A stretch of DNA of 64,000 nucleotides. Origin: Camelus dromedarius. Its lineage: Eukaryota. Position numbers and translations under genes: made by a program. Position 1 is the stretch's first letter. Every line of letters starts with the position of its first letter. The stretch is from the NCBI RefSeq assembly GCF_036321535.1, contig NC_087449.1, forward strand, positions 38,812,001-38,876,000, in the 5' to 3' direction. Positions 1 through 64,000 of the stretch are shown in pieces. The notes beneath the pieces were generated by a model. The model had not been told where the DNA came from. It worked only from the letters and a program-made list of their open reading frames with translations, and made no database searches.

Positions 1-997
1 TCAATGATTTCAGCTGTGAATTGAGAAGATTAGAGCCTGTCTTGTAAGGTGTGAGTTTTTCCTTTCAGAACTTTAAATGAAATATGTAATAAATGACTTG
101 GCATCTCATAGGTGGTCTCTCTTTGTGTACTTTATAAGTTGTTAGCTATGCTGAAAGTCTGCTGATATTGCATGCTTAAGAAATAACCCTAAAACACTGA
201 ACGGTGTTGTGGTGTGGCAGCAACTGAAGAATTCCAGCCAGTTGGAGCTGGTCCACCGCAGGAATGGTCAATCCCGGGGCACTGACCACATCCAGTCTTG
301 GGGACAAGCCCCAGTATTTGCAGGGCAGCCCACCCTGTGTGGCACCACACACTACTCAGCCCTCTGACTTCAACATCCTTTCACCACTCCCCATCACTGA
401 CAAAATAAAAGCCAAGCCCTTTCCAGGCCTAACTCAATCTAGCTCCACCATCACCCCAGTTCTCTGGGGGACAGCGACCTGCCGGACTCACACCCTCATT
501 CAGACACACCACACTCCACTCCAAACAGGGTAAATTACTTTGGGTGTTCCCCTCCCATAGTTTCACATAGGACATTCCATCTGCTCAGAACACGTTTCCG
601 CCTCCCCTTGACCGAACCATCCTTCCAGATAAACTGGATGACATCTCCTCCAGGAGGAGTGGTGATGTGCCTCCTACATAGTCCCAAGGTCCCTGAGTGT
701 CTGTGCCCGACCGTTTCCGCTTCTGTCCCTAGAATGGGGGGCGAGGGGGAGGCGTCCCTGTGGGTATGAAATGATAGGACAGAACCCCAGCGACTGGGAC
801 CAACACTTAACCCCGGGTAAGGGACTCGGCACTCGGCATCAGCGGGAAGCTCCCTTACCTCTCCGGGCAAACCGGGGGCCGTTTCCTGGCGGACGCGCAG
901 AGGAGAGAATTGCGGTACAGGGGGTCCTCACGGCGCCACCGCCCCGCCCACCCGAGCCGCGTCGCTGGTGTCACCTACTGGCCCAGAGTCGTCTGTG

Positions 998-1023
998 ATT
1001 TACATACCCATGGTGCACCACGG
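998..1023 (+). promoter_or_regulatory. snRNA distal sequence element (octamer + SPH/ZNF143 site)
   Basis: ATTTACAT (998-1005, one mismatch to ATTTGCAT) abuts TACCCATGGTGCACCACGG (1005-1023, SPH-like) about 214-190 nt upstream of the U5 start. GC box CCGCCCCGCCC near 940-950. Confidence 0.75.
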
Positions 1024-1151
1024 AAGACAGTTTCACAGTGCTTGAGTTCTAGCCCCACGGGGGTCTATCCACTGATGGAGGGCAGAGTACCTGTCAGAAA
1101 TATATGGGCTGTGTAAATTCCAGCAGGGAGTGCAAACCGCGCAGGAGCTGA

Positions 1152-1171
1152 GCAACCATAACTGTGCTAAG
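1152..1171 (+). promoter_or_regulatory. snRNA proximal sequence element (PSE)
   Basis: GCAACCATAACTGTGCTAAG at -60..-41 of U5 resembles the PSE core ACCNTAACTGT. No TATA box downstream, consistent with a Pol II snRNA promoter. Confidence 0.65.
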
Positions 1172-1211
1172 CGTTACATCACTCTGGGAGGGTCCAAGCG
1201 AAAGCAAGCGA

Positions 1212-1332
1212 ATACTCTGGTTTCTCTTCAGAACGTACAAATCTTTCGCCTTTTACTAAAGATTTCCGTGGAGAGAAACAATTACGAGATTTTAACCAAT
1301 TTTTTGAAGCCTCGGTTATTTTTTCGGGGCTA
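1212..1332 (+). ncRNA. RNU5: U5 spliceosomal snRNA (variant, U5D/E/F-like)
   Basis: Starts ATACTCTGGTTTCTCTTCA. Stem Ic AATCTTT/AAAGATT encloses invariant loop 1 GCCTTTTAC (1248-1256). Sm site AATTTTTTGA at 1298-1307. 3' stem-loop AGCCTCGG (1308-1315)/TCGGGGCT (1324-1331). Confidence 0.95.
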
Positions 1333-1340
1333 TTTTTGAA

Positions 1341-1353
1341 GTTAAAGTGTAGA
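1341..1353 (+). terminator. snRNA 3' box (Integrator processing signal)
   Basis: GTTAAAGTGTAGA starts 9 nt after the U5 3' end; partial match to GTTTN(1-4)AANARNAGA. Confidence 0.5.
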
Positions 1354-2474
1354 AAGTGCTTTTCCCGTTACTTTTATATTTTTTTGTAGTTACCTAGGAG
1401 ACTTAGGAATTCTGGGGACAGAAAGAGTGGTCAGTTTGGGGTTTAAGTAAGTCCGTTCTCCTGACTATCACGCCCACGTTGCTAAACGTGGGTTTTCTCC
1501 TTTTTCTTTATGTTCTTTTTTGCAGGACATGGAGAGAAACGAGCAAAAAGCGAAAGGCTTGCTGAGGTAGTCAGGTGTGACTTCTCTCTGATCGTCCCTG
1601 CTTAACACCGGTTTTCCATGCTGGAAATACAAGGTTCCTTCCCTCAAGGAGCTTAACTTGGTGGAGCCCTAAAAAATGCACAATCTCAGGGAGAAGTGCC
1701 CTGCAGAAAGAGCATAATGAAAAGGACAGGGGTAGCTACTGAACCGTCTTGTCCCTGGGTCTTAAATCTGCATCCTTTCCGTGGGAGAGCTCATCTAGTT
1801 CAGTGGTGACCTCCAAATTCACAGCTATCAGGAGGTCCCACTGACTCCCGTATTCAAAGCATATGCTTCATCCATTCACATTTTACCTTCTCCACTGCTC
1901 CTATGTTGGTCCAAGAGCTCTCCCTGGATTCTTGCAATAGCCCCTCCCTAACTGGTCTCCCTAGACCATCCTCCCCCTTTGTCTCAATCCTCCACACAAA
2001 GGCCAAATAATTTTTAAAAATGTAAATCATATCATACACACCACTTTCCTACACAAACGCCTCCAGTTGCCTTTCCCCAGGACATGGCTCATGCCCCTCC
2101 TCCTTCAGGTGTCTAGTCCACTGTTGTCAGAGGTCTACACTCACCACTCTGTGAAACAGTCCCACTGCCACCACTCTGTTTATCTGTTTAACATGCTTTA
2201 CTTTTTTTCAGCGCACAAACCACTCCCTGTGTTTCCTACATGCAGTATTTAATCTGTCCCACTACATTTCTAAGCACTTTACAAAATTAACTTAATCTCC
2301 CTAAGAACTCTACAAAATACATTCTATTATTATCTCCATTTTATAAATAAGGAAACTCAGACATAGAAAGTTAAATAGCCCTACTCAAGTCACAAAGCCA
2401 GAAAGTGGTGGAGCTGAGATTCAAACCCAGGCAGACTGGCTCCAGAAGAGACATACTCTTAATCACTGTGCTAT

Positions 2475-2927
2475 TGGTGGGGTTCAGGACTTCTACCCCA
2501 AAGTATGGCATCTTGACAAACTGAATATTTTAAACTGAAGGAATTTGAGAAAACAGGAAAGTCATTCTGACCTTCCCCCAATCCCCTCCCTTCTTCCATG
2601 AAACAGGTCATAAAATACTCAAGTGAGAGGTGCCCTTCATATACCAGGAGGGAAGGAGCATCGTATCTCCAAGGACAAAGAGACTCTGAGAAGAATTCCA
2701 AGGAACAAACCTTGCTAAATCCTCCCAGGTTACCACATTTACCTCATACTCTAACCTGGAATAAAAATTCTCAGGTTTAACTGTTTCTTCCAGTCTTCAT
2801 TTCCTTTTGAAGTCTCCAGTGTAATGTAAAATGTATGCATTTCTTCTGTTACTCTGTCTTTGTCAATTTAATCTTCAGGCCCAGCCAGTGACTCTAAGAG
2901 GAGGAAGGAAACGTCCTCCTCGAAACA
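2475..2927 (+). mobile_element. ERV1-class solo LTR, MER34/MER39-like
   Basis: TG...CA termini; 5' end TGGTGGGGTTCAGGACTTCTACCCCAAAGTATGGCATC resembles the MER34-family start; flanks ctat/ttat are a near 4-bp TSD. Confidence 0.6.
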
Positions 2928-3406
2928 TTATTTTTTCTTTTAACAAAAGGAATCATGCTCTATTTGGTCTGCATTGTGCTTTTTTCACCAAAGATCACAG
3001 ATTTTTTTTTTAATATCACCATAGGCATATACCATAGTTAATTTAACCAATCCTCTAGGTTAAACCAGTCCTCTAGGACATCTAGTTTGTTTTCAATTTT
3101 CATTATCCAAACAAAGCTGTCATAACGTGGTACTGAGGGTAATCACATTTTCAGTCTTGAGAGAGAATGCCAAATAACTATCTTTAATCCATGTGTAACA
3201 TATTTTTGTATAAAATCCCTGAGACAGAAGAATAACTTTATTTTTTCCAAATAGTCAGTTGTCCCTAATTTTACATTGATAGTATCTTGTTTTACAGCTC
3301 CTTTAAACTCTTTACAAAATAAGATAGCATTTAAATAAGAAAACTGTACACCAGAAATTGATACATTGTAACTGACTATACTTAAATGAAAAAGAAAAAG
3401 AAAACA

Positions 3407-3497
3407 GGGAGGAGGGTATAGCTCAGTGGTTCAATCCCCAGTGCCTCCATTGAAAAACAAAATTAATAAACCTAATTAACTCCCCCTCTAAAAAAAG
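3407..3497 (+). mobile_element. tRNA-Ala-derived SINE (vic-1-like), internally deleted
   Basis: GGGTATAGCTCAGTGGT is joined directly to TCAATCCCCAGTGCCTCCA, followed by the family tail AAACCTAATTAACTCCCCC and an A-run. Confidence 0.8.
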
Positions 3498-4103
3498 GAA
3501 ACTAAAGTGCTCATTATTCATGCATTCGCTACCACTCAATAACATTTCAAAGAAAAAATAAATAAATAAATAAATAAAGTCATCACTGAACATTTACAGA
3601 GCACTGATTATGTGACAGGGACTGGGAAAGCAGAAACAAATAAGGTACCACTCCAGGACCCACAGATCTTTCTCCAGGGACATTCAGATCCTCAGGAAAA
3701 CAAAATGTATAACAAATGAAAGAGGGAACATGGGGAGTCTTCAATAGCCAAGAGTGTAAATCCAAGCTAGAGGACCATTGCCTTCAGGACCAGTAAATTT
3801 ATGCAAAGGTAGTAGTTGGGAGAAGAGTTGCTAATGTTTGGAACCACTAGTAACTTTGAGTACCCTGAAAGTGAAATCGACTATATTTCTTCTTGAGGGC
3901 AGTGGGGATGTTGAAGAATTCAACAAGAGTAGGGCTAACAATCTTAGGCAAGTTTAGCAGCAGTGTGGGAAATGGTTCAAATAGTTGGGAGGAGTGCCTC
4001 TGAAGCGAAGGCAGGAAGACTATTAAGAGCCTGCTGCAGTAATCCTGCCACAGATAGGACCGGCTGAACCGGGCTGAGAGAACTGAACCAAGTGGGAGGA
4101 TTT

Positions 4104-4618
4104 TGTAGGGGAGGAAAAATAATTCTCCCTCTACCCTCTAAGCTCTTGGCTGGGACCTCTGTAATAAAACAGATTAACAAGAAAAAAAAAGTTTATTAAA
4201 ATGTATGTCTCATGTATACATGGGGGATACCCAGGGGAAAATTAGTAACTCCCTGAGATGACCTAAAATACCTGCTTAAATACCACCTTCAGCTAAAGAC
4301 AAAAGAGAGGAAAGCGTGGGGAGGCCAGTTATGGGAAGGCCCTCAGGAAAAAGCACCGAAAGCAAGGGTAAGGTTTATTAAGCAGATCTCAGTGGGTGAC
4401 TTCACCTTAAGATTTTCCTGAGAGTTTAGTCATCCTTCTCCTGGTACAGAGAAGGAGACACCCTTACAAATGGAGATTTCCTTTATAAAATTTCCCTTAC
4501 AAAAGAGGTTTAAAAGCTCTCTGCTTTAAGAGCTTCTCCTTTTTCTCAAAATAACCAGTTTAAAATAATCCTATGCCATAAAGGCACACGTTGCGGTGGC
4601 ATATTTTGCTACCTTTCA
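4104..4618 (-). mobile_element. ERV1-class solo LTR, MER34-like
   Basis: Minus strand begins TGAAAGGTAGCAAAATATGCCACC; similar to the copies at 19345-19866 and 55090-55340. Confidence 0.6.
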
Positions 4619-5077
4619 GTCTCTTAAAAACTAGAAACCACGGGAGGCAGACATGAAGAAGAGGAATAAAGCAAGGATGAACTCTCGCTTTCTGGCTTGG
4701 GCACCCAAGGAGATGAGAAACACGATGGGGACAGAACTGGGGAGAGATGAAGAGGGGGTCAATTCTGGACTGAGTCTGAGGTGTCTGTGAGGCATTTAGA
4801 GAGAGAGAGATCTCCAAAAGGCAGGTCTGGAATTAAAGAGCGGACGAGCAGAAAAGTTATGTGGGTGTTACGAGAGTAAACCGGGCGGGCGAGAGTGCCT
4901 AGGGACCCGCTGTAGAGCCAGAGCACCGCGTGAAAGAAGCCGTTTGGGGGTTTTGCGCGAGCCTGCAGGACAAGACCCAATACAACACCACGCCACTCTG
5001 GCCCGCCCTCCCCCGGAGCCTCACCCACAGCGCCTGCGCGTGGCCCACAGCCGTCCCTCCAGCGACCCGCTCGCCGG

Positions 5078-5131
5078 GCATTCTGGGAGCGGAAGTCCGC
5101 TCCGAGCGCACAGCGTATCGGGATTTGTAGT
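5078..5131. promoter_or_regulatory. ZNF143/ETS motif cluster in CpG island at the BTBD19 3' end
   Basis: GCATTCTGGGA (5078-5088; reverse complement TCCCAGAATGC), CGGAAGT (5090-5096), CGGGATTTGTAGT (5119-5131; reverse complement ACTACAAATCCCG). Confidence 0.55.
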
Positions 5132-5174
5132 TTGGGCGAGGCTCAAAATTCCTCTCAAGTCGCGCGGCCTTTGG

Positions 5175-8100
5175 TCACTTAAAGGGCAGGTCCAGAAAGC
5201 GGTGATGCTCCCGGGGCAGAGTGCCCCTCCGGCGGCGGCACGGGGCGCCCGGAGCCGCATCTCCTCTCCGCAGAGCGTGGCACTTCCACGCCTCTACGAT
5301 CTGCTCCACCTGCGGAAGAGGCTGGTCACCGCGGAGTCCCTCAATGCTCACCTCACCCCGCAGACCCTGGGCCGCGCCCCCACCCGCGTGCTTCCTCCCA
5401 CGCCGCGGAGGGGATCTGAGCCTCGTCCCCCGCGTCCGCACCGGGATGAGAGGCTCCTGGCGATTCTGCTCTTCCAGGGCGCTCAGCTCTGCCGGGGCCA
5501 GCAAGGCCAGTCTCAGCTCCCGCACCACCGGGGCAGCCACCTCAGCCACAGGCCGCTCCAGTACCGCCTGCAGACACCAGCATTGAGCCCGGGCGGGCGA
5601 GGGCACCTGTCCAGCCGTCTGCTCGCCGGGTTCCTGCGGCCTGAGCCCCCGTCAGCACCCCCACCCCGCGCTCCCCTCTGTCCCAGCTCACCGCGCCCAC
5701 GCGCGCCCAACTCCGGGCTGCCAGGACCAGCTCGGCCTCGTCCACGCAGAGCTTGTCGCTACGCAGCAGAGGCAGCAATGCAGGCGGCGACAGCTCCAGG
5801 AAACCGCGGGTGCGGAGGGTCTCCTGTGGGCCGGCGATTGGGTCAAGGTGGAGCAGGATGAAGCGTGTGGGGTTGGGAGTATGGAGCTGGGGAGCTGTAC
5901 CTGGCTGTGAGCCTCTATGAAGGCTACACAACGCTCCTGCAACGGTCCCAGGCCAAAGGTTACGGCAACCTGGGAGCAGAGTGAGGGAGGTCAGGTTGGA
6001 GACTCAAGAGGCCATGGAGCCCGGCCCTCTACATCGGGACTACCTGCAAGCCTGACCAGCAATACCCACCTGCAGGGCCTCACAAACCAGCTCCACATCC
6101 AGCACCTTCACCACAAACTCTAGGCATAGCTGGGAACAGAAATTAATGTGGGTTGTGCCAAAGTGTCTCTGTTCTAAGACCCCACCCCACCCCACCCCAG
6201 AAGCAGTGAGCAGGCTTGGAGCAGTGATCCACAGGCTCCTAGCAGCCCTGGGCCCATGTAGACCTCCCAGGCCAAGGGAGGCAGAGAATCACCAGGGCCT
6301 GAGACCTGGCAAGCCTGAAGGGACTAGGAACTGGCAAAGCCAAGCCCAGCAACCTACCTTTTAGTACATTCCCCACTAATCAGACTAGTTAAGAGCCATG
6401 TGAAAATTCCACTCTCCCTTTCTCTCAGGATGCTTATCTTTCTCCACGTGTCCCCATCCTGATTAAAACACACTTCTGTTTTAACCATAAACTTGAATTT
6501 CATCTCCCTCTCACCCCCACATTGAGAAAAGCACTGGGTCATACTACTTCCACTTCTCTCAAAGCCATGCACCTCTCTGTTGGGCTCCCACTCCCACCCT
6601 CATCCCTACCTGACTGGTGAACCCTTCTCATCCCGCCCAATCCTTTCTCTCCGTAGCTTCCATATCCTTACTCCTTTACCTGAAACCTCCAATGAATCTC
6701 TACAGCTCTCTGGGTAAAAGAAACCCAAATTCTTGAAGGCCCTGCAGGAACCCTGTTCTCATCTCTCTCCTCTCTCACTTTTGGTCCAGCCATGTTAAAT
6801 GTCTCACCAGCTCTTTTGTACCTCTGTAACTAGAATGCCATCTTTCCTCTCCCACTCTGACCAAACTCCTACCCATTCTACCTGATCTAGCACAAATGTT
6901 CCCTCCAGGAAGTCTTCCCTTCTCTCTCCCTGGTGGTGAGACTAGAGAGACCCTCCATACTGTCTCAGCACCATTTGCCCTCATTTCTCACACTTCTTAT
7001 GCCACAGGGTTAAGAGTTTTCTTGTGTCTCTCTCTCTTTGAAGAACAGGGATCAAGGTTGACTTATCCTGGTATCTACAGCACCAGCCATACACACCCCA
7101 TACGTCCCCCACCCGCAGCACACACAGGGTGTGCACATATCCTTTCACACATATATGCCTATTTACACAGAGACACCCATATTCTTTCTGTATTGGTGCA
7201 CACTCCTCTCCGGGCTAGTGGGTATGTGAAACAGTGTGTGAACTGAGCCCATAAGAGGCAGGGGAAACGAGACAGGGGCTTACCACATAAACTCACCTCT
7301 CGCAGTTCCTCCAGCCCATACTCCACAGCTGCTGTCAGCACCTCCAACACCTGCAGAGTGGGTGGTTGGGGGAGTGGAAGGGAGTCTCACCCACCCATCT
7401 GCCCCGTTCCCGCCCAGACCCCTGCCCAGTGGGCTCACAGAGTGGCGGTGCAGCTGGGCACTGTTGGTGTACAGGAACTCCAGCACTGCCAGGAAGGCCT
7501 CAGCTGGCACTGCGCTTAGCACCACGGGGCTAGTCACCCCAGGGCCTGGCTCTGAGCCCAAAAGTCGCTGGAAGAAGTTGCATCTACATGCCAACAAGCA
7601 TCGGTGGGCAAACACCTCCTGCCGTTCTTGACCAACCACAAAGCGAACATCACTATGGAAGAGATGGAAGAGAGCAGGGAGAAGAGGCTAGAGTCTCAGT
7701 GCCACTCTAGGCTTTGCCTTTGCCCACTCTGGGCCTCTATTTCCTTATCAGCTATATAAGAGACAGTCCCTCCAGCTGAAGGTCTGGGTCACACAGGCCT
7801 GGGTTCTAATCCCAGTTCCACCCTATAGTGCCTCAGGCAAGAGACTTTCCTACCTGTTGACTCTCAGGTTTTTCACCCCTGAAATGGGATGTCAATCCCA
7901 AACCCTAGGAAGTTGCTTGATCACTGAGGGGGCACCAGGACTGATGCACGGTTGATCCCAATACCGCTCTCCTCCCAGCCTGAGTCTTGGTGGGAAGGGA
8001 AGCCTTTCTTGGTTTCTCCTCCACAGACTGTGAATTCAGCTTCTTCAACCTCCAGGCAGGAGGGGTAGGGGATGTGGTGGGGTGCAGAGTGTACTGGCTA

Positions 8101-9001
8101 CAAACAGACAAGTCAGTGATGCACCATCGTGAGGCCAGACCACATTTTCCATCTTCATGATCACTTCCGGCCCCAGCCGCTGAGCTGCCGAACAGCATAG
8201 TGGGTAGGAAGCAGGAGATGAAGCTTGAGCTTCCTGGAACCTCCCAGTCCCAGGTCCAAGGCCTGGGGGTTCCCATTGCTCAGACCAGACTGTGATGCTC
8301 AAAGTAGGGTAATGGGAGTGACTGATCCTTGGGGAGGAGCCCAGCTCTGCGGCAGTGGGGACAGAAAGCTGCATTCTAGTGCTCCTGACCAGCCCTGCCC
8401 CCATACTCTCTCTATCCCTGGTTTCAGACACCGCCTGCATCCTGGGCAGGCAGTGTGCCCTAGGCAGCACCCTTGAACTACTTCCTGTCTGCAGCCTACT
8501 CTGGCTCAATCTCTTGAGCTTTGTTCCTCTTGTGAGTCCCCAGTTCCCAGAACAGTCATCTGCTCCTCTGCCTCCCCAGGGAGGCACTCAAGTTACATCC
8601 TATTTCTCAGGATCTAGAAGGCAGAGGGCTTTTCTCTGCCAGGAACTCAAGATCCAAAAAAGGAAGGCCTTTCCCTGAGGTCACATAGCTGCTCTGAGCT
8701 CCAGCCCCCACAGCCCCCACCTCTGGCTCTCAGGACATCGTAGACACTGAGTGACGAGTAGCCATCCTCTCCACTTGACTTCCCCAGACTGAGTTTACCA
8801 GGGAGGAGGGTGAAGTCCTAATTCCCCACCTCTTCCGAACCCAGGGCTTCCTCAGAGTCATCGGGCACAGCAGAGCCCGCTAGGGAAACCCCACAGACAG
8901 GGCCCACTCCCTCACCTGTATAGGGGGTTGTTGACGAGGCTTCGGAGTGCTGTGGAGAAGGATGCAGCCTCCCCGTGCACAACCAGTCCTGGCATCTCCA
9001 T
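5175..9001 (-). CDS. BTBD19: BTB/POZ domain-containing protein 19 (291 aa)
   Basis: Coding exons (minus): 9001-8916, 7652-7439, 7350-7297, 6129-6070, 5969-5901, 5823-5692, 5567-5442, 5309-5175. Total 876 nt, all GT-AG. Translation MEMPGLVVHGEAASFSTALRSLVNNPLYSDVRFVVGQERQEVFAHRCLLAC...HHRFLDLPFK* has BTB and BACK domains. Confidence 0.95.
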
Positions 9002-10405
9002 GGGTGGGCTGGGGCAGGAGTAGGCAGGAGGAGTAGCTTGGGAGGCCTGTTGTCTGTTAGTCTGTGGGAGGCGGTAGGTGGAAGGGCCAGGAGGCCTGGT
9101 CAGGCCCTTGAGCTGGTGAGGAGCTAGAAAGGCCTGAGAGGGAGGAGCAGGAGCTTGGGAGGCCTGTTTGCTGAAAAGCTAAAAGTTTTGGAATGGGGCA
9201 GAAGAGTCCCAGGTTCCTGAACGCATCAGAGGCCAGCGGAGAAGGCCAGAGGCTCAGCTTAGGGATGGGGACTCAGGGAGGGGACCAAGAGACGCCGAGG
9301 TGGAGCAGACTGGACTGGGGCAGAGAGGCTGGCTGCCGATGAGGCCCCAGCTGGGAGCCTGCCCAGGCAGCGCTGGGGTGGGAAGCCTGTGGGTTTCCAC
9401 GGAAACTAGAGCCAGGCCTGAGAGGAGGCCCCGCCCACCTCCCACAGGCCCAGGGAGAACTTCAGCCCTCAGAGGGGCCCTAAGCAGAGTCAGAGGGTCC
9501 TAGCACCCTGGCTCCTGCTTGTCCTTCCGTCAGAATTCAAACTCCCTGCCCCCCGACCCTCCCCCTTTGTGCACACAGGGTCAGGACCAGGCCTGGGGAA
9601 CCCCCCTTCACAGAAAAAGTCTTTGCCCCCATGGATCGTTTTCAGGGTCCAGAGCTGGCTTGTCTGGGAGGAGGCAGCCCTGTCCCTCCCAAAGAGGGGT
9701 CAGGTGAGGAGGTTTCAGCTCTGACAGAGGCATTGTAGTCTCTGGCATCCCTGAAATGCAACTGCAGTGGTGGGGAGGGGTAGGGCAGGCACAATCTGGA
9801 CACTAGAGCACACAAGAGGTGCCGACAGCTGGGGACAAGCCCCAGGGCACTTAGGTCAGCAGTGTTCACTGCCAAATGGAGTCACCACTATTGCATCAGG
9901 TCTGGGTCCTGATGGGTCTCCCCCGCCTCCCAGCCCTGAACTGAGGAAGTCATCCAAGCCACACCCTAGCTCTGCAGAGGGAACGGAAATGTTTGTCCTT
10001 CTTGAGGCTGATGGGGAGATGATAGAGCCATGACGACAGGGCCATGACGTGCTCCTTCCTGTAGGCCCATGTCTTGATTCCTAAGCAGCCACCCACCCCC
10101 ACAGTCTCAAGGTTTCCCCATATGCCAAGCCTCTGTGACTTGTTCACAAATGGAGAGCCAGTCTTCACAAGGGGAGAAATGGACAGTGGCTCAAGAGCCC
10201 TGGGATAGCAGGACACCTTTGTGACCAGAGCCCCTCTCTACATCTGCCCTTTCAGTCATACTTGTATGCCCTTGGGCTCTAAGCCCTGTTGTCCCCTCTC
10301 CCCGATGACTCAGGCACCTCGCACTCAGCACGTGCTCATAGTAGTAACACTTCCAGGCTAAGCCAGAGCTAGGACTGGAGGGAGGGAACCAGGAAGAGAG
10401 GAGTG

Positions 10406-10428
10406 CTTGCCCAGCAACCCATGGCAAC
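10406..10428. promoter_or_regulatory. Tandem RFX X-box-like motifs upstream of DYNLT4
   Basis: CTTGCCCAGCAAC (10406-10418) immediately followed by CCATGGCAAC (10419-10428), about 720 nt upstream of the DYNLT4 ATG. Confidence 0.45.
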
Positions 10429-11146
10429 TCCGCAACACAGACAAGGTGCCCTTACCCTCCCACCGGCCAGTCAGGCCAGCTAGGCAAGGGCTATTAGGAG
10501 ACAGCTTGGAGGCCAAAGGCTGCAGGTGACTCAGGTGCCTGAGGAGTTTCGGGAGAAGAGTGCAGCTGTCCCAAAACTGATTCTGGAGGTATGGCCAGAA
10601 GCCAAAAGCAGAGGGTGGAAGGACCATTCTGAATCAGCTGGCCCCAGCCTCTCAGCCAGTTGTGGGGATCTTTGTGCCAGCCACCCTAAGAGCAGGTGGG
10701 GGTGGAGGAGGTGTGGATTCAAGACCCACAGGACTGTAAGGAGTTGCTTCTGTCTGTCCTTCCCTCTGATTAGGGGGTGGAGGCCCCATTATCTAGGCTG
10801 AGGTGGAGGGCAGATACCTCTCCCACTTCTTCTGCTACGGGAGTCAGTGGAAGGGAGAAAGGAGGCGTACTTCAAGTTCACTTAGCTAACCTCCATAGTG
10901 CCCGGGGAAAGTGGCGCTTAGGGGGCAGGGATAGCCCAAGATGACAGACTGAGCAGCATCTCTTCCCTTATTGTGTCCCTAACAGCCCTTAACCCTCTAA
11001 GCACCCAGGAATCCACACAGCCCCGGACTATTTGATTCACCTGTCCCAAAAACACAGGTAATAAGGGGTCTGGGGATAAAAACGTTTATCACTTAGTAAG
11101 AAGTGCGTAAGGCCATCCCAAGTGTGGGTCTTCTAGCCGCAGGTCC

Positions 11147-11806
11147 ATGGCTGGCAGGCCTGTGCCTCCCGGAAGCCAGGAGGAAGAGACTGCCAAAGAC
11201 CCTGGGCTGAAACTAGCACCGGCGCGGCCTCTAGGCCGCCTGCCCAGCATTGATGAGACCCGACCAGCCGGCCCCGGCCCAGCCTCCCGCCGTGGCTCTG
11301 TGCTAGGTCCAGCCTCGTCCTTTTCACGCCGCAACTCGCTGGCCGGACCAGGCGTGGGTCCTGGGGGTCGGCGCCCATCCCGGGGCCCAACGCCTCTTCT
11401 AGGCTCACGAGTCAGCTTCTCGGGCTTGCCCCTGGTGCCTGCCCGCCGGGCAGTGCCCTCGTACCTCACGGAGCCTGCGCCGGGGGAGCACTGGCAGGCC
11501 GCGCGCACTCAGCGGGCCCTGGAGGCGGCGCTGGCAGAGGGGCTGCGCGATGCGTGCTACGTGGGCGCCGAGGCGGGGCGGCTGGCGCGGGAGCTGTGTG
11601 AGCTAGTGCGCGTGCGCATGCGCGAGCTGAGCCCGCCACGCTACAAGTTGGTGTGCAGCGTGGTGGTGGGGCCGCGCGCTGGCCAGGGCGTGCGTGTGGT
11701 CAGCCGCGCGCTTTGGGACGCGGAGCACGATGGACTGGCCTCGGCAGTCGTCACCAACGCCTCGCTCTTTGCCGTGGCCACGGTCCACGGGCTCTACTGT
11801 GAGTGA
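11147..11806 (+). CDS. DYNLT4: Dynein light chain Tctex-type 4 (TCTEX1D4), 219 aa, single coding exon
   Basis: ORF MAGRPVPPGSQEEE...FAVATVHGLYCE* with a C-terminal Tctex-1 domain (PRYKLVCSVVVG...LWD...DGLAS) and PP1-binding RVSF motif. Acceptor cgcag just upstream of the ATG implies a non-coding first exon. Confidence 0.95.
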   Translation: MAGRPVPPGSQEEETAKDPGLKLAPARPLGRLPSIDETRPAGPGPASRRGSVLGPASSFSRRNSLAGPGVGPGGRRPSRGPTPLLGSRVSFSGLPLVPARRAVPSYLTEPAPGEHWQAARTQRALEAALAEGLRDACYVGAEAGRLARELCELVRVRMRELSPPRYKLVCSVVVGPRAGQGVRVVSRALWDAEHDGLASAVVTNASLFAVATVHGLYCE

Positions 11807-11833
11807 AGAGGCCTCCAAATTCTACAAAAATGG

Positions 11834-11839
11834 TTTATT
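11834..11839 (-). terminator. PLK3 poly(A) signal
   Basis: The minus strand reads ATAATAAACCATTTTTGTAGA, about 305 nt after the stop codon. Confidence 0.75.
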
Positions 11840-11875
11840 ATCCCCGGAGGAGACCCTCCCTGGGGCTCACATCCC

Positions 11876-11903
11876 AATAAATAAAAGTATGTCAATAAAT
11901 AAA
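11876..11903 (+). terminator. DYNLT4 poly(A) signals
   Basis: AATAAA at 11876-11881, 11880-11885, 11894-11899 and 11898-11903. Confidence 0.75.
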
Positions 11904-11919
11904 AGTGGTCCATAAATAA
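11876..11919 (-). promoter_or_regulatory. PLK3 3'UTR AU-rich elements
   Basis: Minus strand TTATTTATT at 11894-11902 and 11876-11884, plus TTATTTAT at 11912-11919. PLK3 is a known ZFP36/TTP target. Confidence 0.75.
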
Positions 11920-12144
11920 CACCCCCTAGCTGGGGGCTAAGGCTCAGGCTTTTCTTGGAGAAGGGGTAGGAGGCAGCCTCCAACCCCAGTAAAGCTGGTC
12001 CCTGATTCCCAGGAGGATTCGGCCCAGAGCCCCCAGTGAGGCACCAAAGGAACAGGGAGGGCCACAAAGGCAAGGACCAAAGCCTTATAGGCATGGGCCT
12101 CAGGCCCGAGTGGTTGAGTGGTGGCCAGCCCTGCAGGCTGGGGC

Positions 12145-16668
<4,524 letters not shown>

Positions 16669-16782
16669 GCGGGCAGTGCGTCGCAGCGCGGGCGCTGCTT
16701 GTTCTTGGTTCCGCCCGGCCCCGGCCGCGCGTGGCACTGCCTGGATTTGCTACGCGGCACTCGCGCCCGAGGGAGCCCGGCG

Positions 16783-17106
16783 TTTTTATCAATGAACGCC
16801 TGTCCCCTCCCCAGCGTCTCGTCATTAAGAGCCCGCCCCCTCCTTAGGGGCGAGACACCGAAAAGCCACGCCCCTCATCAGGACTTACGTAAACAAGAAG
16901 CTCCTCCTCCCACTCACGCACCCCGAGGCCCAGCCTTACTGCTAGTCATCTTGCGGATGCCACCGGGATGTAGGGGCCAGCCTTGTTCCCGCCCCCCTAC
17001 TCCGCCCTGGTGACTGAGAATCCCGCTAATGAGGGTCCCTTTTTTCCCCATCCTTGTGGGCTTATGCTGAAGTTCGAGGGTCCTGGACATCTGGGGAGTC
17101 TTCCCC
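16783..17106 (-). promoter_or_regulatory. PLK3 promoter (CpG island)
   Basis: TATA-like GATAAAA on minus near 16784-16790; GC box near 16832-16840; TTACGTAA 16885-16892 overlapping GTAAACA; kB-like GGGGAGTCTTCCCC 17093-17106. Confidence 0.55.
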
Positions 17107-18454
17107 ACAACTAGATGGACCAGCGTTCTAGCTGGAAAGGAAGGGGCAGGGGCGGCGCTCGCTTTTGCCTGGGCACATCACTACCAAACCCCTTTAAGTG
17201 CGCGGGACTTAGCGCTCATCCCACGCCTGAGGGCTCTGGCCAGTGCTGCCCCCTTTAGGGCCTGGGAGGAATTGCACACTCTTGAGCCGGACTTGGGGAA
17301 CGAGGAAGACCAGGGCTCTCATGCTGAGTTTCGGGGCGTTAGAGGCATTTGCCATGAGCCAGGTCACATCTTCCGCTACCCACTTCCACAACTTTCAGGG
17401 GTAGATCTCAGGTTCTGGCGGAGTGCCTATTCCCTTTTCCTGAAAATATCCATTGCCCTGAGTCTGCAGCCAGAGGCCAGAAAGTGAAGAATTAGAATTC
17501 TATTTTCTCAAACCTAGCAATGGACAATTGAAGAGGTGGTCCCTGGGCCATCTGAACCCCTAGACCTCTGGTCCATGCCTACCCTTCCCAGGGCCAGAGA
17601 CAGAGAGAGGTGGGGTTTTAACCCCTCTGGATCCCAGGGTCACAGGCTTCCTCCTGGTCTTGGCCTTCTCACCTCTTTGTGCTCACTCTGTACCATCTAG
17701 TCAAATTATTAAGCTCTTCAGTCCTCAAAGATTTGAGAGCACTTGGTAAACGCCAAGCACTGTCTGTGTAAGACTGGTCAAATTGCAGCCTTTATTTAGT
17801 TTACATTCTGCTTGATGGAAACAAGGCAATAGGCAAGGATATAAACAAGGTAATTGAAGGCTGTGAAAAGGGCTAGAAGGAAGTAAATAGAAAAGTAACC
17901 AAAGAGCTTACTTTAAAAAGAGTAGCCAGGAAAGTCAACAAATAATACAATTTATTGAGTACCCAATTCCTGTCAGTTTTATGTCCTAAACATCTCTGAG
18001 ATCTATCCACTTCGCTCCATCTTCCCTGAGCACTCTAATCTAGGTCACAATCTGTCAGGTTGGGATTATTGCTACAGCACCTTCCTGGTCTCCTTGCCCT
18101 TAGTCTCAACTTCATTTCATTCTTGTGCCATATGACCATCCCACCCCATGCCTCATCAGGCCCAGTCTCCAACTTTGCCCTCCAAGGGAGAACAAAACCC
18201 GCCTGAGATGTGGAGAAATACTAGTAGCTCTGATGAGCAAGGGGAGGTGGGGGATGGGCAGGAAGGCCTTACATGCCATACTTAGGACTTTGGTCTTTAT
18301 CCTGCAGGTCAACAGTTTTCCAGAGGGAACATGGTAGAGGTAAGGCCAGAAAAAACATATCCACAGGGGAAATGGGACTGAGGCGTGTATAGTTTGATAA
18401 GGCATGTTTGATACTGTCATTTTATATTTGTAAAATAAAGCAAAATGTCTTTAT

Positions 18455-18790
18455 ATGAGTTTGCTAGGGTTGTCATAACACAATACTACAGATTAGGTGG
18501 CTTAAACATCAGAAATTAATTTTCTCACAATTTTGGAAGCTGGAAAGTCAAGATCAAGGTATTGACAAGGTTGCTTTCTTCCAAGGCCTCTCTCGTAGTT
18601 TGTAGATGGAGGTCTTTTCCCTCTGAGTTCACATGATCTTTTCCCCAGTGTGTCCTAATCACTTCTTCCCTTAAAGACATTAGTCAGATCAGATTAGGGC
18701 CTACCTCAGGCCCTCATCTTAATTACCTCTTTAAAGGTTCTATCTCCAAATATAGTCACATTCTAAGGTACTGGGGGTTAGGACTTTGTA
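18455..18790 (+). mobile_element. MaLR LTR (MLT1-like)
   Basis: TGAGTTTGCTAGGGTTGTCATAACACAATACTACAGATTAGGTGGCTTAAA...TCTCACAATTTTGGAAGCTGGAAAGTCAAGATCAAGG is typical MLT1 sequence. Confidence 0.65.
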
Positions 18791-19344
18791 GAGGAGTCAA
18801 AACTCCACTCATTTTAGGCGTTCATACAGGACTCTTTTTTTTTTCTCCAGCTTTGTGTTTTTTATCAGTAGGCTTTATTTTTTAGAACAGTTTTAGATGT
18901 TTTAGACAAATTGAACAGATAATACAGAGTTCCCATATACTCTCCCCCACCACTACACACACACATAGACACAGTTTCCCCTATTATTATCATCTTATGT
19001 TAGTACCTTACATTTCTTACAAGTAACTTTCAGTGGTTTCCCATTGCTCTGAGAATGAAATCCAGAATCCTTGTGATGGTCTACAAAGTTCTGCATGATC
19101 AGGCCCTACCTACCACTCCAAGCAATTTCCTCTTGCACACTTTGCTCCAGCCAGAGAGGCCTCCTCTCTTCCTCACACAGAACAGAACTGTTCCTGCCTC
19201 TGGGCCTTTGCACATTTATTCCCTCTGCCTGGAATACTTTCCCCCACGTCTTTACTTATTACTCGTTCATTCTCATCTTTTCTGGCTTAACTCACATGTC
19301 ACCTCCTCAGAGAGGTCTCCCCAACCACACTATCTAAAATTGGA

Positions 19345-19866
19345 TTCCCTCGTCAAATTAACCCATACAGGACTTTTCGACAAAGAGATTAACAATAACA
19401 ACAAATACAGAAAATAAAGAAGTTTATCAACATATATAGCTTATGTGTACATGGGAGATACTGAGGAAAAATGAGTAACTCTCCCATGTGGCTTAGAATT
19501 GAGGCTTAAATCCAACCTGAATAGAGAAAGTGGGAGGGGAATGTAGGCCTCTTAAGGGAGAGTAAATAATTTCTGGAAAAGATGAATTGTCCCTTAGAAG
19601 AATGGATGGGAGGTATAATGGTTTATGACAAAGTTTGTCTGGATGTCATACACAATTCTAGTTTCCTTGCCTGTGATATGAGATGAAATTCCCAGGAAGG
19701 GGCTTTATGACCGTTGAGTTCCTTTTGGAGGATCTGTCTTTAGGCAGACAAGGGGAGTTCAAAGAAAGCCTCTCCCTGCATTTGCTGTTTTTCAAGTGCC
19801 TACAGCTGAAAATAATCAATATGCCAAAGTGGCATATTTTAGGATGTTATGTTCTGTTACCCTTCA
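19345..19866 (-). mobile_element. ERV1-class solo LTR, MER34-like
   Basis: Minus strand begins TGAAGGGTAACAGAACATAACATCCTAAAATATGCCACTTTGGCATATTGATTATTTTCAGCTG; left boundary approximate. Confidence 0.65.
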
Positions 19867-20050
19867 CTGTCTTCTCCCCTTGGGAGGTTAACAAAGTTCT
19901 TGAGCCTTCTCTGGGAGCCGGGACATCAGGAGTAGGTCCTCCTGGATGCTGTAACTGAAGGGCCTGGCAGCCTGTTCTGCCTTCTCCCTCAGTGTAACAT
20001 ATGCTGCCATTAATGGGTCTTATGCACCTGCCACACACGAGCCATTTATC

Positions 20051-20211
20051 TTTTTTTTTTTTTACAATTTATTTTATTTTATTCATTTATTTATGGGGAG
20101 ATAATTAGGTTTGTTTGTTTGTTTGTTTGTTTATTAATGGAGGTACTGGGGATTGAACCCAGGACCTCACACGTGTTGAGCACACACTACCACTGAGCTA
20201 TACCCTCCCCC
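20051..20211 (-). mobile_element. tRNA-Ala-derived SINE (vic-1-like)
   Basis: Minus strand GGGGGAGGGTATAGCTCAGTGGTAGTGTGTGCTCAACACGTGTGAGGTCCTGGGTTCAATCCCCAGTACCTCCA, then AAAC repeats, CCTAATTA and poly(A). Confidence 0.85.
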
Positions 20212-21984
20212 ACTGGTCATTTATCTTATGGACTGCTTACAGTAACCTTATGATGTGGATGTGATTATCCCATTTCACAGATGGGGAAACGGAGGCTCTT
20301 GGAGCTAAGCCTCTTGCCCAAAGTCATATGGCTACCAAGGGGCAGAGCCAAGATCTGAACCCAAGATGTCTGACTCTGCTATTAATTACTGCCTGACTTT
20401 TCTGGGGGTCGCTAGTTCTCTGTCCATGCATTTGTCCTCCTACACTGCTCTGTGTCTTCCTGTCTCTCTCACTAGTGCCCTTTCTTCTCCCTCCAGGACT
20501 CTCACAGCCTCTGCTCTAGCTGAGGTTTTTCTGAGCTCTCTGGGTCTCTATCCAGGATGCCAACAGGCCCCTGCTACAAGTTGAGCACATATCCCACACT
20601 CCTTGTCCCCTTGGCAGCTCAGAATCAGAATCTCTAGACAATGTCAGGTCACAGGCATCAGGGGAGTCTTTCAAGAATGAGAGATGCCAAATAAGGTTAG
20701 GACTCAGGAGGGCCCTATTGGATTCAGCAGTAAGGAGATCTCAGGTGTCCTTGGTGGGGACAGAGGAGGAAGTACAAGAGCTGAACCAGAGAGAATAGCG
20801 ATGCTAATAACTACAGTAGCATTTCATGCTTACAGAGCACTTTATAAATATTAATTCACTTAATATTCACCACTAACTCTGTGAGATAGGTATTATCATT
20901 CTGTTTCCCCATGGGGAAATTAAGGACAGAGTGGTTAAACAGTTTGTTCAAGGTCATGAAGGTAGTTTACAGTGGTGTCTGGATTTTAAAATCTAGGCAG
21001 TCTGGCTCCAGACTCCATGCTATAAACAGCCAAGCCATATATCCAGCTCTCAGCTGTGAGAAGGGGAGAGGGCATTGGTGGTTAGGATCAGAACAGAGAG
21101 AGAGGCAAGAGCTAGAGGAGGATAAAGAAGGGTGGGGAAAATGATTTACAGGTGGAGTGGTTCCCTCTCCTGGACCATAAACCAAAGGGACTTGTCAGCA
21201 TCTGGGAAGGGAGATAAAATGACTCAGGAAGGAGGGGCTGGGTGGGGCCTGGGGACTGCTCCCTCCTGGTGCAAGGCTTCAGGTCCTGTACCTTTACCCA
21301 TGGCTCTGTGGGAAACTCACAGCCCAGGGATCCAGAGAGTTGGTAACAGGCAGATGTGAGAGGACCATAGATGGGGATGGGGGCTGAGGACTGAAGTGTG
21401 GCCAGCTGGGAGCTCAGGGAGCAGCGTCAGAGAGAAGCTCCCAGGACCTCGGGGCCTGAGCTCCTCCAGAACCAGGGTCTGGCTTTCCAGGTACAAGAAA
21501 CTCTTTAAGTTGTAAGCAGCCCAGAATGCTCTAGGTAAGCCACAGATCAGAGCCTGGGAAGAGGTTGCATGGCCATATGGGCTGAGGCACAGAGCTGGTA
21601 TCTTGCCCTCCCCAGGTCAGGTCCTGGGTCTTCCTGACCTCAGGACACACCCTCAGAGTCCTGTTCTTTCCTCATATTGACATCTCACCTGGGCCCTGGA
21701 AAGAGAACATAATTTGTCAGACATGAGTTGGTTTCGAGATCTTGCTCATCTGGGGAGTTTCTTACAAAAAGTGGGGAGGGGGACCTGGTGTCTTTCAGGT
21801 TAAAAGAGACAAAAAATACAAATAAAGAAAAGAAAGAAAGAGAAAAGGAGAGAAAAGCCTGCCTGTTTCAAGTCCTCTCTAGCTTTATTGAAATGAATCA
21901 GATGCAGTCTGTTCCCAAGGGTCTCATGGGCTGCAGGGAGATCTCTTTGTAAACAGATCATAGGCCAGTATGATTAACTGCTGC

Positions 21985-22530
21985 GAGCACCATTTACAAT
22001 AGCCAAGACATGGAAACAACCCAAATGTCCAGCAACAGATGACTGGATAAAGAAGTTGTGGGGTGTGTGTGTATATGTGTGTATATGTATGTATATATGT
22101 ATATATAATGGAATATTACTCAGCCACGAGAAAGAACAAAATAGTGCCATTTGCAGCAACATGGATGGACCTGGAGATCATCATTCTAACTGATATAAGC
22201 CAGAAAGACAAAGAAAAATGTCATATGATAATGCTTATATGTGGAATCTAAAAAAAGGACACAAATGAACTTATCTACAAAACAGAAACAGACTCACAGA
22301 CATAGAGAATAAACTTATGGTTACCAGCGGGTAGAGGGGGTAGGAAGGGACAAATTGGGAATTTGAAATTTATACCTCTTGGGGCTTGATGGAAATGGTA
22401 GCTATCTTGATTGTGGTAGTGGCTTCATTGGTGTATACATCTATCAAAATTCATCAAATTGTACATTTGAAATATGTGTAGTTTACTGTACAGGAACCAT
22501 ACCACAATAAAGGTGTTAAAAAAAACAACA
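21985..22530 (+). mobile_element. LINE-1 3' fragments
   Basis: CATTTACAATAGCCAAGACATGGAAACAACCCAAATGTCC...GCAGCAACATGGATGGACCTGGAGATCATCATTCTAAC, followed by an older L1 3' UTR piece ending AATAAAG. Confidence 0.8.
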
Positions 22531-23935
22531 ACTCCAAAACACTGCGAGAGAGGATGTTGAAGGAGCAATGAAAAGGAGCTAGGCCAGAGGCTGGTGATGG
22601 CTGGGGGACGTGGGGAGTCAGAGGGTCTTGGATCCAGCTTAAAAGCCAGGATTTGACACTATCTGGCTTGGAGACAAGCAGGCCAGGCCTCAAGGGAAAG
22701 GTCTCAGCCTCTTAATCTCTGAAGGATTGCCTGCTTCTGGGATGCAACAGTGGACAGTAGGTGGAAACCAAAAGGAGCAGACTTGGCTTTTCCTGGTAAC
22801 AGCAGCCCAGGCGAAATGCCTGGGTACTCCGGGCTCCAGGCATTTTCTCTGAATTCCCCCAACTGCCCTGTGAGGAAGGAGCTATTGATATTCTTTTGCA
22901 GAGGGGAAACTGAGGTTTGGAGAGATTAGGTAACTTAGACAAGGTTACAGAGAGCGAGAATTGAAACCCAGGATGTCTGACTCTCAACCTTGTGCTCCTA
23001 ACCACTGCTCCATGCTTTCTCACTTCAGGAAATACTCTTCCTGAGAACCAGCTCACAGTGTGGGGGAAGGAGCTTCCCAAGATGGGTCAGAGGGTGAAAC
23101 AGTGGTGCTCTGGCACAGTGCCTGTCACTTAGTCAGTACTCTGTGATCAGCAGCTGTTATAACACTTTATCATGCAACTGTATTTTCACCTGGATCATGG
23201 GACAGTAATCTCTGTCACCCTGGCTTCAAGGACATGGTGTGAGTGATGGGGTCAATGCAGATGGCATTTCTGCCACTCACAGGCCAGCCCAGCCCTACAG
23301 GCGAAGGGAGACACATCCAGTTCCCAGGACCAGGGGAAGCTGGGTGACAGCCTCAATCCATCAATGATAACCTCAGTCCAGCCAACCTTTATGGGCCCAG
23401 AAGGTACTTAAGTGTTGTGGGTGAAGTCTAGCCCAGTTCCCCTTCCTCAGCACAGGCTGCTGCCCAGAGCAGGTAGGCAGGTGGGGAGGGGAGAGAGTGC
23501 CCTGGGCCTCCGGAGACCAGCTATCAGCCTTGAGGGTCAAACCCCAAGGTAGGTGGGTCTGGGCTAGAGCTGGAGCTCCTGTCCTCAACAGTTCAGGACC
23601 CAGTGACTCCTAGCCCTGCTAGCGGAAGCCTCGGAAGCCTCCTGCATGAGAGGGTGTAGAACTCAGCTCCCCACCCCCTATCCTGACTTGACTCATGCAC
23701 CCCTGGGTTCTAGGGGGAGGGGATGTGCTTTGTCTGCTCGGCAGCTTCCTCCCCTTTGTCTGCGGACGCAGGGCAAAGGCTGGAGCGGGGGTATGTGTGT
23801 GACCAGAGCTGAAGGATCTAAGCTTGGGGATCTAAGGTTGGTGATGAGCAGGCCGGCTAAGGAGAAGCCTTGCTGGGGGAGAGGGACAGCTCTGGGGGCA
23901 GCTTTTGTGACCTTCTGCCCCAGGCCCCCAGCACC

Positions 23936-26900
23936 ATGACGGTTTCATACACCCTCAAAGTGGCGGAGGCCCGCTTTGGAGGCTTCTCGGGCCTGCTTCT
24001 CCGCTGGAGGGGAAGCATCTACAAGCTCCTCTACAAGGAGTTCCTCCTCTTCATCGCCTTGTATGCTCTGCTCAGCATCACCTACCGGTGCGAGGGGGAG
24101 GGCAGGGTCTCAGGGCTGGCCTTGGGGGACTAGGCTGCCCACCTCCCTCTAACCCAGGCCTCTACCTAACATTCCCCAGGTTGCTGCTGACCCAGGAGCA
24201 GAGGCATGTCTATGCTCAGGTAGCCCGATACTGCAACCGCTCTGCAGACCTCATCCCCTTGTCTTTTGTACTGGGTAAGGCTCCCTCTAGTTCTCCCTGG
24301 TACACTCCTTACCATCTCCCCTGACCTTTGGGTTGAGTTGATAGCTCGGAGGGTCAGAATCACCCCAGCGACACAGCCTGGAGGTCAGCCAGTGCAGGCT
24401 CAGCAGGCATGGGAGCTGTGTGGGGTCCAGGATTTCCACAGGGCTAGGCCTTGCCTATCACGTGCTGGACCCTCACTTTAAACAAGGCCCAAGCCACCTG
24501 CTAGCCCCTGGGTACTGGAGGGGAACTGGAGAGAGGTGACACCTCCCTCCCCACCCTCACGGGAAGCAGGGCTGAGTTTACCATTGCCTGACCTTGAACC
24601 ATCACTCCTCTACCTGAGGTTTGCACTCTTCCTTCCTCCCTGCCTGGTCTGGCACGTCAGGCTGAGACCAGAGGAAGTGGCTCTCCGCCTGACAGTGAGG
24701 CAGGATGCTGGAGCCAATATGTCCCTCCCCTTGCCTTGGTTTAACCTGGCCTGGACCAGGCACTCTGGCAGGAAGGGCTTTGGGGGAGAGGGCACACTGA
24801 CTCTGAGCCCTCCGTCTTCCCTCTCCTTCCCTCTACCCATGGCGGCGACCAGGTTTCTACGTGACCTTGGTGGTGAACCGCTGGTGGGCCCAGTACACAA
24901 GTATTCCGCTGCCGGACCAGCTGATGTGCGTCATTTCGGCCAGTGTGCACGGCGTGGACCAGCGCGGCCGCCTGCTGCGCCGCACCCTCATCCGCTACGC
25001 CAACCTGGCGTCGGTGCTGGTGCTGCGCTCGGTCAGCACCCGCGTGCTCAAGCGCTTCCCCACCATGGAGCACGTGGTGGATGCAGGTGCGCGGTCCACA
25101 GCAGGTGGCGCGCTGGGGGACCCCTGGGGCGGTGACCGGACCTGCCCCTCGGCCTCCTGGGAGGGGAGGTCTGACCACCAGGGGGAGCTCCAGGGCCCCA
25201 TGGCGGTGAGTCCTAGGGGCCGGGGATGCGTCTGCATCCTACCCACTTTATTCCCGCAGGTTTCATGTCGCAGGAAGAGAGGAAAAAGTTTGAGAGCCTG
25301 AAATCTGACTTCAACAAGTACTGGGTCCCCTGCGTCTGGTTCACCAACCTGGCAGCCCAGGCCCGGAGGGATGGGAGAATCCGTGATGACATTGCTCTCT
25401 GCCTGCTCCTGGAAGTGAGTCGGCCTGGGAGCAGGCCCATCTGCCCTCCTCTCCCTAGTTTTGCAAACTGGAATAATAATTGTAGTGCTTAACACTTACA
25501 TGGTGCCAATTATGTGCCGCACCGTTGAAAGTGTGAGGAAACTGAGGCACAGAGTGAAAAAGAAACTTGCCCAAGTCACACACGGCTTGTTAGTAGAGCT
25601 GGGATTCATTCTCAGACCTTCTGGCTCCAGGGTCTGTCCTTGCAGCTACTTTGCTAAACTGCTTTCCATCACAGGCATCCCAGCCTGACAATACCTCTGA
25701 AAGCAGAATGAATCTGCAGAACTGGCCCAGGCCTAGTGTGTGCTGGGCTCCCCTGTTCTCTCCGCAGCCTTCCTCGCTCACCTCCACTGACTTCCTCTTC
25801 CTGCTGTTCCACCAGGAGCTGAACAAGTACCGGGCCAAGTGCAGCATGCTGTTCCACTATGACTGGATCAGCATCCCCCTCGTCTACACCCAAGTAACTG
25901 CCTCTCACCTCCCCAGTCCCACTGTATGCTGTGTGCTGTATGTGACACTGAGAAGATTTAGAGATGGTACCTGCTCTGGGGCAGTTCGGTCCAATGAGAC
26001 ACTGAACAGCCAAGGGCTCATCCTGAAAGCCTCCCTAGACCCGCATTTAGATGACCCCATCTCTTCTGGTGCTGGACACCTTGCTACAATGTTTTAACTA
26101 CTTGTCAGATCTGCCACCAGCCCTCGGGGCAGGGACAGCTTTTCTCCCCGTCCCACTCAGCCCAGCTTCCCCTTCTCCAGGTGGTGACCATAGCAGTGTA
26201 TTCCTTCTTTGCCCTTTCCCTGGTTGGCCGCCAGTTTGTGGAGCCAGAGGCAGGGGCTGCCAAACCTCAGGAGCCTCTGGAGCCAGGGACCACCCTGGGG
26301 GACCTGGACATGTATGTGCCTCTCACCACTCTGCTGCAGTTCTTCTTCTACGCTGGCTGGCTCAAGGTGGGCATTTTGAGTGATGGAGATACGGGCCCAG
26401 GGCCCACCCAGACTCTGGGGATAGAAAATTGGACTCTGAGTCCAGAAAACTCTCCTACCACCTGCAGGTGGCGGAACAGATCATCAATCCCTTTGGTGAG
26501 GATGATGACGACTTTGAAACCAACCAGCTCATAGATCGTAACTTGCAGGTAAGCAGAGGTCTGGGGGCAGCTCCTCCGGCTCTCCCTTCCTGCCAGCTCT
26601 CAGCCCAGGTATGTATGCAGAGGAGAGGGGGATCCTTGTGAACTGCTGCCCGCCCCAGGTGTCCCTGCTGTCTGTGGACGACATGTACCAGAACCTACCT
26701 CCCGCAGAGAAGGACCTGTACTGGGATGAAGACTCGGCGCAGCCACCCTACACTGTGGCCACGGTGGGAGAGTCGATGCGGCCCTCCTTCCTGGGCTCCA
26801 CCTTCAACCTGCGGTGAGTGGCCTACTCAGGCCGAGTCAGGACTTAACCTGGCACCCGGGCCCCAGGTCCCTGCCCACCCTGTGGGGCACCGAGGACTCG

Positions 26901-27252
26901 GTCCCTCACGCCTGGATCTGGAGCGCCGGTCCACCGGCCGCTGGAGGCCCGCTCATGCCGCTCTCCGCCCGCCCACAGCATGAGCGATGACCCAGAGCAG
27001 AACCTGCAGGTGGAGGTGTCCCCGGGGCCCGCCCGGCCGGTGCCTGCCGCGCAGACCCCGCTGCTCGGCCGCTTCCTGGGAGTTGGAGCGCCCTCTCCTG
27101 CCATCAGCCTCCGGAACTTCGGCCGCATACGGGGACCCCCTCGGACCCCTCATCTGCTGCGCTTTCGGGCGGAGGAGGGCGGCGACCTGGAGGCCGCGGA
27201 CCGCATCGATGAGGAGGCATCGGGGTCAGGGGATGAAGCCCAGGAACCCTGA
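23936..27252 (+). CDS. BEST4: Bestrophin-4 (469 aa)
   Basis: Exons: 23936-24087, 24180-24274, 24853-25086, 25260-25414, 25816-25893, 26181-26366, 26468-26548, 26659-26813, 26979-27252. Total 1410 nt. [18 protein letters not shown]..., KRFPT motif, Ca2+ clasp [11 protein letters not shown]. Confidence 0.97.
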
Positions 27253-27537
27253 GCAGAGGGAACCGGGCCTGGCCATCCTGCTGCCTTCTCCAGGCCCGCC
27301 TGGCCACCCACTCCCGCCCCCGCCTTTTCCGGGCCCTCTGGAGCTGTTTAGAGCAGCACTTCCATGTGCTCTGAGCGGGAGCATTTAGGGACAGCCCCTG
27401 GGATGGCAGGAAGGGCCTGAGCCAGGGCTGGGAATGCGTCCACTTCGGCTTGGGGTAGATGAAGCTAGGATACAAGGGCGAGGCATAGAGGATTAGAGCC
27501 CAGGTGCACCGTTAATTTTCTCCACAATGGGGTCTAG

Positions 27538-27712
27538 GCCAGTTCTTAAACTTGAGAGAACATCAGTATCACTGAAGCACTGGTTGAAAAGTTTTGGGTA
27601 CCACTCCCAGTGTTTCTGATTCATTAGATCTGGGATGGAGGTCAAGAACGTGCATTTCTATTAAGTCCCCAGGCTATGCTGCTGCTGGTTCAGGGATCAC
27701 AATTTTTGAGTC
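27538..27712. mobile_element. MER5A-like hAT DNA transposon remnant
   Basis: CCAGTTCTTAAACTTGAG...TTTCTGATTCATTAGATCTGGGATGGAGGTCAAGAACGTGCATTTCTATTAAGTCCCCAGG...GCTGCTGGTTCAGGGATCACA. Confidence 0.6.
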
Positions 27713-27851
27713 ATACATAAAAAGATGTTTAGGGTAATTCTGATAACCTCACTCTGAAGAGGGGTCAAAGTGTGTGCTGGGGGACTTTTGCTTGATCTGT
27801 CATGTTCAATTTTTGTTTACAATGAGAACATATTCATTTACTACTTGTGCA

Positions 27852-27857
27852 ATTAAA
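27852..27857 (+). terminator. Probable BEST4 poly(A) signal
   Basis: ATTAAA about 600 nt after the stop codon; first canonical-type hexamer I found downstream. Confidence 0.45.
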
Positions 27858-28365
27858 ATTGCTTAAAACTGGACTGGCATGCTCTGCAGTGGGATAAAGA
27901 TGAGGTTTAGGAGTCTGCCCTGGAAGCTGATTAAACTGAGATGTGAAAGCAGTCATACACTACCCAGCCTAGACTTCCAGCATTTGGAGCAAACACTTCT
28001 CTGCTTCCACCAAACACGGAGAAAGGACAATTTAAGGGGTGAAAATTGCAGGTCCATCTCCATGGTGGTGAGAGGGGCCTTGTGGAAGACAGCCCCACAG
28101 AGCTCTAGATTGGAGTTGTTGCTAAACTCGTTTCTCTAAGATTCTTCCTCAGCCTCCGCTAAAGAAATTGGTGAATGCCAAAACTGAATGTGAGGGCCAA
28201 AGGAAGACAAATGCCAGAACTTGGAAGGGAGGCATGAAAGAACAGAGGTAGAGGTCCAGAGGACACGCAGCCTCTGGCACTACTGACAGATCTACAGTGT
28301 GAAAGCACCTGGTGATGGCCATCCATTCTGAATGGACCTGAGGTGTTCTGCTGAGTTTACAGAGG

Positions 28366-28468
28366 GGTGGTAGGGCGTGTATTTAACATGCACAAGGTCC
28401 TGGGTTCAATCCCAAGTACCTTCATTAAAATAAATAAACCTAATTACCTCTCCCAAGGGGAAAAAAGA
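28366..28468 (+). mobile_element. tRNA-Ala-derived SINE, 5' truncated
   Basis: GGTGGTAGGGCGTGTATTTAACATGCACAAGGTCCTGGGTTCAATCCCAAGTACCTTCA...AAACCTAATTACCTC. Confidence 0.75.
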
Positions 28469-30341
28469 TTACAGGGAAGGTAGCCTTGCTCCAGGGTAAG
28501 AATGGTCATTTGTGAGAGCAGTAGTGACAGTGGATGGATTCAAGGATCTTTAAAGAACCCCACTGGTCCTATGGATTGAGTAGGGGTGAAGTTATGGAGG
28601 AAAGGAATAAAGATCAACACCTTGCAGAGCTCAAATTAGAAAATAAAGGCAGTGTTACTTGGCAAGCTCAACACACAGCTCTCAGCAAACATTACCTAAT
28701 GTTCAGGTGGTACAGGAACATCACTGGGTAGAAACGTGGAGGCTAGGTCTCCCCAGAGCCAATTACAAGGTTTCAGAGGGTTGGGCTAATATGTCTGTCC
28801 TTAAGGTTTTGTACTAGAAAAGGAGGTTTATCTCATTTACCTTTCCCAATTGCTTATTCAGTCTACAATTTAGCCAAGCTAAACAAATTGGATTTTGTAC
28901 TTCTTTAGCTCTTAAGACTTGTACGACACTAAACTGGTTAAAATTTTTGAGAACTCATTTAGCACATGAATGCCTGGTATATTACCATATTCTTTTCCCA
29001 GATGCAGGAGGAAACAAGTATCTGTTTCCTTGGAGATATATTCTAAAAGGAGGCAAAAAAGCAAATAAAATGAGCAAAATTTATGCCAGATTAAGGGATA
29101 AGGAGAAAAAACGGGCAAATGTTATGGCATGGAGGGGAATGCAATTTAAAATTCTGTGATCAGATGAAAAAAATACTGACTAGGGAAGAACACACTAGGC
29201 TTGGCAGCAAAGACCTTAGTAAGCCATGTGTTTATGTGTATGTGTATGTATATATGAAGGAAAGTGTTCCCAACAAAGGGAGTAACAAGTATACATGTTG
29301 GTAAGGCCAAGATGGTAGTCACTATAGAAGGGACCAGGTCCCATTGAGAGTCACAGCATCTGGTAAAAATTTTGGGATGGGATGATGTCAAAAAATCTGA
29401 CCTTTTAAAATGATCACTTATAACTTTGTGTTAGGGTCAACAGAAGCAGCAGGGAGAGGAAATAGGCAAAAAAGTGACCAGAACAGTAGAGATGGTAGTA
29501 AAAGTCAAACTCAGATTTGGTGATGTTAGATGTGGGAGTTAAAAGAATCAAGATGACCCAAGAGCAAGCTGATTTAAGCAGTGGTAAGACAGCTATTTGC
29601 TGCCATCAAATAGAAACTATCTGAAAAAAAAAAAAAAGCTGAAAAACGTGCTATTTTGAACACATTGACCTTTGAGAGTCCAATTATGATATTTAAATGC
29701 AGGTGTCAAGTAGGTCTGGGCTAGTCAGAAAGATGGAGCATAAACCACATCTAAATGCTGATAGCCAAATTGAAGACAGCTGATCCTTAAGAGATTAAGC
29801 AACAAAACAGTGGTAATCTTACATTTTAGTGAGAGGGTTAGGGATTAGGGCTCAAGAAAAAATTAACTTCAGAAAGCCATTCAAAAGCAGACAAGGTACA
29901 GGTATATATGTTTAACTTGCTCTCAGCAATGAAGAAATTTGGAACACAATTTCAATGTTTCTTTCTAGGCCATCCATGAACCCATGTTGAAAACATTACT
30001 AAACCTTAAAACCAAGGTCTACAGAGGAAACATGTACAAGAACCCCAAGAGAGCTTTACAGAGGAAGCATGGCTTCTGGTTCCAATCATGGTCTAGTCAA
30101 CACCCAATACAGTTGGGGTTACCTGTGCTGGGGACACCTCCCTCATATACCCTCTGCTCAGCCCTCATACTACATCTGTTGCCAATGAAACCCAGCCTTT
30201 GGGGAGAGAAATGTTTCTCCTGCTACCGAAATAGTCCCCACCTAATAGGCCTGACCTTCAGTGAGAGGGAACTGGGCACTCTAGTGTGCCAGGCAATCAA
30301 ATATTCCCAAGAACACAAACACAGGACACAGAATAAACACC

Positions 30342-30347
30342 TTTATT
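30342..30347 (-). terminator. RPS8 poly(A) signal
   Basis: AATAAA on minus, 19 nt after the stop codon. Confidence 0.85.
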
Positions 30348-30366
30348 ACAGGGGCTAAGGGAGGAT

Positions 30367-32977
<2,611 letters not shown>

Positions 32978-32992
32978 TGCTCGGCGCTGGCT

Positions 32993-33110
32993 AGAAAGAG
33001 AAAACGCGGCGCGTCACGGCCCGGTTTGTAAAACGCAGCCCCGCCCCTTTACGTATCTTCCGGGCGCCGCAGAGAGCATCCTGAGGTTGGAGGGCAGCGT
33101 TGCTGACGTT
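32993..33110 (-). promoter_or_regulatory. RPS8 5' TOP/TCT start and CpG-island promoter
   Basis: Minus strand TTTTCTCTTTCTAGCCAGCGCCGAGCAATGG; TOP start near 33000. Upstream ETS-like CTTCCGG (~33058-33064), TTACGTA and TGACGT motifs. Confidence 0.75.
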
Positions 33111-33674
33111 TTTACGCGGCGCCGAAGCCTCGGGTCTGGTAGGTTTCTGAGCGCGCTGAAGCCCTGGGGCGAGGGGCCGGGCAGGGTCTAGCGGAGTCAG
33201 GCCCTGCGCTGGCCTCCCGGAGAAGTGCGGGCTCTAGAGCACCATGTGGGCGGGGACGGGTGGGTGTCCAGCTTTGTTCACGTTCTGAAAAGACCTGTTT
33301 TAGATGCTGCTGCAGTAGCCCAGGATGAGAGTTGTGTGTGCGAGTGCGTTGGAGAAGGGTGGAAGGCAGTAGAGGTGGAAACGTGTGGTAGACTTGGGGT
33401 TTGTTTTCGGGAGAGGGAGGTGTGTGAAGTATTCCAAATTCCTCTCGGGATCCGGGATCCGTGATCCGTTGGATGCCTATCTGCACCATTTAGTGAGATG
33501 GGGTAGGCTAAGGTGGGAGCTGCTCTGGACGTGTTCATTTTGAGTTCTTGGTGACTTGCACGTGGGGATGACAGCTGGATGCTTATCCTGAGAATGGATC
33601 TGGGCGGCCGTTGTGACTTTGGGAATCGTTGTCATATAAATGGTAATCGAAGCTACCAGAATGAACAGAACCTA

Positions 33675-33950
33675 GGGACCATTTTCTTGTAAAGGGTAAG
33701 TTAATACTTTAGCATTTGTGGGCTGTAGGGTTTGTGCCACAACCACTCAGTTTTGCTGCTGTAGTGTGAACACAGCCATAGACAATAGTAAACAATTGAC
33801 TGAGGCTGTGTGTCAGTAAAACTTTATGGATACTGGGATTCATCTGTCATGAAACATGAATTTGATTTTTTTTTTCAAATATTTAAAACATGAAAACCAT
33901 TCTTTAGTTCACAGGCCCCATAAGCATGCAGTAGTGTGCCAAACCCTGGC
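33675..33950. mobile_element. MER58-like hAT DNA transposon remnant
   Basis: TTTTCTTGTAAAGGG...GCTGCTGTAGTGTGAACACAGCCATAGACAATAGTAAACAATTGACTGAGGCTGTGTGTCAGTAAAACTTTAT. Confidence 0.65.
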
Positions 33951-35541
33951 ACAAAGAAATACAAGAGGGCCTAGGACCAAGGTTTGAGCAATGGTAAGAT
34001 AAAGAGCCAGAGGGAGCAATTAGTGGCTGAAGGAAGGCCAGCACAGGGTGATGGCATAATTTAATGCTCACTATGACAAAAGTCTAATTAAAAGGAGGAC
34101 TGAAAAGTGGTTATTGGATTATTGAGTGGCATTGGTAACAGCAATTTCTGTGCAGTGGAATGGGCAAAAACTGGGTTAGTTTTTTCAAAAATTTTAAACG
34201 GGAAGGGAAGTTAAAAAGATAAGATACTGTATGTGTAGATAATCTTTGAGAAGTCTGACTTTAGAGAGGAGTTAGCCTGGTGGCTGGTGAGAAACTCAAA
34301 GCAGGGGGCAGTTTTTTAAAGAAGTGAACTAACTGCCTCACGGATAGACCCTTTTCCCCTTGGCTCCAGATCCTTTCTGATCCCTGGGAAAGGATTCTCC
34401 CAACATCATCCTTTCTGCTGTGCCTTCAATGCTCCATTGGCTTCCCAGCATATTCAGAGTAAAATCTTAAATTCCTTTTGGCAGAAAAACAAACAAAAAT
34501 CACTTCATGTCCACATGGCTTCACTAGTGAATTCTTAAAAACATTTAAGACTATTATATCAATTTTACACAAACTTTTTTGAAGAATAAGGTGGGAATGT
34601 CTCCTGTCTCATGAATCCAGTGTAACATTGGAGATGTTTGTGATTGTTAAATAGCCTACAGATTACGGAATTAAAATGTTTTTAAATGTTTATAAAGAAG
34701 CCCATTTGATACATCCTAAAACAAATGCAACAAGTTGCTTTAAAATACATGTATGAATTCCTTATGGCCTAGAAGACCCAGGAATGTCAGACCTCTGCTT
34801 ATCTCTTTGATTTATCAATTTGACCTCTTAACTCCTACCTATCCCACTCACTCAACTCCAGGCACTCAGACCCTCCTGTTCCTGCCTCAGGCTTCCATGC
34901 TCTGAGAGAAAATACTCTTCTCCTAGGTCTTAGCATGGCTTCCTCCCTCGCTTCAAGTCTCTGCTTAAAATCTCACATTCACACACTGTTCTCCCCCATC
35001 ACACACACGCTGGGAGGCCTTTTCTGAGACTGCTTTCTAAAGTAGCAACTCTCCTCTTTATCCACTCAATGCTAACATTGTTTTTATATGCTCATTATTT
35101 GTCTTCCCCACTAAAATATAATAAGCATGAGAGTAGGAACTGTGTTGTTCACTACTGTATTTCCAACACCAAGCATAATGCCTGGCATTTAAGAAACAAT
35201 AAATATTTGAATGGTACTCAAATCTTCCCTGTCTAGCAAGGAAGTGCTTTCTTGTCAGTGTTCCCACAGAATCTTTCAACATGCCTTGAGCAGACTGTAG
35301 TTGACAGAGTAGCATCTCCTTCCTGCTTCTAGCTCCTGTGCCCAGGAGAAGGCCTGGGACCTTGTCAGCACTGAACAAGGCAGAGGTCTTCACTATGTCA
35401 CTGAAACTGTAGGTGTGGATTTGCCCTCCTGTGCAGAGCAGAGAAACACTACTCCAAGGTGCAGTTGTGTCCTAAGTCCCAGAAGGCTCAGACACATCCC
35501 AGGCTCTTCCCACACACCACTCAACAGGCTGAATTTTTCTC

Positions 35542-35547
35542 TTTATT
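35542..35547 (-). terminator. KIF2C distal poly(A) signal
   Basis: AATAAA on minus about 545 nt after the stop codon. Confidence 0.75.
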
Positions 35548-36091
35548 ATTAGACACAATGTATAAATACAGAAAACAGCAGGGATCCTCTTGTGCCTCAA
35601 ATAACATTAAGAAAGAGGTCCCAGAAACATTTTTTAAAGTACAAGACATATTGGTGCCCCACCAAGGGTGTGGAAAGCCGGCCAGGGCCAGCAGAGCTGA
35701 ACTAAAGGCTCCTTCCCTCTCCCCAGAGCCAGGACAACCCCAGGGAGCCCTCCACCAGCAGCCAGTCCACACAGGCAGAGTGCTGCCCGAGGGAAAACTC
35801 TACACCAGAGAGCCTTCCCCTCCTGGAGAGAAGGGCAGCGCACAGGAGAACTAAAAGCTCCCTCCTTCCATCTTTGCTCCCTTCAGGGCTATAACTGAGG
35901 AAAAGGAAAGTAGTGTCCCATGCCCTCTGACCCCTCCCCAGCTTCCGCAGGCCCAGATGCCTCCCTCCCCGTCATTTACCAAAGCCTGTCCAAGCTCAGA
36001 CAAGACCCACTAGGTGCCCAGAATTGGCTGAAGAGGGAAGGGGAGGGGGAAAGGCTGGGTGTGACACCAAACAGATCTTTATTTGTAGTCG

Positions 36092-52930
<16,839 letters not shown>

Positions 52931-53026
52931 GGGCAGGCAAGAGCGCCGGGAAGAGAAACGCAAAACACCAAGAAACCACAACTTTGCTAACCCTAGGAAG
53001 TCTTAACGCCGCGTAAACCGCCGCAG

Positions 53027-53127
53027 TTTAAATCCCGCGCGCCAGCGTCCCTGAACGTCATCACGCGGTCGCCGGTCTCGCTTCCGCCAATCAGCGGAGC
53101 CCTGCGTGGCCTTTTGGGATACGTAGT
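53027..53127 (-). promoter_or_regulatory. KIF2C cell-cycle promoter: CDE/CHR, CCAAT, ZNF143
   Basis: Minus strand GGCGCGCGGGATTTAAA (CHR TTTAAA 53027-53032); CCAAT 53087-53091; ACGTCA 53055-53060; ACTACGTATCCCAAAAGGC (53109-53127). Typical of DREAM/MMB G2/M genes. Confidence 0.7.
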
Positions 53128-55089
53128 CTCCTGTGGGTCTTCCGGCGCCTGGGACCTCCCACTCGTCTGGCCACACCCCCGAGCGCAGTGCCTGTTGGGA
53201 GTTTCGAGGACTTGGGATGTCAGGTTCCAGGCATCCAGTGGGAAGATTCCAGTACTGCTGGGGTTCCCTGAAATAAGAAGCTTAAGGATTGTGTCTGAGA
53301 GTGAGGGGTCTGGTCCTACAGTCCTAGGTTTCAGTCCCAGCTTCTTCAGTTGCCTATTCAGCGACCTCTGAGAAGTTAGAAACCTGACTCGGTTTGCTTC
53401 TTTGCATAATGAGAAGCGTGTTTCCTCTCTCGCGGAATTATTGCTAAATTTAAATGAGGGACTTTGTTTACAGTGCATGGAAGATCAGATTCATTAGATT
53501 TTTATTGAGTGTCTATCACGTGCTAGGCATAGTACTGGATGCCAGAGATAGTGAACAAGACACGTAGTTGTTGCTCTCGACCTAACGTTTCTAATGTGAA
53601 CAGGCGACAAAAAGAAGTAAACGACAAGCAAATTACAAACTGTGGTAAATGCTCTGAGGGAAACTAAGAACTGGAATAGACAATAATGGAGGAACCTATT
53701 TTGGATAAAGTGGCCAGGGGAGAAATCTTTGAAGTGATACTTAACCTGAGTCTAGAGAACAAGGAGGAATGTCAAAATGAAGGGCAGGGAGGTGGAGAGA
53801 CTTCCAGACTAAGATCTAAGACTGGTATGTGCAAAGGCCCTGGGGTAGGAAAGAACTTGGTCTTGAAGAACTGAAAGAAGCCAGTGTGGCTGGAAGGCAG
53901 AAGGTGAGAGACAGGAATGAGACCATTTAGCATCTTTTAGCCCATAGTAATAATTTTGGCTTTTATTCTAATGAGAAATCATTGAAGAACTTTAAGCAGA
54001 AGAGTCATAAGATCTGAATTAGGTTTGGTTTTATGTTTATCGGGCTTGCTGCTGTGTGGAGGACTGATTTGAAGGGGGCAAGACTGAAGAAGTGAGGTGA
54101 CCATTTAGTAGGTAAGAGGTTTTGCCGGCCTAGGATGGGGCCATTGGAAATGTGGCTAAGAGAATGGATTAAGGTGTACCTTGTTTCAGAGGTGGAAAGA
54201 TGAAGTGAATGGTTCTTGCTGATGGGTTTATGAAAGGATTTCAGTCTAAAATGAAACAGGAGGGTATGAAATGAAGAATCTCACATGCACCCCCTCCAAA
54301 GAATGGATCTTAAGAACTTAAAGACTGATTTCCCGTAATTGCCTAATTTACAGAAAACTGAGACTTACGACCTGTGAATATCCACCAAGAATTACTCCCC
54401 ATCCTCAAGCCTATGAAAGTACTACTTTTGGACTCTGTCCAGACTTCCCCCTCTTTGTGCTCCTTGCCCATAAATACAACTCACCAAAACCCTCAGTGGA
54501 CTTACCTGTACCTTGCTACAGCAGATCTTTTTCAAATTGCAACTCAATTTCTGGTAATTTGAGTTTACCTTGGTTTACCTCTATTTTGGTTGACAGGTTT
54601 GATGTGGGGGTTAAGGAGAAAGGGTAACATGGATGACTCCTGGTTTCTGGCTAGAGCAACTGGGTGGGTGGTGGACCATTTCCTGAAATAGGGGAGTGGG
54701 GTTATGAAGGAAACAGATTGGAAAGGTTAGGTCAAAAGTTTCACTTTGGCCATGTTGAGTCTGAGATATCTACAAGACTTCAAGTGAGCAGTTGGATATG
54801 CAAGTTAGGAGCTCAGAGAGAGAGATCCAGGCCAGAGATAGGGATTTGGCAGTCTTTTAAGTAGGTGTATTCAGAGTCCTGGAACTAAATTTGATCTCCT
54901 AGGGAGAGAGTCTAGATGGAGATGAGAAGAACCATAACTGAGCCAAAGGGCATGCCAGCATTTTGAGATAAGGCAGAGGAGGGGGAGCAAAGGAGATTAG
55001 AGTGGTCTGAAAGGATGAGGAAAACCAGAGAGTGGAAGCAGAGGAAGGAGTGAAGGAGGAAGTAACTCTGGAGAGCTGCAGAGAGGACA

Positions 55090-55340
55090 GGCAAGATGAC
55101 TAGAAGCCTAAACCTGTTTTGTCCTCATTTCTCTACAGATGTATCATTCTTTGTTGAAGATGCTGCATAAGCCTAAGTTTTAGCCTTTGAGTTACTCATC
55201 CCTGAGCTTCTCCCATCTATATAGAAGATACACATGGTAATGAACTTCTTTTTTTCTCTTGTTAATCTGTCTTTTGTTACAGATTCCCAGCCGAGAACCT
55301 AGAAAGGTAGAAGAAATAAAGGTTTTTCCTCCCCTCCGAT
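55090..55340 (+). mobile_element. ERV1-class LTR 3' portion, MER34-like
   Basis: TTCTCTTGTTAATCTGTCTTTTGTTACAGATTCCCAGCCGAGAACCTAGAAAGGTAGAAG matches the reverse complement of 4104-4200. Confidence 0.55.
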
Positions 55341-56024
55341 AACACACACAGACACATGCAAATATAAGTTAAAAAGAAAAGATGGCACAATGTTGAGATA
55401 TATTGAACCGGGGTCTACATACTGGGAGGTTGTTGTACTAGTCCTTCAACCTTATGGTATGTTTGAAATTTTTCATCATAAAGTTGGGGAAATTACTAAA
55501 TGAATCAGATAAGACAGTGAACTAATCTAGACTGATAGTGGTAGCTCCTTCCTCCAGACCCTAGAGATGCCTCAGAAATGAGATTTGCCAAAACTCACTG
55601 TAACCTAAATTCAGTCCAACCACTAGACTTAGGTTTTCTTCATTATTTTTTTCTGAACTACTTGCAAGTTGTGTTAAAAAAAAATTAACTGAGTAAATGT
55701 GAAGATCTAATTGGTTTTATTAGGTGATTCATGAATGGGGCACCATCCCATCTAGCAACTAGAAAGGCGCTTGCTCTAAGGGCTTGTACAATATAATATC
55801 TCTTGTAGGAAGGAGGTGGGGCAAGGGAGCCATCAGCCAAAGAGAAGAAAGGATTATTTTTAGGCCAGGACATCTTTTTTTTTGGGGGGGGGGAGGGACC
55901 AGGAAAGATTTATTACACAGATTGCCTCTTTTTCCTCTGGGGAATGATGAGGGCCCACATGGCATATTACCTCATTGGTGCTGACCAGAAAATTCCAGAT
56001 TGATTGATTAAGATTACATTTCTT

Positions 56025-56474
56025 CTTTTTTTTTAATTGAAGTACAGTCAGTTACAATGTGTCAGTTTCTGGTATACAGCACAATGTCCCAGTCATGCAT
56101 ATACATACATATATTCATTTTCATATTCTTTTTCATTAAAGGTTATTGTAAGATATTGAACATAGTTCCCTGTGCTATACAGAAGAAACTTTTTTAAAAT
56201 CTATTTTTATATATAGTGGCTAACATTGGTAAATCTCAAACTCCCAAATTTATCCCTTCCCACCCCCTTTCCCTGATAACCATAAGATTATTTACTATGT
56301 CAGTGAGTTTGTTTCTGTTTTGTAGATGAGTTCATAGTGTCCTTTTTCCCCTCTTTTTTTAGATTTCACATATGAGTGATATCATATGGTATTTTTGTTT
56401 CTCTTTGTGGCATACTTCACTTAGAATGATGATCTCTAGGTCTGTCCATGTTGCTGCAAATGGCATTATTTTTT
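56025..56474 (-). mobile_element. LINE-1 3' fragment
   Basis: TTTTAATTGAAGTACAGTCAGTTACAATG...GATATCATATGGTATTT...CCATGTTGCTGCAAATGGCATTATT; runs into the gap. Confidence 0.82.
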
Positions 56475-56604
56475 NNNNNNNNNNNNNNNNNNNNNNNNNN
56501 NNNNNNNNNNNNNNNNNNNNNNNNNNNNNNNNNNNNNNNNNNNNNNNNNNNNNNNNNNNNNNNNNNNNNNNNNNNNNNNNNNNNNNNNNNNNNNNNNNNN
56601 NNNN
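56475..56604. other. Assembly gap (130 N)
   Basis: Run of N. Confidence 1.
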
Positions 56605-57579
56605 TGGTGAAGGTGGAAACTGCAGTAGGCTAGGTATTAAATCTAGGATTGGTATCATGGGCTTTAACAAGTGATTCCATTTTGGGCCTGTGGTTTTTCT
56701 CTTTAACAGTTGCAAACATCTTGACTGTTTAGCTCAAAGTATTTCAGCATTAATCTTCCAAGAATAAGAACATTCTCCCACATAATTACAGTATTATGAT
56801 AATACCTAAGTAAATTAGAAATAAATCCCTAAAACCTTTCATATCTAGAAATGAGATTTGTTTTAAAATAATCCAGTAATCCAATGGGCCAGTGGTGAGG
56901 GTGAAATGGGAAATAACCATGGCCATGAATTGATGATAGTGGGTTCAGGGTGATGGGAAACGGTGTCCTTGCATTCAACTTTTGTTTGCTTGAAATTTTC
57001 TGTTTAACAACAACAAATAAGAAGTGAAGTGAGACTGAGGATTTGAGAAACTAAAGTAAAAACAGAGAAATCTGTGAGGAGATAGAAGGTAGTTGGGGTC
57101 AGTTGTGGGGAGACTTTGACTACAGCCAGAGTGGAAGAGGGTCTGTTGCCTTGAGATAGAATGAGGCTAGATATTTCAGTTGTGCTCACCAGTGTCTCTG
57201 CCCTCCTCACTCCCACTCTCCAGGGCCCTGGGTGGATCATTACCTATCCCATTGCCTCACAAGGCTGTAAACCATCCCAGCACTCCAGCCTGAGTAGGTA
57301 GGGCTAGACCAATGGACCTTAAACATTACTTCCCCACCTCCTTCTTCATATGCCAGAGTCTGGGCTTCAGCATTCCCCTAAATTCACTGACACCCTTAAA
57401 GTAATAGGAACTCAAAAGGGAACATATTTGCAATAAAAGAAAAACAACAAGCTGAGAAACTAATATTATATGAAGCTGACTTAGCAGACCTGGTCAAGTT
57501 TAAAATAAGTATAATAAATATCCTCAAAAGATAAGGGAGGATATTGTTAACCTAAAGTAGGAACAAATAAGAAGAATCA

Positions 57580-57842
57580 GTTGGAGGAGGGGAAGGATAA
57601 ATTAGGGATTTGGAATTAACAGATATACACTACTATATATAAAACAGATAAACAAGGACTTTCTGTATAGCACAGGGAACTACATTCAATAATTTGTAAT
57701 AACCTATAATGGAAAAGAATCTGAAAAAGAATATTTATATGTGTATGTGTGTGTGTGTGTGAATCACTTTGCTGTACTCTTGAAACATTGTAAATCAACT
57801 ATACTTCAACAGAAAAATTTTTTTAAAAAATTAAAAAAGAAT
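57580..57842 (+). mobile_element. LINE-1 3' end
   Basis: GGAATTAACAGATATACACTACTATATATAAAACAGATAAACAAGGAC...GTAAATCAACTATACTTCAA. Confidence 0.8.
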
Positions 57843-58699
57843 AAGTTGGAAATACTGGCTATGAACAATTTAACAGTTGAAATCCATACATGGATTCAAT
57901 AGCAGAATGGTTACAGCCAAAATGAAACAGTGAGCAATAAGACCAGAGCGAGCAGTCATCTAAGAGGCATCAGGAAGGGATAAAGAAAACAAGGAAGACT
58001 GAAAACAAATGAGCTAGTTTGTGACACACACTGTTGGTGGCTAATCCTACAACAATTCCCAGCCCCCTTTTTCCTTACTCATCTCCACATTGGAGGCTGA
58101 AAAACCTAAGCACTTGCTTTTCAAGATCCCCAAGCAATTGGAGCTGGCCATGTGACACAGTTCTGGCCAACGAGATATAAACAGGACTGTTCTGGGGGGA
58201 TTCTGGGAGGATGTGTTGTTTTCTAATAGAAGGGAAATTGCATGAAGATCCTTTGCTTATAATATCTCCTTATTTTTTTCTTCCTTTGGACATGGATGTT
58301 TTCTCTGGAGCTATGACAGCTGTCTTGTGATCATGAGGTAGGTTGATAGACATCAGATCAATAAACTCCAACACACTCAGGACAGCCAGTAGGAAGGTAG
58401 GAAGAGCCCAAGTAGGTTCTTGGTGGCTTAACAGTTGAACTAATGCCAGCAAACACCTACATTCAGGCTCCTCGTTGTGGAAATACAAAACAAAACAAAG
58501 CAAAACAAAAACCCACTTGTTTATTCAAGCCACCTTTATTCATGTTTTCTTTAACTAGCAACTGAAAACATTCATAACTAAAATATTCCTAACTGATGCT
58601 TTGCCCTGTTCAATAATTTGGAAAAAGCTACAGAGTTGAGATTCAAAGAAATAAGAGAAAGGGGGTAAGGGAGTAATCAGTGAAAAAGGGATTTTAAAA

Positions 58700-60700
58700 A
58701 GAATTTTTAAAAGTTAGTTGTTTAAAAATCTTAATAAGCTAGACAAACCTGGTGAGAGTGATTTTTTAAATATGCAAATGAAAAAGATACAGAATGAAAA
58801 GGGGAAGTAGGAAATAAATACAGACAAAACATGGGTAAAAAATGTGTTCAAAATTTAATGGACAACTTTACATCAACAAGTTTAAAAGCTTAGATAAAAT
58901 AGATAAAGTCTAAAAAGGTAAAATATCCAAACTGGCACAAGGAAAAAAAAAAAACTTGAATAGACCAATAGGCAATAAAGAAATTGAAATTATAAGAAAT
59001 CTTCCATCTCCAAAGCTCCAAGCTGAAGTGGTTATTGGTAAGTTTTGCAAAGCTTTCCAGAAGTAATTAACTCCTATCTTATACCAGTAGTTTCAGCCAT
59101 TTGGGAGAACATAAAATTAGATGTATAGGTGACACCATATACCAGAATAAACTTCAAACCGACCAGGGATCTCAAATGTAAGAAAATGAAACTACAGGAA
59201 GTAGTAGTAGGAAACATGAGTGAGTTTTTCCTAATAATACGCATTGAAGAAAACCTTTTGAACTATGACTCAAAATCCAGAAGAAATAGAAGATTTATGA
59301 TTTTGACTCCATTAAAAAAAACTTTTTGCTTGGCAAGATGAAAAACTGGGAGAAAATATTAGCAACTTACATGGCAGATAAAGAGCTCTTTAAAACTGAA
59401 GGAAACTTTTTCTTTCTCTGATGCATGGTTGAAAGGTGGCAATGCACGTTTCCAGAGGAAATTGAGGGGGTCGGGAAAGAGCAAAAACCCAGCAGAAAAG
59501 TGGACAAAAGATGTAAACAGAAAAATGCACACACAAAGGATACAAAAATGGCCCTTAAACATATGAAAAAATACTCTACTTACAAAATAAAAAAGAGAAA
59601 CGCAAGTTACAACTACACTGAAACACTATTTTTCAACATTTTTTGCTCAGGGGGCAGTAATTACCTCCTACCTAGGTTTATTTACTTACTCATTCATTTT
59701 AAGGGAGGCACTGGGGATTGAACCCAGGACCTCATGCATGCTAAGCACGTGCTCCACCACTGAGCTATATCCTCCCTGCTGTTTTTCACCATTTAGATGG
59801 GTAGAAATTTTAAAACTTGACAAAATCCTGTTGGCAAAGCTGTGGAGGACACCCTCATAGGTCACACATGTTGTGTAAAACCTGTGGAATTTGGCAATAT
59901 TTAACAAAACTGCATATGAATTTACTCTTTGACCCAATAATCCACCCAAAGTACATACTCACAAATATGAAAAAAAAAATGCCCAAAACTACTAGTGCAG
60001 TATTATCTGTTATAGCAAAGTTCTGTAAACAACTTAAATTCCCACCTATAGGGACTGACTAGATCAATACAATGGAGAACTATGCAGCCACAAAAGAATG
60101 AGGAAGATCTCTATAAACTGATATTGTGCTATTTCCAGAATATATTGTTAAGTGAAATAAGTAAAGTGTATGTTACTTTTGTTGAGGGAAATAAAATATA
60201 TGCTGCTGCTGCTGATTTTTTTTGGCAAAAAGAAACACAGAAAGATTAAACCAGAAACTAATGAGCACAGGGTCGGGTCAGGGGATGGGGTGCAGAGGAA
60301 AAGGACAAAAGTAAGACTTCTCTGAGTTTATGTATTTTTATAGTTTTGATTTTTGAATCTCATAAATCTTTTACATGATTTAAAAGGTAAAACCAAATAA
60401 AAATATATCATGGCTAAAATAGGGCTTCACTCAGGAATGTAAAAATGATTAACACACAAAAATCTAGCAATTATAATTCACCATATTGGTGGGCTAAAGG
60501 GAAAAAATAATATGATTATCTCAATAGAATCAGAAAAGCACTTGATAGAAAGTTCAGCCCCTGTTTTTGATAAAAACTCAGGAAACTGGTGATAGAAGAG
60601 AACTTCCTTAGCATAATACAGGCTACATGCCAAAAACTTACAGCAAACATCGTACTTAAAGACACATACTCTTTAAGATCAGAGAAAAGGATTGCCACTG
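58700..60700 (+). mobile_element. Old fragmented LINE-1 (ORF2/3' UTR remnants) interrupted by a SINE
   Basis: A-rich L1-like text, e.g. ACTTGAATAGACCAATA, GATTATCTCAATAGAATCAGAAAAGCACTTGAT, GGAATAGAAGAG-like GTGATAGAAGAGAACTTCCTTAGCATAATA. Confidence 0.55.
59650..59776 (-). mobile_element. tRNA-Ala-derived SINE
   Basis: Plus strand GGGGATTGAACCCAGGACCTCATGCATGCTAAGCACGTGCTCCACCACTGAGCTATATCCTCCC. Confidence 0.85.
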
Positions 60701-62676
60701 TCCTCACTGCTGTTGAACCTGGAACTGAAATCAGTTTAGGGACGGCTAATTGCCTACCTGTAGTGTTTCCTCCATTTTTTGCCTGAGCATGGCCGCCAGC
60801 TGAAAGACTGCATTTCCCAGCCTCTCTTGGTGCTCGGTATGGCCATGTGACTAAGTTCAAGTTGAAGTAGAAGTGGAAATAGTACAAGTACATGTACATG
60901 AAAGTATCCTAAGCCTGTATAAAGTACTTCTGAGACTTCTCTTTAAAAAGGATGGAGCAGCAACTTTCTCCATCCCCCTTTCCCTTTCCTGCTGCCAGAA
61001 TGTGGAGATGATGGCTGTAGCCCCAGCAACCATCCTTGTGTGAGAATGGAAGTGTTACTGGGCCCTTTCCAGATTCTTGGACAGCAATACCATAGAAATG
61101 AATATCGCTTCCACAAGACTCTTAGGCAAACAACCAAAGCTTTTTATTAAAAGAGCTTGTGCACAAAGGAAAAGGCGGAATAAAAGTGCCAATTCCTCAG
61201 GAGAAGGGGTGACTTGCTTTTATAACATAGGGAGGGTTTGTCTCATGATCACTGATAATTTCCAGAAATCCTCAAACTTCTTTGATCAGCAGCAGGTGGC
61301 TCCATGGTGGCCATCAGGAGTAGGGAGTGCTTCTGTGAGGGGAAAGAAATGTATGAGAATTTTCTGCAAGAAAGCACAGAAATAGATAAGGTTAAAACTT
61401 ATAGTTGAGCTTCTTGTCTTGTGGCAAGTATTATACTTGTTAGTGTAACAGAGATAAAGTTAATCTTTTAAGCCTGTTTTTTGGTCTCTGGGACTCAGGC
61501 CCCCTTTGTTCTTTAGTGTGCAAGGACTGTTTTGCCCAAGGCCGTTCCCCAGTCCTTTTCCAAAATGGTTGTACGCTTGTCTTCCTATCTCAGAAGCAGA
61601 GGTTGGTGTTTAAGAAGTTCTCTGGAGGTGGAGGGGTTGGGGGAAGCCATGATTTGTAGCACTTGCTGATTTCCGTGGTGTAAATATTCCCACTGTGGCT
61701 GGTTTCAGGCTACTACCTTGAAGTAACTGAGGATGGAGGTGGGAAGAGATGCACCCATGAAGTAGCTGGCTCGGGCCATGCCCTGGTACCCCGGGGTGGT
61801 GGCCCTGCACTGGTATCTGTGTGCAGCCACAATTGCATTCTGGGTCTTTGACTGCCATTGAGCTTCCATAATAACTGCATTTCCTTGCTCCTGATTTCCT
61901 TCATGTGAAGGAAAGTAAACTTCTTGCTTGTTAAAGGTGCTCTTTGCGGAGTCTTTGTCACTCACTGAGAAACTCAATACTAACACAAGGAATGAGACAA
62001 AACTCAGTATTTGCTGATGATGTGGTTCCCTATATAAAAAAGCCAAGAGAATCAACGCCAATATATAAATAAACTAAAAAAGAGTTCTGCAAGATTGCTC
62101 CAAATGAAATCAATATGCAAATTAGTATTCCTCGCTACCAATAATAACCAACTAGTAAACATAATAGCAAAAGTAAGATATAATAACAACAAAACTATAG
62201 AGTACTTAGAAACCAACCTAAAAAAGTGACCTTTATAGAGGAAAAAAAATTAAATTCTCTAAGGACTTAAAGAGATCGAGCAAATGGAATAAAATACATA
62301 TTGATGGATAGTAACATGGTAAAGATTTTATTTCTCTCTAAATATTTCCAACAATTGAATGCAATTTCCGTCCAAATTCCAGCAGAATCTTTTAAGGAAC
62401 TTCATAAAGTTATTTTAATATTTACATGGAGAAATAAGATCCATGAATATCTGTGTAAATAGGAGAAAAAAGATTAAGAAAGCCACATTAATTAAAACAG
62501 GGTGACACTGGACAGGAAGATTCAACTTCAGGATAATGATTCCTTCTGGGGCCCGGGAGGCAGTTTCGAGAGGAGTGCTCAGGGAATAATGCTAAGAGAA
62601 CAAGTCAAGTTCTGTTTCTTAATTGGATTTGGGATATTTAGCTATTTTTTTAAAAAATTACATTCCATATACTCTT

Positions 62677-62810
62677 AAAAAAATTTTTGGGGGGGGGTGG
62701 GGAGGTAATTAGGTTTATTTATTTATTTATTTAAATGAAAATACTCGGGATTGAACCCAGGACCTCATGCATGCTAAGTATGCACTCTACCACTGAGCCA
62801 TACCCTCCCC
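62677..62810 (-). mobile_element. tRNA-Ala-derived SINE with 12-bp TSD
   Basis: TSD CCATATACTCTT (62665-62676 and 62811-62822). Confidence 0.87.
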
Positions 62811-63711
62811 CCATATACTCTTTTATGTATGAAATACATAAATTTTAAAATAAAGAAATAAAAAGGTTTTTAAGACATGGCACTTTAACTCCAGGAAAAG
62901 AAAAGTTTTACATGGTAGGAAAGGTAATCATAGAACTCTACTTGGCTTGGCTCAAACAATATTGAAATACAATGACTTAGGGAAGAGAGGGTGTGAGGGA
63001 GAAAACATCCTCATCTGTCATGATGAGAAGCTTGAAAAACCCCAAATAGAGTTGCTTATGCTAAGCCCCACTTCACAGAGCGGAGGCTTAACTAGTTTCA
63101 GCTCTCCCAGAAATGGAATCTTAAATCAGCCAGCCAATCAGGAATCGCCTGATCAGTGCTGGTTAGGTAATCTGTCTGATTTTACCTTAAGTCTCTGAGT
63201 GTTAAAACACATCTTCTGGGCTGAATAATTATCATTCTAAGTACATGATCAGTCAAAACAAGGTAAGAATTTTCAACCCAAAAAGTAAAAATTTATTGGA
63301 AATGCATCTCCTAATGAGATGGACGCATTTTTATTTTTCAATTGGTTTACATAGAGTGAAACAGTTTGTTGCCAATTCTATTCCTATTTTTGTTTCTACA
63401 AATGAAAGAGCTGAGAAAGCTTAAAATAAATAAATAGATGGGAATTGGAGAGAGTTTTGCTTTTTTGGTTTTTCTGTTTTTGTTTTTGTTTTATGCCTCT
63501 TTGTTGGATGTCCCAGATGGTTTTTACATCCCTGGCACTGTGGTACGCTCAAATGATGGACTATTGTGCAGAAAATAAAATGGATGAACTAAAACTAGAT
63601 TTACAGATACGAACACAAATTAATCTTGGAAATGTAATTTTGAATAAAAAAGGAATTACAGATGGATGGATAAGGTATGATATTTATATACATTTTAAAA
63701 ACACATGACCG

Positions 63712-63865
63712 AGGGGAAGAGAGTATAGCTCAGTGGTAGAACACGTGCTTAGCATGCACAGGGTCCTGGGTTCAATCCTCAGTACCTCCATTAAAAAAAA
63801 AATAGATAAGTAAACCTAATTATACCCCCTCCCCAGCAAAAAAAAAAAAAAAAAAGACAAAACCA
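63712..63865 (+). mobile_element. tRNA-Ala-derived SINE with long poly(A)
   Basis: GAGTATAGCTCAGTGGTAGAACACGTGCTTAGCATGCACAGGGTCCTGGGTTCAATCCTCAGTACCTCCA, tail AAACCTAATTATACCCCC, A-run; possible TSD AAAAACACAT. Confidence 0.87.
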
Positions 63866-64000
63866 AAAAACACATTACTGATAACTGTCGGTGATTGGAG
63901 GACATACCAACTTCAGAATAGTGGGTATCACTGGACAGAGTGGGAGCAAATGGGACTGGGGGGACAAATGCTGGCTACAACTTTATATATAAGGCTTTTA

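Follow-up and report, generated by a model that had tools for sequence, protein, structure and literature searches.

The closest described system to the locus analysed here is human RNU5E-6P, a U5 snRNA locus that carries a pseudogene label, is nested in the PTCH2 locus and is clearly expressed (10.1101/477869). In Sm immunoprecipitates its product equals the minor-spliceosome snRNAs in abundance, it occurs at the 1–4% level in U5 snRNPs and spliceosomes, and a preference for the minor spliceosome has been suggested for it (Mabin et al., PMC8457000). Known U5 variants differ in the internal loop, the linker and the 3' stem-loop (PMC8457000). Four RNU pseudogenes bear active chromatin marks in retina, RNU5E-6P among them (PMC11741465). 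RNU5E-6P has further been classed as a high-confidence 'gene-like' pseudogene with variant depletion, for which rare-disease screens have yielded candidate biallelic variants only (PMC13640761). Active human snRNA genes are marked by hypermutation, and hypermutation features separate snRNA genes from pseudogenes with an AUC of 0.999, placing RNU5E-6P among the genes (PMC13640761).

Two further points of reference concern snRNA genes in general. Multi-copy snRNA genes are reported to evolve in concert, and groups of orthologous snRNA genes are usually detectable only within a genus (PMC4291461). A pseudogene label has been overturned before, in RNU2-2 (formerly RNU2-2P), a full-length snRNA 'pseudogene' that was later found to be conserved and expressed and for which a disease link has been established (10.1101/2024.12.08.627405; PMC12165858).

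Here we describe a U5 locus in a 64-kb stretch of camel DNA, the whole of which is called the window below. We consider it highly probable that positions 1212–1331 on the + strand are a functional, Pol II-transcribed camelid U5 gene and the positional orthologue of the U5 that other placentals, including human (RNU5E-6P), carry between BTBD19 and PTCH2. The gene is intact, has the promoter architecture of its class, sits in a syntenic position, is conserved across species and shows covariation in its 3' stem.

The camel U5 gene, its promoter and its neighbourhood

The Rfam U5 model (RF00020) identifies positions 1212–1331 (+) as a full-length U5 snRNA, with a score of 105.5 bits against a gathering score of 40 (E = 7.7e-18) and with model positions 1–117 of 117 covered in the covariance-model alignment. 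No second U5 was found by Rfam in the 64-kb window, relaxed thresholds included. The features of the gene and its surroundings are as follows, with negative positions counted from the start of the gene.

939..950, − strand: GC-box-like CCGCCC repeats, a possible Sp1 site, 8/9 to GGGGCGGGG
998..1005 (−214..−207), + strand: octamer variant ATTTACAT of the DSE, 7/8 to ATTTGCAT
1005..1022 (−207..−190), + strand: SPH/ZNF143-type element of the DSE, 14/17 to YWCCCRNAATGCAYYGCG, abutting the octamer
1153..1171, + strand: PSE, with its core ACCATAACTG at 1155–1164 (−57..−48), core 8/8 to ACCNTNASTG
1212..1331, + strand: U5 snRNA coding region, from the Rfam score, the fold and cross-species conservation
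1247–1257, + strand: loop I of the U5, 11 nt, from the Rfam model alignment
1298–1306, + strand: Sm site of the U5, from the Rfam model alignment
1308–1331, + strand: 3' stem-loop of the U5, from a separate fold
1332..1650, no strand assigned: zone of raised camel–alpaca substitution, 40/318 = 12.6%, and 16.7% over 1332–1500
1341..1353, + strand: 3' box-like element GTTAAAGTGTAGA, 10 nt past the gene, by a relaxed pattern

A first-pass annotation of this DNA, made from its letters alone, had described a 121-nt U5 with an invariant loop I, an Sm site and a Watson–Crick stem Ib. The intact U5 stands, its length being 120 nt by Rfam, and loop I, stems Ib and Ic and the Sm site are all canonical in the model alignment. 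The only non-standard pair in that alignment is an A.A at the outermost position of stem Ia, which is the same feature that had been read earlier as a weak stem Ia (GAGA for GAGT). The whole RNA folds with a minimum free energy of −30.5 kcal/mol (z = −2.9). Taken alone, the 3' stem-loop forms 8 bp including two G.U, as proposed at first pass, at −11.6 kcal/mol (z = −3.6); the value quoted for human U5A-1 is −13.5 kcal/mol (Mabin et al., PMC8457000).

As criteria for a class II snRNA gene we took a PSE near −55 and no TATA box, a DSE near −220 with an octamer and an SPH element, and a 3' box 9–19 nt downstream, and motif counts were taken over the whole 64-kb window on both strands. The window U5 has every one of these elements. 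The DSE lies where the first-pass annotation had placed it (−214..−190), and SPH matches of 14/17 quality number four in the window, both strands counted. Matches as good as the PSE core (8/8) number five on the same count. The 3' box-like element, also noticed at first pass, was scored with a relaxed pattern adapted from GTTTN0-3AAARNNAGA, which has six matches in 128 kb of sequence (the window, both strands). No TATA box is present in −35..−20 (near −30), and a U5 promoter without one is of the Pol II type of snRNA promoter.

Two of the promoter elements proposed earlier survive in part. The PSE core is confirmed, whereas the 3' half of the full consensus is unmatched: scored over all 19 nt, the best upstream match reaches 10/16 at an unrelated site, and 567 equal matches occur window-wide. 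We therefore rely on the 5' core alone, the full consensus performing at chance level. The CpG-rich setting of the supposed GC box is likewise real (positions 700–1100 have a GC content of 0.62 and a CpG observed/expected ratio of 0.73), but the box itself, an 8/9 match, was rejected as a conserved element and is the weakest part of the promoter because it is poorly conserved in other mammals.

Mammalian annotated snRNA loci are mostly retrocopies. At this locus there is no A-run within 40 nt of the gene, nor is the gene flanked by direct repeats of more than 6 nt such as a target-site duplication would leave, so the U5 is not a retrocopy; the same had been claimed at first pass, and the gene moreover has a promoter of its own.

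BTBD19 and PTCH2 converge on the gene, which sits between their 3' ends. Beyond it, open reading frames place a BACK-like exon and a BTB exon on the − strand at 5.5–7.6 kb of the window. The + strand encodes a Tctex-1 protein, complete in one exon, at 11147–11806. Its sources name it DYNLT4, and its best named relative is that of alpaca at 96% identity, all others being at or below 85%. Polo-box and kinase exons follow on the − strand at 12–16 kb, and the RPS8 snoRNAs, namely two copies of SNORD38, SNORD46 and SNORD55/39, lie on the − strand at 30.5–32.7 kb. The SINEs in the window are presumably tRNA-Ala-derived, and taken with the DYNLT4 identities they indicate a camelid that is not alpaca, in all likelihood a Camelus.

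The expected course of expression follows the established biology of vertebrate snRNA genes. Oct-1 and ZNF143, bound to the distal element at about −210, would stabilise SNAPc on the PSE at about −55, Pol II would start at the A at 1212, and Integrator would cleave at the 3' box. The resulting RNA of ∼120 nt would then be capped, receive an Sm ring at 1298–1306 and be assembled into the U5 snRNP, in which the canonical loop I would hold the exons during splicing. Transcription, processing and snRNP assembly are steps that we infer for camel from these elements. The camel U5 most likely does the ordinary job of a U5, as one member of a redundant gene family, and such redundancy would explain why the gene has been lost in some lineages.

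Orthologous loci and their conservation in other mammals

The BTBD19–PTCH2 interval was compared with that of eight other mammals, using first the DYNLT4 and then the BTBD19 proteins as anchors, and the orthologous U5 was located by local scripts with probes drawn only from positions ≤1233 and ≥1284 of the window. Gene calls in alpaca, warthog and goat give the order PLK3, DYNLT4, BTBD19 and then a convergent Patched-family gene (PTCH2), and the U5 is on the PTCH2 strand in these three species, where PTCH2 is called. At the locus of the murid Apodemus, PLK3, BTBD19 and Patched are called.

A single intact or largely intact U5 is found in the BTBD19–PTCH2 interval of alpaca, warthog, goat, black rhino, a vespertilionid bat and the anteater Tamandua, so that the conserved locus claimed in the first-pass annotation is borne out by six further species. 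In the manatee the DSE and the PSE are intact and the gene body has decayed: 48/120 positions are changed, and neither stem Ib nor loop I is intact. Apodemus has only a relic, in which an octamer and one half of the SPH element survive, a (CA)n tract has been inserted, and the degraded U5 lacks both loop I and the Sm site. By clade, the U5 is intact or largely intact in Laurasiatheria and Xenarthra and a relic in Afrotheria and Rodentia. The relics in manatee and in a murid show that the gene is dispensable in some lineages. Moreover, the DSE and PSE of the manatee have lasted although the gene next to them is dead, so a conserved promoter does not by itself prove that the snRNA is the selected product.

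Both the DSE and the PSE core are conserved in the orthologues. The 27-nt block that holds the octamer and the SPH element is invariant across eight species except at one consensus-degenerate position and at a camelid G>A in the octamer; the sole varying position of the SPH element in these eight species is an N in its consensus. Warthog, goat, rhino, bat, Tamandua and manatee all have the perfect octamer ATTTGCAT at this position, the G>A being specific to camelids. The PSE core is kept in 7/7 species with an intact or largely intact gene, with substitutions falling at degenerate positions of the consensus, and the DNA around the DSE and the PSE aligns poorly between species. The 3' box is conserved to varying degrees in six species, being identical in alpaca, near-identical in the bat and recognisable in goat, warthog and rhino.

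Within the RNA, the 5' domain (its first two-thirds) hardly varies among the seven copies that are intact or largely so, and the differences fall in the internal loop. Loop I shows no differences in six of the seven species with such a gene and is partly N-masked in the seventh, the black rhino, whose 5' domain contains a masked run of 10 Ns.

The first-pass annotation had pointed to covariation in the 3' stem as a check on the gene, and the stem does covary. Across six Laurasiatherians the stem is paired in 46/46 cells; two of its pairs are changed on both sides in a compensatory manner (e.g. G-C to A-U in rhino) and two on one side. Among shuffled controls, 16/500 do as well, while controls slid along the sequence are 35–57% paired. 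The orthologous 3' stem-loops are all stable, at −8.1 to −13.7 kcal/mol.

Against this conserved background the camelids have several novelties, derived relative to the other mammals sampled: the octamer variant, two G.U and a loop longer by 3 nt in the 3' stem, and a perfect Watson–Crick stem Ib, in which an A-U stands in place of a G.U. The A.A in stem Ia is confined to the camel lineage; the rhino has the same base, acquired independently. The octamer G>A, the A.A in stem Ia and the two G.U in the 3' stem are derived changes of the camel lineage that could be weakening the gene.

Substitution footprint, transcript record and competing explanations

Camel and alpaca differ at 98/3279 positions (3.0%) in the regional background and at 7.5% within the U5 gene, which is above that background. 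The zone of raised substitution begins directly past the gene (1332..1650; see the list above), and its excess over the 3.0% background has a p of about 1e-13; for the 16.7% in the 170 nt directly past the gene, p = 2e-13. We infer that this downstream peak is a footprint of transcription-associated mutation. Inside the gene, seven of the nine camel–alpaca differences fall in the 38 unconstrained positions and two among the 82 that are paired or belong to loop I or the Sm site (Fisher p = 0.004); set against the local rate of 16.7%, two changes in 82 constrained positions have a p of 5e-5. An earlier use of the immediate flanks as the 'neutral' rate for the gene was superseded, the flanks being hypermutated themselves. 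The substitution peak and the sparing of structured positions together fit germline transcription plus purifying selection.

The transcript record was searched by means of a sequencing-run index. For the gene's 11 sampled words, the index has no holder on record as RNA; the best holder has 0.73 of the words and its kind is unrecorded. Five runs that are on record as RNA hold 0.30–0.44 of the sampled words of 700–2200. As 30–44% of the words is more than a U5 could contribute, these runs suggest a longer transcript overlapping 700–2200, possibly an extended 3' region of PTCH2.

A separate pattern scan for the 3' stem in metagenomes returned at least 120 matches, essentially all of them chance, with none mammalian among the matches listed. 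Also among the matches listed are two contigs, from eukaryotes, that carry a U5-like Sm site together with a 3' stem.

The alternative that survives best, although we regard it as decidedly improbable, is that the promoter is active and the RNA made while the camel copy, being redundant, is no longer under selection and is heading for the fate of the manatee and murid copies. Camel has indeed more derived changes than alpaca, including the only one that breaks a pair, and the camelid octamer is weakened; yet the single broken pair is terminal and is also an A in rhino, and the other stem changes keep or strengthen pairing, with the 3' stem-loop remaining stable. The divergence of the gene as a whole does exceed the regional background, as a drifting copy would lead one to expect, but the differences avoid the paired, loop I and Sm positions (2/82 versus 7/38). 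The independent losses in two other lineages, and a manatee promoter that has outlasted its gene, show the course that such a drift would take.

Very improbable, in our estimation, is a silent pseudogene kept intact-looking by gene conversion, with the conserved upstream block serving some other end, for instance the regulation of PTCH2, BTBD19 or a lncRNA through ZNF143/Oct-1. We know of no role for a PSE and a 3' box outside snRNA-type genes, and here these two snRNA-specific elements are both conserved at the right spacing. A promoter conserved without a working gene does occur in the manatee, and the RNA runs that hold 30–44% of the words of 700–2200 are not listed for the gene's own words, so that some other transcript overlaps the area; the gene-centred peak of substitution, on the other hand, fits local transcription. 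Concerted evolution is reported for multi-copy snRNA genes (PMC4291461), but the lineage-specific 3' stem-loops with their compensatory changes argue for descent in place and not for repeated overwriting, and conversion did not rescue the manatee and murid copies.

A processed U5 retrocopy that landed by chance near promoter-like motifs has next to no probability despite the general abundance of retrocopies among annotated mammalian snRNA loci (a point of general knowledge echoed in PMC8457000), as it is already refuted by synteny and promoter conservation, the same locus and the same promoter being found in four placental superorders with relics counted, and as the camel copy has neither an A-tail nor direct repeats above 6 nt.

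Significance of the locus and comparison with known U5 and snRNA genes

The camel U5 gene is real and very probably functional. In annotation the locus should be called a U5 snRNA gene and not a pseudogene, and the cross-mammal evidence provides an evolutionary argument for renaming human RNU5E-6P as well. That the human 'pseudogene' is mislabelled and enters spliceosomes, as the first-pass annotation supposed, is supported by the literature (10.1101/477869; PMC8457000; PMC11741465; PMC13640761), and since this was already published for RNU5E-6P in 2021 the supposition adds little that is new. What is new here is the camelid member, the positional stability of the locus together with its relics, and the combined footprint of mutation and selection. 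The locus shows clearly how a gene from a multi-copy snRNA family can keep its positional orthology stable across placental orders and yet die in particular lineages, and it thereby amounts to a natural experiment on the redundancy of U5 variants.

A more far-reaching reading, which we hold to be unlikely, is that this U5 has been fixed in one chromosomal slot since the placental ancestor, ∼100 million years by our own estimate, with room for a conserved specialised role. Under such a reading the deaths of the copy in sirenians and murids would be independent events. If true, it would run counter to the generalisation that groups of snRNA orthologues seldom outlast a genus (PMC4291461), with which positional stability across orders is already mildly at odds, and it would leave room for the minor-spliceosome preference suggested by Mabin et al. 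or for a tissue-restricted role. A variant-specific function of the camel U5 is pure speculation, and it draws no support from the RNA because loop I and the 5' domain match the consensus of the Rfam family.

With the canonical U5 (RNU5A-1/RNU5B-1; RF00020) the camel gene shares the 5' stem-loop with its loop I, the Sm site and the 3' stem-loop at the end of the RNA, and with canonical vertebrate U5 genes it shares the class II promoter (a DSE that combines an octamer with an SPH element, and a PSE without a TATA box) as well as the 3' box. It differs from the canonical U5 in the internal loop, in the linker, in the sequence of the 3' stem-loop and in the A.A outer pair of stem Ia, and from canonical U5 genes in being a single, dispersed and syntenically stable locus. 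The likeness to RNU2-2 lies in the pseudogene label attached to a conserved, expressed snRNA, and the difference in that RNU2-2 belongs to another snRNA family.

The nearest comparison is with human RNU5E-6P, which the first-pass annotation had placed at the equivalent site. The PTCH2/BTBD19 synteny found here and the published location of the human gene at PTCH2 (10.1101/477869) agree with that placement, and on this synteny and published location RNU5E-6P is the likely counterpart of the camel gene. The two share the PTCH2 neighbourhood, in which the camel U5 follows closely on the PTCH2 3' end, has the same strand as PTCH2 and precedes BTBD19. They also run in parallel in their mutational record: the hypermutation and variant depletion of the human gene are matched in camel by the peak of substitution and by the sparing of the structured positions.

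Relics of the U5 locus and U5-like genes elsewhere

Among the mammalian loci retrieved for the BTBD19-PTCH2 interval, two carry dead relics at the position of the U5 snRNA gene:

L126 (manatee), 22284, minus strand: dead relic of the U5 locus
L128 (Apodemus, a murid), about 18430-18650, minus strand: dead relic of the U5 locus

The manatee relic combines a heavily mutated gene body with an intact adjoining DSE (the octamer and SPH/ZNF143 site) and an intact PSE. All that remains in Apodemus is the octamer and half of the SPH site, together with a degraded U5 that is split by a (CA)n repeat. The black rhino U5 gene (L125, minus strand) contains a run of 10 Ns at about 21287-21296, either masked or a gap.

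Among the matches listed by the pattern scan for the U5 3' stem are two environmental metagenome contigs:

L011, 1248-1272, minus strand: U5-like Sm site, then a stem GAAGCCTCGG...CCGGGGCT
L042, 1196-1220, minus strand: U5-like Sm site, then a stem GAAGCCTCGG...CCGGGGCT

Both stretches are probably U5 genes of small eukaryotes.

Divergence and possible transcription around the camel gene

Camel-alpaca substitution reaches 12.6-16.7% across window positions 1332-1650, as against a background of 3%, and it peaks directly downstream of the U5 gene. Transitions make up the majority of the camel-alpaca differences in this region (37 of the 53 substitutions at 1201-1650). At the left end of the window, identity between the two species is very high (97.5% over positions 1-600), and an AATAAA lies at 89-94 on the plus strand; the PTCH2 3' UTR may terminate in this segment, the PTCH2 coding region lying beyond the left edge of the window.

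When short words sampled from the 1.5 kb at 700-2200 were looked up in the index of sequencing runs, five runs recorded as RNA and labelled as reproductive-system transcriptomes each contained 30-44% of them. These five runs are absent from the index's list of runs with U5 words, and another transcript may overlap the 700-2200 stretch. An exon-like piece was also seen at about 1524-1567 (plus strand), bounded on its 5' side by a polypyrimidine tract and CAG and on its 3' side by GTAGT.

Other SPH/ZNF143-like sites, and tRNA-like and snoRNA elements, in the window

Two further SPH/ZNF143-like sites were identified:

5072, minus strand: SPH/ZNF143-like site, 15/17
53184, minus strand: SPH/ZNF143-like site, 15/17

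The first lies inside a CpG island (GC about 0.7, CpG observed/expected 0.78) that spans the last BTBD19 exon or exons. Two runs of Ns, at 48363-48490 (128 bases) and 56475-56604 (130 bases), are gaps or masked sequence.

tRNA-like and snoRNA elements in the window include:

59702-59776, minus strand: tRNA-Ala(AGC)-like element, low tRNA score
62736-62807, minus strand: tRNA-Ala(AGC)-like element, low tRNA score
63719-63790, plus strand: tRNA-Ala(AGC)-like element, low tRNA score
47345 and 20138: two more tRNA-Ala(AGC)-like elements, low tRNA scores
30593-32734, minus strand: consecutive box C/D snoRNAs SNORD38 (two copies), SNORD46 and SNORD55/39

The tRNA-Ala(AGC)-like elements have A-rich, AAATAAACC-type tails and look more like tRNA-Ala-derived SINEs of camelids than like tRNA genes. 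The snoRNA row, used here solely as a marker of synteny, corresponds to the known intron-hosted set of RPS8.
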